Both the position numbers and the translations under genes were made by a program. From a virus (taxonomy: Duplodnaviria > Caudoviricetes): a stretch of 52,510 nt of DNA. The notes beneath the pieces were generated by a model. That model did not search any database and had not been told where the DNA came from. It was given only the letters and a program-made list of their open reading frames with translations. The DNA lies in the IMG/VR virus record IMGVR_UViG_3300032257_000018, positions 1-52,510 of that record, one strand, 5' to 3'. Position 1 is the stretch's first letter. Every line of letters begins with the position of its first letter. Shown here one piece after another: positions 1 to 52,510 of this stretch.

Positions 1-149
1 GACATAGGTGTTCCGACTGGGATGCCTGTACTGTCAGTATAGCCCGCCGGTGAACGGAAAGAAGTCGAAGCCGCATCATTAGCCGGATTCGCTGCAATTA
101 CTAATGAACTTACGCAAAGCATCAATGCTAATAATAATATCTTTTTCAT
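1..149 (-). CDS. Signal-peptide-bearing protein, truncated at the left window edge (not in ORF track)
   Basis: GAGGA SD then ATG at 149; reads MKKILLLALMLCVSSLVIAANPANDAASTSFRSPAGYTDSTGIPVGTPM..., with basic N-terminus, hydrophobic core and VIA/A cleavage-like site; open to position 1. Confidence 0.7.
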   Translation of the reverse strand, partial: MKKILLLALMLCVSSLVIAANPANDAASTSFRSPAGYTDSTGIPVGTPM

Positions 150-268
150 TTTCATTCCTCGGTATATATTGAATTGGAGGGCCATAAGGCCCGGTTATTT
201 TTCTCTTATAACGATCAGAATTCATCCAATCGCCTATTGCGCTTGACTTAAAAACATCTTTAGCCACG

Positions 269-520
269 TCAGTCTTTATTACTTGTCCCTTCATCGACCT
301 CAATTGCCCCCTGGCAATGCTTTTTTGTCATGAAAACTAAATCCAACACCTTGCAGATAAATCGACAGGTTTTGCATTTATGCTTTATCTTGCCCAGCAC
401 ACTGCTTGTTGTTTCATCTTCAGACCCAAATCCACGACTACGCAATGAAGGAATAAAGCCAAGCAATACATTAAACATTTGACTTAATGAATTAAGAAAC
501 CGAAAAAACTGTACTTTCAT
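269..520 (-). CDS. Small conserved phage protein (DETxSS...C..LD...HC..AIExDEG type)
   Basis: Motif pattern typical of small proteins in phage structural regions; GAGG upstream. Confidence 0.65.
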   Translation of the reverse strand: MKVQFFRFLNSLSQMFNVLLGFIPSLRSRGFGSEDETTSSVLGKIKHKCKTCRFICKVLDLVFMTKKHCQGAIEVDEGTSNKD

Positions 521-550
521 TTCTTTCTGAGCCTCGCAATTATTTACGTG

Positions 551-1321
551 TTAATCCATATCCCAAGTGAACGCGCCAGTTGCAAACTGAATTTGATTGC
601 CGTTTACAATTGCTTGTGATGGCGTCATAACCCCAGATCCAAGCTGGTTACCGAGCGTAAGAGCGTCGAACAATGCCCAGTATGTGATTGTTCCCCATGC
701 ACCGGTTGATACAGGCGAACTTAACGCCGCGTTATTTGCTACCTGGCTCAATGTTCGCGCAAAGGCTGATACCAGTGAGCGCGCATAGGCATTACCAACC
801 GGCTCGGCAATCGCGCTGTTATCATCCAGTGGATTCGCAGTTGAGAAGGCAAGATATAGCGAAGGCTGCGCCATTGCAGATGCAGACACAAAGATATGCC
901 GGAGAATTGCATTAGCAAGATAATCAGAGTAACCAGTAATACTGATAGAAACCGATCCGGCTGCAAGACTGAATAAATTACCATTGACAACAGCCTGAGC
1001 AGGCGAGACAGTGCCGTTAGCAAGCATATTGCCACCGGTTAATGCATCAAATATCGCATAATGAGATATCGTTCCCCATGCCCCAGAAGCCTGGGCAAAA
1101 TCAATTTGATTGGTGTTTGTAGCAGTTCGGCCAGTAACACCCCACGCAGGAACAGCCTTTCGCGCATAGCCATTGCCAACAGGTTCAGCAATACCAGAAT
1201 TGTCTTCAGCAGGATCAGCCGTTGATAGAGCCACATAAATTGTAGGCTGGCCATATGCAGCTGTCAGACTGAAAATATGATCAAGCATCTTTTGCTCAAT
1301 GAAATTACTTATACCCGGCAT
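551..1321 (-). CDS. Virion appendage/fibre-base protein made of two tandem ~125-aa domains
   Basis: Two halves share YxALSTAxPxxDNSxIAEPVGNxYAR ... GAWGTIxxxAxFDALTxGN motifs; lies in the structural operon. Confidence 0.7.
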   Translation of the reverse strand: MPGISNFIEQKMLDHIFSLTAAYGQPTIYVALSTADPAEDNSGIAEPVGNGYARKAVPAWGVTGRTATNTNQIDFAQASGAWGTISHYAIFDALTGGNMLANGTVSPAQAVVNGNLFSLAAGSVSISITGYSDYLANAILRHIFVSASAMAQPSLYLAFSTANPLDDNSAIAEPVGNAYARSLVSAFARTLSQVANNAALSSPVSTGAWGTITYWALFDALTLGNQLGSGVMTPSQAIVNGNQIQFATGAFTWDMD

Positions 1322-1333
1322 ACCGTGTTACCC

Positions 1334-1696
1334 CTATTTTGTTACTTCTGGATCTAAGATGACTACGCCTTCAATTATCCTGGCGACGAATGCACCCAGA
1401 TAAATTTCAATGTCATAATCACCCTCAGAAAAAGACCACCCGCTTGATACTGACGCAGGTACCGAAAGTTTTACTTTTTTGTTTACAGTATCAACACTGA
1501 TGTCAGCAGAACTACCAGAATCAATGTCGTAATATTTAGTAGTGCCGGTTTTTCTATCTCTTATCTGCATTCTCGCGGCGAATCCAGTTAAGTCATAAGG
1601 CTCGCCGTCACTCTCACTGGTAACATCAAACTCATGATCGTATGTTGAGCCCTGCAGAATAGTAAGATCTTCTTCAACTATTGTTTTTTCTGACAC
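1334..1696 (-). CDS. Ig-like virion accessory protein (QGxT / DLTGxxARMQIR / YDIE type, BppU-N-like)
   Basis: Motifs ILQGSTY, YDLTGFAARMQIR, GDYDIEI, RIIEGVVILDPEVT. Confidence 0.7.
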   Translation of the reverse strand: MSEKTIVEEDLTILQGSTYDHEFDVTSESDGEPYDLTGFAARMQIRDRKTGTTKYYDIDSGSSADISVDTVNKKVKLSVPASVSSGWSFSEGDYDIEIYLGAFVARIIEGVVILDPEVTK

Positions 1697-1700
1697 TTAA

Positions 1701-2351
1701 TTATCCCCCGAAACCAAACGCAACCGGCTTAATGCTTGCAGGTTCATTACTGTAACCACGTGATACGAATGCCCGCGCCTCAGATATTCCACGCCTGAAT
1801 ATGATTTCATGTCGCCTTGCTTCATTTCTATCGGCCCAAGGCTTACTACTCATAGAGAAAAGGCGATACAGCGCACCTGAAACCAATGTATCCGCATACT
1901 CATCAAGTATCAGGTCATCCATACCATCAGCATCACGCTTTGGCCGGTATGTAGATTCAATGACCAGACCACGTGTTAATGCCTCAGTTGGAATCGGGTA
2001 CAATCGAATAGTACGGGTATCAGTCAGAATATAATGAGTTGGCTGGCTGCCTGTAACTGACTCCCACCCCGGATTTTCTGTATCAAGCTTGTCTTCAGTG
2101 ATTGGAAATATCATGACGCCGTTATACTTAACCCGGATTATCCCCAGCACCATGGATTCACTGATAGACTGAGCTTGATATGATGACTTGTTAGCAACCA
2201 CATTGATCGGATCACTCTTTTTACGCAGGATTCCAGATAAATCACAAAATTCAATCGCCGCGCGTCTTAGTTCCTTTTCTGCCGTGAAGTCTGGACAGGT
2301 ATCGACTTCAGGCAAAACGTCAGGTAACAACGAGTCAAAACGCGCCTTCAT
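1701..2351 (-). CDS. Head-tail adaptor protein
   Basis: LLPDVLPEVDTCP...LRRAAIEFC N-terminus, IRLYPIP and KPWAD motifs; downstream of capsid; TAATG coupling. Confidence 0.7.
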   Translation of the reverse strand: MKARFDSLLPDVLPEVDTCPDFTAEKELRRAAIEFCDLSGILRKKSDPINVVANKSSYQAQSISESMVLGIIRVKYNGVMIFPITEDKLDTENPGWESVTGSQPTHYILTDTRTIRLYPIPTEALTRGLVIESTYRPKRDADGMDDLILDEYADTLVSGALYRLFSMSSKPWADRNEARRHEIIFRRGISEARAFVSRGYSNEPASIKPVAFGFGG

Positions 2352-3037
2352 TATTTAGCACCGGAACTATTAGGATTAAATGGAGGTGCCTGGCGATTCG
2401 GGTTATTTTTAGCCAGGTTCTTCTCATCCATACCCAGACTTAATGCAAACGCCTGATAATGTGATGTTGCCCTGGCAGGATTGGCCGCATACTCAGCATC
2501 TTTTGAGTACGCTCGATACATGATGTAATCCAGTATTGCATTAGAATAGACATCATCAATCGTTATAACCGCGCCAATAAGGATGTCGGCAGGTGCCTCA
2601 GAGTAAACTAATTCAAGAAAACCCGGAGAAACCGCCGGTTGAGGCGGATAAACGTAAAACTGTTTCGGATCACGCGCATCAAAACAATAGTGCTTTGATT
2701 CAGCTGCAGGAGTAGATGCATGCCAGTCCGGTAACTGAGAATCAAGTACTTCCCTGTCAACGATTCTCACACCACGGCCAGGAGTCAGGCCATCAGTCCC
2801 CATATTGCGCACAATATCGATTAAGCGAATGCCGGTAGCGGGTATATTTTGCTTTGTACCCGTAACCATTACGACAGCAATATTTTTTGGATTGGCATCA
2901 GGTCGTAAATTAACGATCTCACGCTGCCCATCATTTAGCCACTCAAGTAATTCAGGCTCAGTCCATCGTACTTTAGTGATGTCCTGAAGTAGTTTTCCCG
3001 CTCGATCAATAATGCTTTGAGCAATTATGGTTGACAT
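2351..3037 (-). CDS. Head-tail adaptor protein (DUF6682-like)
   Basis: LLQD...RWTEPELLEWLNDGQREIVNLRPDA, FYVYPP, DYIMYRAYSKDAEYA; GAGG SD. Confidence 0.75.
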   Translation of the reverse strand: MSTIIAQSIIDRAGKLLQDITKVRWTEPELLEWLNDGQREIVNLRPDANPKNIAVVMVTGTKQNIPATGIRLIDIVRNMGTDGLTPGRGVRIVDREVLDSQLPDWHASTPAAESKHYCFDARDPKQFYVYPPQPAVSPGFLELVYSEAPADILIGAVITIDDVYSNAILDYIMYRAYSKDAEYAANPARATSHYQAFALSLGMDEKNLAKNNPNRQAPPFNPNSSGAK

Positions 3038-3066
3038 GGTTATAACCTCTTTTTAATTTCTAATAC

Positions 3067-3537
3067 TTACGCTTCGCCGCGTACATCCATGGCAAAACGC
3101 GGCACATCAACCTCTATCATTTGATCCTTATCGTTAGGATCTTCTTCATAGAGAGTTTCAACGGCACTACGGAGTACATTAACGACGCGCTCAGGTACGG
3201 TAACTTCAGAATTACGCTTGATTGCCCAAGCAACACCATTCACGGAAGCCGTCACAACGTCACGACCACCAGCACCTTCCTGATTATGAATCAAGATTTT
3301 GATTTTTTTGTCGCTACGATAGCCTTTATCGATCTCGCTGACATGCTCAACGTCAGTATCAACGTCAGTATCATCAACAGTGCCGCCGTTACCATCCTGA
3401 GCGATCAAGATCTGATCAACCATTTCATCAGTGGTCGTGCCTTCATCAAAGTCGATACTGAATTTCTCGCTTGCGATTTCGACCAATTCATCTTCAGAGC
3501 GTTTGCCCAGACTATTTGCTGTAAATTTTCCAGCCAT
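3067..3537 (-). CDS. Conserved post-capsid hypothetical protein
   Basis: Start reassigned to ATG 3537 (GGAG SD; the ORF-track upstream part crosses terminators); SVNG..W.IKR...V.VPE.V..VL motif. Confidence 0.7.
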   Translation of the reverse strand: MAGKFTANSLGKRSEDELVEIASEKFSIDFDEGTTTDEMVDQILIAQDGNGGTVDDTDVDTDVEHVSEIDKGYRSDKKIKILIHNQEGAGGRDVVTASVNGVAWAIKRNSEVTVPERVVNVLRSAVETLYEEDPNDKDQMIEVDVPRFAMDVRGEA

Positions 3538-3548
3538 GTTTTTTCTCC

Positions 3549-3576
3549 AAAAAAAAAGACCGCCAGAAGCAGTCTT
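3549..3576 (-). terminator. Intrinsic terminator (second after capsid gene)
   Basis: AAGACTGC-TTCTG-GCGGTCTT hairpin followed by a long T run on the minus strand. Confidence 0.7.
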
Positions 3577-3590
3577 AATTTTGTATAAAT

Positions 3591-3622
3591 AAAAAGGCCG
3601 GACCACAAACGCAGTCCGACCT
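3591..3622 (-). terminator. Intrinsic terminator (first after capsid gene)
   Basis: AGGTCGGAC...GTCCGGCCT hairpin then TTTTATTT on the minus strand. Confidence 0.7.
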
Positions 3623-3643
3623 ATTGTTTAGCCGATAAAGCTA

Positions 3644-4627
3644 TTACGCTTTAACAGCCACCTCACCGCGCACCATCCACAAGTCATTGAGGATTACGGC
3701 ATTCTGCATAGACTTCCATGCCACATGACCACGCTGACCCAGGGGATCACTGTCAGAAGGCTTAGGATTAACAACCATTGGGGTGATTGCAGTCTTACCC
3801 TTGAGCGGAACGATACCGTATGCATCACGTGCGACGTACAGCACAGGATATACATCCGCACTAGTACCAGTCGTACTCAGCATTGTGCCTTTCGCGCCAC
3901 CTGCATCCGCAAACGCCGTGAAGATTGTAGATGAAATGTAACGAACATCCTCAACCTTGCCGATTTCAGACTCATACGGCGTCATGCTTCCATATTTTTC
4001 ACATGGAACAAAACCCGTCATGTCACGAATATCAGACTCAAGATCCGAATGGACCAGACCGATAAACGATGGTGCAACCGCTTCAGTACCCCATGAAGGA
4101 GTTGAGCGAACAACCTTGGTGATCTTGCGCGCATTCTGACGCTTCAAGCTACGTGTAACACGACGCTGGAAAGCGATTGTAATAACAGTATTAACCGCAT
4201 TACGTGCAGAACCATTAGCGTATTCAACGCTGGTACCTGCTTTCAGCTTGTTATAACGCACCACTTCGATCATTTGAGCAGATTGCTCACCCAGCAGTTC
4301 AATGGTTTCCATCAAGACTGGATCTTCATGTGTATCCATGATGATGTCTGAAATGGTTACCAAGTCACCATACTGAGCTAAAGTCACTGATACATCGACA
4401 GATGACAGCTGCTTTGCGCTTGGTGTTACACCCTCAGTCAATGCATTGGGTGTAGTTGACAATGCACTATAACGTCGGAATGTAATTGTTTTTGAACTTC
4501 GACCTGGAAGCGGCTTGGCTTGACCAAACTTCTCCAGAACCAAGTAAGGAATACCGCGCTTCAATAATTCACGTGAAGCATGTGCGGCTGTACGTGGTGA
4601 AATATCACCATAAACTGTATCTACCAT
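3644..4627 (-). CDS. Major capsid protein, N4-gp56 family
   Basis: YGDISPRTAA, LTEGVTP, QYGD, EIGKVEDVRYI, SDSDPLGQRGHVAWK motifs; follows scaffold; GAGG SD. Confidence 0.92.
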   Translation of the reverse strand: MVDTVYGDISPRTAAHASRELLKRGIPYLVLEKFGQAKPLPGRSSKTITFRRYSALSTTPNALTEGVTPSAKQLSSVDVSVTLAQYGDLVTISDIIMDTHEDPVLMETIELLGEQSAQMIEVVRYNKLKAGTSVEYANGSARNAVNTVITIAFQRRVTRSLKRQNARKITKVVRSTPSWGTEAVAPSFIGLVHSDLESDIRDMTGFVPCEKYGSMTPYESEIGKVEDVRYISSTIFTAFADAGGAKGTMLSTTGTSADVYPVLYVARDAYGIVPLKGKTAITPMVVNPKPSDSDPLGQRGHVAWKSMQNAVILNDLWMVRGEVAVKA

Positions 4628-4689
4628 TTTAAGTTACCTCAAAAAAAGAAATACGCGCTTGTCTCCCGACAGTACGTTAATTCTATTAT

Positions 4690-5598
4690 TTAACGATCAA
4701 GAGCCTCCGCCTCATCCCATCCGCCATCAAAATCATTCTTCCCAGCCTTTTGACCGGGAGCGCCACCGGACGAACCTTTGACGCCAGCAAGAGCGTCGAT
4801 TTCTTCTTGCTTGTTTCGACGTTGTTGCTCTTTTTGATTTTGAAGCTTCTGCGTATCAGCATTAGCATCCGTTCCCGCGTGATCCTTAAACTGTGATATC
4901 AGGCTTATAACATCACCCGCATTACCACGCTCTTTAATATCACGCATTGCATCGGCTATATATGATGGTTGTGATTCAATGAAACCGTCGAATTCATCAC
5001 TGCTTACAACATCCTGCCAATCACTGTGAGCATTTTCGATCTCAGTAAAATGATTAGTCATTGCCATTTTCTGGGCTTCTTCTGTCAACGGATCAATGTT
5101 TTCAGATTTAATTTTGTTGAAAGCATTATCAACAACAGCCTGAATACCATCAGCAACTTCCGGATAATCGTTTTTGAACGATTCAACGGCATCATTAGGA
5201 TCACCATCATCATGTTCATCACCAGCAGTATCGCTGGAATCACCTTCATCACTAACACCGGATAAGATCTTTTGTTCCAGGGTATTCAATCGCTCAGTCA
5301 TTTCGGTCTTTTCTTTGTTATGACGACCTTCAAATGACTTTCGCGCTTGCCTTTCCTTTTCGTAAAGCTCTTTATAATCCGGCTCACCTTCATTAGATTC
5401 ATTACTGGAATCATCATTCAGGTTATTTGCCTCATCATTACTGGCACTGGTATTGACTGTATCTAAATCATTGTTGGCATCATCACCACTGTCCTGAGAT
5501 CCTTCAGCATTCGCATCAGTATCAGGGGCGGCCTGCTTGCCTCCGTTCTCATCTTCATCCCACGCACTATCAAATTCGTCTTTCACTTCATCACTCAT
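4690..5598 (-). CDS. Capsid scaffolding protein
   Basis: Highly acidic, coiled-coil segments, HSDWQDVV..DEF motif; between portal and capsid; start reassigned to MSDEVKDEF. Confidence 0.8.
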   Translation of the reverse strand: MSDEVKDEFDSAWDEDENGGKQAAPDTDANAEGSQDSGDDANNDLDTVNTSASNDEANNLNDDSSNESNEGEPDYKELYEKERQARKSFEGRHNKEKTEMTERLNTLEQKILSGVSDEGDSSDTAGDEHDDGDPNDAVESFKNDYPEVADGIQAVVDNAFNKIKSENIDPLTEEAQKMAMTNHFTEIENAHSDWQDVVSSDEFDGFIESQPSYIADAMRDIKERGNAGDVISLISQFKDHAGTDANADTQKLQNQKEQQRRNKQEEIDALAGVKGSSGGAPGQKAGKNDFDGGWDEAEALDR

Positions 5599-5647
5599 AT
5601 CACTATCACCTATCGGTCGGGCCACTCTTGATCGTGGTATCCGCCAT

Positions 5648-5681
5648 AAAAAAAGCCAGTAACCCGAAAGGGGACTGGCTT
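5648..5681 (-). terminator. Intrinsic terminator upstream of scaffold gene
   Basis: AGCCAGT-CCC-TTTC-GGG-ACTGGCT hairpin followed by a T run. Confidence 0.7.
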
Positions 5682-5724
5682 CGTTACAAAAAGATAAAGG
5701 GATACTTCCTAAACCCCGTCGGGA

Positions 5725-5976
5725 TTATTCCGTATAGCCTCCATCCTGTTTAAATCTTTGTACTTCCAATTCTTCTCGATTGGTTAATAACTCCCGTAAT
5801 TCCCGTAATCCCTGTACTTTTCCCTGCACTGCTTTCACCAGGGTATCGTCAGAAATAACCAATTCGTCTTTATAGTCATCGACCATTGCATCAATCAAGG
5901 CAACAATCTGACTTCCGCCGGTAGTAATACCGAAGCTATTCGCAGCTGCGATTAAATCAATTGTCACCTTTTTCAT
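5725..5976 (-). CDS. Small conserved protein between portal and scaffold
   Basis: Helical, QG...GLRELR motif typical of the post-portal gene in podoviruses. Confidence 0.7.
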   Translation of the reverse strand: MKKVTIDLIAAANSFGITTGGSQIVALIDAMVDDYKDELVISDDTLVKAVQGKVQGLRELRELLTNREELEVQRFKQDGGYTE

Positions 5977-5978
5977 TG

Positions 5979-7889
5979 TTACTGCATTCCTGCTTCTGGC
6001 TGCGCTTGACCTTGCTGCCCTTGCTGATCAGATGGAATTCCGCCATCAACTTGATTCTGGCCCCCGACTTCTTCACGCACTTCCTTTTCAGTCTTTACGA
6101 CATCATCAGCACCCAGGTCATATGCTTTAGCCCGCTCCATTAACAGCGCACCCCGATTAATATACGGCGCGTCATATGGATTCAATGTGCTAGTTGCAAA
6201 CGAGTCCAATTGCTGGGCTCTTATCTCTTTTGCAACCAGTGACGATGAACCCTTAGCACTTACTTCATAATCACCCTTTATTGCAGGATCATCAGTAAAC
6301 TGCATATTCCAGTTATACATCGCTTTAATGAATGGCTTGGTTATGCCTTCATCATAGAATCGCACTTGCTCTTTAATGTTGATATTTGCAGCGCCCATCA
6401 GCATTGAAAGACCACCAACCGTATTACCTACCCGGCCACCGGGAGCGTCACCCTGCATATAACTTGGGACTGTGCTTTCATGAGCCTGATTTTCAAACAT
6501 GTCTTTTATTTGCATGTATTCGCGCGTATAGCTCGGAATATTGTAAACACGCAAAGCAGGCGAGGCAGAATCAACACCCAGTCCAGTTCGATGCCATATT
6601 CTTCTTGGGTAAACAGAAGATGCATCTTCACCTTTCGCAAGCAGTGACATATTTACCTCAAGCTGGGGACCCGCGCTTATCGCTGCATTATCAAGCATTG
6701 CTCTTGTTGATGAATTAATACCGACTTGTTCATCACGAATAATCGACGCAACACCTTCACCGAAGATATTTGTTTCGTCTTTATCGTAGTAATAAATATA
6801 AAACGGAAGCTTTCTGCCTTTAAGTGGAACAATCACTGCCTTGATGACAATAGGGCCAAGCATCCAGATATTGCCCCACATATCAAGATCTTTATCTGCG
6901 CCTTCAGGTAAATCACACCCGCAATCAGCAAGATCACCCGCTTGAATAACGCCCCAGTATTCTTTTAACTCATATCGTTTTGCAGCAGATGGCGATATAG
7001 CTTCTTTATTCCCCAGGGCATTCAATTCAATTTCATGAGGAAGATACTGCAGGTCACCATCAGGAAACGCGCGCATGTAATCAAGAATCGCATCTTCCTT
7101 AAAATAAGGTCGATCAGTCAGCTTCATTAGCTGGCTACTGGTATGTACATGACGCTGAAAAACATAATTGCAGTCGTCAATACTTTTTGCCGCCATATCC
7201 GGAAAGAAATCCCAGATAGGAACGAACTCAAGGAAAGGAAGTAATAATTCTTCTTTCCCTAATTCCCATTCACCCGAATTACTTAATACCCAGGCTTCAC
7301 GTGATCTTTTCTCAACTAACGGCCCTTTTAATATCCCGGTACCGTAAAGGTTACCCGAATGAACAACATCACCAATGATATCGCGGTATTTTACTTCAGC
7401 CAGCTGGTCTTCAATTTTAAGACTCATTGATTCAGCGGCTTTCTTCGCTTCCTGCTTAACCACCATCCGAACCTCATCCTCAGTAGGTGCGCGACCTATG
7501 CTCTGAGTGATGTATTCAATGATATTCTGTTTAGCCTCAGTGGTAACACGAGGCTCAGGAGTCGGAGATATAGACCAGTTCTTTTCTTTTGATGCAGGAA
7601 AAAGCATTTCCATAATGCGCGCATCAACTGTACGGACCTTTTTCCGCGTCATACGGCTGAAGATCCGGCTTTGATTTTTCTGCATCCTGGCAAGGACTTC
7701 AGGATCATACACGCCACGATACGCGCGCAAATCTTGCAATAATCTTTCTTCAATAAAACGGCGATGGCCCTGAGCTTCTAAAAACAACCGCTCAAGCACA
7801 GATCCGATATTGGTTGCGTGATCTTCAAGAAGCGCATGCTTCTCGCGCTTTTCTTCCATCGTCATACTGGATGATGTCATGCCCATCAA
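5979..7889 (-). CDS. Portal protein
   Basis: 636 aa directly after TerL; YGTGILKGP, WDFFPD, FGEGV, DNAAISAGPQ, GLSMLMGAA; Q-rich tail. Confidence 0.9.
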   Translation of the reverse strand: MMGMTSSSMTMEEKREKHALLEDHATNIGSVLERLFLEAQGHRRFIEERLLQDLRAYRGVYDPEVLARMQKNQSRIFSRMTRKKVRTVDARIMEMLFPASKEKNWSISPTPEPRVTTEAKQNIIEYITQSIGRAPTEDEVRMVVKQEAKKAAESMSLKIEDQLAEVKYRDIIGDVVHSGNLYGTGILKGPLVEKRSREAWVLSNSGEWELGKEELLLPFLEFVPIWDFFPDMAAKSIDDCNYVFQRHVHTSSQLMKLTDRPYFKEDAILDYMRAFPDGDLQYLPHEIELNALGNKEAISPSAAKRYELKEYWGVIQAGDLADCGCDLPEGADKDLDMWGNIWMLGPIVIKAVIVPLKGRKLPFYIYYYDKDETNIFGEGVASIIRDEQVGINSSTRAMLDNAAISAGPQLEVNMSLLAKGEDASSVYPRRIWHRTGLGVDSASPALRVYNIPSYTREYMQIKDMFENQAHESTVPSYMQGDAPGGRVGNTVGGLSMLMGAANINIKEQVRFYDEGITKPFIKAMYNWNMQFTDDPAIKGDYEVSAKGSSSLVAKEIRAQQLDSFATSTLNPYDAPYINRGALLMERAKAYDLGADDVVKTEKEVREEVGGQNQVDGGIPSDQQGQQGQAQPEAGMQ

Positions 7890-9361
7890 TAGCCACCCGC
7901 GTCAGCTGGACCATGATTAGCATGGGATCGAGCGGGAGTCTTATCGTACAAATCAACGCGAGAGAAACGACCATCAATAGACATTACGCCATACTCCAAT
8001 GCTTCAGCTGGATGTGAATATTTGTTTTTGTTTGGTTTGTCATGAAAACGCTCATCACCTGACACCTGAACCCGGTCATACTTGTAACCGCCCTTCAGTG
8101 CCTTATTGATAGTTTTACAATTATGTGAAACCAGTAATCCCGGTTTGCCATCGACCAGCTTTGTTAAAAAGTGATCTACAGCCCCTTTTCTTGCTTCAGG
8201 ATTCTGCGTTGATGCCTCGACAGTCGGTATGCCCTGTCCATTCAATACCTGTATGCATGTTCGCTCATCAGTCTGAGCGCGCTGGCCACCACCTGGATCA
8301 CCAAACGAATTTATTTTGTCTTTGAATTCTGGATAATTGTTTGCAATATGCGGATTAACGATGTCACGGGAAAAACGCTCTATACCCATATTCTCGCTAA
8401 CCAGTTCATCCAGTATTCGTAATTGACCCCGCGGAGTCAGCTGCATGAAGATAACAGCAGGCGTTAAACCAAAGTCCCAACCAAGAACAAGCGGCAGGCC
8501 CTTGTATGGTGTTAAAACCCGATCTGAGTAATGAATGCGCTCGTTATAATCAGGGTAAACAGGCTTGCCGTCGTAAACAGCACCGTATTCATTTGCAAGA
8601 TTGACCGATACCCAGCTATCCTTTTTACCGGCCATGCCATTCTGATAATAACCAGCGGGCAGATTATTCAGGTTTTCAGCATACGGATTAACGCGCCATA
8701 TAACGCCACCATCGCTATTCAATCCATCACGAATGACACCACCCGGCTGTTTTAGGAACACCCATCCATCCGGTTGCACTTCTTCAGCTTGGTCGTGATA
8801 CCAGTGATCATCATCAGGCGCATTCGTATCGCCGATCATTCCATGCCAAGTAGGTCCACCATCCATCTTTGACGGATAGCGACCATGGCGAAGGTCACAC
8901 ATATCAATAATCGCCTTGGGCAATTCTTTTACTTCGTTTAGCCAGAACCCGGTAGTTTGCGCACCACGCAGCTTTTTAACGTGCGCAACTGTATCCAACG
9001 CAAGAAAAACCAGTTCAGACACAACCCGGCTACCATCTTCAAGATCAAAATCAAGAAAATGTGTAGGAGGCTCATCACCACCACCCTTGTACCTGCCCAG
9101 ATCCCCGAACAAATCAATCCAGTCTTTTATTGTTGTTGTCTTGAGATCCGGATAAGTATTTCTAACTGCATAAAAACGGGTTTTACGTATGCCTTCAGCG
9201 TTTTGCCGCTGTTCAGCCATTGCCGTTAATAATCTCTGACATGATTGAAACGTCTTGCCAGATCCAAGCGGCCCCATGATCATGGTTACCCTGGCCCTGC
9301 TTCGCATATACTCATCAAGTACCGCGCCTTGCGGTTTCATGCGTATTTCAAATTTCTGCAT
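7886..9361 (-). CDS. terL: Terminase large subunit
   Basis: Walker A GPLGSGKT, Walker-B-like FWLNE, coupling motif DTN, nuclease GWDFG, GDP and SHPAEALEY. Confidence 0.93.
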   Translation of the reverse strand: MQKFEIRMKPQGAVLDEYMRSRARVTMIMGPLGSGKTFQSCQRLLTAMAEQRQNAEGIRKTRFYAVRNTYPDLKTTTIKDWIDLFGDLGRYKGGGDEPPTHFLDFDLEDGSRVVSELVFLALDTVAHVKKLRGAQTTGFWLNEVKELPKAIIDMCDLRHGRYPSKMDGGPTWHGMIGDTNAPDDDHWYHDQAEEVQPDGWVFLKQPGGVIRDGLNSDGGVIWRVNPYAENLNNLPAGYYQNGMAGKKDSWVSVNLANEYGAVYDGKPVYPDYNERIHYSDRVLTPYKGLPLVLGWDFGLTPAVIFMQLTPRGQLRILDELVSENMGIERFSRDIVNPHIANNYPEFKDKINSFGDPGGGQRAQTDERTCIQVLNGQGIPTVEASTQNPEARKGAVDHFLTKLVDGKPGLLVSHNCKTINKALKGGYKYDRVQVSGDERFHDKPNKNKYSHPAEALEYGVMSIDGRFSRVDLYDKTPARSHANHGPADAGGY

Positions 9362-9897
9362 TAATCTTCTGAATCAGACTCGGAGCCAGTGAAATCCTTA
9401 ATAATCACCAGTGGACGACCATCAATCTGGCCTGAATGCTTCAACATCGTTGAATCTCCGTATTTTTTCGGCTTCAGCTTGCTTGCAAGGAACTTTCTCG
9501 CATCAACCCTGAGCCTTGAACGCTGTATATGCTCATGATCGACAACCATGTTGCCCTCATCATCTTCCATGAAGTCATTCCGGCCATCGTCTGCTATCTC
9601 AATGATCTCATCGGCAAGATAATCAGCCTGATCTTCACGCGCGCGCGCGTATTGGTTTGAAAAATCGTCATTCTCACGGAGCCATTTATACACACTGCTT
9701 ACCGCTGGCATGCTTTCAGGCTGGCAGATATTCCGTAAACTTTTACCTATTGCCAATTGAGCGCAAATATCATCAGCCAGTTTCCAGTTAAATCCGGATG
9801 GACGACCTTTCTTCTTCGGTACAACTTTTTTCTTCTTAGCAGCTGCCTTTTTTTTGGCTGGAGCTTTCTTCTTTACAGCTGCCTTTTTTTTGGTCAT
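9361..9897 (-). CDS. terS: Terminase small subunit
   Basis: GRPS, HTH (ICAQLAIGKSLRNIC...SVYKWL), YARAREDQADYLADEIIEIAD, RLRVDARK...KKYGD; TAATG coupling to terL; start probably MTKKK at 9897. Confidence 0.9.
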   Translation of the reverse strand: MTKKKAAVKKKAPAKKKAAAKKKKVVPKKKGRPSGFNWKLADDICAQLAIGKSLRNICQPESMPAVSSVYKWLRENDDFSNQYARAREDQADYLADEIIEIADDGRNDFMEDDEGNMVVDHEHIQRSRLRVDARKFLASKLKPKKYGDSTMLKHSGQIDGRPLVIIKDFTGSESDSED

Positions 9898-9904
9898 TAC
9901 CAAT

Positions 9905-9920
9905 AGTTCCACGTGGAACG
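9905..9920. promoter_or_regulatory. parS-like palindrome GTTCCACGTGGAAC
   Basis: Perfect 14-bp palindrome 9906-9919; 14/16 match to TGTTCCACGTGGAACA. Confidence 0.6.
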
Positions 9921-9923
9921 GGC

Positions 9924-9963
9924 AAAAAAATACCCGAAGTGATATTTCTATCAGTCTTCGGGT
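9924..9963 (-). terminator. Terminator of late leader 1 (tR'-like)
   Basis: ACCCGAAG-TGATA...TATCA-CTTCGGGT hairpin followed by ATTTTTTT. Confidence 0.75.
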
Positions 9964-10009
9964 TTCGTGTTCCGTTCTGGTTTTTGGGGAATTCGTCTAA
10001 TTTAGAATA

Positions 10010-10038
10010 ATCCTAGTCAAAACAGTCCCAACAGTCAA
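10010..10038 (-). promoter_or_regulatory. Late promoter 1 (pR'-like) with putative antiterminator-binding element
   Basis: TTGACT-17 nt-TAGGAT; TTGACTGTTGGGACTGTTTT recurs at 43756-43775. Confidence 0.75.
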
Positions 10039-10101
10039 ATATTAATTGCATTATTAATTATACTAATCAGCGCCATTAAATATACTTATTAGCTATATCC
10101 T

Positions 10102-10137
10102 TATAATATATTACTATTAGTAACGTACTTTCAGTAA
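10102..10137 (+). promoter_or_regulatory. Helicase promoter (-10 TATAAT) with two repressor-operator-like sites
   Basis: TATAAT 10102-10107; TTACTATTAGTAA 10111-10123; GTACTTTCAGTAA 10125-10137. Confidence 0.65.
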
Positions 10138-10152
10138 TCAAAGGGGAATATT

Positions 10153-11655
10153 ATGATACCATCAGTAAACCAACAGAACGTATATGACTTCATTACACAC
10201 GGCAAAGGTTCCGCTATTGTTGAGGCAGTTGCCGGATCTGGTAAAACATTCACTATTGTTAATGCACTGGATCTCATTGATCCTATTCTTTCCATCGCTT
10301 TTCTGGCATTCAATAAAAGCATTGCCGACGAATTAAAGAAGAAGGTCCCGAGCTATGTCCAGGCTATGACCATGAATGGTATGGGGCATCGCGCCGTAAC
10401 CAAGCGGTTTGGTCGATTTCTTAAACTTGATGGCCGTAAGATCCGTAATATTGCGCGACAATCAATGGCAGGCATCGACTTCCAGGATCATGGTGATGAA
10501 ATATGCAAGCTTGTCTCACTGGCTAAGGCGCATGGAATAGCCCCAAGCACAATGAGCCAGTACACCAGCCTAATGCCTGACAGCATGGAAACGTGGAAAA
10601 TGCTCATTGATAAGTTTGATGTTGATGTTAAATCCACGGATATTGCCTATGTGATCCCGTTTGTACGAATGGTACTGCAGGCATCCATCATGGATAGCAA
10701 TACTATTGACTTCGACGACCAGCTGTACCTTCCTGTGATTATGAATATGCCCCTTCAGCAATATGACTGGCTATTTGTTGATGAAGCTCAAGATGTTTCG
10801 GTTATTCAGAGGGCTCTAATTCGTAAGGCACTCAAGCCCAATGGTCGTTTAGTGGCCGTAGGTGACCGTAATCAAGCGATTTATGGCTTCAGAGGCGCAG
10901 ATTCATCCAGTCTTGATAACATTGCAAAGGATTTTAATGCTGTCACCCTGCCATTATCCATATCATATCGATGCCCGAAACAGGTTGTTATGTATGCCAA
11001 GGAGATCGTGCCTCAGATAGAATCAGCTGAAACCGCTCCGGATGGTGAGGTATTATCCTATCCCAGCTACAGCCATGAAGACTTTGAAAGCCAGGATATG
11101 GTTGTTTGCCGTAATACTGCCCCACTCATTAAGCTTGCATACAAACTCATATCAAGAGGTGTTCCGGTTAAGGTCCTTGGTCGTGAGATCGGTACCGGAC
11201 TGGTAAAACTAATTGATAAGCTCAGGCCAAAAGGCATTGCCGGTCTACGTGACAACTTATACAAATGGAAGTCTGGCGAAACCGAGAAGCTACTGGCCAA
11301 GGGTGAAGAAGATCGTATTCAGGGAATCGAGGATCGTTATGACACGCTAATGACATTCATTGAAGACTCAAGCGCAAAGACAGTACCAGACCTGAAGCGC
11401 ATTATATCTGATATGTTTAATTCCAAAGGCCACAAACTAACCTTATGCACCATTCATAAATCAAAGGGACTGGAAGCAAATCGTGTATTCATACTGGAAC
11501 CTGATTTAATGCCATCGAAATGGGCAAGGCAGGAATGGCAGAAGGAACAAGAGGCCAATCTTCAATATGTTGCATACACCAGAGCAAAGGAATCATTGAT
11601 CTTTATCCAGGTGGATGACTTTAACGCAGAAAATCGACAGAAGGCCATAGCATGA
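10153..11655 (+). CDS. UvrD/Rep-family (SF1A) DNA helicase
   Basis: AVAGSGKT, DEAQD, VGDRNQAIYGFRGA, SYRCP, TIHKSKGLE, YVAYTRAKE. Confidence 0.92.
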   Translation: MIPSVNQQNVYDFITHGKGSAIVEAVAGSGKTFTIVNALDLIDPILSIAFLAFNKSIADELKKKVPSYVQAMTMNGMGHRAVTKRFGRFLKLDGRKIRNIARQSMAGIDFQDHGDEICKLVSLAKAHGIAPSTMSQYTSLMPDSMETWKMLIDKFDVDVKSTDIAYVIPFVRMVLQASIMDSNTIDFDDQLYLPVIMNMPLQQYDWLFVDEAQDVSVIQRALIRKALKPNGRLVAVGDRNQAIYGFRGADSSSLDNIAKDFNAVTLPLSISYRCPKQVVMYAKEIVPQIESAETAPDGEVLSYPSYSHEDFESQDMVVCRNTAPLIKLAYKLISRGVPVKVLGREIGTGLVKLIDKLRPKGIAGLRDNLYKWKSGETEKLLAKGEEDRIQGIEDRYDTLMTFIEDSSAKTVPDLKRIISDMFNSKGHKLTLCTIHKSKGLEANRVFILEPDLMPSKWARQEWQKEQEANLQYVAYTRAKESLIFIQVDDFNAENRQKAIA

Positions 11656-11703
11656 ACGATAAATTAAGGCATTGAATCACTATAATAACTTCTTAATTAA
11701 CAT

Positions 11704-11731
11704 GCTGGGGATAGTAATTGGCTTCCCCAGC
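11704..11731. terminator. Hairpin between convergent transcripts
   Basis: GCTGGGGA...TCCCCAGC inverted repeat; no strong T tract. Confidence 0.4.
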
Positions 11732-11760
11732 TTCATGTTATTCCACGTAATGCAGTTTGA

Positions 11761-11961
11761 TCATATAAGCGGCCCAAATAGCAACCGAAAGAATTCAGAT
11801 AGGCCAGCAAGAATAACCAGGAAGAAGCCGATAAAGAAGATGCCGAATACCTCAAGGCAAAAGCTTTCATCGCTACCACTACATAACAGGGTAGATATAT
11901 AAATCAATGCTACCCCAATAATAAACGCTATTAACTCAATCGACACCAGCATGCTAAACAC
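11761..11961 (-). CDS. Small two-TM membrane protein
   Basis: Two hydrophobic stretches; immediately follows the Q-like gene. Confidence 0.5.
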   Translation of the reverse strand: MFSMLVSIELIAFIIGVALIYISTLLCSGSDESFCLEVFGIFFIGFFLVILAGLSEFFRLLFGPLI

Positions 11962-11967
11962 CCCTGT

Positions 11968-12534
11968 TTATTCAAATATGCCCTTTTCACTAAATTGCAG
12001 ATCAATTTGTTTTTCAGCCATATCCAGAATGGATTTAATGTGATTCTCGATATCAGACACCAAAGGAATCCAGTCGGCAAAAAAGCGGCTTTTACTTATC
12101 CCTGAATACTCTATTACTTTCACCCTACTCCATGGTTTACCGGTTTTATCGCTGAATGAAACTTCAGCAATCATGGCCTGGACCAATAACCTGAGCTTTT
12201 CAGTGCCATGAGAAACAGCAAACGGAAGGTATTCTTCTTTAACCCTCAATGTCCTGTACACCCAGTCAGCCATATCAATCGCATCTTCAGTTAAAATTTC
12301 GCCATATGTGTACCTGTATAGCAACCCGGCGCATTTAGGCTTAACAGAAGTAACCACAACACTGATCGTATGAGCAAGATCCAGTAGGTCACCCAGATAT
12401 ACCCCGCTTTTTGGCTTTCCTATAATTGATCCAAATATCGACTTAACCCCTGGCCTTGATAACAACTCATCAGCCCATGCAACTGCAGCCCGTGAATTTT
12501 TAAATTTCAGACTTGTATCATCTTCATCCATCAT
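11968..12534 (-). CDS. Putative late-gene antiterminator (Q-like)
   Basis: At the end of the delayed-early/nin-like operon; C-terminal HTH-like segment (WSRVKVIEYSGISKSRF) and terminal helix; pR'-type promoters present. Assignment largely positional. Confidence 0.6.
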   Translation of the reverse strand: MMDEDDTSLKFKNSRAAVAWADELLSRPGVKSIFGSIIGKPKSGVYLGDLLDLAHTISVVVTSVKPKCAGLLYRYTYGEILTEDAIDMADWVYRTLRVKEEYLPFAVSHGTEKLRLLVQAMIAEVSFSDKTGKPWSRVKVIEYSGISKSRFFADWIPLVSDIENHIKSILDMAEKQIDLQFSEKGIFE

Positions 12535-12860
12535 ACGACCTCAATGGTTACCGGGTAGAGTGCTTCCACCTGCTTTTTCTTCATAATGAAATCTTTTGTC
12601 TCCATTCCCTTTACGTCAATAAAGTGAACAGTTCCATCAGCATGAAACTCTTGAAAATCTACCCGGTAAGTAACACTACCAGGCAAGTGAAATGGTACTT
12701 GACGCAAAAAGAAAATAACTTCTCCACTTGCTTGACGTAACTTTAGTTCATTGTAATAACGCCCTTCCTTTTTTGAATCGAAGCGAATGCCGTCATATTC
12801 AACAGGAACAGATCTGTATTTATGCTTAATCGGCCACTGGCGGCGTGAATTTTTCATCAA
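12531..12860 (-). CDS. DUF1064-family PD-(D/E)XK endonuclease (possible resolvase)
   Basis: KY...DGIRFDSKKEGRYY..LK, YRVDF, IDVKGM.T..F..KKK. Confidence 0.85.
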   Translation of the reverse strand: MMKNSRRQWPIKHKYRSVPVEYDGIRFDSKKEGRYYNELKLRQASGEVIFFLRQVPFHLPGSVTYRVDFQEFHADGTVHFIDVKGMETKDFIMKKKQVEALYPVTIEVV

Positions 12861-13032
12861 ATATGAACCTCCCGCAATTATTGATATTTGTATATTTGTT
12901 TATGCTGCAAAGATTGTCTGCTTCAATATCAAGATGCATGCATGCCGCGCACCCGTATTTTTTCTTCATGACATACATTTCCCGCGTTTCAAGTATGACA
13001 AGTGGTTCTCTCAGTTCATGACTTTTGTACAT
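12826..13032 (-). CDS. Small Cys-containing hypothetical protein
   Basis: CxxC...C...C; overlaps both neighbours as is typical of nin-like operons. Confidence 0.5.
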   Translation of the reverse strand: MYKSHELREPLVILETREMYVMKKKYGCAACMHLDIEADNLCSINKYTNINNCGRFIFDEKFTPPVAD

Positions 13033-13309
13033 TTAAGACAATAACCCCTTCATCAATAGCCCTGTCCAGTGTTTCAGCAAGCCATCGATATAGCCTGTCA
13101 TCCCTATTCGGCAATCTATGGCACATTTCATGGCATGTTCGACAAACTGGGATAACTGCCCAATCCGGAGCCTTGCTACCCATGATCCCTGCAAGATGCC
13201 CCATTAAGTGATGAGCATCATCAGCAGGTGCCTCACAGATAGCGCAGGGCAATGTTTTAACCCATGCCGTATAAACCTTTGACCTCCATCGCTGTTTTTT
13301 TATAAGCAT
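13016..13309 (-). CDS. DUF968-like zinc-binding HNH-type protein
   Basis: WVKTLPCAIC...DDAHHL.G...GSKAPD...IPVCRTCH. Confidence 0.8.
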   Translation of the reverse strand: MLIKKQRWRSKVYTAWVKTLPCAICEAPADDAHHLMGHLAGIMGSKAPDWAVIPVCRTCHEMCHRLPNRDDRLYRWLAETLDRAIDEGVIVLNVQKS

Positions 13310-13839
13310 TATCCGGTGTATTCGCCTTTTGATGTCATGTAAGGAATGCGAATGAAGGTGTGAAACCTGTTTGCCGCATCTTGGTTATGATCCAGTTCAG
13401 CCCTGCTTGTTATTCCGCATGTTTCGTAGATGAAAGATTTAACTGAATCTTTATTGAATGGCATTTTATCTGCAGCAATACTTCTGTTTGCAAACATAAC
13501 AAAGTCATCCTGGCGACAGAGCATTGCGGCCAACCTGCAAAGCTGGCCACCCTTCCCCGCGTGAATATCTTCGACTTCTTTGCGCTTATCCTGATTAACT
13601 GGCAATTCATCATCCTGCACTTCAATCAGCATCATGATGTAACGCTGGCCCTGCTTGGCAGCCGTTTTCTTATTCGTGCCTTCAAAGGTATCCAGATCAG
13701 ACTTATCGGTATGGTAGAACTTTGTCCAGGTCCCGCCACCTATTGAATAACGACCATCAATAAATTGAACCTCACCGTGAAAAGCAAGATAAGGCTCAAC
13801 TTCTTGAAGTATTTCCATTACTTGATCAGCGCGAATCAT
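13309..13839 (-). CDS. Conserved phage hypothetical protein
   Basis: C-terminal CGITSRAELDHN..AA.RFH..IR.PY motif; TAATG coupling. Confidence 0.7.
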   Translation of the reverse strand: MIRADQVMEILQEVEPYLAFHGEVQFIDGRYSIGGGTWTKFYHTDKSDLDTFEGTNKKTAAKQGQRYIMMLIEVQDDELPVNQDKRKEVEDIHAGKGGQLCRLAAMLCRQDDFVMFANRSIAADKMPFNKDSVKSFIYETCGITSRAELDHNQDAANRFHTFIRIPYMTSKGEYTG

Positions 13840-13841
13840 TA

Positions 13842-14252
13842 TTATCGTCGCCTCAATAGGATTGTCTGACCTGCAAATAACTCAATATCAGGGCCGCTCA
13901 ATCTCTGATCCGGATCTGATAGCGTGACTTTCATTTCTATTACCCCATCCCCCGTATCAATCTTTTCAACTCGCTCAATGTAAGCAGGTGTTGAGCCGTC
14001 GCCGCATTCTTCTTGGTTTTTTTCTGTCTGGAACTCAATCCAGTCTGGCGAGAATACGTCTTCACCTTCAATTTCCCACTTACCAGTATTGGAATTTTCA
14101 TATTGAGCAAAAAGCGACGGAAGACCATCATCAGCAATACCAAGAAAAAGATAGTCCACGCTATAAAGCTCACGATGAACCGGCCTGTAAAACTTGCGGC
14201 CATCCTTCATTAATTCAAAAACTTCAAAAAAATCCACTTCATTAACCCCCAA
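13842..14252 (-). CDS. Hypothetical protein (N-terminus DUF2829-like); start uncertain, possibly GTG 14237
   Basis: DFFEVFELMKDGRKFYR...EDVFSPDWIE pattern. Confidence 0.55.
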   Translation of the reverse strand: MGVNEVDFFEVFELMKDGRKFYRPVHRELYSVDYLFLGIADDGLPSLFAQYENSNTGKWEIEGEDVFSPDWIEFQTEKNQEECGDGSTPAYIERVEKIDTGDGVIEMKVTLSDPDQRLSGPDIELFAGQTILLRRR

Positions 14253-14269
14253 ATTGTTATTTTTAATTA

Positions 14270-14426
14270 AAAAATTTGCTCGGCGTGAGACAGAGAAAGG
14301 AGGAAATCCGTCCGGTCTACCGAGCTACAAGCACTCATGTTCAGCCCCGCGCTGATTTATTCATGAAGTACTTGCTCCTGCATGAGTTATTAACCCGACC
14401 CATGCTGCGGTTACCTACCTACTACG
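14270..14426 (-). ncRNA. Candidate structured RNA (two large hairpins, anti-SD-like tract)
   Basis: Stem GCAAGTACTTCATG/CATGAGTGCTTGT enclosing TCAGC-GCGGG-GCTGA; stem GCTCGGT-AGAC/GTCT-GCCGAGC enclosing TTTCCTCCTTTCT. Confidence 0.45.
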
Positions 14427-14708
14427 TTATGACTTCAGCTTTCTTGTTTTAAAGAAACCTGAGTATTCCGGGTACTCCTTTTCAAATAACCTCACATATC
14501 GACTTGTGAAATTATTATTAATCTTAAATTCATCATTAGCACCACGCTCTATCTGCATATGCCATCGAATTCGCTCAAAGATGGACTTGGCACCATAATT
14601 CTTATATCCACTACGCATTACCTGCCCCGTGAATTTTTTAAAATGCTCATACACTTCAGGATGATTATCATGAAATCGCCTGAATTTGTTTTCAATGCAA
14701 TCACTCAT
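14427..14708 (-). CDS. Conserved phage hypothetical protein
   Basis: F..FH..HPEVY..F, YGAKSIFERIRW, FKINNNFTSRY.RLF; ATGA coupling. Confidence 0.75.
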   Translation of the reverse strand: MSDCIENKFRRFHDNHPEVYEHFKKFTGQVMRSGYKNYGAKSIFERIRWHMQIERGANDEFKINNNFTSRYVRLFEKEYPEYSGFFKTRKLKS

Positions 14709-15040
14709 GATCTTAATGACATCCGTATTTTGCTTATTGACTCAGTAACTTTTTCCTTACTTACAATCGGCGCAGGTAGCGACACGAATGATGGCGGCCT
14801 GTAATGAGACTTTGCCAATGCGCAAAAACGTGGCAAGGTTGGCGGCTTATCCTTTCCTTCACGGAAAAGATCTGAGAGCGTCATTCTCACTTGATCAGGC
14901 GTCATCCTGTTTAATGCATTTATCCACTTTGAATTAGGCGATTCACCAAACTCAAAAAAAAACCTCCTGCCATATATCTCGCCCATACTGGCCCAGAATT
15001 CTTTTATCGCTTCTTCAGTCCAGTGATTAATCATGGTCAA
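14705..15040 (-). CDS. Putative helicase loader (lambda P-like)
   Basis: Directly after initiator; FW..M..IYG..F...FG...W and PPTLPRF..L motifs. Confidence 0.65.
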   Translation of the reverse strand: MTMINHWTEEAIKEFWASMGEIYGRRFFFEFGESPNSKWINALNRMTPDQVRMTLSDLFREGKDKPPTLPRFCALAKSHYRPPSFVSLPAPIVSKEKVTESISKIRMSLRS

Positions 15041-15887
15041 TTACCACGGCTGATCTTGGGTTTCGTAAATTAGCAATCACATCGTCAACTGAATTGTGCT
15101 TGTTTTTGTCAGCTGGCTTCTCAACCCCTATTTCACCGACATACTGAGAAAACTTTGTTTCATTAAACAAGGTTGCTGGCCTTAGAAACTTGTACATACT
15201 TGAATCGTCTTTCCATTCATCAACCTTGGAGTCGATTACCGCAAGACATTGCTCAATGGTTGCCCCGGCCTTTAATCGTGCCTTTACAAAGTTAATGTTC
15301 GTTTTGGCTAACTGGTAATTCCTACCTGCCCTTTCATTCAAATACGAAATAACCTGTTCGCACTGTTCCTGCTCGACAATATGTTTTAAAGATTTATTTG
15401 TATCTGTGTCTGTATCTGTATGGCGTGACGTGTCGTGACATCCGTGACCGTCCGTGACATCCCGTGACATATTCACTGATTCAGGCTCATTAACTTCAGT
15501 TTCTTTTTGCCTTTCACGTTGTCGCCTTTTTCTTTCCCGGTTTTGCTCACGAACCGCACTTGCATCCACCATATTCTTGTATTTACTATGATTAACGATG
15601 TACCAGCCCCATGGTCGATGATCATCAATCAACATAATGCGACGACCATCATCACCGGGAGTCCTTGAGTATTCGTCTTTATTCTCAAGGATCTCGATGC
15701 CAGCCTTAATATGCTCGATGGGTATTCCTGTTCTTCTGGAAATGGCCGATGGAGTCATATCAATTACACCGTCGGCATCACATAGGACTATAAATTGCTG
15801 AAATGTTATTAATGCCCGCCAGTCTTCAGCTAGGGTGCCGTCATACATAGTGTCAAATATCTTGCCGTACACTATGAGAAACCCCAT
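15027..15887 (-). CDS. Replication initiator protein with conserved phage C-terminal domain; likely start GTG 15872 (MYGKIF)
   Basis: N-terminal wHTH-like region, RERKRRQRE linker, C-terminal VISYLNE.AG..Y...FLRPATLF.ETKF..Y. Confidence 0.8.
   Translation of the reverse strand: MGFLIVYGKIFDTMYDGTLAEDWRALITFQQFIVLCDADGVIDMTPSAISRRTGIPIEHIKAGIEILENKDEYSRTPGDDGRRIMLIDDHRPWGWYIVNHSKYKNMVDASAVREQNRERKRRQRERQKETEVNEPESVNMSRDVTDGHGCHDTSRHTDTDTDTNKSLKHIVEQEQCEQVISYLNERAGRNYQLAKTNINFVKARLKAGATIEQCLAVIDSKVDEWKDDSSMYKFLRPATLFNETKFSQYVGEIGVEKPADKNKHNSVDDVIANLRNPRSAVVIDHD
15398..15470. repeat. Putative origin iterons inside initiator gene
   Basis: CGTGAC at 15424, 15434, 15443, 15453, 15463; adjacent (TGTRTC)n and AT-rich tract. 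Confidence 0.6.
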
Positions 15888-16015
15888 TTATTCTGCTTGA
15901 TTAAAGATGTAAAGCGCAGATTGTCATTGTTTAACCGTACTAAATAAGCGTAATTATTCACCTTAACATTAATAATGTTATTTTGCACTTGACATTGTTT
16001 TACTTTTATTAACAT
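15872..16015 (-). CDS. 47-aa protein in the cro position, no recognisable HTH
   Basis: AAGGAG SD 9 nt before ATG 16015; stop overlaps the initiator GTG (TAGTG). Confidence 0.55.
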   Translation of the reverse strand: MLIKVKQCQVQNNIINVKVNNYAYLVRLNNDNLRFTSLIKQNKWGFS

Positions 16016-16034
16016 CAAGATAAGCTCCTTAAAA

Positions 16035-16063
16035 TTGACAGCCTCAAGAATTGAGTCTATTGT
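16035..16063 (+). promoter_or_regulatory. Candidate promoter for cI, facing the lytic promoter
   Basis: TTGACA-17 nt-TATTGT; spacer contains inverted repeat CTCAA-GAA-TTGAG. Confidence 0.6.
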
Positions 16064-16093
16064 TACTAAACATTTCATTGGCAATAATATTTA

Positions 16094-16137
16094 TTACTTT
16101 CAGTAATGATCCTAGAGTAATTTTTACTCGTCGTCAA
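16094..16137 (-). promoter_or_regulatory. Lytic promoter PR-like with operator
   Basis: TTGACG (16132-16137)-17 nt-TAGGAT (16109-16114); operator TTACTTTCAGTAA at 16094-16106. Confidence 0.75.
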
Positions 16138-16194
16138 TAAATTTTGTAAGGAAATTTAAAAGTACTTAATATTATTTTCTATATGCGATAGCAT

Positions 16195-16692
16195 TTGCTT
16201 ATGACAAACGCAAAAGGAGGGTTGAAATTGAAACTGAATATTAAGACAAGTAATGACTTGAATGCTTTCGCAGCGCGATTGAATTTTGCTTTAGATAAGC
16301 ACACAGATATTCCGCCCAAAAATCAGGGCAGGCATAGTTATGTTGCAAAAAAGTTTAATATATCCCCAGGAGCAGCCAGAAAGTGGATGGAAGGCATTTC
16401 TTACCCGGAAACAAAGACAGTTATTGAGATATGCCGATCTCTCAATGTACCGGTAGAATGGCTTTTGACCGGGAGAGGCAGCATTGATAGCGATGAATTC
16501 ACCCCACCCAATATCATTAATGAGTCAGTATTGTCTGATGTCATTAAATTAGTAATGTCACTAGCAGATATTCGTAAGTTATCAAGCAACAAGTCTGCCG
16601 ATATCATTACAGCTATCTATATACAGTCCATTGAAGACGGCTCAATTAATAAGCAGATGGCGCAAAGAATGATCAGACTCGCAACTGACTAA
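16195..16692 (+). CDS. Phage repressor (XRE HTH) lacking S24 peptidase domain; likely start TTG 16228
   Basis: FAARLNFALD...GR...VAKKFNISPGAARKWMEG.SYP...LNVPVEWLLTGRG; GGAGG before 16228; flanked by operator-bearing promoters. Confidence 0.85.
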   Translation: MLMTNAKGGLKLKLNIKTSNDLNAFAARLNFALDKHTDIPPKNQGRHSYVAKKFNISPGAARKWMEGISYPETKTVIEICRSLNVPVEWLLTGRGSIDSDEFTPPNIINESVLSDVIKLVMSLADIRKLSSNKSADIITAIYIQSIEDGSINKQMAQRMIRLATD

Positions 16693-16714
16693 AAACCTAC
16701 TTCTGTAAAAAATA

Positions 16715-16784
16715 TTACCAAAAGTACTTGACCTTTTTATTTTTTCGCTCATAATCCTTACTTGTAGTAACTAACTTTGTGTAA
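16715..16784 (+). promoter_or_regulatory. PL-like promoter with operators
   Basis: TTGACC-16 nt-CATAAT; TTACCAAAAGTAC 16715-16727, TTACTTGTAGTAA 16758-16770, degenerate TAACTTTGTGTAA 16772-16784. Confidence 0.7.
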
Positions 16785-16794
16785 GGAGAATGAC

Positions 16795-17778
16795 ATGAAT
16801 GACCTTTCTAGTAATCAATTAGATCCACAGTCTGCCGAATTCCTACAGGGAATAATCGAAGACCTTCCTAATGAAGAATACCACCATGGCCCCGGCCTAA
16901 GTAGCAGTGGAATCAAGCTAATGCTTCAGTCACCGCTTCATTATTATGACAAATACGTGAAAGAAGACCGCGAGGAAAACGACTCTACCCCAACACTGAT
17001 ACAGGGATCTGCTTATCACTCTCTTGTACTGGAGCCCGCTTCTTTCAATGATGAGTTTGCATTGCCATTAGATGCTGAAGACTACCCAGATGCATTAAGG
17101 ACCGTGGCTGACATGACTGATCGGCTGAAATTGTATGGTGTTCCAGTAAAAGGCAAGCCGAAAAAGGAACAATTAATTGAAATGGTTACTGAAGCTGATC
17201 CAAACGCCATATTTTGGGATCAGATTGTAAAAGCACATGAATCAGAGTCGAAGGGTAAGACCATGCTGACCCTGAAGCAACTTGAAACAGTCAATGAAAT
17301 GTCCAGGGCATTGAATGCTCACCCCACTATCCCGTCACTTATAGGTAATGGCAAAGTAGAGGTTTCAATGTACTGGACAGATGAAGCAACCGGCGTACTT
17401 TGCAAGATCCGCCCGGACCTTTATGTGAACGGCGTGATGATTGCTGACTTGAAATCTACTCAAGATGCCAGTCCAGAAGGTTTTCCGAAGTCTGTATATA
17501 ACTACGGATACCATATTTCCGCCGCATATTACCTTGATGGATATAAAGCTGTTACTGGCGACGACCTTTGCGGCAATTTTATATTTATCGCTCAGGAGTC
17601 TACATCACCTTATGCCGCGGCCCCTTATGTAATTAGTGATGAAGCACTGGAAGTCGGCCGCAGAGAATACCGCAGAGCATTGGAAATGTTCGCGGAATGT
17701 TCGCAGTCAGGTAACTGGCCCGGTTATTCACCAAAAATACAGCCTATCAGTTTACCTGCCTGGGCATTCAGAAAATAA
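16795..17778 (+). CDS. RecE/exonuclease VIII-like PD-(D/E)XK nuclease (DUF3799-like)
   Basis: NEEYH...LSSSGIK, GSAYHSLVLEP, EVSMYW, CKIRPD, IADLKST, YGYHISAAYY; AAGGAG SD. Confidence 0.88.
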   Translation: MNDLSSNQLDPQSAEFLQGIIEDLPNEEYHHGPGLSSSGIKLMLQSPLHYYDKYVKEDREENDSTPTLIQGSAYHSLVLEPASFNDEFALPLDAEDYPDALRTVADMTDRLKLYGVPVKGKPKKEQLIEMVTEADPNAIFWDQIVKAHESESKGKTMLTLKQLETVNEMSRALNAHPTIPSLIGNGKVEVSMYWTDEATGVLCKIRPDLYVNGVMIADLKSTQDASPEGFPKSVYNYGYHISAAYYLDGYKAVTGDDLCGNFIFIAQESTSPYAAAPYVISDEALEVGRREYRRALEMFAECSQSGNWPGYSPKIQPISLPAWAFRK

Positions 17779-17789
17779 GGAGCATTATC

Positions 17790-18560
17790 ATGAGCGAACA
17801 AGTAACAAGCATTTCCACCACACAACAGAAGCCAAAGTCTCTAATCAGGGAAATGGCAGCCAAGTATAAAGTTGACCCAGAAAAACTGATGTCAACATTG
17901 AAAGCAACTGCATTTAAACAGCGTGGTAATGATGCGGTTACCAATGAGCAGATGATGTCTCTCATGGTTGTAGCTGATCAGTACGGATTAAATCCATTCA
18001 CAAAGGAAATATTCGCGTTCCCTGATAAACAGAACGGTATTGTTCCGGTTGTTGGTCTTGATGGCTGGTCACGCATTATGAACGAACACCCCCAGTTTAA
18101 TGGAATCGATTTTATATCATCCCGAACTATTGAAGAAATCGATAAAGATCACAAGCCATGCCCGGAATGGATAGAAGCCATTATTTATCGCAAGGATCGT
18201 GATCACCCTATCAAGGTAAAAGAATACCTTGATGAAGTGTATCGACCCGCATTTAAACCGCGCGGCAAAGATTACACAATTGACGGTCCCTGGCAGTCAC
18301 ACACAAAGCGCATGCTACGACACAAGGCGATGATCCAGTGTGCGCGTATTGCCTTTGGTTTTGCTGGCATCTATGACCAGGATGAAGCTGAACGCATTAT
18401 TGATATGGGTACCGCTGATGTCGTCATGGAAAGCAGCGGCAAAAATACTAAGGCAGATAGCCTGAATGAAGCATTCGGTATGAATGAAATCGATATATCT
18501 AATGAAGATGAGGAATTTCCGCTAACACCGGAAGAAGTTGCCGAATCTGAAGACCAGTAA
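17790..18560 (+). CDS. bet: Single-strand annealing recombinase (Red-beta/Bet)
   Basis: LKATAFK, VADQYGLNPFTKEIFAFPDK..GIVPVVGLDGWSRI, PWQSHTKRMLRHKAMIQCARIAFGFAGIYDQDEAERI. Confidence 0.93.
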   Translation: MSEQVTSISTTQQKPKSLIREMAAKYKVDPEKLMSTLKATAFKQRGNDAVTNEQMMSLMVVADQYGLNPFTKEIFAFPDKQNGIVPVVGLDGWSRIMNEHPQFNGIDFISSRTIEEIDKDHKPCPEWIEAIIYRKDRDHPIKVKEYLDEVYRPAFKPRGKDYTIDGPWQSHTKRMLRHKAMIQCARIAFGFAGIYDQDEAERIIDMGTADVVMESSGKNTKADSLNEAFGMNEIDISNEDEEFPLTPEEVAESEDQ

Positions 18561-18576
18561 TTATTAAATAATCGGA

Positions 18577-18948
18577 GTGATTAAAAACATGAACGAGAAT
18601 ATAACTACAAACGTAAATGAACTTATTACTGATCTTGGTGGCGGAGTTTTTGAACAGAAGCTATCAAAGGTTCTTTCTGAGGTAGCTGGCGCAGTTATCG
18701 ATCACGATGCCCCAGGAAAGATCATTATCACGTTTGACCTGAAGCGCATTGCAAATAGCTATCAGGTAACAGTTTCACACAAACTTGCTTATGTTCGCCC
18801 AACAAGCAGGGGAAAGAAATCTGAAGAAGATACCACTACAACCCCTATGCATGTGGGTACAAACGGCAATTTATCCGTATTCCCAGAAAATCAAACTCAA
18901 ATGTTTGACAAAAAAGGCGGCATAGCAACAGATCAGGAGAATTTATAA
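18577..18948 (+). CDS. Conserved phage protein (usual partner of DUF2303)
   Basis: DLGGGVFEQKLS..LSEVA, HKL...PT.RGK.SEEDTT.TPMHV. Confidence 0.75.
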   Translation: MIKNMNENITTNVNELITDLGGGVFEQKLSKVLSEVAGAVIDHDAPGKIIITFDLKRIANSYQVTVSHKLAYVRPTSRGKKSEEDTTTTPMHVGTNGNLSVFPENQTQMFDKKGGIATDQENL

Positions 18949-19763
18949 TGTCATTGACAAAAGAAGCAATACAGCATCTTCAGAATACTGGCACACCATA
19001 CAGAGAAGTTCTTACCACGAATGTACCAGTATTAGCTATGCCTGACAGTATAGGCATTCACTCACTTGAAAAATATCAACAAAATCGATCAAGTTTTCGA
19101 GGTTTTTTTATTACAAGCATGATTCGTCAATTTTCTGATTATTTTGAGCAAACCGATCAGCTCGACGCAAGTGTTTTCGTTGATTCCGCAAAAATGCAGG
19201 CTAAAACAATCTTTGATCTTGGCTCAAAAGATAATCCCGGTCATGGTCATCATTTTGCAGTGCTTGAATTATCGCCAACGGCTCCTTATAAGGAAGTCAT
19301 TTCAAAAGAACAGATGAAGCTTGATCAACGTGAAATGGCTGAACTACTCGAAGACTGGCGCGACCTGATAACGCCGCTTGATGCGGCTGGCGAACCAATA
19401 AAAATACAGTCTGCAATAGCGGCAATTCGTAACGTAACAATTGAGTGTAAGTCAGCACTTGGATCAGAGCAGGAAGCGCACAGATCGAGCAGAACGGCAC
19501 TGGAGACAATTGAAGCAAAGAGCAAAGATGTTTTGCCGGTAATGATTAATTTCACGTGTAATCCGTATCCTGAATTAACTACACGTGAGTTTTATATCCG
19601 AGTGAATATTTTGACAGGTGGCCGTGAACCGATTTTCTCTTTACGGGTAACCATGATGGAAGATCATCGTGACCAAATGGCACAGGAATTCAGTGATCTT
19701 ATTAAACACTCACTGCCAGAATCAACCACTGTTTTAATTGGCGACTTCAAACTAGGAAATTAA
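18948..19763 (+). CDS. DUF2303 / YfdQ-family protein
   Basis: SLEKY...R..FRG, IFDLG...PGH..H.A.L, Q.EMAE.LEDW, F.C.PY.EL. Confidence 0.8.
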
Positions 19764-19765
19764 TC

Positions 19766-20272
19766 ATGGCACGTGGAGTAAATAAAGCAATTATTGTCGG
19801 CAATGTCGGGCAAGACCCTGAAATGCGGTACATGCCGTCAGGTGCAGCCGTCGCAGAATTATCCGTCGCAACTACTGAGCAGTGGAAAGATAAGGAATCT
19901 GGCGAGAAGCAGGAGCGCACCGAATGGCATCGCATTACTTTTTTTGGTCGTCTTGCCGAGATCGTCGGCGAGTACATCAAAAAAGGCTCACAGGTGTACG
20001 TTGAGGGATCTATCAGAACCGAGAAGTGGCAGGACAAGCAAGGTAATGATCGATACACCACAAAGATTGTCGCAAGAGATATGCAGATGCTTGGCGGTAA
20101 ATCCGGATCTGGTGATCAACGTGCGGCATCTGAAGGCCAACGTGCGTCACAAGGTACCGCACCTCAAGAACGTGCGTCATATGGTGGCGCACCTCAAGAG
20201 CATGCATCACAAGGCGGCCAATTTGATGATGACATACCCTTCATTCAACATGAAAAAGGAATGATTATCTAA
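19766..20272 (+). CDS. ssb: Single-stranded DNA-binding protein
   Basis: [47 protein letters not shown]. Confidence 0.97.
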
Positions 20273-20625
20273 TGAAAAAGCTTAAATTCATTTCGCGCAC
20301 CGAAACGGGCTATGTAGTTAAGCCGTATAAACGCGGCAAGAAAATTAAATCAAAGTTTTTCGGTTTTAAGATGCATGGAGGAATCACCGTGGCAAAGAAA
20401 TCCGCCATCCTTCACCGTGATCTTGTTTGCTTAAAGCACGATATATCAACCGGTCGGCGCGCGTACTGGGGTAAAGGTTATCACTATGCCGCGTCAACGC
20501 AATCTTGGTATGCATCCTGGGGACCTAAAAACGACAGAAAGCAAAAGGCTTTTAGCGTTAAATCATTCGGGAAAAGACTCGCCAAAAAAATGGCCATAGA
20601 AAAAGCTAAAGAAATGAGGTCGTAA
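20272..20625 (+). CDS. Tandem AP2-domain-like DNA-binding protein
   Basis: Two units of the form SK.F...GG...AK..AI..RD and W.ASW....KQKAFSVK.FG...AK.MAI. Confidence 0.6.
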   Translation: MKKLKFISRTETGYVVKPYKRGKKIKSKFFGFKMHGGITVAKKSAILHRDLVCLKHDISTGRRAYWGKGYHYAASTQSWYASWGPKNDRKQKAFSVKSFGKRLAKKMAIEKAKEMRS

Positions 20626-20626
20626 C

Positions 20627-20899
20627 GTGACTAAACAAGAAAGAAAATTAAAATCGCTTCTTAAAAGTCTTCATCATTATTGTGAAGAAGAAAATATTCC
20701 TGTATTGGCGATGGTCGCAATCAAAAAGCAGGGTGCCATTGATGTCCGTGTAATGGCGAACTGGAAAAATGACGACGCACCTGAGCCAATAATCGCAGCT
20801 TACATGGCTGCAAACATATCAATGGAAAACAAAATTGAAGATATTCCCAAAAGCCTGGGGAAATCCATTGCGCAAGCGATCAGTGAGGATCAAGAATAA
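20627..20899 (+). CDS. Hypothetical protein
   Basis: GAGG SD, GTG start, TAATG coupling to next gene. Confidence 0.65.
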   Translation: MTKQERKLKSLLKSLHHYCEEENIPVLAMVAIKKQGAIDVRVMANWKNDDAPEPIIAAYMAANISMENKIEDIPKSLGKSIAQAISEDQE

Positions 20900-21345
20900 T
20901 GAGCGAGAAAAACATAGTTGTATTTGACCTTGATGGCACTATCGCCCTTATCGATCACCGATTGCATTACATTAAGCGCGATGATCCTGACTGGGAAGCA
21001 TTTCACATGGCTTGTGTTGATGATGTTCCTAATGAGGCTGTTATCACAGCACTGCAGGCCATGGCGCAAAGCGGTCACGTAATAATGATCATGACAGGAC
21101 GCAGTGAAATAGCAATGAATCTGACCCAGGACTGGCTTGAAGACAATAACGCTCTTTATGACAATCTAATTATGAGATCTCATGACGATTTTTTCACGCC
21201 GGATCATATTCTTAAAAAACAGTGGATAGAAGCCCGTCAAATTAAAGACCAAATTGTATGCGCCTATGATGACCGAGATAAGGTTGTAAGTATGTGGCGT
21301 AATGAAGGCATACCCTGCTTTCAGGTTGCCCCTGGCAACTTCTAA
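20899..21345 (+). CDS. HAD-family phosphatase (T4 PNK 3'-phosphatase-like domain)
   Basis: VFDLDGT, MTGR, LIMR, DDRDKVVSMWR..GIPCFQVA.GNF. Confidence 0.88.
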   Translation: MSEKNIVVFDLDGTIALIDHRLHYIKRDDPDWEAFHMACVDDVPNEAVITALQAMAQSGHVIMIMTGRSEIAMNLTQDWLEDNNALYDNLIMRSHDDFFTPDHILKKQWIEARQIKDQIVCAYDDRDKVVSMWRNEGIPCFQVAPGNF

Positions 21346-21378
21346 GTAATCTAATTTAACGATAAAGGAGAGAACACC

Positions 21379-22413
21379 ATGAGCGCAGTAGTTAAAGATA
21401 TCATAACCGACAATCAAGAGAATAAAATGCTTGTTGAATACAATCTTACTGATGATGCTATAAAAAAGCTATCTAAGCAGTTTGCTAATGCAAATATAAA
21501 TGATGATGATGGCTATAAGCATGTAAAAGCCGCAATCAGCACTATCGTTTCATACCGCTCAGGCATTGAAAAAAGACGCAAAGAATTGAAGGCTGATTCA
21601 CTGGACTGGGGCCGCAAGATCGACGCAGAAGCCAAGCGCATTACCGCCCTACTTGTTGAGATTGAAACTCCATTGAAGGCACTCAAGGATGAAGCTGAAG
21701 CTGAAGCCAAGCGCAAGAAGGAAGAAGCTGCCAAAATTGAGCGTGAACGTATTGAGATCATTAGAAATAAGATCAGTGGCTTCAATGCTAGAAATATGAT
21801 TCTTGTAGGGAAAGACTCCGAGCAGCTTGCTGACATCATAAGCGATATCAACTCAGTCGTTATCAGTGAGGATGAATACCAAGAGTTTGCATCGCAAGCT
21901 GAAGGTGTTCTCGCTGCATCAAAGGGAATACTGAAAAAAGAATATGATGATCGGGTTGAATTCGAAGCTCAACAGGTAAAAGCAGCACAGGAAGCGGCTG
22001 AATTAAAAGCCCAGCAGGACAAAATTGCAGCTGAGAAGAAAAAGCTTAAAGAAGAACAAGCTAGTATGGATGCTAAACGCGCTGAACTTGATCGACAAAA
22101 AGCAGAAATTGAGAAAGAAGCCGAGCCAGAAAAGGAAGGCCCTATAGAAACACCAGAGATTGTCAATAAAGCACCAGGGGATACTAAGCCCCAGTCAATT
22201 ACATCATCAAAACCAGCGTTAAAGCAAAACTTTACGCAAGATGATGTCAATCCTGACATTGAAGTACTTCTCGCATTCTCACGCCAGCTACCCGGAATGG
22301 TTCAGCTTCCAGCGGCAATAACAACCGATAACGGCCAGAAGCTTATAAATGCAGTTGAGGGAATGATCTCAAGGATGCAGGAATACATTGTTAAAAAATG
22401 CGGGGAGTTATAG
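21379..22413 (+). CDS. Coiled-coil hypothetical protein
   Basis: IEKRRKELK...GRKIDAEAKRI; long E/K/A-rich helices; AAGGAG SD. Confidence 0.75.
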   Translation: MSAVVKDIITDNQENKMLVEYNLTDDAIKKLSKQFANANINDDDGYKHVKAAISTIVSYRSGIEKRRKELKADSLDWGRKIDAEAKRITALLVEIETPLKALKDEAEAEAKRKKEEAAKIERERIEIIRNKISGFNARNMILVGKDSEQLADIISDINSVVISEDEYQEFASQAEGVLAASKGILKKEYDDRVEFEAQQVKAAQEAAELKAQQDKIAAEKKKLKEEQASMDAKRAELDRQKAEIEKEAEPEKEGPIETPEIVNKAPGDTKPQSITSSKPALKQNFTQDDVNPDIEVLLAFSRQLPGMVQLPAAITTDNGQKLINAVEGMISRMQEYIVKKCGEL

Positions 22414-22416
22414 ACA

Positions 22417-22614
22417 ATGTTTTCAGTGAAAATATTTATGCTCACCATTTCAACATCGTTTGCGGTTCTTACTTTGTTGTATATCGGTCTTAAAATTCAT
22501 GAGCGCAATGATCCGCATTCACCTGATCCAGTAAGTCAGGCTATTAAAAAGCTTGTTTTAACCGTATTTATCTTATGGTGGATTATAACCTGGATGGTTT
22601 GTAAGTATTCATAA
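22417..22614 (+). CDS. Small two-TM membrane protein
   Basis: Two hydrophobic segments; GGAG SD. Confidence 0.6.
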   Translation: MFSVKIFMLTISTSFAVLTLLYIGLKIHERNDPHSPDPVSQAIKKLVLTVFILWWIITWMVCKYS

Positions 22615-22635
22615 TTAACTAAAGAGGACAATATA

Positions 22636-23028
22636 ATGAAAAAGCTTGATGAAGCAAGCAAGGCAATATTTAAAGACTCGGTAGACTCACTGCAAAACCT
22701 ATGTCATGGGATTGCAAAAGACTCAGGCTGGTGGACTGATAAGGATGGTAACAGGCTAGAAAGAAATAAAGGCGAATTACTATGCTTGATTCACTCTGAA
22801 ATATCGGAATGCATGGAAGGCGTTAGAAAAGGTCTTCTTGATGATCACCTTCCAGACAGAAAGGCGGAAGAAGTTGAGCTGGCAGATGCCCTGATTAGAA
22901 TTTTAGACTATGCAGGCGGCTACGGTTTAGATCTTGGCGGCGCACTTGTTGATAAGCTTGCCTACAACACACAGCGATTAGATCATAAAATGAAATACCG
23001 AATGAAAGACGGAGGTAAGAAGTTTTAA
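22636..23028 (+). CDS. MazG-like nucleotide pyrophosphohydrolase
   Basis: LIHSEISECMEG.RK, EEVELADALIRILD, K..YN..R. Confidence 0.85.
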   Translation: MKKLDEASKAIFKDSVDSLQNLCHGIAKDSGWWTDKDGNRLERNKGELLCLIHSEISECMEGVRKGLLDDHLPDRKAEEVELADALIRILDYAGGYGLDLGGALVDKLAYNTQRLDHKMKYRMKDGGKKF

Positions 23029-23029
23029 A

Positions 23030-23365
23030 ATGCAAGATTCACTCAATAGATCCGAGCTATTCACTGATACCCTGCTACAAAGGGACCTGCTTCCATTGCG
23101 TGAATTTTGTAGAATATATGATTTCACAACCTCAAAAATATACACTTATATCAGTAGAGGCCAGATCGAGATAAACAAAGTCTACTTTAAAGACCCGCTC
23201 GGTCACATACATATATCTATTAAAGGATGGGAAGAATGGATACTAAGCAGTACCCAACTGGCGTCAGACCCAGCGGGGAAAAAATTCAAATCCGCTTCAA
23301 ACAAAGCGGCGACAGCAAATATACGCATGAAACTCTCAGGCTCAAAAATACCCCAGCTAACATAA
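23030..23365 (+). CDS. xis: Putative excisionase, C-terminus overlapping integrase
   Basis: wHTH-like N-terminus (LREFC..Y...KIYTYI.RG...P.GHI.IS..GWEEWI); GGAGG SD; 139-nt overlap with int. Confidence 0.65.
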   Translation: MQDSLNRSELFTDTLLQRDLLPLREFCRIYDFTTSKIYTYISRGQIEINKVYFKDPLGHIHISIKGWEEWILSSTQLASDPAGKKFKSASNKAATANIRMKLSGSKIPQLT

Positions 23366-24447
23366 AGAAAGCTGGTGAACTGAGAAAGCGTATTATCAGT
23401 GCTATTAAACATGGCACGTTTAACTATGCTGAATTTTTTCCGGACAGCCCTAATGCGTATGTAATAACCATTAAATCATTTGCATACTATGCCCAGGTAT
23501 GGCTTGACTCACCTGAACATGATTGGAGTGAAAGGACACGAATTAAATATAAAGAGTGCTTAAATCTTACGTGGATGCCATTACTACACGGCTATGCCAT
23601 CAATCAGATAAAGCACAGTGACCTTATAAGCGCGCTAAAGTATAGAATGGATAATTTTAAAGAAGCCAAGGGCCGCGATGTCAGCATAGCATTATACAAT
23701 GACTGGCTAACCGTTATCAGAGGTGTATTTCATGCCGCATGCATGGATGATGACTCAGGTGTAAATGTTCTTAATAATCCGACTATAAAACTATCGAATA
23801 AAAAGCGTGAACACAAAGAGCCTGATCCGTTCACCATCGAGGAAGCTAACTTGATAATCGATGATATGTATAAAAATGAATTGCCAATATGGGCAGCATG
23901 GTTTGAATTGGGTTTTTATTCTGGCATGCGATTCCCTTCCGAAGCCGCTGGCCTTGAGTGGTGTAATGTTGATTTCAGAAATAATCAGTTCAGAGTCACC
24001 CAGGCAAGGAACGTATATACAGAATCAGGATTCTCGAAGACAAAAACAAGAATGCAGCGCACCGTAGACATGAATAGTCGCAGCCTTCACGCCCTGAATA
24101 TTGCCAGATCAATTACAGGCTTTAATGATACCTATGTATTCATGCAAGGCAATGATCTTGTAACCAGCGCAAAACCCCAGCGAGCAATGTGGCGAGCTTG
24201 CCTGAAGCGACTGAAGATCCGGTACCGGGATATGTACAGCATGAGACATACCTTTGCTACATTCGGGTTAATGAGTGGACTGAACCCTGCTTACCTGGCA
24301 AAGATGCTCGGTCACCGGGTTGATACATTCTTTAAAGACTACGCGAAGTGGATTGACTCAAGTGGTCGGGACCTTCAAAGGCAGTTAATGAAGGATGCGA
24401 TTGATAAGGATAAAGGTATTTTAAGTAAGGGTAAGTCGGTGAAATGA
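23227..24447 (+). CDS. int: Tyrosine integrase with N-terminal arm-binding domain
   Basis: PTGVRP...IQIRF, SGMR, KTKT, YSMRHTFAT, LGH, Y(AKWI); next to attP. Confidence 0.95.
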   Translation: MGRMDTKQYPTGVRPSGEKIQIRFKQSGDSKYTHETLRLKNTPANIKKAGELRKRIISAIKHGTFNYAEFFPDSPNAYVITIKSFAYYAQVWLDSPEHDWSERTRIKYKECLNLTWMPLLHGYAINQIKHSDLISALKYRMDNFKEAKGRDVSIALYNDWLTVIRGVFHAACMDDDSGVNVLNNPTIKLSNKKREHKEPDPFTIEEANLIIDDMYKNELPIWAAWFELGFYSGMRFPSEAAGLEWCNVDFRNNQFRVTQARNVYTESGFSKTKTRMQRTVDMNSRSLHALNIARSITGFNDTYVFMQGNDLVTSAKPQRAMWRACLKRLKIRYRDMYSMRHTFATFGLMSGLNPAYLAKMLGHRVDTFFKDYAKWIDSSGRDLQRQLMKDAIDKDKGILSKGKSVK

Positions 24448-24490
24448 TGAATGACAAAATAATTGTTCTTTCAGAATTGAGGAGAATGAA

Positions 24491-24853
24491 ATGGTTAAAT
24501 ATTTTAAAAAACTAAATGAACTAATAAAAAGTCATAAACAAATCATGCGTGTAGTTGGTAGTTATGACAATGACCACAAATGGTTTATGAGTAGGCTGAC
24601 TCAAGCTGAAAATTTGATCAAAGACAGAACAGACATTAGTGCTAATGTCCATTTTCATGGGCGGAACAGAAATCAAATTATCGTTACAGGTAGATACAAA
24701 TCAAGGGATTATGTTCAGGTATTTACTTTAGCAGATAATGATTTAAGGTATTTAATAGAGCATCTTAGAGAAATGGAGCGTTTCGGTGTTGTTGATAAAG
24801 TTGATTCAATAATGGACATGCGTGCAGTAATTAAGCGCGAACTTAAATTGTAA
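24491..24853 (+). CDS. Hypothetical protein between int and attP
   Basis: GAGGAG SD; 120 aa; AT-rich. Confidence 0.7.
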   Translation: MVKYFKKLNELIKSHKQIMRVVGSYDNDHKWFMSRLTQAENLIKDRTDISANVHFHGRNRNQIIVTGRYKSRDYVQVFTLADNDLRYLIEHLREMERFGVVDKVDSIMDMRAVIKRELKL

Positions 24854-24884
24854 TTAAAAATTATGGCGGTTTGCTGGTAAAAAC

Positions 24885-25123
24885 TAAAAAGCCACCCTGA
24901 ATAATTCAAAAGTGGCTAAAAAGTGGTTAAGAAACCAAAGGAAAAACGTATATCACTGTTTTTCTTGTATAATATTGGAGCGGGAAACGAGATTCGAACT
25001 CTAAACAGCCAATTCATGCGAGTCTATGAAAGGCTAAGTTCTTGTTTTCGTTACATCACTCTTTCCAAGGTTGGCAGGATTATACATGGTTTTTAACAAA
25101 AGTGGCTAAAAAAGTGGCTAAAA
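24885..25123. other. attP: core identical in form to the tRNA-Gly 3' end, with arm-type repeats
   Basis: Core 24976-25001, reverse complement GAGTTCGAATCTCGTTTCCCGCTCCA; AAAAGTGG(C/T)TAA pairs at 24908/24919 and 25098/25110; IHF-like TAAGTTCTTGTTT near 25035. Confidence 0.9.
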
Positions 25124-25163
25124 ATTTAAAGCATTTATCTATAAATTAAAGGCGGCATCGATA

Positions 25164-26153
25164 ATGACCATGAATAATACTGACGATAGCAAGAACAGCT
25201 GGGACCAAGATGACTTTGAAGACGTTGTAGCTAGATCAATAGTTGCATGCTTTGAATCAAAGGTAAAAAAAAATAAGGGTGCATCACCTTCCGATAGGCT
25301 ATCAGTTAAGCATTTAAGGGCAATGAGAAACACAGGGTTATATGTCCCTGGCGACTCAAGGATTGTTATGGGTAAAAATAATGACAGGTGGGTTTTTGAT
25401 GTAGATAATGACCCACTGCCTATTAATGGGTGCGTGGCTTTTCATCATGAACATGATAAAAACGATCCGCATTACGATAGTTACTATAAAGGATATCTGC
25501 AGATCCGGCATTTTAAAAAAGTAAAACTCCTTGGTAAAAACTGGGAAAGAAAATCACCTGGATCTCTATATGAAATGGTCACGCTATGCCCAAATAATGA
25601 GCGCGTTGAAGGAGAGAGAAGCTTCTTTACTGTATCAAAAGAAGGTATTGTAACATCATGCGATAATACTATATCGTCAGTTAGAGGATACTTGCCAGGG
25701 GTAAAGCATGAAAAAATTTCCTTATCTCAAACAGACCCGCATACAATAGATCAAATAGAAGCCAATGGATCGCTTGGCCTTCAAATGCTGGCAGATAAAC
25801 GATTTTGCTGGGCAATAAGAGCAAAGGAAGATATCGCCAAAGTAGACCTTGGTTGCATGATAAGCGAGATTAAGTCGCTTCTTTATGCGAGAAGCCTACC
25901 AATGACAGCAACAGGAAGAAAGCGGCCCATACTTCATCTTGTTGAAGCTCATAAGCGACGCATTAAGAATGGTACCGATATTGATATAACTTCATTCCTA
26001 AGAGGCCAGCAGGTTGTTGAAATTGGCGGGACAGTATTTGAGGTTCATCCACCCGAATCATTGAAACCGGATGTATCAATAAATAGCCAGGACAAATATT
26101 ACAATGAAAATAATAGCGTAGCTAACTGTTCCTTTTCCGCCCCCACTAAATGA
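25164..26153 (+). CDS. Hypothetical moron protein
   Basis: 329-aa ORF; C-terminal R.R..LH.V..HKR...G...I...LRG motif; function unknown. Confidence 0.75.
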   Translation: MTMNNTDDSKNSWDQDDFEDVVARSIVACFESKVKKNKGASPSDRLSVKHLRAMRNTGLYVPGDSRIVMGKNNDRWVFDVDNDPLPINGCVAFHHEHDKNDPHYDSYYKGYLQIRHFKKVKLLGKNWERKSPGSLYEMVTLCPNNERVEGERSFFTVSKEGIVTSCDNTISSVRGYLPGVKHEKISLSQTDPHTIDQIEANGSLGLQMLADKRFCWAIRAKEDIAKVDLGCMISEIKSLLYARSLPMTATGRKRPILHLVEAHKRRIKNGTDIDITSFLRGQQVVEIGGTVFEVHPPESLKPDVSINSQDKYYNENNSVANCSFSAPTK

Positions 26154-26162
26154 GGTAATGAC

Positions 26163-26447
26163 ATGCTAACGAATATCGCCAATATCATTAACAATCGAAT
26201 CGGCCAGGATAAGCAGCTTCATTTTTTCTGGATGGCAGCATTATCAGCGATCATGACAAATATAGGCATGCTGACTAATCTTGAGCCATGGATATACAGG
26301 GTAATCACGTTGATAGTATGTAGCTTCTTGATAATCATGAAAGAAAAGGAGGATGGGAACAAGAACAGCAGGTCAGAGCATATCAATGACATGATAGCTG
26401 GTTATCTTGGTGTTGCTTTGGGAATGATGCTAAAGGGAGGTTTATAA
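26163..26447 (+). CDS. Small membrane protein (DKxLHF...KExxD...D..A...G type, VanZ/YfiM-like)
   Basis: DKQLHF, KEKED, DMIAGYLG motifs with TM segments; GAGG SD. Confidence 0.65.
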   Translation: MLTNIANIINNRIGQDKQLHFFWMAALSAIMTNIGMLTNLEPWIYRVITLIVCSFLIIMKEKEDGNKNSRSEHINDMIAGYLGVALGMMLKGGL

Positions 26448-26448
26448 C

Positions 26449-26724
26449 TTGACGAATCCGATCACATCGCCCATATTTGAGGCCATGACCTGCGAATTAT
26501 CCAGTTTTACAACATCATCGTTCATGATTATCGCCAATATTCTGGCGATAGCAGTGGCCCTGACTGTCCATTCAATATCCAATGCCAGGGCAAAGGCGCT
26601 ATACGATCACCATCAGGATGGCGAAAAGAAGCTGCATAGCGCGATATGGATCACCATATCAGTCATATCATACGCAGTGGTCTTATATGGCGTCCTTGCC
26701 ATGCTCAGATATGCAGCCTGTTAG
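26449..26724 (+). CDS. Small two-TM membrane protein
   Basis: GGAGG SD before TTG; two TM segments; stop overlaps the convergent giant gene's stop. Confidence 0.6.
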   Translation: MTNPITSPIFEAMTCELSSFTTSSFMIIANILAIAVALTVHSISNARAKALYDHHQDGEKKLHSAIWITISVISYAVVLYGVLAMLRYAAC

Positions 26725-29700
26725 CGGCCGAGTACGCCGCGCGCTTTCTTTCCGACCTGCTTCATTTTTGATTCAATGTCGCTTTTACGGTCCAGGTAAG
26801 CTGAATTACTAATCAGATTCCTACGTCGATCTAATTCATTCTGACTGTATTCATATTTCAGTTCACGCATTGTTGCGTCGAGTCCCCTTAACTTTCTGGA
26901 TATCCCAACACTTACATCACTCGCTTTCAGCTTGATTCCTATCGATGATGTTATTGAATAACCTAAGTCATAAGGACGACCAAGCATGTCACGACCACCA
27001 TTGACAGACCGCGCTATTTTGTCCCAGTACCATGAGTTGTATATCCATGGCGCAGACGGCATCCATGATTTCCATGCCCAGCCCGCAACCTTATTCACTC
27101 GATCCACGCCGTCATCCGTATCCGGGTTAATGATCTCTTTCCCGGTAAATGCGGTTTTATTCAATGCGAACTCCATGCCCAGCATCAAAGGCCCGCCAAA
27201 CTGCAGCCATGCCGGGATAGGTATGGCAGACTGGCCCTGATTGGTATCAAAGACATCGCCAGCCGGTATCCATCGTCGTATATCCATGAAAACAGGATTA
27301 CCATAACTATCAAGCCATGGAGCCCTGATCATTCGAGGTGTACCCAGCCAGGTGTTACCCTGCTCAGAATCATGTAGCGATCTACGCTCTTTATCTTCAT
27401 CATCGCCGCTGGGAGCCAACAGATAACCCATCGCATTGATCATGTAAGCAATGGTTGTATATTTTGCCAGCTTCCAAGGTCTTTCAGCAACAGCCTTTGC
27501 GATCACCGGGATAGCCCGATATGTGTATGCAATAAAGGGCAGGACTGATGATCTTGCCACATTCACAAATGGCGCTCGGATGTCATAATTCAAGAATTGA
27601 TCCCGCGCAATCTGGGCAGCGACATCCTTATGATCACCCATTCCAAGACGGCGCATATAGGTTGCCATGCGAAATACTTCATCTTCAAGCTGGTATGTTG
27701 ATATCATTTTATTATCTGCTTTTTTTACCAGCTTCCATAAACCGTCAACAAGCTTACCGGACTGTCCAATTTTGCGCTCGAAATAACCGTCACCATCATT
27801 ATTCTGCTCAAGTATTTCATCAAGAATAGGATTCAGTACTTCTCGTTTAATCTCATGTAAAACAAATCCTGATCCGAATGCACCATGCTCAAGCGCATCC
27901 TGATAATCTTGTGTTTTATGCCTCAAGGCATATATTCCGCGCTTCAGGTCACGCCACCTAACATCCGCCATGTCCATAAAGATCATATTCGACATGACAT
28001 TATTCATGTGTACAACAGGGTTTCGAGCGGTCTTATTAAGCTTCCATTGCGTTAATATTTTATTCCATGACTTTGGCTTTTGCATTTGAAACAGCTCATT
28101 AATATCACGCCATATTTCAGCCCGAACATATTTGCCTGATAATGCTCCCCAGCGTTTTTTATTGGTACCAGGGATATTTCCACTTGGCACCTGTATCCAT
28201 TCATATTGAGTATAAACGCTCCATCGATGACCAGTGGGCTCACCTATAACCCCTTCAGGCTCCCCCTCTCCGCTAAACGTCCAGGCTGGGTTAAGACTTA
28301 TATCTTTCAGGAACCGGCCATTAGCAAGATCTGACGACATCATATGGAATGTTTTAGCAATCGTATAACGGGCATCAAGGATCTCACCCATATTTATGCG
28401 TTCTTCCTTGGTAAAGTCGCGCCACAGAGTATATTTACCGCCGCGAGACTCCCTGACAGTCCACTTGCCTTTATTTTCCCATGCCTCATATTTTGCAGGT
28501 ACAGGCTTATTGGCGGGCCAGTATATTCGCTCAAGTATTTTTGGCTTTCTGATAGCAGGGTCAATGCCATCAAGATCAGCAACACCCTGGCCGACATTCG
28601 ACATACGATCAAATACAATAAATTCTTGATCAATCAGGCTGGCATCATTGCCGTTTTTCTTTTGACCGAACCAATCAGGTATTAATTTTGTTAAATCACC
28701 CTCGGATACCTTCAGATTCATGCCGCGCTGTTTAAATGTATCACCAGCAATTCTCTTTCTGCGCTTGCTCATGGCCTTACTTGCCCAACCTCCAAGCGTA
28801 TCCTGATCTGCCTCATGCTTTTTATACACACGATGCAAATAAGTAAGGCGGTTTTGCTGAAAGGTAGCCTCATCAAGCAGGCCCAGGGAAACCGCTTCAC
28901 GGCCCAGATCATCAATGGCGTTACGGATCGGCTCCGCGATAGCCTGCATTTCAGCATCACCTACTATTTCGCCATTCAATACAGCCTGAAGGACCTTAGC
29001 TTCTTTAAAATCCACGCCCCTATCAAGCAGATCCATGATGATATCCACGCCCTTGGTAGCTATACGGCGCTCTTGCGCATCACGCTCCTGATCGAGTCGC
29101 TTAAATTCTTCATCAAGGCCATACCGGTCAATCATGCCCGCGCGTACATTTTCAATAAATCCATTCATCCATGACATATGGCCATCATCTTTAAACTTGG
29201 CTTTAGTGATGGCATGAATAGCCTTGTCGTGAACCAATGTTGTTACCTGGTCAACTCGCGCCAGTTTAAAAGCAGATCTAAACATCCTATCAACGTACTG
29301 GCCACTATTTACATCATCAGCAAGAGCCCCTTGGATATTGTCATCATCACGCCGGGACAGGTAAACACTTGGATCATCAGAAAAGTCGCCATTATTGGCA
29401 GTGGATTTAATTTGATTGGAGTCAAAAACAACATAAGAGCCGTCTTCAGCAATGATAATGCCATCATGCCCCTGCTTGATTAACTCATCAGCAGCACTTT
29501 TCGCCTCATCACTTGTTTTTAATGACAGGAAGTTTTCCATAGTCATGTAATGCGGGTTCTCCATTTTCATAAAGAAACCACGCACTACATCACCATACCC
29601 GCCCGCTCGACGGGCATCAGGTGAAAAGAAGTGACCCAGGCTTGCACCGGGAACTTTCACCTTAGTAGAATCATGATCACGATCAAACACATCAAACGCA

Positions 29701-32700
29701 TCATTTGAACCATGAAACAGTATTAACGGATTACTATCAGAATCAATTATTTTGGAATCGCCGAACCAAGACTTAAAGGCTGGCGTTTTAGTTACGCTTT
29801 TTTCAGATCTCGAAGTCGATCCTGTTCTGCCCAGATCTTGTACAATTCCTTTTGAAATTGCGCGCCGACCCGCCCGGATGGATTGCTTATCATCCGTTGA
29901 AGTTCTTCCTGGCTCGGTTGCGGAGTCGAAAGAACCTTGTCTACCACTGGGTTTCCTGTTGTCTTCATGCCCTTGATTATAGCCGCTTTTACCATCTTTT
30001 CCACGTGATAATGCAACAATTGGGCTATTTACAAACTGATTATGTATAACAGGGCCATTCTTCACGTGATTAGAAACACCCTCCATCATGATCTTAATCT
30101 CTGATTCTGAAAGCTTTATTGATGGCCATACCTTTCGCATCCACTCCCGTACCATGGCAATAAGCTTATTATATATCGTCGGTTTTTCGCCTGTTTCAGC
30201 GATTCTCGCAAGCATTTCTTCTGCCGCTATTAACCGCTGCTTTGGTTTATTCAGATCAAGCTTGTATTTTTTAGCGAGATCCGCCAGTCCTTTTCGACCA
30301 TATGACATCACCACCAGATTCAGAAGCTTATCCAGATTTTTACCAAACACCTTACGCAAACCATAATGACCAAGTACTTCATGCATGACTATTACGGGAA
30401 CATCACTATCTTTTCGAATATTGTCAGCAATGAGCCATACAGCCCCAGTCTCAACATCATACAATCCTTCAGCTTCATTCGTTGACTTATCGGCATGCAA
30501 GTAATTAAGTATGTGATCCGGAAGTTGATCAACAGACTGCACAGTAATTATCTGCGGTCTTTCAACCCAATCACTGGTTATATCACTGGCAATGTCAACA
30601 ACCTGGGCAGAAGAAAGCCCGCTATTTGCGGGCTTGTTTGAGCGTGATAACAATGGATCTTTAGGAGGCGGGCTCTCTGATTCTAACTCACTCTCTATTT
30701 CAGCAAGTCTTTCTGACTTCGATTTCAAGTCATCTTCATACTGGAACTCACCAATAGATTCATTTTTCAATACACCCAGTTTCTTTTCTGCTATTTGTAT
30801 TTCTTCAGAAAACTCTAAATGAACATCACTCAGTCCCCTTGCTGCATTTTCTAGCCTACGGACCGTACCCAGGGCAGCGGGAGAAGAATCATTTTTCGAT
30901 AAGATTGACCCATTGAATAGCCATTTCCCGTCAATATTGGATACATGGTCATTTTCATACAGACCTACTTCCCATCCAGCAAGGTGTCTACTGAACGTAA
31001 TTGGATAGCCTGATATTTTACCAATCACTTGCTCATCAACTTTATCAGCATTCAATTTATCAGCAATCGCCAGGATCTTGATGCCAGCCTTCTTTCTGTC
31101 CGTGTAACTGTTTTGACCAAGCGTAATTGCGAATTTGTCGCCGCTGGTACTCTGGTATATTTTGGACAACTCAATCAATTCATCAAGCTGTTTCTTCATT
31201 CGCGGTATGCGCTTTTCATAATTCTCTATCTTTAATCTGCCTGAATGCCCCTGATTGATATGCGCAAACTTCAATGATTCGAGTTTTTTAACTTCTGATA
31301 TCAGTCCAGCCTGCTCAAGTAACAATGGATTACCAGAGGATAACGCTTTAGCCATCGCCATTTGATTGGCGCTATCACTTACGTCTTCAACACTATCTAT
31401 AGACAGGTCGCCGCTCATGACCTGATCTATCATTTTCTGCTTAGTTTCGTTTAACTGCCACATGAATGAATCAATAGTACCCTCAGTAGCATAAGCATAT
31501 AAACCAACCTCATCATTCTTATTGCCCTGGCGTATAGCCCTGCCTTCACGCTGAACGATATTGGCTGGCAGATAGTCAATATCAAGGTGATGAAGATCAT
31601 ATAGGCGCTGTTGCACGTTAACACCGGTACCCATATTCTTAGATCCACCAATCAGGATGCGCCTAACCCCGGTATTCATATCCCTGAACAGCTTTTTCTT
31701 CTTGTTAGAATTAGTGGCGTCTTGAATAAAGGCAATTTCATTCTTCGGGACCCCACGATTAACCAGTTCACTTCGGATATGCTCATATATATCGAATCCA
31801 TGAGACTGCCTGATCTCAGTAAATATAAGCTGCGTAGCCCCCTTCTTAATCTCAGGCTTATTGCCTTTATAATAAACCTTGTCAGAATTATCCTTCCATG
31901 ACTGATAAACAGCGTCAATCATAGCGTCAAGCTTACTCTTACCGCTTTGTGATCTACCTACCAGCCGCAAATCAATGGATGCTTTTTTAGCATCATTAAT
32001 AACCACCAGAATATTATCCTCACCCTTTTTAGCAGGTCCCTTCTTTTCTTCAAGCTTAGTGATTCTATTCTTCAGTGAATCTTGAAACTCAAGCATTTCA
32101 GGTGATCGTTTGACTGATACTATCTGTCTCGCGCCGCCTTTCACGGCAGGCCGCTTGATAGTAATAGACTCCTTGAGGTCATTATCTGACACGATATCAG
32201 CGATAGATAAGAAATCACGCAGCAATGCAGGAACACCAACAAACTTAGCTAATCTGGTTGATGGTTTAAATGACCCACTAGCCTGCATTTCAAGCTCTGT
32301 GACGGTATCCGCAAAAGTGGCTGACCATGAATCAAACGATGATGTATCGTTATCACGTAGGACTTCTGGCTGTAGGTACCGCTGAATATTAAACACTTCG
32401 CCAAGAGTATTCGTGACAGGTGTGCCGCTCATTAGTACCATATTCCGCCCAGGATTAACTGAATTCAAATAGCGTGATTTCAGGTACAGGTCCAGAGCAA
32501 TACCTGATCCAGTTGAATCAACTCCCTTTGTGTTTGATTGCTCTGTCGGGAATGGAATCTTCTTATGTGTGTGCGCTTCATCTACAAACAGAAAATCAAT
32601 ACCGGTTTCCTCAAACGTAATCCCGGCGTCTTTCTTCTCCTGTGATGTCATGGCATTCAGCCTGCTTTCCATGGCTTCTATTTGACGCTCAATTGTTTTG

Positions 32701-35700
32701 CGTGATGCCCGGTCACTTTCATCCACTTCTTCCAGAAGCTTGCGATACTCAGTCAGCATGGCCTCGATCTCATTGGTAATGAATTCATCGGACATAGCTA
32801 TTTTTTCAAATGATTGATGCGTCATAATAACTGCATCCCAATCCTCACTTGCCATCCTTGATAGGAATCGCCTGCGATTCTTCTTGTCCAGTTGCTTTTC
32901 ATCAGCAACAAGGATCTTCGCGTCAGGGTATGCATCCAGTAATTCAGTAGCAAACTGCTTCAGCGTGGATTTTAGCACCACATAAGTAGGCTTTTTCGCC
33001 AGCCCCAGTCGGCGTAACTCCATGCCTGCGATATTTGATGCCAGGGTTTTGCCTGATCCAACCGTATGCGCCATATAGGTATTTCCGCGCTGCAATATCC
33101 TCCACACTACATTTGTCTGCCATGAATGAGGCTTATAGCGGCTTGATAATCTAGGTAATGTCAGGTGTTTTCCATTGAATTTCCTTGGAACAGTCGTATT
33201 AAATACAGCGTTATATTTATTATGAAGTGCATCGGCTGACTGGGTATCGCTCAATGCCCAGCGACTAAACTGCTCTTTCAATTCTTGAGCCTTTTGGTTT
33301 GCTGCGGCTGTTTCTGTCTTGTTTAACTCACGAACAACCTGACCCCCTGACTTGAAAGTATCGTACACCTTGATCGTGCGCTTATTCAACGCAGCCTCTA
33401 GTATCTTGCTTGCAGTCATCCTGGCTGTAGCATACTTCTCGCCCTTAGATTCTCCGGTAACACTCCACGATGATGTGTCGCCTTTAATAAAGCTATCAAC
33501 ACGACCATCGAATGATAAGACTTCTTCGGCAAATTTTTGAACGATTTCTTTATCAATCCAGTGTGCGCCAAGATTGACAGGCACCCTTGACAGTGGAAGG
33601 TCTTCAGGCTGAACAGCTTCAAGTGCCTTAATATTTCCATCAAATCCAGCTTCGCCATTTTTTGCCGCTGCCTTCGCTGACTCAAGCTTTTGCTTCACGT
33701 TTCCACTAAGGTAATCATCCTCAGTCAGATATCGGCCTGTATCTGGATCTTGGAATATGACTGCATCCAGTTCCTCAATAGCCTCACTGGGAGACACACC
33801 ATACTTTTCAGCCAAGTAGTCAATATCGACATACCCGCGATCATTGAGCGTAACATTCAGAGCATCAGTCACACTTTCTATCTCAGCTTCCTTGCGTTTT
33901 GTCATGACATTTTCAGTAAAGATAGATCCCTTTTCTGCGGTATTAGTAGCTTCGTCGTAATGTTCAATACCCGCTACACGATAAGCTTCAGGATCAAGGT
34001 CTATAGTGCTGATAATAGGCTCGGTAACAATCTCAATACCATCCTTACGGACGATAGTTTTAACTTGATTGATTGGCCCATGCTTGCTAGTGAAAGTGTC
34101 ATATGCCTTATCTAGTACTTTTTGCGCTGCCTTCCAGTCACCATCAATAAACTGCTCAAGATAAACCTTCATGACCGCATCACGAAGCGGGATATAATCA
34201 CGAAGAATCTGCGCTTGCTTCTTGCTCATCCCTGTACGCTGGCCATTGCCACGCACTTTCACGCGAACACCTACACCATCTTCAACATTCCTTAATTCGT
34301 TATTTCCGTCAATAAAATAACTAGATTCCTTTTGTTTAGGATCAAGACTGAATTCTGTCTTCTTAGCTTCAAACTCAGCATCTTGAAGGTGATCGTTATA
34401 TACATTGCTAGGTAATGAGCCAATTGCTTCTTTAAGTTGCTCATTCAAATTACCAGAAGGCAATACAGTGTATTCATCCGATCCATACATTGATCCCTCA
34501 AGCGCCTGCGTACCTAGTACCATATTAGGATTAGCAACAAAATAACTATTTATATTTGCTTTACCACCATCAACATCAATCTGATGGGTATCTGTCCAGG
34601 CACTACCATTCGACTCAACATTCTCGCCAAGTTTTTGGAAGAATAGAATATCAGTGACAACTTCAGTTCCGGCATTTTCTTTAAATGCGGTCTGCGGCAA
34701 TCTAATGGCACCCAGTAGCCTTGCTCGTTCAGCTAAATAGGCGCGCGCTGCATTATCCGCTTTATCCATGGTGCCTTTACTGGTTACGAATACAGCAATA
34801 CCACCAGGCTTTACTGAATCAATCTGCTTGGCGATAAAGTAATCATGCAGTTTGAAATTATTACTTTTATAGCGAGGATCAGATTTGACAGAGAAACCAG
34901 CAAATGGAGGGTTCCCGATAGATAGGTCGAAGTGGTTTTGCGGTAACCCTATTTTAGTAAAGTCACCAGAGATAACACCTGACTGCGGGTATAATAATTT
35001 TGCAATAGCCGCACTGATACTATCCATTTCAATGCCGGTATAATGAATATTCATAGAGTTAGGTATTAACCCAATAAAATTACCCGTACCAGATCCGCCC
35101 TCGATGGCGAGTCCCCTTTTGAATCCAAAATTACCAATAGCGGTATAGATAGAATCGATAATCGGCTTTGATGTGTAATGGGCATATTGAGTGCTACGCG
35201 CAGCCGTTTTCAATTCTTCTTCTGTCAGAATTTCACGTAATTCATCATGTAATTCCTTCCAGGTTCCGGTAGGCTCTTTCTTTGAAGGGAATAATTTATT
35301 GGCAAGTTCAGACGCTCCCCATCCCGTATAACTAGCAAGTATCTTCTGCTCTGATTTTGTCGCGCTACGGTTTTCTTTTTGAAGTGTCTTTATGATGCGA
35401 ATAGCCTCAATATTAGCCTTCGCTTTTTGAAGGGCAGATCCAGCCCCTAAATTATCATTATCCGTTATGCGGTAATTTGTCCGTACAGGTAATTCAGTTC
35501 TGTCATTATCTGCGCCATTTCTATCTCCTGTGCGCTCATTGCCGCCATGTTCATTGTTGCCGCTACGTCCTGTGGGTCGTTTTTGTCCGCCTGGCTTCTT
35601 GCTGCCCTTGCTGCCGCCGTTCTTGCTTCCGTTACTTGTTCCTGATACTGGATTATTATCTGATCCAGCTCCCCGCTCTGGCTCATTTGCTTGAACTTGG

Positions 35701-38700
35701 TCGGATTCAGGTCCTTGATCGTTTCTTTGATTGTCGTCAGGTAGCTCATTGGTATTTTCCTCTGATCTCAGTATAGCAGGATCGGCAAATAAATCGCCGG
35801 TTTCCAGTGTATCTGGCTCTGGTTTAGTCTTTTTGGTAGGTTTTTTGCTGTCAATGTCACTTGCTGATGTCATTGCTGAGTTATCAAGCCCAGGATAATA
35901 CCTTGCTCCCTCATAGAATGAACGGATATAAGGCTTTATTGCATCCCCCATATCATTAATCATTTTCTTGGAATAATCAGAAAAGGACCGCGCACCAGCT
36001 TCGATATGATATACGGCAAGCTCAGTACCAAGCGCAATTAACTCAGGATCAAGGCCAGAATTAATGTTGTTCAGCTTGGCTTTTAATTTGGCCCGGATCT
36101 CATCAGCCCGGTCACTGGATACAAGTTTGTTGCCTGATCCATAATTAGAGCCTTTCTTTTCTTCTGGCTTATTAGCTTGATTGTCAGCTTTCTCGCTAAT
36201 AGCCTCCTTTAATGCCTTGTTTGCGCCATCATCATCAAGATCTTGATAATAGTAATCCTCGACAATGTTATCTATTTCTTTTTCTGTAAAACCATATTGA
36301 TCCACGGCTTTAGTGATTAATGCTGAATCAAGCCTGTCATATTTATATGAGACAGCCATCGCAAGATTATCAATAGCGTTATTAGCCTGGAAAAATGAAT
36401 AAGCAAATCCTTCAGGTGTTGCAGACCGGGCATTCTTTGTAGCAAGACTCTTGCCGCCGTATTTTGTATGCATCTTAGAGCCTTCCGTGGCTTCAGTAGG
36501 CGCGATAGGAAGATCAGCATTAAACCTACCCCAGATAAGCGTCTTTTTAGTGTAGTCTTCTCCAACATGATTCGGATCAAATGACAGTCGCCAAGGTGGT
36601 AATCCGCCTAGTCGCTCAATTCGGCCTACTGGGTTTTCCAGAGCCCATATTGGTGGCTTAAAGTATTCAATTATATTTAATGTTTGATGCACAAGATTAA
36701 CAGATGCCGCAGTTCTACCATCTTTATCTTTTGCTGCAAAATGCCGCGCTCCACTTGAGGCAAAATCAGTACATGGGCAGGCAGCTAATACCGCATAAAC
36801 GTCAGCACCTTCAAACATGCCGAACATATCTGCATATAAATCAAATCCATGGTTATTAATGTCGCCAATATTAACCTCTTGATCGGCTTCTACTGTTTCG
36901 TTATATACGTCAGCCAACCAGTTATCCTGGATGTCAAAACGATATACCTGATAGCCAGCTTGTTCCCAGGGTAGTGACCACTTTCCCGTTAAGTCAAACA
37001 ATGAAAGAACTACTTTATTTTGGTTTGCGCTTCCCTTCCCCTGCTTAACAGCGTTTTCCTCCCATTCATCAATTTTTTTCTTCGCTTCTTCTATAGTCAT
37101 CCATCCATGGTCTTTATGGTAAACCTTAACTTTATCATTTAATCGAACAATATCATTCTTGGCCGGATCATCGAAAACATGAGTAAATTCTTCATCGCTT
37201 GATTCTTGAGCGTCATTGAATTCTTTTACAATTTCATTAAGCTCACGATTATCAACACCGACATCTTGATGCTCAGGCGCTTTGCTTTCAGTCTTACCCT
37301 GGGCCTTTTTCTTTAGTGCGTCTTGCTTGCTAGTAGGATTAGTGGAATCGCGTACTTCATCAATTGTTTTCCTGAATTTCTCTTTATCCCCCTTGAATAT
37401 TAATTCAACAATGTCAATCTCGCTTTTATTTTCAAGCGTAACACCTACAGGGTATCCATCGGAGTCGTTAGTAATTTTTTCAATATCAAAAAGGCCAATT
37501 TTTTCGCCTTTCTTCCAACTTACTAATCTTTCAGCAACATACCCTGGACCAAGATTTTCAACTAATTTAGTTTTCTTTTTAGGTTTGTCTTTCTTGCTTG
37601 GCTTGGATTCATTGTTTGCAATAACGGTTGCGTTATCGTCTTCAATGATATCGCCTTCTTTATCTATCCATGTGTTTTTTTGTTTTTCTCCGTCTTCGAC
37701 GTATTCTTTAACAGCTGTACCGTCAGGCAATTCGTGTGTCGGCGTGAATTCTTTTTTCTTCGGAGTAGGTGAAGTAGTTTTTTGAGCATCATCAATATCT
37801 ACCTGTTTCGATTTTCCGCTGAATAAATCACCATCACCAGATTCAACGGGCTGATTCTCAGATCCGTTTCGCTGAATGTCCTTGCTGATAGTTTTATCAT
37901 GGATGGCCTGGGCATTGGCATCGGCTGTTCCAAATATGTCATTTTGCTGGGCAGCATCATCCGTAACGCTACTTGATGGAGGAGTTTGCTGATCTAATTG
38001 GAAGGTTCCTGCTTCTGGCGTACCTTTGGCCGGGTTCCGTTCTTCTTGTGTTCCCGTAATCGCTGAACCATTTCCTTCCGTTCCTTCATGCTTTTGCTGT
38101 TCTTGTCCATTGTCTTTACCTTCTCGAATCAATTGGCCGAGCATTTGAGCGGCCTGATAATCGGATATATTCCTTCCTGCTATGGCTTCAGCCGCGTCAG
38201 AGTCATACTGGCTTGCCTCATCGAGTAATTCATAAAATGCCATCGTTTCGGCTGACCAATCTGGATTATACTCGGTTTGATCAAAGTGTGAACCAGCATT
38301 ATCATAACGCTCATCCTGAAAAATGCTACCAGGTTCCTCACGGTCAATCGCAAATCGTATAAATGAACGGGCTTTATCGCGCCTTTTTACTGCGTCATCG
38401 ATGTTTGCAGGTGATTCACGTTCAGCCTGAATGTTATCCATGGCCGCTTTTACGATATTCGCCTGATTTTTACCAAGCGGCTTACCTTCAAGCGCGCGAG
38501 TCAATGCCGTGGCTACCTGTGCATGACTTGCCTTTCCGTCGATCTCACGAACAGAAGACAATGCCTGAAGCTTATCCTGATCAACATTTACAGAGAATAC
38601 GGAGTCACCACCCAAGGCAACACCCAGCTTATCAACTGCTTCATTGGCCGTGTAATTTGTATCTATATAGCCATCCTGAGACAATAACTCAGCAATAGCA

Positions 38701-40490
38701 TCAAAACTGTTTCCACCCTGGGCCGGGAATAATGGACGGCCAAACACCTTATTTTTGTCTTTGAAGTTCTCAGGGTCAAAACCTTGAGCAAGAGCCTCAT
38801 CACGATTAATACCGCCGATCTTGGCAATTGCCGTCAAAATATCGTCGGTAGTGGAATCGACCTGCGTTGATTTTTTATCCGACGCTGCACCAATAATGGA
38901 TAGAGTACCCTGTATTCCATCCCTGTATTCGACTCGCTTAATACGTGGATCATTAAGGCCCTTGGGTACAATAATGCCTGCGGTTTTATTCTGGACATCA
39001 TTTACCCGGTTATCAAGGTCAATTCGTCTGGCCGCATCCCGCTCGGTTTCAATTGTGGCATCCAGAGAAGGAAGCTCAGGCTCGTTATTGTCTTGCGCGA
39101 AGTCAATGCCGCCCGGATAATTGATGGCAGGCTCCGTGGCCCCCGTAGACGCTGACAATGGATCTGCATCGGCTTGTGGCTCAGGTACAGTAAAATCAAT
39201 CCCGCCGTCATACTGAAAGTCATCAGCCAATGGATCAATGATATCGGGATTAGCGTCAGCTTGTGGCTCAGGCACAACAAAATTGACACCACCTTCATAC
39301 TGAACATTATCAGGATTAGCATCAGCGACTACATCACCAGCAACACCACCAATAACATCACCTGCATCAAGTGGGTCACTGCTTGAATCTGGCGTAGGTT
39401 TTTCGGGTTTATCAGGTTTCGCAATGTTCCCAGGATTGGGGTCACCCGCAACCGCAGAAAGCGCACCACCTGCGCCGAAACCACCAATAAATGATTGAAG
39501 CGCACCCTCACTGACACTTTTAGCGGGATCGTAGTATGACTTTATTGAAAGATTGGTATTACTATTCTGTAATAACTCGGTAGAGCCCTCACCCAAGCCG
39601 CCTTTGAGGAACCTTGAAAATAGATTCCCGCTAGATCCAAGAATTTTATCAAGACCGACTTTTTCAAGGTAAGAGTTTACCGTCGCTACCTGCGCCATGG
39701 CCTTTGTAAATGCAATCGGGTCAACCTTTTGACCAGTTCGCTTTTCAAAGTCAGTGGCATCGGTTGAGACTTCCATGGACTCAAGCCATGCCATAAAGGG
39801 TAAGGAGCCGCCAGACTTATAAGCGGCAACTAATGAAGGAACAGCCTGAGACAAAAATCCAATTACCGCCTTTGGGTCACTTATAATCTTTCCGGCTTTA
39901 CTGAAATCACCATCCAATAGTGCATCAAACGCCTTATCAGCATCCTGCGATGCTTTCGATAGGTCCTTGAATGGCTTGAATTCTTGCGGCAATACATCCT
40001 GGCTATGTCCAATTGCATCCGCAACATCCGAGGTACCAGCAACATGATAATCACCAATATCAACACCGGTTGTAATAACGTCCATTATTCCTTTACCCTG
40101 GATCTTTGCGGGTATAATCGGTTGCGTCATCCAGTCGGGCAGTCCCATTCTTTTACCGAATTGGTTTATCGCTTCCGTGACTCGTGCAAATGCGCTTGGT
40201 GTTTCCCATATACCACGGGAAATAGCCAATGTTCCCTGAGCAGCACCGGCACCAGCAACACCCGCTATGTCTCCAAGAGAAGTGCTATCGTCCTGATTGG
40301 TATTTGGAAGATTGCTTGCAGAATCAGGGATAGACGTACCAAAACCACCCTGCCTGATAGGTGTGTCAGGCTTTACAGGATCATCGAGCGGATCAATTGC
40401 GCCTTCCATATTCACATCATCAAGCGGATTAATTATGTTAGACGTAGAAACGCCATACGAATCATCGAGCGGATCAATTATTTTAGCCAT
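26721..40490 (-). CDS. Giant polyvalent virion/ejection protein (DarB-like): C5-MTase-like + N6-MTase + SF2 helicase + zincin-like peptidase + ART-like + large C-terminal domain
   Basis: LSLFD.TG / ACPCTDF / ENP (~36380-37015); GSGTGNF / NPPF (~34400-35460); HTVGSGKT / DEAH / SGTP / QREGR (~31300-33130); HEVLGHYG..EE (~30050-30640); FHGS / FFS / GYG (~29360-29790); last gene of the ejection operon. Confidence 0.92.
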   Translation of the reverse strand: MAKIIDPLDDSYGVSTSNIINPLDDVNMEGAIDPLDDPVKPDTPIRQGGFGTSIPDSASNLPNTNQDDSTSLGDIAGVAGAGAAQGTLAISRGIWETPSAFARVTEAINQFGKRMGLPDWMTQPIIPAKIQGKGIMDVITTGVDIGDYHVAGTSDVADAIGHSQDVLPQEFKPFKDLSKASQDADKAFDALLDGDFSKAGKIISDPKAVIGFLSQAVPSLVAAYKSGGSLPFMAWLESMEVSTDATDFEKRTGQKVDPIAFTKAMAQVATVNSYLEKVGLDKILGSSGNLFSRFLKGGLGEGSTELLQNSNTNLSIKSYYDPAKSVSEGALQSFIGGFGAGGALSAVAGDPNPGNIAKPDKPEKPTPDSSSDPLDAGDVIGGVAGDVVADANPDNVQYEGGVNFVVPEPQADANPDIIDPLADDFQYDGGIDFTVPEPQADADPLSASTGATEPAINYPGGIDFAQDNNEPELPSLDATIETERDAARRIDLDNRVNDVQNKTAGIIVPKGLNDPRIKRVEYRDGIQGTLSIIGAASDKKSTQVDSTTDDILTAIAKIGGINRDEALAQGFDPENFKDKNKVFGRPLFPAQGGNSFDAIAELLSQDGYIDTNYTANEAVDKLGVALGGDSVFSVNVDQDKLQALSSVREIDGKASHAQVATALTRALEGKPLGKNQANIVKAAMDNIQAERESPANIDDAVKRRDKARSFIRFAIDREEPGSIFQDERYDNAGSHFDQTEYNPDWSAETMAFYELLDEASQYDSDAAEAIAGRNISDYQAAQMLGQLIREGKDNGQEQQKHEGTEGNGSAITGTQEERNPAKGTPEAGTFQLDQQTPPSSSVTDDAAQQNDIFGTADANAQAIHDKTISKDIQRNGSENQPVESGDGDLFSGKSKQVDIDDAQKTTSPTPKKKEFTPTHELPDGTAVKEYVEDGEKQKNTWIDKEGDIIEDDNATVIANNESKPSKKDKPKKKTKLVENLGPGYVAERLVSWKKGEKIGLFDIEKITNDSDGYPVGVTLENKSEIDIVELIFKGDKEKFRKTIDEVRDSTNPTSKQDALKKKAQGKTESKAPEHQDVGVDNRELNEIVKEFNDAQESSDEEFTHVFDDPAKNDIVRLNDKVKVYHKDHGWMTIEEAKKKIDEWEENAVKQGKGSANQNKVVLSLFDLTGKWSLPWEQAGYQVYRFDIQDNWLADVYNETVEADQEVNIGDINNHGFDLYADMFGMFEGADVYAVLAACPCTDFASSGARHFAAKDKDGRTAASVNLVHQTLNIIEYFKPPIWALENPVGRIERLGGLPPWRLSFDPNHVGEDYTKKTLIWGRFNADLPIAPTEATEGSKMHTKYGGKSLATKNARSATPEGFAYSFFQANNAIDNLAMAVSYKYDRLDSALITKAVDQYGFTEKEIDNIVEDYYYQDLDDDGANKALKEAISEKADNQANKPEEKKGSNYGSGNKLVSSDRADEIRAKLKAKLNNINSGLDPELIALGTELAVYHIEAGARSFSDYSKKMINDMGDAIKPYIRSFYEGARYYPGLDNSAMTSASDIDSKKPTKKTKPEPDTLETGDLFADPAILRSEENTNELPDDNQRNDQGPESDQVQANEPERGAGSDNNPVSGTSNGSKNGGSKGSKKPGGQKRPTGRSGNNEHGGNERTGDRNGADNDRTELPVRTNYRITDNDNLGAGSALQKAKANIEAIRIIKTLQKENRSATKSEQKILASYTGWGASELANKLFPSKKEPTGTWKELHDELREILTEEELKTAARSTQYAHYTSKPIIDSIYTAIGNFGFKRGLAIEGGSGTGNFIGLIPNSMNIHYTGIEMDSISAAIAKLLYPQSGVISGDFTKIGLPQNHFDLSIGNPPFAGFSVKSDPRYKSNNFKLHDYFIAKQIDSVKPGGIAVFVTSKGTMDKADNAARAYLAERARLLGAIRLPQTAFKENAGTEVVTDILFFQKLGENVESNGSAWTDTHQIDVDGGKANINSYFVANPNMVLGTQALEGSMYGSDEYTVLPSGNLNEQLKEAIGSLPSNVYNDHLQDAEFEAKKTEFSLDPKQKESSYFIDGNNELRNVEDGVGVRVKVRGNGQRTGMSKKQAQILRDYIPLRDAVMKVYLEQFIDGDWKAAQKVLDKAYDTFTSKHGPINQVKTIVRKDGIEIVTEPIISTIDLDPEAYRVAGIEHYDEATNTAEKGSIFTENVMTKRKEAEIESVTDALNVTLNDRGYVDIDYLAEKYGVSPSEAIEELDAVIFQDPDTGRYLTEDDYLSGNVKQKLESAKAAAKNGEAGFDGNIKALEAVQPEDLPLSRVPVNLGAHWIDKEIVQKFAEEVLSFDGRVDSFIKGDTSSWSVTGESKGEKYATARMTASKILEAALNKRTIKVYDTFKSGGQVVRELNKTETAAANQKAQELKEQFSRWALSDTQSADALHNKYNAVFNTTVPRKFNGKHLTLPRLSSRYKPHSWQTNVVWRILQRGNTYMAHTVGSGKTLASNIAGMELRRLGLAKKPTYVVLKSTLKQFATELLDAYPDAKILVADEKQLDKKNRRRFLSRMASEDWDAVIMTHQSFEKIAMSDEFITNEIEAMLTEYRKLLEEVDESDRASRKTIERQIEAMESRLNAMTSQEKKDAGITFEETGIDFLFVDEAHTHKKIPFPTEQSNTKGVDSTGSGIALDLYLKSRYLNSVNPGRNMVLMSGTPVTNTLGEVFNIQRYLQPEVLRDNDTSSFDSWSATFADTVTELEMQASGSFKPSTRLAKFVGVPALLRDFLSIADIVSDNDLKESITIKRPAVKGGARQIVSVKRSPEMLEFQDSLKNRITKLEEKKGPAKKGEDNILVVINDAKKASIDLRLVGRSQSGKSKLDAMIDAVYQSWKDNSDKVYYKGNKPEIKKGATQLIFTEIRQSHGFDIYEHIRSELVNRGVPKNEIAFIQDATNSNKKKKLFRDMNTGVRRILIGGSKNMGTGVNVQQRLYDLHHLDIDYLPANIVQREGRAIRQGNKNDEVGLYAYATEGTIDSFMWQLNETKQKMIDQVMSGDLSIDSVEDVSDSANQMAMAKALSSGNPLLLEQAGLISEVKKLESLKFAHINQGHSGRLKIENYEKRIPRMKKQLDELIELSKIYQSTSGDKFAITLGQNSYTDRKKAGIKILAIADKLNADKVDEQVIGKISGYPITFSRHLAGWEVGLYENDHVSNIDGKWLFNGSILSKNDSSPAALGTVRRLENAARGLSDVHLEFSEEIQIAEKKLGVLKNESIGEFQYEDDLKSKSERLAEIESELESESPPPKDPLLSRSNKPANSGLSSAQVVDIASDITSDWVERPQIITVQSVDQLPDHILNYLHADKSTNEAEGLYDVETGAVWLIADNIRKDSDVPVIVMHEVLGHYGLRKVFGKNLDKLLNLVVMSYGRKGLADLAKKYKLDLNKPKQRLIAAEEMLARIAETGEKPTIYNKLIAMVREWMRKVWPSIKLSESEIKIMMEGVSNHVKNGPVIHNQFVNSPIVALSRGKDGKSGYNQGHEDNRKPSGRQGSFDSATEPGRTSTDDKQSIRAGRRAISKGIVQDLGRTGSTSRSEKSVTKTPAFKSWFGDSKIIDSDSNPLILFHGSNDAFDVFDRDHDSTKVKVPGASLGHFFSPDARRAGGYGDVVRGFFMKMENPHYMTMENFLSLKTSDEAKSAADELIKQGHDGIIIAEDGSYVVFDSNQIKSTANNGDFSDDPSVYLSRRDDDNIQGALADDVNSGQYVDRMFRSAFKLARVDQVTTLVHDKAIHAITKAKFKDDGHMSWMNGFIENVRAGMIDRYGLDEEFKRLDQERDAQERRIATKGVDIIMDLLDRGVDFKEAKVLQAVLNGEIVGDAEMQAIAEPIRNAIDDLGREAVSLGLLDEATFQQNRLTYLHRVYKKHEADQDTLGGWASKAMSKRRKRIAGDTFKQRGMNLKVSEGDLTKLIPDWFGQKKNGNDASLIDQEFIVFDRMSNVGQGVADLDGIDPAIRKPKILERIYWPANKPVPAKYEAWENKGKWTVRESRGGKYTLWRDFTKEERINMGEILDARYTIAKTFHMMSSDLANGRFLKDISLNPAWTFSGEGEPEGVIGEPTGHRWSVYTQYEWIQVPSGNIPGTNKKRWGALSGKYVRAEIWRDINELFQMQKPKSWNKILTQWKLNKTARNPVVHMNNVMSNMIFMDMADVRWRDLKRGIYALRHKTQDYQDALEHGAFGSGFVLHEIKREVLNPILDEILEQNNDGDGYFERKIGQSGKLVDGLWKLVKKADNKMISTYQLEDEVFRMATYMRRLGMGDHKDVAAQIARDQFLNYDIRAPFVNVARSSVLPFIAYTYRAIPVIAKAVAERPWKLAKYTTIAYMINAMGYLLAPSGDDEDKERRSLHDSEQGNTWLGTPRMIRAPWLDSYGNPVFMDIRRWIPAGDVFDTNQGQSAIPIPAWLQFGGPLMLGMEFALNKTAFTGKEIINPDTDDGVDRVNKVAGWAWKSWMPSAPWIYNSWYWDKIARSVNGGRDMLGRPYDLGYSITSSIGIKLKASDVSVGISRKLRGLDATMRELKYEYSQNELDRRRNLISNSAYLDRKSDIESKMKQVGKKARGVLGR
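29792..29968 (-). CDS. Nested +1-frame gene (58 aa) inside the giant gene, probably leaderless
   Basis: TATAAT at 29976-29981, 7 nt before ATG; MKTTGNPVVDKVLSTPQPSQEELQRMISNPSGRVGAQFQKELYKIWAEQDRLRDLKKA; coincides with a linker of the host frame. Confidence 0.55.
   Translation of the reverse strand: MKTTGNPVVDKVLSTPQPSQEELQRMISNPSGRVGAQFQKELYKIWAEQDRLRDLKKA
35465..35749 (-). CDS. Nested +1-frame gene (94 aa) inside the giant gene, TnpV-like by eye
   Basis: Extended -10 TGCTATACT (35770-35778), GAGGA SD 8 nt before ATG; amphipathic helical product; coincides with a linker of the host frame. Confidence 0.7.
   Translation of the reverse strand: MSYLTTIKETIKDLNPTKFKQMSQSGELDQIIIQYQEQVTEARTAAARAARSQADKNDPQDVAATMNMAAMSAQEIEMAQIMTELNYLYGQITA
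37994..38110 (-). CDS. Possible nested +1-frame gene (38 aa, basic)
   Basis: GAAGGT SD-like 7 nt before ATG; MDKNSKSMKERKEMVQRLREHKKNGTRPKVRQKQEPSN; coincides with a linker; no clear promoter. Confidence 0.35.
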   Translation of the reverse strand: MDKNSKSMKERKEMVQRLREHKKNGTRPKVRQKQEPSN

Positions 40491-40499
40491 TATGAACCT

Positions 40500-42014
40500 T
40501 TAGTTTGGAATTTGATTTACAAGAAGCGTCTGAAGTACAGCCAGTGCATCCGCCTTTTCTTTACCTTTCATGAATGGCAGTGCTTTCTTTATTGCCTCCA
40601 AGCTTCCCTTTGGATTCGATTTGTAATCCTTCATTGCCGTTCTTGCGGTAGCCAGTGATTGCTTGCGAGTAGATGAGTTATTTACGCCGGGACCGCTCGG
40701 GCTCGGGCTCGGGCTGGACTCAGGACGTTGACCTTGATTTTTGATTCTCACTTTAGGAAAACGCTTTTGAACAAGCTTCAATAATCGCGGATCATTGGGT
40801 TTCATCTTGTTAATTTTAGCCAGCAGTTTTACATAAGCATTCGGATCTTTTGCCGCAGCCGCCCTTTCTTCAGCGGTTACGCCTCCGCCACCCGTTTTCG
40901 CCATTCGAGATCTAAGAACATTATTTATATGTGAGAAAATACGCTTCTCTTGCTCACCGGCAATCTGTTTAGCTCGATTTTCAATCCATTTTTCACGGGA
41001 CATACCAAAATCTGACTGATCACCACTGAAATAACCAGCCTTATCATCCGCTTCAGCCTGAGCAAGCTTTAACGCAGCATCCTGACTGATATAATTATTA
41101 CCTGAAGCCTCAAGAACAATACGCGCAGCTTCACCACCACCGATACCCGGCACACTGCTTGTTATCTTGTCTGTCAACGCAGATAGCTTCCAGTATTTCT
41201 CGCTATTACCTTCAGGTACACCCCAGTTTCCGGACGCATCAAGCTTGCCGCTCATTGACTGAGCCAGCTGACTCCTTGCATCTTTCTGGGCCATTCGAAG
41301 ATTACTACTGCCTTTCCCATTTTTGGCTTTATTCTTTACTCCCTGAAGATTCGCTTTAAGCCCGTATTCATGGGTTAGCAACCCAAGACCATGCCTCTGC
41401 TTGTCTTCTCTGACATAATCCGCGCGACTGTTCTTGCTGGCCGCTAGTTTAGCGTTTCTTGCGTCATTAATAGGTGTATTGTCACCTGTCTGAATTCTGG
41501 CAAGCTGAAGGGCATCACGCGCAGAATTACGACGATTTAACAAGTCAGTGAAAAAGTCATCCATTGGAATAACCTGTACGCCTGCATCATTCGGACCACG
41601 CCCGGTAGTCATGGGAGCCTCATATGATGTGCCGTCAGGCCGGGTCACCTGCAGCCTGGGAACAAATCCCTTACCGTCTTTAGTTGGATGAGCCCCAATA
41701 ATTCGCTTGGTTGATCCTTCGGGAGTTCCCCGATTAATAACCGGAGCATATTCAGTATTAACAGCATTCAACCAGTCCTGATTAAACTGACCGCGTTCAA
41801 ATCCATACTGAATAACATTCAGGTTAGTCAGCTTTTTGCGGTTTGATTCTGTTCGATCAAGGGTTTCAATCTGACGATTGTATAATTCTGTTCTACGAGA
41901 ATCCTGAATATCCTGGCGACCATTGTTGCGTTCTTGTTGCGCACGACGATCTTTACGATCTTCGATATTAGCAGCAATGCCGTAACCTCTTGCAAAACCA
42001 TCAGTAAAACCCAT
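40500..42014 (-). CDS. Internal virion (ejection) protein
   Basis: MGFTDGFARGYG start, helical Q/R/A-rich; between small ejection genes and the giant gene. Confidence 0.75.
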   Translation of the reverse strand: MGFTDGFARGYGIAANIEDRKDRRAQQERNNGRQDIQDSRRTELYNRQIETLDRTESNRKKLTNLNVIQYGFERGQFNQDWLNAVNTEYAPVINRGTPEGSTKRIIGAHPTKDGKGFVPRLQVTRPDGTSYEAPMTTGRGPNDAGVQVIPMDDFFTDLLNRRNSARDALQLARIQTGDNTPINDARNAKLAASKNSRADYVREDKQRHGLGLLTHEYGLKANLQGVKNKAKNGKGSSNLRMAQKDARSQLAQSMSGKLDASGNWGVPEGNSEKYWKLSALTDKITSSVPGIGGGEAARIVLEASGNNYISQDAALKLAQAEADDKAGYFSGDQSDFGMSREKWIENRAKQIAGEQEKRIFSHINNVLRSRMAKTGGGGVTAEERAAAAKDPNAYVKLLAKINKMKPNDPRLLKLVQKRFPKVRIKNQGQRPESSPSPSPSGPGVNNSSTRKQSLATARTAMKDYKSNPKGSLEAIKKALPFMKGKEKADALAVLQTLLVNQIPN

Positions 42015-42025
42015 CGTCTTTTCCT

Positions 42026-42613
42026 CTACCCTAAAATTAAACCGGCAATACCGCCTACAAGTGCGCCAGCAGGTCCACCAGCAGAAAATCCAATCCCTGC
42101 CCCTGTACCAATAGCACTTACCCTTGATGCATTATTCTGAGCGGCTATATTTCTATTGGCGTTATTACGCCCCGCCTCAAGCTGGGCCGCAGTCTGAAAG
42201 CCACTATTAGCAGATGAATTCACGCCCCTGCCGACCTGAATCATGTTGCCCATTGTCTGCAAATCACGATCACGGATGCTCAAGCGCGTGTTATTTTTTG
42301 CATTAACAACGCTTGCAGCCTTGGACATGCCCTGCTTTCTTGTATAAAGCTTTCTTTGATCTGCATTCATACCAACACCATAACGAGATATATTACGATC
42401 CGTTATGCCGTCAGAAGTATTAAAGGCTCGATCAACATCGCCGCTTGCTCGATTAATAGTTTGGGTATGAAGTTCAGCATTGCCAATACTGTCAATAACC
42501 TCATCCTCAATAGGTTGAAAAGTCTTTACATACTCATCCCACTGATCACGAGTTATTTCACCCTGCTTATCTTGTGCATAAGTATCTACTGTTGGACTAC
42601 CACCACCGGACAT
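42026..42613 (-). CDS. Small ejection/pilot protein
   Basis: MSGGG start; C-terminal Gly-rich hydrophobic hairpin (GTGAGIGFSAGGPAGALVGGIAGLILG). Confidence 0.75.
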   Translation of the reverse strand: MSGGGSPTVDTYAQDKQGEITRDQWDEYVKTFQPIEDEVIDSIGNAELHTQTINRASGDVDRAFNTSDGITDRNISRYGVGMNADQRKLYTRKQGMSKAASVVNAKNNTRLSIRDRDLQTMGNMIQVGRGVNSSANSGFQTAAQLEAGRNNANRNIAAQNNASRVSAIGTGAGIGFSAGGPAGALVGGIAGLILG

Positions 42614-42623
42614 ATCAAACCCC

Positions 42624-43226
42624 CTAATACTTACTGAAATCGTAATTGTTTACGGAAGCCGCTCTTGCTGATAGCGGGCTAGTTGATTGCTTTGGCGCAT
42701 TAAGCCATGAACCAGACGCCATACCAGCAAGACCACCAACTGCGTCACTGACAAGTCGCCTTTGTGAATTTGATGTAGCCACTTCATTTGCGGCATTGCG
42801 TAACTCAAGACTTGCATTTCTACGCAACCCCTGATTAGAAGTGTCTGCAATATCACGACCAATACCGATGGCCTTTTGAAGACCTCTTGTATTCAGGTCG
42901 TCACCAACATTGTTCACTGTATTAATACCCGCACCACGACGCGCGCCGGAGTTAATGCCGTCGGTTGTCACCTTATCAACGTATCGACCTGAACCGGGAG
43001 CCCCTACACCATATGAGAAACGTGGATTGTTTTCAGCCTGGGCAAGATCTGCCGTTGCTCGACCTGTAATTAAGGAGCGGTCAACCTCATCAACACGCGC
43101 TTGATCAATAAAATCTTTCTCAAGTGGTGCATATCTATCCTTGTATCGAGCCCAACCAGCTGCAGCAACATCCGCTATCGCGCGCTCACCGTCTTGCTTC
43201 TGTACTTCTTTTCCGCCGCCGCTCAT
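42624..43226 (-). CDS. Small ejection/pilot protein (paralogue-like of the adjacent gene)
   Basis: MSGGG start; W..Y...Y.PLE motif and IGR motif shared with 42026-42613. Confidence 0.75.
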   Translation of the reverse strand: MSGGGKEVQKQDGERAIADVAAAGWARYKDRYAPLEKDFIDQARVDEVDRSLITGRATADLAQAENNPRFSYGVGAPGSGRYVDKVTTDGINSGARRGAGINTVNNVGDDLNTRGLQKAIGIGRDIADTSNQGLRRNASLELRNAANEVATSNSQRRLVSDAVGGLAGMASGSWLNAPKQSTSPLSARAASVNNYDFSKY

Positions 43227-43678
43227 ATTGATAACTCCCGCTTATAATCTTTCAATGGTTCTTCAAAAATATGCTGTCTTATTTTTGGCGACCACTCACG
43301 CATCCACGCATAACCACCTACCAGTAATGCGCAATGACTAATAATGCCCCCGATGGAATCACGCAAAACAAACGCAATATTCTTTTCATGGTCCCTACCG
43401 CGCTCAAGCTTGTTCGCATCCATCCAATCAACAATTGCAGCCTGCATAATCGGGTTAAGAACGTGAAAATATTGAATGTAAAAAGGATTGTTTGGCAGTC
43501 TTATTAATGACTCCCAGCCAAGAACGTCTACAAGATGCTCACGATCAACCTGCTTGTCACCGTCATATAGATCATCAAGGACCTGGCTGATACGGAAAAG
43601 AACCTCGCAAAAGTCCACCGCAGACGCATTACCGCATAAGACTTTCATTAGAAAATCATGTTCATTTTTTCGTGGCAT
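43223..43678 (-). CDS. Conserved phage protein with DDxxD motif
   Basis: VLDDLYDGDK, LPNNPFY, WMDANKLE; all-helical; first gene after late promoter 2. Confidence 0.75.
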   Translation of the reverse strand: MPRKNEHDFLMKVLCGNASAVDFCEVLFRISQVLDDLYDGDKQVDREHLVDVLGWESLIRLPNNPFYIQYFHVLNPIMQAAIVDWMDANKLERGRDHEKNIAFVLRDSIGGIISHCALLVGGYAWMREWSPKIRQHIFEEPLKDYKRELSI

Positions 43679-43695
43679 TAATTTATTCCGGACAT

Positions 43696-43720
43696 AAAAA
43701 AACCGGCAAAATGCCGGCTT
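43696..43720 (-). terminator. Terminator of late leader 2
   Basis: AGCCGGCA-TTT-TGCCGGTT hairpin followed by a T run. Confidence 0.8.
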
Positions 43721-43747
43721 CTTGTTTATTTCCCTAGATTACTGTTT

Positions 43748-43775
43748 AGTATATAAAAACAGTCCCAAAAGTCAA
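43748..43775 (-). promoter_or_regulatory. Late promoter 2 with the same element as late promoter 1
   Basis: TTGACT-16 nt-TATACT; TTGACTTTTGGGACTGTTTT. Confidence 0.75.
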
Positions 43776-43777
43776 TG

Positions 43778-44185
43778 TTAGAGTGAATTCAGGTTAGAAA
43801 TGGTTATATTGGCTTGCTGTACCGCTTCAGATATCGTCACTGCCTGACTAACACTGATTTTACCCTTGATTCGCTCCGATTCGATTATTGCACCAAGCGT
43901 ATTCCATGCATCGCGCTGAACAATAATACCGTCAGTCGATTGCTGTGCCGTCATTCCAGTAGCAGACATTTCAGACTCCACCCATGGATATGATGATGTA
44001 TCAGCTGGGTATCCCGCGGCTTTATATCGATCTGCATCAGCCGCCTTACTTAAATAGGTTGCTTCCTGGCCTGCTACCGTCGTTATATAACGAGATCTGG
44101 CCATTCCTGCCGCACTATCAATATCATTATGTGATCCTGCTATAGCATCAGATAATAAAGCGTATTTGTTTAGTTCGTATTTCAT
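43778..44185 (-). CDS. Tail fibre-associated/assembly protein
   Basis: IDSAAG.AR.RYIT...GQ..TY..K...A motif; start reassigned to MKYELN (GGAG SD, ATGA coupling). Confidence 0.7.
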   Translation of the reverse strand: MKYELNKYALLSDAIAGSHNDIDSAAGMARSRYITTVAGQEATYLSKAADADRYKAAGYPADTSSYPWVESEMSATGMTAQQSTDGIIVQRDAWNTLGAIIESERIKGKISVSQAVTISEAVQQANITISNLNSL

Positions 44186-44511
44186 CGATATGGCTCCGAA
44201 AAGCATCGGCATTCTTGAGTAACTTCACCCTGATCATCACGATGAGAAAATAAGCACCACAATTGAGTATCATCACTTAACGCCAGGAACTTATGTTTCA
44301 CACCTTTTTTTATAAGCAAATGCCCAGGTGCATCAATTCTTTGTTCGACAACATCACCGCTTATTGTTTTTGTTGTCGCAATAACCGAGCCTGTAAAGAC
44401 CATCGTAGTATGATCAAAATTATGCTCATGCGTTTCGATATTCTCGCCTCCGGTCATTATCCATTTTCTAATATAGATATTGCCGCTCTTAAATTGCCCA
44501 TTATATGGCAT
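44182..44511 (-). CDS. Cupin-fold protein
   Basis: HEHNFDH...GSV and I.KGVKHKF.AL motifs. Confidence 0.75.
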   Translation of the reverse strand: MPYNGQFKSGNIYIRKWIMTGGENIETHEHNFDHTTMVFTGSVIATTKTISGDVVEQRIDAPGHLLIKKGVKHKFLALSDDTQLWCLFSHRDDQGEVTQECRCFSEPYR

Positions 44512-44920
44512 TTATCTTATACCTTTCGCCAATAAGATCCGCTCTCTCTGCCGACACTATGTACTCACCTGGATGAAGAAATGTAAGTTCCAAAACTCCA
44601 TCCGATACAACGATTGCATCTTCAACGATACCGGTTACAGTAACCACCGTTCTCGATGGGACATTGCTTAAAGTCACCTTGTCAATTCCGTCGGCGGTAA
44701 CAAGAAGCTTGTCAATTGTAATGACCGACAATAATGGATTAACATTAATAAGGGTTTCTATCACCTCAATTTTTGATGGCAAGCTAGATCCGTCTTTAAC
44801 TGCGGTATAAAAATTGCCATATAAATGCTCTAAAATTATATAAGGTATGGAATTATAGAAAACCTGAAGACCGGTAATACTGCCATTATCAGGAATAACT
44901 TTTAATGCATTAACAGGCAT
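44501..44920 (-). CDS. Tail fibre-associated protein (C-terminal Ig-like)
   Basis: ADGIDKVTLSNVP, DGVLELTF..PGEY.V; TAATG-coupled to the fibre gene. Confidence 0.65.
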   Translation of the reverse strand: MPVNALKVIPDNGSITGLQVFYNSIPYIILEHLYGNFYTAVKDGSSLPSKIEVIETLINVNPLLSVITIDKLLVTADGIDKVTLSNVPSRTVVTVTGIVEDAIVVSDGVLELTFLHPGEYIVSAERADLIGERYKINAI

Positions 44921-47900
44921 TAGTAGCTGTACTCCACAAGATTGAAATCGTTATATATTCGTGAGTTATCAATATACCCATATATGGAATAAGGAGCATA
45001 CCCATCAAAGGAAACTGAATGGAATCTACCCTGTATGCTTATTTCATCGTCTGGATCTGACAAGGTTATATCGTGAGTTACTACTGTCGGTATGTTCGGA
45101 GTAGAGATGTCATGAGTTGTGCCAGCGACATCAACACCATTGACCTGTACTTTTGTTTGAAAAGTACCAATTTGACCACTAGACATCTGCTTAGTAAATG
45201 ACACCCTAACAACCCCGGCCCTTTGCATAACAAAAGACACCATTCTTGCAAATGTAGTTGATGTGCTTCCCTCGGGTATTGTGACGGTTTTGGTGCCATC
45301 ATTACTTATTATTAATTTACTAGCCCCACCCGAAACACTGTAATTCTTTAATGCAAGATCACCACGAATCCTTAATGTTGATCCATCCCATGTCAATGAA
45401 TTATTTGTTGTAGCATTGCCAATAGAGAACTTATATGCAGCACCATCATAACCAAGGAAGAAGCCTGTTCCTGTGTTGTAGGCAGACTGCCCGCCTTTAA
45501 TCCAACTTCCAGTGTTTAGTGTTATATTTCCCGATGAAATGGTACCCAGGGCCGCAGATATTGCGCCGAGTGAATTGACGGTAATTTGTTGAGCGGTTAT
45601 TGTGTTCGCCGCTATTCTGGCGGAAGCTAAATAGCCTGTGTTTATTTTCGCGGCATCGAGGCTTGCAATCTTTGCATTATCAACAGCAAGGTTACCGATC
45701 TTGGCATTAACTATTGCGGCGTCCTGAATCATGGCGTTTTTCATGTAGACCACGCCACCATTAACTATAAATGGGTAATTTGTTGTAACGCCGACATCAC
45801 CGATAGCAAACGTGCCGACTTTGGCAATAAATGCGCTTGTTGGTGTTCCGTTATTATTAGTTGATATCAATCCATAACCGGCAATATATCCATTATTATC
45901 TATCTTGACAGTGTACTTACCCTGGATGCCATTAATGCTTGATAGGTTTGTTGATATCGACGTACTGTTACTTCCAACAGAGCTATTTAAGGTTGTGATG
46001 CTACTTGCATGGCTTGTTAAAACGCCTTCATTGGAAGTTACTCTTGCATCAAGACTGGTCGCGGCCGCAGCATTGGCATTCACACCGGTTGTCGGGTCGT
46101 CAACAGTTGCTTTCAGTAAGCTAATATCGCTTGAATTAACAGATATATTACCATTGGCACTTGTAACAGCTGTATCAAGCACCCCTATCGCGGATGCATT
46201 TGCAGCGACACCGGTTGTCGGATCATTCACTGTAGATTTTAAACTGGTAATCTCCGACGCATTTGCAGAAATGCCACTTTGATTGGTTACTACCACGGCA
46301 TTTAGTGCAGTCAGCCCGCTTGCATTTGCATTTACACCGGTTGTCGGGTCATTGACCGTGGATTTTAAACTGGTAATCTCCGACGCATTTGCAGAAATGC
46401 CACTTTGATTGGTTGCTACCACGACATTTAGTGCAGTCAGCCCGCTTGCATTTGCATTTACACCGGTTGTCGGGTCGTCAACAGTTGCTTTCAGTGAGCT
46501 AATATCGCTTGAATTAACAGATATATTACCATTAGCACTTGTAACGGCTGTATCAAGCACCCCTATCGCAGATGCATTTGCAGCGACACCGGTTGTCGGA
46601 TCATTCACTGTAGATTTTAACGTGGTTACTTCTACCGCATTCGCCGATACCCCGGCCGCGTTATTTGTTACCCTTACGTCCAGGGCATTAAGAGCGGCAG
46701 ATGACGCAGGAGGGCTATATCGCGCTATTGCCACCCAGTCAATCTCAATAACGTCTAAAGCATCAACACCGATATCAAGCCGTAATCCCGTGATGGTGTT
46801 ACTCATCCAGTCATTACCGCCGACGGTCAAACTTTCCATATCAAAAGAAAGTATCTCCCAGCCACCAGCATCAAAATTAGCAGGCTTTGAAATATCCTTT
46901 CTGTAGCTTCCATTGAAGCCATGACCTGCAGTTGTGAAATAACAGGCTCCATCCCACCCGGTACCGGATATCCTTCTTGCCCTGACAACGACTTGAGGAT
47001 AAAGCCCCCCATTCACTGTCAATCCTGAAGGTGAAACTATTTGCGGATCTGCCGCGCTTCCGGTTGCTCTCATATAATAGGTATTTGTCGCAAGCGTAGC
47101 GTTGAAAGCTGTCCAGCCATCCAGTGAGTTTTCAAACTCCCACAACGAATTAGGCTCTGGATCTATATTTGCGCCTGCACTCGACGACACTGACAATGAT
47201 GTTATTGCCGCTTGGTTAGATAGTATTCCCGCAGCGTTATTCGCAATATCATTTGCTTGAGCTACAAGAGCAGAAGCATTAGCAGCATTCTGGTCAACAA
47301 GGCCGGTAGTGGGAGCATCAATCAAGTCAATGCGTGATGAAAGTGCTGCAGCCAGTTCAGACGATGATATCTGCCCGTTAAGCATGCCAATAATATAAGG
47401 GATATCAGGCGCAGTTGATCCAGAAACGCCTGCAACCGCATTAAAAGGCCCGTTTATATTGGATGTTGAGACATCACGAACCCAATAGTAATAAGTTGCG
47501 CCAACCGTTACATTGCCATCAGCGAAAACAGAAGACTGCGATGTACCCACCATGACTGCGGTACCGAGATCATTCGACGTTGAGCGCCATATTTCTGTGA
47601 ATGCTCTCAAGCTAAACCCGGTATCAGTCCAACTTAAAATAATATGCGTTAATGCACCCGAAGCAGTGAGCCCGGTAATAGCTGGCGGTATAGTGGAATT
47701 TGTACTTGGTGATGGAGGAACAACCGGTGTATATGATCCATTTCTACCCGGACCACCACCACCCTGAACAACCGCAATATTACCATCAACTAATTCTTGC
47801 AGTGTAATATAGCGATTATAAGGGTCACGCTTGCCCTGTCCTGTTTCAACAATTTCCTTCAATGCATCCAGGGCAGGCTTTGAATTTTTACTAACATGCT

Positions 47901-47940
47901 CGGTAATTGCCGGAATATTAGGTAAGTTAATTTTACTCAT
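44920..47940 (-). CDS. Tail fibre / host-specificity protein (FN3, carbohydrate-binding-like insert, coiled-coil repeats, DUF1983-like domain)
   Basis: TEIWRS...YYYWVR FN3-like; DPQI...ITGLRLD...IEIDWV CBM-like; KYTVKID.NGYIAGYGL...PFIV.GG.VYM..A.I.DA.I..AKI. Confidence 0.85.
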   Translation of the reverse strand: MSKINLPNIPAITEHVSKNSKPALDALKEIVETGQGKRDPYNRYITLQELVDGNIAVVQGGGGPGRNGSYTPVVPPSPSTNSTIPPAITGLTASGALTHIILSWTDTGFSLRAFTEIWRSTSNDLGTAVMVGTSQSSVFADGNVTVGATYYYWVRDVSTSNINGPFNAVAGVSGSTAPDIPYIIGMLNGQISSSELAAALSSRIDLIDAPTTGLVDQNAANASALVAQANDIANNAAGILSNQAAITSLSVSSSAGANIDPEPNSLWEFENSLDGWTAFNATLATNTYYMRATGSAADPQIVSPSGLTVNGGLYPQVVVRARRISGTGWDGACYFTTAGHGFNGSYRKDISKPANFDAGGWEILSFDMESLTVGGNDWMSNTITGLRLDIGVDALDVIEIDWVAIARYSPPASSAALNALDVRVTNNAAGVSANAVEVTTLKSTVNDPTTGVAANASAIGVLDTAVTSANGNISVNSSDISSLKATVDDPTTGVNANASGLTALNVVVATNQSGISANASEITSLKSTVNDPTTGVNANASGLTALNAVVVTNQSGISANASEITSLKSTVNDPTTGVAANASAIGVLDTAVTSANGNISVNSSDISLLKATVDDPTTGVNANAAAATSLDARVTSNEGVLTSHASSITTLNSSVGSNSTSISTNLSSINGIQGKYTVKIDNNGYIAGYGLISTNNNGTPTSAFIAKVGTFAIGDVGVTTNYPFIVNGGVVYMKNAMIQDAAIVNAKIGNLAVDNAKIASLDAAKINTGYLASARIAANTITAQQITVNSLGAISAALGTISSGNITLNTGSWIKGGQSAYNTGTGFFLGYDGAAYKFSIGNATTNNSLTWDGSTLRIRGDLALKNYSVSGGASKLIISNDGTKTVTIPEGSTSTTFARMVSFVMQRAGVVRVSFTKQMSSGQIGTFQTKVQVNGVDVAGTTHDISTPNIPTVVTHDITLSDPDDEISIQGRFHSVSFDGYAPYSIYGYIDNSRIYNDFNLVEYSY
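46070..46625 (-). repeat. 126-nt (42-aa) tandem coding repeat in the tail fibre
   Basis: CACCGGTTGTCGG at 46083, 46209, 46335, 46461, 46587; A-B-B-A unit order. Confidence 0.9.
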
Positions 47941-49574
47941 GTCATTTGAAGCTCGGCCATTGTTTCAGCTACAGTGATTTCTTCAACCCTGGCTGTTCCA
48001 GCTAAACTAAATACAATCTTTTTCCCAAGGTATCCAGATGGAAGTCTAAATGGCTCAGAGTCAACAATGGCTTGCGTATGCTGAATAACACCATCTATAG
48101 ATAATGTGAAATCGAGTGTTCCGCCGAATTGTACATTACTAAGAACGCGGGCCGCACCCATGTTTATGGGCTTGGGTGTGATAAACTTTTTCGACGCCCA
48201 TGAATAAGTAAGTGGATTAGCAGTGTCATCGTCAAACTTAACGATATCGGCCCCGACCTGAAGATAAAGAATGTCTTCAATTAAATTATTAAAGCCCGCG
48301 TCTGCATACGCAGTAAGAAAGGTAAAAGGATTGTCTGAACTACTCGGATCAAATATAAAGCCGCCTTGTATGGTGCCTGTGTCATAAAACCCAACATACT
48401 TGCCATCCACCATATATCCTTGCATTGTATCCGGACTAAAAGCATCCCAAAATGTACGATCAATAACACCTTCAGTAGCAAGCCTAACGCCACCCGTAGA
48501 AACAGCAACCAATCCATCAGGCGACGGATATACAGCGACATCACCAAGATCAACAATACCGCGCTTACTCACACATGCTTGGTTTAGCTCCAACTTAACC
48601 AGCGTCATACTTGATCCATCAGTACCAATAGCGATATAAGGATTGCCGGTTGTTGCCACCAAAAGACTATTGCCGAATGCAGATAAACCAACAATCGGAT
48701 AATCAGTTGCAAGCCGGTAGTTGATAGGCCAAGCGTGAAGCTGATAATTAACAGAAATACACAATTCCTTTCCAGAAAAGCCGACACCGATACCATTAGG
48801 CATGATTGTTATTCCTGCCATATTTGCAGGAGGCGCATCCCAATCAGTGCTTTGAATGGCTTCACCTAAAGACGTATCCATAATGACATCAGAGAATGAT
48901 GTATTTGCGATAGGTATTTCAGCAACAAACAAATATGCAGTTCCGGAGCTTCCGGTTATCGCCCGGTATATGCGCTTAACAGCACTTGCGCCCAGGTTAT
49001 AACTACCCCCCGGAGAGACTGACATCAATGAAAGATCAACCGTTTGAAGTGGACCAACATCAACAACAGCCGACACAGGCGACGGAGGGCCTTCCTCGCC
49101 CCATGGAGTCACATAAGTATAAACATATGCCCTGCTTACATTGTCAGCAGGATCGGTCGCAGGAGTACCAACAAGGGCCAATGTAGCAGCCGCCGCAGGT
49201 GCAGGAACACCGAGCGTAAAGGAGTTATTAGGGTAATCAGTCCCGACTCCACTGGTCGCTATGGTTGCATCCGTTACCTTTGGAACACCATCCCCGGTAA
49301 AATATGTTCTTTCCTGGGTATCTGAAATAATGGGACTTCGAACAACATCGACATCGGTTGTCCAGTGAAACCAGAATGAATTAGCAAATTTATAAATCGT
49401 TTTTATGGCACCCACTTTTGTCGGCGTCCATTCAACTGTCATACCATCTAAAGGCTTGAGATCTCCACTTGTTAGCCTACAATCAATGGCTGAACCGGAA
49501 TTGTACTTACTCAAGAGTCTTTTTGACATCCCCGGAAACGAGCCAAGAAACTTATCGATTTTAATAACAGACAC
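47937..49574 (-). CDS. Tail nozzle / tail tubular protein
   Basis: YVYTYVT.WGEEGPPSP, RIYR, HAWP..Y, QACVSKRGIVD, YPSPDGLV, W.SKKF; beta-rich; GTG start. Confidence 0.8.
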   Translation of the reverse strand: MSVIKIDKFLGSFPGMSKRLLSKYNSGSAIDCRLTSGDLKPLDGMTVEWTPTKVGAIKTIYKFANSFWFHWTTDVDVVRSPIISDTQERTYFTGDGVPKVTDATIATSGVGTDYPNNSFTLGVPAPAAAATLALVGTPATDPADNVSRAYVYTYVTPWGEEGPPSPVSAVVDVGPLQTVDLSLMSVSPGGSYNLGASAVKRIYRAITGSSGTAYLFVAEIPIANTSFSDVIMDTSLGEAIQSTDWDAPPANMAGITIMPNGIGVGFSGKELCISVNYQLHAWPINYRLATDYPIVGLSAFGNSLLVATTGNPYIAIGTDGSSMTLVKLELNQACVSKRGIVDLGDVAVYPSPDGLVAVSTGGVRLATEGVIDRTFWDAFSPDTMQGYMVDGKYVGFYDTGTIQGGFIFDPSSSDNPFTFLTAYADAGFNNLIEDILYLQVGADIVKFDDDTANPLTYSWASKKFITPKPINMGAARVLSNVQFGGTLDFTLSIDGVIQHTQAIVDSEPFRLPSGYLGKKIVFSLAGTARVEEITVAETMAELQMT

Positions 49575-49585
49575 AGGCAGCCCCT

Positions 49586-49834
49586 TTATTTTTTATTAAC
49601 TGTATCAATCAACGCATTAAGCTGATTGACGACCTCAGTATGTATCCTGGCTATATCCCTATAATTTCGGATAATCGCTTTATTCGTTCCGTCAATTGGT
49701 ACCGGAAGCGCCCGATCCCTTTTTATCAGTAGTGATGCTGATATTTCTGGCTCCGGTAAGGATTTCACGCGCCAATTGCAAGCCTGAAGCATTAAGGCAC
49801 TCACGATTAGCAATGTCAGGGTTATTTTTTTCAT
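49586..49834 (-). CDS. o-spanin (Rz1-like lipoprotein)
   Basis: Lipobox-like LQAC after a hydrophobic signal; Pro-containing; overlaps the 3' part of the i-spanin. Confidence 0.8.
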   Translation of the reverse strand: MKKITLTLLIVSALMLQACNWRVKSLPEPEISASLLIKRDRALPVPIDGTNKAIIRNYRDIARIHTEVVNQLNALIDTVNKK

Positions 49835-50117
49835 AAACGTGGACCTTTTTTTCTATGACTCGATCAACTTTGCGCGCTTCTCCCTGCACCTTGATGTATC
49901 TTATTTCAACTTTCCTGTTATGCGCGCTTTGTTTCTTGTATTTATCCAGTGCCTTATTCACCGCATCAATTTCAGCTTTCGCATATTGACCAGAAACATA
50001 CTGATATGACAGATATGCACCGAATGAAAATGAAGCTATCGCAATGGCAAGCAACCACGGCCATAAGGTGAATAGACTACCCAGTACCGGGAAGCGACCA
50101 AGCATGTACTTAATCAT
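49692..50117 (-). CDS. i-spanin (Rz-like)
   Basis: N-terminal TM, coiled coil, C-terminal Cys; in the lysis cassette. Confidence 0.8.
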   Translation of the reverse strand: MIKYMLGRFPVLGSLFTLWPWLLAIAIASFSFGAYLSYQYVSGQYAKAEIDAVNKALDKYKKQSAHNRKVEIRYIKVQGEARKVDRVIEKKVHVYEKNNPDIANRECLNASGLQLAREILTGARNISITTDKKGSGASGTN

Positions 50118-50314
50118 TTTGAAATCGGCTCACTGGTAATTGTTCTCAGATACGCGCCACCCATTGCATGAATAACGCCAATCAAGACCGTAACAACGGC
50201 AAAGGTTTCAACTGGCATTAATGGCGCCAGTAAACTGATACTGCCATTCAACGCTTGAATACCACCCATAATGACATTGAATTTTAGTGTTTTTGATTCT
50301 GATAATTTTTTCAT
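50114..50314 (-). CDS. Putative holin
   Basis: 66 aa, two TM, SKT..FN and LR.IT..PI motifs; between endolysin and spanin. Confidence 0.7.
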   Translation of the reverse strand: MKKLSESKTLKFNVIMGGIQALNGSISLLAPLMPVETFAVVTVLIGVIHAMGGAYLRTITSEPISK

Positions 50315-50844
50315 GAAAGCCTCTCTCTTAATTCATCCCATGGAAACAATGGCCCTGGATCTTCTTTAACTGGCGCATTCCTTACGTGTGAAGTGTTATT
50401 CCATTCCTCACGAACAGCATCATGGCCCCGGATCTTATCAATCGAAAATCCATACTTATTCATTAAATACTTTAATAGGATATACAATGAATTCAGCTGA
50501 TCATCCGGGTATGCCTCCCATTTACCGCCAACCAGTTCAATGCCGACAGTAAAGCTGTTACAAAACATGCGGCCATCCATGATTGACTTACCCGCGTGAA
50601 AGGCTCTATGCGGCAATGGAACCAGTTCAATGACTTCACCATCCCGATCAATCAAGTAATGGGCTGATACCTTGTAATCTTCAAAGATCTTGCGGATAGC
50701 GCCCATATTGTACGGGTCATCAGGAAGTACATTCACGGCACTAATATAATGAATAATGGCCCCATCAACACGCGTAATGTCCTTAACAAACCCATATTTA
50801 TCCGAGTAGCATTTTTTCGGCAAATGGTTATGAGTGATGATCAT
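50311..50844 (-). CDS. Endolysin, N-acetylmuramoyl-L-alanine amidase (Amidase_2/AmpD-like)
   Basis: IIHYI, VSAHYLIDRDG, AFHAGKS, NSFTVGIEL, GH, DPGPLFPW. Confidence 0.92.
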   Translation of the reverse strand: MIITHNHLPKKCYSDKYGFVKDITRVDGAIIHYISAVNVLPDDPYNMGAIRKIFEDYKVSAHYLIDRDGEVIELVPLPHRAFHAGKSIMDGRMFCNSFTVGIELVGGKWEAYPDDQLNSLYILLKYLMNKYGFSIDKIRGHDAVREEWNNTSHVRNAPVKEDPGPLFPWDELRERLS

Positions 50845-51164
50845 TTATGTATCGTATCCTTGATTGAATCAATACTATTAAATATCTCGCGCGTATTGGT
50901 ATCAATGCGGCCTATATCTTTGCGAATAGGCTCAATGGCTTCTCGAATGAATTCTTTTACTTCATCCTTATCCAGATATCCGCCCGCAATACGCAGCTTA
51001 TGACTGGTATGATCTTCTTTAAGCACCAGGATAGTTTCTTGATTATAGTTATCCCTTTGCTTTGATTCTTTTTCCATTCTGCGTATCTCTCTCCATACCC
51101 ATGCAATAGGAACTGACAATAGCCATGCCAAATACTTAAATACCTCATTATCATTTCCAGTCAT
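50841..51164 (-). CDS. One-TM coiled-coil protein at the head of the lysis cassette (holin/antiholin-like)
   Basis: N-terminal hydrophobic helix, coiled coil; AAGGA SD; ATGA coupling to endolysin. Confidence 0.65.
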   Translation of the reverse strand: MTGNDNEVFKYLAWLLSVPIAWVWREIRRMEKESKQRDNYNQETILVLKEDHTSHKLRIAGGYLDKDEVKEFIREAIEPIRKDIGRIDTNTREIFNSIDSIKDTIHK

Positions 51165-51185
51165 TGCAAATCCTTATTGGTTGAA

Positions 51186-52510
51186 TTAAACCCGTGTTGT
51201 TGTAATTTTCTTACCCGGCACAGTAACGGATGTATTGTTTAACCCTGATACTGAAACAGTCGTACTTCTAACGCCTGACACCTGTACGGTTGTAACTGGA
51301 ATAGCGGCAATGAAGACCGACGTTCTTTTTATTGATGAAGTCGCAACAGGTATTAATGCTACTGCAGAACTTGAGCTTGCAATTCCGGCAGTGACTAATA
51401 ATGTCTTTAATACGGTAGCGGTAGTTGCGCTTGATGTTCCTGAATCGCCCCCATTAATTCGCGCTATAAGGCTCACTACAGCGGAACTTGATGATGATGT
51501 ACCTGACTCCGCCCCAGATACAGGAACTACCGTTTTACCCGATGAAACGCCGGATGTAGCGCATGATTCAGCACCACCCACCCGGCAGACTTTTGTACCC
51601 GCCGCAATCCCCGCAGACGTAGTGCAAGAATCGCCGCCAGACACATTAAATATTGTTGCGCCGGTATAAGTAGCATCGCCCGAAGATATGCACGACTCTA
51701 ACCCAGTCACTTTGCACGTTTTTAATGCAGACGCGACACCGGAGCTTGAAGTACTGGATTCCGCACCCGAAACAGATGCAATCTTTATCGCGCTTGATAC
51801 CGCTGCACTTGAAGTACTTGATTCAGATCCAGATACACTGGCTAGTTTTATGGCATTGACTGCAGAACCGGCGGAAGTACACGACTCTGAGCCCGATACT
51901 GGTAACCCAAGTATTGAACTTCCTGATCCAGATGAGGCGCAAGACTCTGAACCTGATACCTGAAGTACCCCGCCGCCACTTGCAGCATCATCAACTTGAA
52001 AATCATAAAATCTGCCATTATTATTGGCGTGTAAATTATGATGAAAACCTGCTCTTGTTCCTGTCGTTATGCCGCTATCCGTTGCTGTCAGATATGAAGT
52101 GCCATTAATCTTCCACTCAATGCTTGAACCGTTAACGCTGATTTCATGCGTATAGGTTGCGCTTGTATTCCAGCTTGTTACTACGTCGCTGGCAAGTGTT
52201 GTCCATGAATTATTAACAATTCTATCTATGTATATGCTTGGATCACCAACCCGGTGATTAAAGTTATAGTTTGTTTCAGAAGCGTTGGCTAAAACATTAT
52301 TATTACGCGCCATAATGGAATAACGATTATCAGCGCCACCACTATTCCAGTTTGCCGTTATCCACTGATCTGTTGTTCCGGCGTCAATTATAGCTCCACT
52401 GTTTGCAGCGGTTATATAAAGGCCACCTGAGCCGTCGAGCTTTACATTTCCAGAATTATCCGTCCAGCCACCACCCACGACATCAGTATCAGGCGTGTGC
52501 GCGTTTAGGT
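51186..52510 (-). CDS. Virion appendage protein: lectin-like beta-sandwich plus Ser/Gly-rich repeats; 5' end outside window
   Basis: Frame is open to the window end (..LNAHTPDTDVVGGGW); ConA-like domain ending RFYDFQV; ~9 repeats of VSGxESxxSS at 20-22 aa spacing. Confidence 0.75.
   Translation of the reverse strand, partial: LNAHTPDTDVVGGGWTDNSGNVKLDGSGGLYITAANSGAIIDAGTTDQWITANWNSGGADNRYSIMARNNNVLANASETNYNFNHRVGDPSIYIDRIVNNSWTTLASDVVTSWNTSATYTHEISVNGSSIEWKINGTSYLTATDSGITTGTRAGFHHNLHANNNGRFYDFQVDDAASGGGVLQVSGSESCASSGSGSSILGLPVSGSESCTSAGSAVNAIKLASVSGSESSTSSAAVSSAIKIASVSGAESSTSSSGVASALKTCKVTGLESCISSGDATYTGATIFNVSGGDSCTTSAGIAAGTKVCRVGGAESCATSGVSSGKTVVPVSGAESGTSSSSSAVVSLIARINGGDSGTSSATTATVLKTLLVTAGIASSSSAVALIPVATSSIKRTSVFIAAIPVTTVQVSGVRSTTVSVSGLNNTSVTVPGKKITTTRV

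Follow-up and report, generated by a model that had tools for sequence, protein, structure and literature searches.

The stretch of DNA analyzed here (the window, 52,510 nucleotides) comes from a microbial-mat metagenome, from a phage with a GC content of 44%, and its minus strand carries a giant open reading frame (ORF) of 4589 codons, or 13.8 kb. The genes around this ORF encode the small and large terminase subunits, the portal, the major head protein, an internal virion protein and a tail fibre, and an integrase, a repressor and Bet/Exo are also encoded near it; the window phage is a temperate podophage of the Bcep22-like type. Three small ORFs lie inside the giant one, all of them in the +1 frame relative to it, and the frame of the giant ORF is referred to here as the host frame. 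The features of the region, in the order in which they are read, are the following.

26721-40490, minus strand: giant ORF, 4589 aa, DarB-like polyvalent virion protein (ORF list and translation, Pfam, synteny)
37994-38110, minus strand: ORF A, 38 aa, +1 frame, over host aa 794-832 (translation)
36633-37010, minus strand: C5 cytosine methylase-like segment, host aa 1161-1286 (PF00145, E 1.2e-6)
35770-35778, minus strand: extended -10-like motif TGcTATACT, 20 nt upstream of the ORF B ATG (motif only)
35758-35762, minus strand: Shine-Dalgarno-like GAGGA, 8 nt upstream of the ORF B ATG (sequence)
35465-35749, minus strand: ORF B, 94 aa, +1 frame, over host aa 1581-1675, nested TnpV-like gene (homologues, fold, selection tests)
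34713-34961, minus strand: N6-adenine methylase core, Eco57I type, host aa 1844-1926 (PF07669, E 3e-6)
31524-33119, minus strand: DEAD/SNF2/Helicase_C region, host aa 2458-2989 (PF00270, PF00176 and PF00271, all below curated cut-offs)
29976-30003, minus strand: promoter-like TGGAAA-16-TATAAT, 10 of 12 matches, with the -10 hexamer inside ORF C (promoter scan)
29792-29995, minus strand: ORF C, 67 aa, +1 frame, over host aa 3499-3566 (translation)
29391-29744, minus strand: ART-PolyVal domain, host aa 3583-3700 (PF18760, E 3.2e-14)

The giant protein combines several unrelated enzymatic domains, as DarB-like and other polyvalent proteins do, and these include an N6-methylase and a superfamily-2 helicase, the latter recognized below the cut-off; in Pfam the matches to PF07669, PF00145 and PF18760 are above their cut-offs and those to the helicase families below theirs. 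It is a giant multidomain protein of the same kind as the polyvalent proteins described by Iyer et al. 2017 (PMC5512222). With the DarB-like giants of Lessievirus, Gervaisevirus and Cimandefvirus, such as Bcep22 gp75 and JC1 gp69, it shares its size, its multidomain organization, its place at the end of the virion module, the N6-methylase and SNF2-type helicase, the synteny and a nested +1 ORF. It differs from these cultured relatives in carrying the ART-PolyVal and the C5-methylase-like domains, and a Pfam search for SLT or LPD38 gave no match in it at E<=0.01. A 195-aa ORF, a 504-aa ORF and the giant ORF follow one another as gp67, gp68 and gp69 do in JC1, and JC1 gp69 has been detected in virions by mass spectrometry with 51 unique peptides (Table 6 of PMC9144972). 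By analogy with JC1 gp69, and given its position in the structural operon, the giant protein of the window would be packaged and injected.

At the DNA level the locus stands far from known phages: megablast of the giant gene against phages gave no match, and with blastn against cultured phages the identity was confined to 232 nt at about 70%. Among sequencing runs, the stretch turned up in a single one, the DNA run that is its probable source, and in no RNA run; no variants of it were found in the contigs of the probable source run. A second contig of the same run (50,398 nt) has a 54-nt match, with 8 mismatches, to the methylase core (window 34638-34691), and the sample may include a related phage.

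A previous reading of this DNA, made from the sequence alone, had proposed that three low-complexity linkers of the giant protein each coincide with an ATG-initiated ORF of the +1 frame, and the giant ORF and ORFs A, B and C are all located as it claimed. For C it gave a start at host aa 3507, which is the second in-frame ATG; the first one places the start at aa 3499. Both of the -10-like strings that it named are present, GCTATACTG at 35769-35777 and GGCTATAAT at 29976-29984, and it was also right that B ends where the N6-methylase module starts and that C ends just before the ART-like domain, 17 residues ahead of the ART-PolyVal match.

The +1 frame of the giant gene contains 26 ATG ORFs of at least 35 aa, 20 of which have at least 40 aa. 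When the codons of the host protein were permuted synonymously (1000 permutations), the observed length was reached in 73% of the cases for A, 68% for B and 46% for C; the lengths of A, B and C alone are not beyond chance. A stop codon in the +1 frame needs a T at the second position of a host codon, and few such stops occur in the linkers because T is rare there, in 3/40 (A), 6/96 (B) and 7/69 (C) linker codons, i.e. 6-10%, vs 24.5% gene-wide. A +1 ATG, in turn, arises where a D, N, H or Y codon ending in T is followed by a codon starting with G. Hydrophilic segments coincide with long +1 ORFs in the relatives too, and over the whole gene there are 204 stops in the +1 frame vs 623 in the +2 frame. 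The permutation null is weak, since a fixed host protein fixes two thirds of the +1 nucleotides; ORF B passes as chance by this test and yet is real by homology (see below), so that length nulls of this kind have little power. By codon usage, A, B and C are the top three of the 26 +1 ORFs, with z values of 2.77, 3.73 and 3.09, respectively.

Two other features of the +1 frame were observed. The longest +1 ORF, which the previous reading had not mentioned, has 106 aa (host aa 390-496, window 39002-39322, minus strand) and falls where the protein is internally repeated; its length exceeds that of the synonymous-permutation null (p 0.016), and its +1 codon usage is ordinary (z 0.13). In addition, the 204 +1 stops of the whole gene are fewer than the 240.1 +/- 7.8 of the synonymous permutations, which looks like a codon-pair effect that is not bound to one ORF.

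The protein encoded by ORF B belongs to a family. A phmmer search with the 94-aa peptide against 1.84 billion representative proteins gave 22 matches at E<=1e-3, with a best E of 4.7e-28; ten reached E<=1e-10. Two matches (P0015 and P0023) were dropped as repeat proteins, which left 20 homologues. Most of these have 91-104 aa, within a range of 91-230 aa, and they align end to end, starting at residue 1, with 30-61% identity; P0008, whose C-terminal half diverges, was excluded from the alignment designated A2. Most of the homologues lie on contigs of 565-2768 bp; their being called as separate proteins is no proof of a free-standing gene. TnpV (PF14198) is the commonest Pfam match in the family, weak and present in 6 of the 20 members (best E 2.7e-4), and it is found on 19% of the members of an Atlas neighbour cluster. 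For the B peptide of the window itself, Pfam gave no TnpV match at E<=10, and nothing significant was found for it in Pfam and PHROG; with no match at the curated cut-off B is not assigned to TnpV, and a distant kinship is possible. When modelled with AlphaFold2 and the 20-row alignment, B is predicted to form a four-helix structure (pLDDT 93.2, pTM 0.80). A fold search with this model returned no match at E<=1e-3 in PDB or BFVD, and the best VIA Z for the fold, 6.9, is within helical noise.

More direct searches recovered little. A word-based protein search with B or C returned nothing, and the same search missed the B homologues found by phmmer; tblastn of the B and C of the window gave no match against phages, and tblastn of B and of its L001 homologue gave none against plasmids. 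A profile search with the B family alignment recovered no locus in viral contigs and a single one, L013, in genome contigs.

The B family HMM matches a +1 ORF at the same place in the locus L001, of 67% GC (E 2.4e-6), and in L013 (E 3e-35). The L001 homologue was then used as a tblastn query against 50,697 phage records. It matched 38, all of them Burkholderia (Lessievirus) or Ralstonia (Gervaisevirus, Cimandefvirus) phages, and in 38/38 the match lies inside an annotated DarB-like CDS with no other annotation there. For 12 of these the locus was fetched, and in every one the match is an intact +1-frame ORF of 105-112 aa, complete from start to stop within the host gene, just as B is within 26721-40490. 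These nested ORFs share a conserved MT[AEP][TK]Q start and end at the start of the next conserved module. The host frame is open across the nested gene in all 12 phage loci; a single host-frame stop, in RPZH6, lies upstream of the nested gene, where the annotation splits the CDS. The +1 ORF persists across genomes from 40-44% GC up to 67% GC. These comparisons argue that B is a genuine, conserved and unannotated nested gene.

Several loci show variations around the nested gene. In L013 (7900-8683 of a contig from a metagenome-assembled genome, MAG) the small gene is intact, with 117 aa; of the host frame that overlaps it, only 250 aa are left, ending just past the NYRITD motif. The locus lacks the methylase module, and a gene for a terminase small subunit is nearby. 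In four Gervaisevirus loci (L020, L022, L024 and L025) the sequences diverge about 15 residues past the stop of the nested gene, which is kept. A 110-aa +1 ORF with a codon-usage z of 4.69 occupies the corresponding position in L007 (12537-12869), directly before the methylase module, with GAGG preceding an internal ATG; hhalign detected no similarity between this ORF and the B family (probability 0.3%).

The pattern of substitutions indicates which frame is under constraint. In the nested region the pairwise differences at +1 positions 1, 2 and 3 are 0.052, 0.074 and 0.115 among the Burkholderia phages, 0.053, 0.036 and 0.073 among the Ralstonia phages, and 0.41, 0.39 and 0.58 between the window and L013; in the flanks it is host position 3 that is most variable. 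Since the differences peak at +1 position 3, the wobble position in the nested region belongs to the +1 frame. For six full-length Burkholderia phage giants, the variable columns at host positions 1, 2 and 3 number 28, 15 and 18 in the nested region vs 713, 521 and 1678 elsewhere (chi-square p 3e-5). Over the nested DNA the Nei-Gojobori pN/pS is 0.42 and 0.36 for the +1 frame and 0.96 and 1.35 for the host frame; the evidence of purifying selection on B comes from the relatives and from the window-L013 pair. When the B protein was held fixed and its codons were resampled, the host frame remained open in about 1/3000 samples (0.0003). An open host frame over B is therefore almost never expected by chance, which indicates that its openness is selected. 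Taken as a whole, the data point to a truly dual-coding stretch, in which a constrained small protein and a neutrally evolving, uninterrupted host linker share the same DNA. The proposal that the linkers look like off-frame readings of real genes thus holds for B, which has homologues, its own Shine-Dalgarno (SD) sequence and selection in the +1 frame, and is not supported as a general rule.

Translation signals accompany the nested gene. The SD of B has a duplex energy of -6.0 kcal/mol, vs a median of -6.2 for the 22 ATG genes of the window, and a GAGG or AGGAGG lies 6-10 nt upstream of the nested ATG in 15/15 loci of the family. The SD-like motif of A is gene-like in energy (-6.1 kcal/mol) and that of C is weak (-3.3). 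With respect to transcription, the TATACT upstream of B is preceded by TGn, the extended -10 form, and has no -35 match, which is why the promoter scan omitted it. In L001 and six Burkholderia phages the arrangement TTGC(A/G)(A/T)-16-TACAAT is found, and the -10-like hexamer lies 20-23 nt before the ATG there and in the window; no such hexamer precedes the nested ATG in the Ralstonia phages or in L013. An internal promoter for B is possible on these grounds. The TATAAT of C lies inside the ORF, 7 nt ahead of the second ATG, and therefore cannot work together with an SD site. Overall, promoter-like sites show no enrichment (25 found vs 31.0 +/- 6.0 in shuffles).

The case of A and C is different from that of B. 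Neither has homologues in Pfam, in PHROGs or by tblastn against the 33 loci, and for C none was found by word search, by tblastn against phages or in the Atlas (recognition 1781, below 2300). No relatives were detected for the host segments around A and C, and no close relative was found for the segment that runs from the peptidase through the linker with C to the ART domain. The +1 codon usage of both is above expectation with the host protein fixed (z 2.77 and 3.09), and besides B only A and C show a +1 codon score near or above that of frame 0. The nested genes confirmed by homology (B of the window and those of L001, Bcep22 and JC1) have z values of 3.7-5.9; a z of 2.67 is reached by a non-conserved linker ORF (JC1 836-898), and windows of the +2 frame go up to 3.7. 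With noise of this size in the +2 frame, A and C are not callable from a single-sequence codon-usage scan. AlphaFold2 gave C a pLDDT of 69.7 from the single sequence. Most likely, A and C are a side effect of the composition of hydrophilic linkers, and each of them is rather unlikely to be a real gene. A 60-aa +1 ORF in a hydrophilic linker of L001 (host aa 983-1043) has a z of 4.57, as high as that of confirmed nested genes.

The reading that we favor, with a probability of about 0.72, is that the locus encodes one continuous DarB-like virion protein, that B is a nested dual-coding gene, and that A and C are by-products. The giant gene would encode, besides the C5-methylase-like segment, the N6-methylase, the SNF2-type helicase and ART-PolyVal, a metallopeptidase-like motif. 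The DNA just upstream of the N6-methylase module would be read in the +1 frame as the complete gene B and in the host frame as an open linker rich in G, N, R, D and E. The small gene may be the older of the two frames, and the giant ORF probably arose by a read-through fusion of the flanking genes across it. We infer that ribosomes start on B internally, on the late mRNA, and a weak internal promoter may contribute as well. Rather than serving the methylase alone, the product of B probably assists the giant protein as a whole, as an accessory factor in folding, packaging or control.

A broader view would take the polyvalent giants as mosaics with engulfed small genes, in which the TnpV-like protein is a dedicated chaperone, packaging adaptor or control factor and A and C are further lineage-specific nested genes; as a whole we regard it as improbable. 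If it were true, the linkers of giant polyvalent proteins would be a systematic hiding place for unannotated genes.

A little more doubtful still is the model of the sequence-only reading, in which three separately expressed genes with internal promoters each supply the neighbouring module with its cognate inhibitor, antitoxin or chaperone. The reality of B and its end at the methylase module agree with it, as do the codon-usage ranks of A, B and C (the top three of 26 +1 ORFs), the SD energy of A (-6.1 kcal/mol) and the 10-of-12 promoter-like site of C; against it, A and C are without detectable homologues, the z values of 2.7-3.1 are also found in a non-conserved linker ORF and exceeded in +2 windows, and the -10 of C falls within the ORF while promoter-like sites show no enrichment. 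The sliding scan of six aligned Burkholderia phage giants also speaks against a partner gene in every linker: a single region, and so a single nested gene, has shifted codon periodicity. Long linker ORFs of L009 and L010 (167, 194, 153 and 123 aa) have the normal host periodicity. A marginal window of that scan (Bcep22 aa 771-810) was rejected, having +1 stops in 6/6 phages. The idea of a cognate partner for the neighbouring domain is weakened by Ralstonia phage GP4 (L032), whose 3224-aa giant carries SLT, LPD3 and LPD38 and in which no methylase or helicase domain was found at E<=1e-3. GP4 keeps the nested ORF intact, together with its SD, and hence the small protein is not simply the partner of the methylase.

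Two further explanations concern B itself. One is that B has no initiation of its own and that ribosomes enter it by a +1 frameshift out of the giant frame, the product then being a truncated N-terminal part (about 1580 aa) that ends in a TnpV-like domain. Phage structural genes commonly give frameshift products, and here neither frame is interrupted and the +1 frame closes right before the next module; this explanation is nevertheless very improbable, given that the conserved ATG matches residue 1 of the homologues in the alignment, that a strong SD stands 6-10 nt upstream in every one of the 15 loci, and that a +1 stop precedes the ATG at a short distance in both the window and the phages. 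The other, the least probable of all, is that no +1 ORF is functional and that the similarity of B mirrors the conservation of the host frame: the synonymous-permutation null does reproduce the lengths and a T-poor position 2 explains the missing stops, but the host frame over B has a pN/pS of about 1 and the +1 frame one of about 0.4, codon periodicity has moved to that of the +1 frame, the fold prediction of B is highly confident and the ORF survives the change from 40-44% to 67% GC.

With B taken as a nested dual-coding gene, the closest known arrangement is that of the Rz/Rz1 spanin genes of lambda-like and Bcep22-like phages, where a larger gene likewise contains the whole of a small one, which is on the same strand, in the +1 frame, and has its own start; an embedded Rz1 has been described in JC1 and CSP3, members of the same phage group (PMC9144972, PMC10269572). 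Unlike in Rz/Rz1, the host here is a 13.8-kb polyvalent virion gene in which the host-frame reading is an unconstrained linker, and, unlike the Rz1 lipoprotein, B is a predicted soluble four-helix TnpV-like protein. TnpV (PF14198) is a small transposon-encoded protein of unknown function that resembles B in size and in being helical, whereas the context of B is a phage virion gene and not a transposon. Ulx of P1 is likewise a small gene adjoining a DarB methylase-helicase gene, annotated 'Ulx-like anti-restriction'; unlike B, it lies downstream of darB and is not overlapped. A relationship of the B family to P1 Ulx was rejected (hhalign probability 0.2%).

Two observations on other loci may be added. 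Between the near-identical giants of L003 and L008, the linker at host aa 951-1020 shows differences of 0.125-0.175 at position 1, 0.075-0.15 at position 2 and hardly any at position 3, which could be diversifying change or an indel-shifted alignment. At the 67% GC locus L001 (8591-17674), the opposite strand has an open frame of 3027 codons antisense to the giant ORF, which is probably compositional.

In the literature searched and in the annotations we found no report of a nested gene in DarB-like genes: the words TnpV, overlapping, linker and frameshift do not occur in the text consulted of the polyvalent-protein paper (PMC5512222), and the parts consulted of the JC1 and CSP3 papers (PMC9144972, PMC10269572) use 'embedded' for Rz/Rz1 only. 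A conserved protein-coding gene has been missed by the annotation in 38/38 records of cultured Bcep22-like phages, where only the DarB-like CDS is given. Gene callers forbid long same-strand overlaps, and this is why the B-type gene is unannotated. As this case illustrates, a genuine gene read out of frame can show up as a low-complexity linker of a giant phage protein. B is also a concrete candidate for an accessory factor of the giant antirestriction proteins, which are little understood.

Follow-up and report, generated by a model that had tools for sequence, protein, structure and literature searches.

A conserved small ORF inside a DarB-like phage gene: a probable overprinted gene for an accessory partner of the giant methylase-helicase protein

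Can a linker in a giant phage gene also encode a second protein? The question is raised by a 94-codon ORF found in a 52,510-nucleotide stretch of DNA from a virus of the Caudoviricetes (hereafter the window), where it is wholly contained in the +1 frame of a DarB-like gene. Our main reading, to which we assign a probability of roughly 0.85, is that this ORF is a real overprinted coding gene in the DarB-like linker, probably translated by internal initiation, and that its product would serve the giant protein as an accessory partner. The host gene and the parts of it that matter here are:

26721..40490, minus strand: host gene, encoding a DarB-like polyvalent protein of 4589 aa (domain and homologue searches)
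35466..35750, minus strand: host linker, residues 1581-1675, hydrophobic-poor, read from the DNA of the nested ORF
34713..34961, minus strand: catalytic core of the N6-adenine methylase, host residues 1844-1926 (match of Eco57I type)

The host protein has 437 homologues at E≤0.001, including the proteins of Bcep22 and BcepIL02 annotated as 'DarB-like antirestriction protein'. Domain searches found a C5 methylase, an N6 methylase of the Eco57I type, a DEAD/SNF2 helicase and ART-PolyVal, with the Eco57I-type methylase (1844-1926) followed by DEAD (2458-2615) and Helicase_C (2883-2989). By its sequence, the host gene is a member of the DarB methylase-helicase family, a single giant ORF of the virion module in which an N6 methylase precedes an SF2/SNF2 helicase. 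The host frame over the nested ORF had been described as a linker, and its composition bears this out: leucine, isoleucine, valine, phenylalanine and methionine make up 6% of the overlapped segment compared with 24.5% of the whole protein.

The nested ORF and the signals in front of it are:

35465..35749, minus strand: putative overprinted gene of 94 codons and a TAA stop, nested in the +1 frame relative to its host
35758..35762, minus strand: Shine-Dalgarno (SD) sequence GAGGA, 8 nt before the nested ATG
35770..35778, minus strand: TGCTATACT, a motif resembling an extended -10 element, unsupported as a promoter

The ORF runs from an ATG at 35749..35747 to a TAA at 35467..35465, and its product (P0001) is an acidic protein (pI 4.6) with four predicted helices. 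The ORF, the GAGGA spaced 8 nt from the ATG and TGCTATACT are all located on the minus strand where the preliminary description had placed them. Taken alone, these window-internal features are not above chance. The pattern TGNTATAMT occurs 2 times in the window against 5.3 expected, GAGGA-N5-9-ATG occurs 9 times against 9.0 expected, and the +1 frame of the host gene contains other stop-free runs of 108, 96 and 92 codons. With the host amino acids held fixed, 20,000 synonymous resamplings left the +1 frame without a stop in 75% of cases; in a linker free of hydrophobic residues no codon has T at its second position, and the +1 frame therefore cannot form stops. Within the window, the ORF, the SD and the -10 motif stand at chance level; what identifies the ORF as a gene comes from its relatives only.

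An extended -10 promoter belonging to the ORF itself had also been proposed, and this part of the preliminary description is not supported. In addition to the chance frequency of the motif, the promoter scan lists no sigma-70-like site at TGCTATACT, and by reading of the sequence the motif is absent from the closest relative, L002. Its hexamer ends just 7 nt upstream of the SD, so that a transcript initiated there would begin at the SD. A promoter of its own is most likely not the expression route of the nested gene, which would most likely be translated when ribosomes initiate internally on the long late mRNA, at the conserved SD and ATG of the nested gene.

Similar ORFs upstream of other DarB-like methylase-helicases, suggested earlier as a check, are present in 13 of 13 related loci: a family HMM matches an ORF embedded in the giant gene, on its strand, in each of them and in the window, with E-values in a small six-frame set of 6e-39 to 4e-4 for the loci and 7e-45 for the window ORF. 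Including the window, the homologous ORF lies in the +1 frame in 14 of 14 loci, and an SD-like purine run is located 6-10 nt upstream of its ATG in all 14, retained despite differing host amino acids at the site. The ORFs of all 14 loci terminate at a host [ND][YH]R[IV] motif, where the methylase module starts; this position, exactly where the module begins, is common to all giant-gene loci examined, regardless of the N-terminal domains. The host linkers are unalignable across clades, yet the nested product is homologous at the amino-acid level, and between clades DNA identity is gone while protein-profile similarity is retained.

At the protein level, phmmer against 1.84e9 representatives identified 22 called homologues at E≤0.001 (4.7e-28 to 9e-4), 10 of them at E≤1e-10, and a profile search of proteins gave 23 matches at E≤0.01. 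The separately called homologues span 91-113 aa. We define the new small-protein family as P0122-P0169 together with the nested ORFs of loci L001-L017. P0001 itself had no tblastn match at E≤10 among 50,697 phage records and returned 4 candidates, none at E≤1, in a word-indexed protein search, so that the window's own clade is represented by the DNA of L002 and by short metagenome contigs. Scans of IMG/VR returned 13 stretches with P0001 and 115 with the family alignment A2, none of which was confirmed. No copy of the Bcep22-type nested ORF was found in plasmids, and genome sampling gave matches in 2 of 401 genomes at order level and in 4 of 398 at family level, with 3 genomes unscored. In all 41 phage records matched, the ORF is unannotated and lies under the giant CDS alone. 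Judged by column permutations, a footprint visible in the host proteins only suggests a nested ORF in at least 31-42 of 107 host homologues; a count of 65 of 107 against a far-position null was rejected as inflated by linker composition.

The frames can be told apart by selection. Pooling four independent pairs, dNN/dNS for the nested frame over the overlap is 0.40 (p=8.5e-9) and dNN/dSN for the host frame is 0.84 and not significant (p=0.22), values that come from a home-made estimator with binomial tests that take sites as independent. The same test gives 0.94 for the nested frame and 0.58 for the host frame in the upstream flank, and 0.80 and 0.20, respectively, in the downstream flank, which thus carries a mild +1-frame signal too (p=0.019). 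An all-pairs group analysis yields 0.28-0.46 for the nested and 0.67-1.09 for the host frame. In sliding windows along two pairs, changes at host position 1 exceed those at position 3 only over the ORF, with maxima of 1.48 and 1.25 there and values of at most 1.00 in every other window. Selection switches to the nested frame exactly at the overlap, and the flanks show the reverse.

Given the nested protein, the probability that the host frame is open is 1e-4. Both frames are maintained: the host linker is kept open and its amino acids are nearly free to evolve. Among 120 giant homologues we found no in-frame fused copy of the nested domain (best domain score 5.7 bits). L016/L019 keeps an intact nested frame whereas its host frame is broken, and tblastn detects no giant-gene sequence in the flanks. 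The free-standing copy in L019 adjoins an HNH-like ORF, and no recombinase is present among the 10 ORFs scanned there.

From a 39-sequence alignment, AlphaFold2 (AF2) predicts a confident four-helix fold for the family (pLDDT 93.5, pTM 0.80). The family is acidic, with a pI below 6 in 37 of 39 members and a median of 4.62. Together with the frame, start codon, SD and stop shared by all 14 loci and the purifying selection in the nested frame, this confident fold supports the preliminary view of a genuine overprinted gene, and we regard it as very likely, from these comparisons, that the ORF is a real, translated gene. Fold and family searches give its product no function. Foldseek against the PDB returned 58 matches, none at E≤0.001; the best match in the BFVD structure search has an E-value of 0.75; and the VIA wide structure search gave nothing at Z≥8, its best Z of 6.9 being the generic level for helical proteins. 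A sequence profile search of the PDB gave 6 weak matches to designed repeat proteins (best E 0.005), NCBIfam showed no recurrent family among the members, and PHROGs gave weak single matches only.

The sole recurrent Pfam match is TnpV (PF14198), found at E≤1 in 22 of 39 members (9 of 21 in a smaller set; best E 6e-5), any other family matching at most 3 of the 39. The matches are collinear, running from profile positions 26-34 to 108-110 with the N-terminal 30 positions uncovered, and TnpV is assigned to 19% and 33% of the members of the nearest language-model clusters. Of ten members scored individually, five match TnpV at 10.9-18.7 bits and five have no match; no family score given reaches the gathering cut-off of 27 bits, and P0001 has no match to TnpV at E≤10. 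The earlier naming of the product as TnpV-like is thus retained as a distant resemblance of the family, and the protein of the window is itself unmatched. Searches with PF14198 were negative for G001 and for 14 control genomes, and gave 3 sub-threshold matches with none above the cut-off in 401 Pseudomonadota genomes. TnpV proteins of Tn4451-type transposons and of Firmicutes ICEs/IMEs are similar in size to the nested product. In the text available of one source, TnpV of Tn4451 is 'postulated to be involved in excision' through its likeness to lambda Xis, and TnpV genes stand free on transposons beside serine recombinase genes, unlike the gene here, which is nested in a phage gene (PMC3158075).

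The preliminary description had further supposed that the product may act on the adjacent methylase-helicase, and had proposed a complex prediction. Modelled with a 575-aa methylase segment of the giant protein (P0170), the one segment covered, the nested protein reaches a score of 0.72, a measure of model confidence, against 0.01 for the best of 3 controls. Of 80 solved complexes, 58 attain the score mark applied, as do 2 of 110 mismatched pairs. Across runs with custom alignments at least 92% of the contacts are common and the pLDDT of the partner is at least 86. The predicted contact site is:

33894..34328, minus strand: predicted docking surface, host residues about 2055-2199 (interface list, P0170 residues 380-524)

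This surface lies just past the catalytic domain of the methylase and ahead of the helicase, in a region in which no Pfam domain was found; by sequence, the host segment has no solved homologue. The family-conserved D58-P59 and M66-N67 sit within the predicted interface. On the host side, homologues with and without the nested footprint conserve the interface segment to the same degree, so that it does not discriminate between the two classes. We put binding of the nested protein to the giant protein, as modelled, at slightly better than even odds. The product would probably be an accessory partner of the methylase-helicase core, docking on the unnamed region between the two enzymes, and our best guess at its role is a cis-encoded regulator, an inhibitor, or a chaperone of assembly or packaging.

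The main competitor to this reading accepts the gene as real and has its product act independently of the giant protein, either as an acidic DNA mimic or anti-defence factor directed at host restriction or as an Xis-like recombination directionality factor. Acidity is a trait of known DNA-mimic anti-restriction proteins and, uniformly, of this family (median pI 4.62), and one copy stands free without the giant gene. The distant resemblance to TnpV, once proposed to be Xis-like, points in the same direction (PMC3158075, in the part available). Conversely, the ORF is placed at the start of the methylase module in every giant-gene locus examined, the complex prediction passes by large margins, and an acidic protein is unlikely to be a DNA binder of the Xis type. 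We consider independent action conceivable but doubtful.

The remaining explanations dispense with a separate gene. Programmed +1 frameshifting would generate a truncated isoform, the N-terminal half of the giant protein with a 94-residue tail; it would fit the same-strand, +1 arrangement in 14 of 14 loci, and phage late genes often use frameshifts. It is nevertheless very improbable given an SD and an ATG kept in 14 of 14 loci, a free-standing copy, separately called homologues of 91-113 aa, and, in the window and L002, a stop in the nested frame 6 codons upstream of the ATG, which leaves almost no space for a shift site. Even less credit is due to the ORF as a by-product of a hydrophobic-free linker with an SD and ATG by chance. 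It agrees with the probability of 0.75 for an open +1 frame under the host amino acids, with further +1 runs of 92-108 codons and with motifs at chance level, but it does not account for selection switching to the nested frame, amino-acid homology across clades with unalignable host linkers, the confident fold, or a free-standing copy whose host frame is broken. Least likely of all is a conserved nucleic-acid element in the linker, an RNA structure or DNA site rather than a protein. Nothing specific favours this general alternative for conserved stretches inside genes, and both the concentration of substitutions at nested third positions and the loss of DNA identity between clades with protein-profile similarity kept speak against it.

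An accessory partner encoded inside its host gene has a close parallel in the Rz/Rz1 spanin genes of lambda-like phages, in which the smaller gene is entirely contained in the larger, shares its strand, and is read in the +1 frame from a start of its own. The Rz and Rz1 products form a complex with each other; here, binding of the nested to the giant protein is predicted. On the sequence evidence the nested ORF has an architecture of the Rz1-in-Rz type, being inside a host gene with its own start signals and under purifying selection. The proteins are unrelated, the spanins serving lysis and the present host gene encoding a virion-borne methylase-helicase, and the host stretch here is a linker under almost no constraint within a protein of 4589 aa. 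DarB of phage P1 requires small accessory Dar proteins for capsid entry, and the P1 accessory genes are separate whereas the nested gene here is embedded. P1 DarB belongs to the same methylase-helicase dyad family as the host gene (PMC5512222, in the part available). In its available text, the JC1 paper alludes to this dependence of P1 DarB on small accessory proteins for capsid entry, reports embedded Rz/Rz1 spanin genes in Bcep22-like phages also, and puts the DarB-like gene at about a fifth of the genome in such phages (PMC9144972). The word 'nested' occurs 0 times in that text (PMC9144972), as do TnpV, overlapping and frameshift in Iyer et al. 2017 (PMC5512222). The literature covered on Bcep22, DarB-like genes, polyvalent proteins and overprinting, with the original Bcep22 paper outside its scope, describes no gene inside DarB-like genes.

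As in the overprinting of small viruses, one frame here is folded and constrained and the other is of low complexity and nearly neutral. There, the novel frame is the disordered, fast-evolving one; here, the short embedded frame looks older and folded and the giant-gene linker looks like a derived read-through frame, a view based on the TnpV-like relatives and on the copy that stands free. More speculatively, the linker in a large share of DarB-like proteins may be a read-through over a pre-existing TnpV-like gene, across which upstream effector domains were fused to the methylase-helicase core. The small protein would have been kept as a cis-encoded, stoichiometric partner that clamps the stretch between methylase and helicase and, in the producer cell, holds the enzyme inactive or packaging-competent until ejection. 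We offer this scenario tentatively, as one that may well prove wrong; if true, it would for the first time assign a function to the orphan TnpV superfamily, namely partnership with mobile-element methylase/SNF2 modules, and the locus would be a possible case of the long gene, not the short one, as the overprinting newcomer.

For nested genes in general, disordered, hydrophobic-poor linkers keep the +1 frame open, so that ORF length and start motifs are worthless as evidence there, and frame-specific selection alone separates real nested genes from by-products. For the DarB-like family, whose gene has so far been analysed as a single protein, a conserved, unannotated second gene alters the inventory of parts in phages that are candidates for therapy and biocontrol, and it supplies the methylase-helicase dyad with a concrete candidate partner, a small acidic protein predicted to dock between both enzymes.

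The preliminary description of this stretch proposed a nested TnpV-like gene, with its own extended -10 promoter and Shine-Dalgarno (SD) sequence, just before a DarB-like methyltransferase/helicase. The proposed open reading frame (ORF) and both upstream motifs are present on the minus strand where it placed them. The ORF lies in the +1 frame relative to its host gene, over host residues 1581-1675.

35465..35749 (-), nested ORF of 94 codons, ATG at 35749, TAA ending at 35465 (window sequence)
35762..35758 (-), Shine-Dalgarno GAGGA, 8 nt before the nested ATG (window sequence)
35778..35770 (-), extended -10-like TGCTATACT (window sequence)
26721..40490 (-), host gene, a 4589-aa ORF enclosing the whole nested ORF (ORF calling)

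The host protein carries a C5-methylase (residues 1161-1286) and an ART-PolyVal domain (3583-3700), both joined to a dyad of Eco57I-type N6-methylase (1844-1926) and DEAD/SNF2/Helicase_C (2458-2989). Homologues of it in Burkholderia phages Bcep22 and BcepIL02 are named 'DarB-like antirestriction protein'. The closest host relative, P0003 (63% identity over the region), has zeta-toxin-like and GGDEF domains in place of the C5-methylase and ART domains, so the core stays the same while the cargo at its N-terminal side is exchanged.

Within the window alone, both motifs occur at chance level: the extended -10 pattern is found twice against 5.3 expected, and GAGGA-N5-9-ATG nine times against 9.0. 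Elsewhere in the host gene, stop-free +1-frame runs extend over 108, 96 and 92 codons, at approximately 39005..39328, 36320..36607 and 33419..33694 (-), respectively. In 20,000 synonymous-codon resamplings of the host protein, the +1 frame stayed open across the nested 94 codons in 75% of cases, against a median of 0 elsewhere in the host gene. A +1-frame stop requires a T at host codon position 2 and hence a hydrophobic host residue, so a hydrophobic-poor linker (6% L/I/V/F/M over residues 1581-1675 versus 24.5% for the entire protein) keeps this frame open mechanically. The evidence in the preliminary description is therefore insufficient by itself.

We then turned to relatives. A tblastn search of 50,697 phage records, a word-indexed protein search and searches of IMG/VR all gave no match to the nested product (P0001). 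A phmmer scan of 1.84e9 representatives returned 22 proteins at E<=0.001, 10 of them at E<=1e-10; most are 91-104 aa, and the ten examined are on contigs of 565-12,043 bp. The DNA of the closest host relative (L002) encodes in its +1 frame a 97-aa homologue with 59% identity to the nested protein and GGAGG 6 nt upstream of its ATG. The preliminary description had suggested searching for similar ORFs before DarB-like methylase-helicases in phages. Using an HMM built from 21 sequences (one truncated and two long repetitive proteins among the 22 matches were excluded), we screened the six-frame set of stop-to-stop ORFs from each relative locus and found a same-strand match within the giant gene in 13 of 13 loci (E 6e-39 to 4e-4, the database being small). 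These comprise one IMG/VR contig, two metagenome contigs, a Caballeronia prophage, Burkholderia phages Bcep22, BcepMigl, BcepIL02, JC1 and CSP3, and Ralstonia phages YL2, Eline, Darius and UAM5. Counting the window, all 14 sequences keep the +1 frame, a purine-rich SD 6-10 nt upstream of the homologous ATG, and a nested stop inside [ND][YH]R[IV], the host motif with which the methylase module begins. Across nine GenBank records, the only feature annotated at this locus is the giant CDS, except that JC1 also has a terminator on the opposite strand. In Bcep22-like phages the nested product would measure 11-12 kDa. By tblastn, the Bcep22 version is found in 41 phage records (10 Burkholderia, 31 Ralstonia), in every case under the giant CDS alone; a search of plasmids for the Bcep22-type ORF found none. 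Four longer metagenomic family members (P0122, P0123, P0125 and P0132) measure 147-230 aa. Two of these carry a C-terminal '...EELDLLYG-QTTES' segment in tandem repeat, and P0132 has an additional domain of about 130 residues; P0132 is on a contig of 1479 bp (others in its cluster reach 3442 bp), the other three on contigs of 693-1813 bp.

Selection on the two frames was measured with a home-made OLGenie-style estimator that sorts sites according to what a change does in each of the two frames and treats sites as independent. We pooled one pair per clade, four pairs out of the 14 sequences, of which the window-L002 pair is near saturation. Over the overlap, the +1-frame dNN/dNS is 0.40 (p=8.5e-9) and the host-frame dNN/dSN 0.84 (p=0.22). 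The corresponding values are 0.94 and 0.58 for the 900 nt upstream, and 0.80 (p=0.019) and 0.20 for the 1500 nt downstream. All within-clade pairs give 0.28-0.46 for the nested and 0.67-1.09 for the host frame. In a sliding window of 90 codons over about 5 kb, computed for two pairs, host position 1 (nested position 3) outpaces position 3 in substitutions only over the nested ORF, with maxima of 1.48 and 1.25 and every other window at or below 1.00. Neither the 36320..36607 nor the 33419..33694 run, both inside 33001..38000, shows such a frame-flip against L002; the 108-codon run falls beyond the DNA comparable with L002. Reciprocally, when the nested protein is recoded synonymously, the fraction of versions that leave the host frame open is only 1e-4, indicating that the read-through frame is also actively kept. 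The stretch is thus genuinely dual coding, with the amino-acid constraint carried by the short frame, and the overprinted gene of the preliminary description is very probably real. Within the otherwise unalignable host linkers, a short conserved island, PDDNQRNDQG (window about 35715..35745 (-); PDNNQRDDQG in P0004), overlies the codons for the nested protein's conserved N-terminal helix. What look like 'linker motifs' in these giant proteins may simply mirror the other frame.

The spread of the overlap was assessed among 120 listed giant homologues from protein sequences only, by deriving the residues encodable by the +1 frame and scoring two ungapped HMM blocks against 100 column permutations of the same linker. 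Once 13 proteins without the Y-x-GWG anchor motif had been removed, 42 of 107 scored above every permutation and 31 at z>=4, the top scorers being partly circular since Burkholderia-clade members are in the HMM. An earlier null giving 65/107 was discarded as inflated by linker composition. None of the 120 homologues contains an in-frame fused copy of the domain.

A full-length homologue stands alone in one Burkholderiaceae genome (loci L016/L019; E 3.6e-35), where the other two same-strand frames are both broken across it and tblastn with giant-protein queries matched the overlap segment only, leaving the flanks unmatched. Such ORFs are annotated 'hypothetical protein' in two NCBI genomes. Together with the TnpV-like relatives, this free-standing copy points to the small gene as the older of the two, and to the giant gene's linker as a derived read-through frame. 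The free-standing copy faces a second, shorter ORF of about 74 aa (L019 8969..9190 (+)), convergent with it at a distance of 200 bp; an ORF resembling this second one is present in a different genome (G773, L018/L020). The two short ORFs give weak matches to the nested-family HMM (E 5.5e-4 and 9.3e-8, the database being tiny), have no Pfam match at E<=0.01, and may represent a further branch of the superfamily.

The TnpV-like assignment holds only as a distant resemblance. P0001 itself has no match to Pfam TnpV at E<=10. Across the family, PF14198 is the only repeatedly matched entry (9 of 21 and 22 of 39 members in the two alignments, best E 6e-5; any other matches at most three members); its matches are collinear at profile positions of about 31-110, and the scores seen, 10.9-18.7 bits, lie under the 27-bit cut-off. 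As a lead, the top clusters in a protein-language-model atlas (scores 0.86, 0.92 and 0.88) carry TnpV on 19% and 33% of members. We conclude that the family bears a distant resemblance to TnpV and is not a member by the Pfam criterion. The excerpt of PMC3158075 describes Tn4451 TnpV as only 'postulated' to help excision, so the name brings no function. In Streptococcus suis, according to part of PMC9815147, TnpV-carrying mobilisable elements insert specifically in the snf2 gene of ICEs, a second, unexplained link of TnpV-type genes to SNF2/methylase giant genes.

The proposed promoter is not supported. Besides its chance-level occurrence, the motif is absent at the corresponding place in L002, as read from that sequence, and no site ahead of the nested ORF came up in a promoter scan. 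The hexamer ends only 7 nt before the SD, so by standard promoter geometry a transcript from it would begin at the SD itself. Internal initiation on a long late mRNA would be a simpler model. The sole other extended -10 match in the window is a perfect TGATATAAT at 41087..41095 (+), antisense in a 504-aa ORF (40500..42014 (-)).

AlphaFold2, given 39 sequences (excluding long or truncated variants and all from annotated-record loci), predicts helices at 2-14, 16-25, 27-53 and 59-89 (pLDDT 93.5, pTM 0.80); no structural neighbour of this fold stands out. The family is acidic (median pI 4.62; pI<6 in 37 of 39 members). Because the nested ORF borders the methylase module on its N-terminal side regardless of upstream domains, binding was modelled with the 575-residue segment just after it, comprising the methylase and the region preceding the helicase. 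This complex prediction, proposed in the preliminary description, scored 0.72 in three runs against 0.01 for the best of three controls, in calibration, 58 of 80 solved complexes reached this mark, as did 2 of 110 mismatched pairs, counts that apply only roughly here since own alignments were used. The runs share at least 92% of contacts, with partner pLDDT of at least 86. The host segment has no solved homologue by sequence, making recall of a known complex unlikely. Predicted contacts join helices 3-4 of the nested protein, including the family-conserved D58-P59 and M66-N67 as well as A70, to host residues of about 2055-2199, a region that separates methylase from helicase and has no Pfam match; on the host side they include Y495-R496 of the modelled fragment. 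The modelling supports binding of the nested protein to the giant protein.

A literature search that did not reach the original Bcep22 paper found no description of a gene inside DarB-like genes. The available part of the JC1 paper (PMC9144972) discusses an embedded Rz1, nothing within the DarB-like gene, and has 0 occurrences of 'nested'; that of Iyer et al., 2017 on polyvalent proteins (PMC5512222) has 0 of TnpV, overlapping or frameshift. This nested gene, its family and its context thus appear undescribed. The embedding principle is already known from Rz/Rz1, where a +1-frame gene encodes a partner of the host gene's product; here, such binding is predicted. On the best reading, the nested protein would be an accessory subunit, encoded in cis, for the methylase-helicase core, and could act as a regulator, inhibitor or chaperone.
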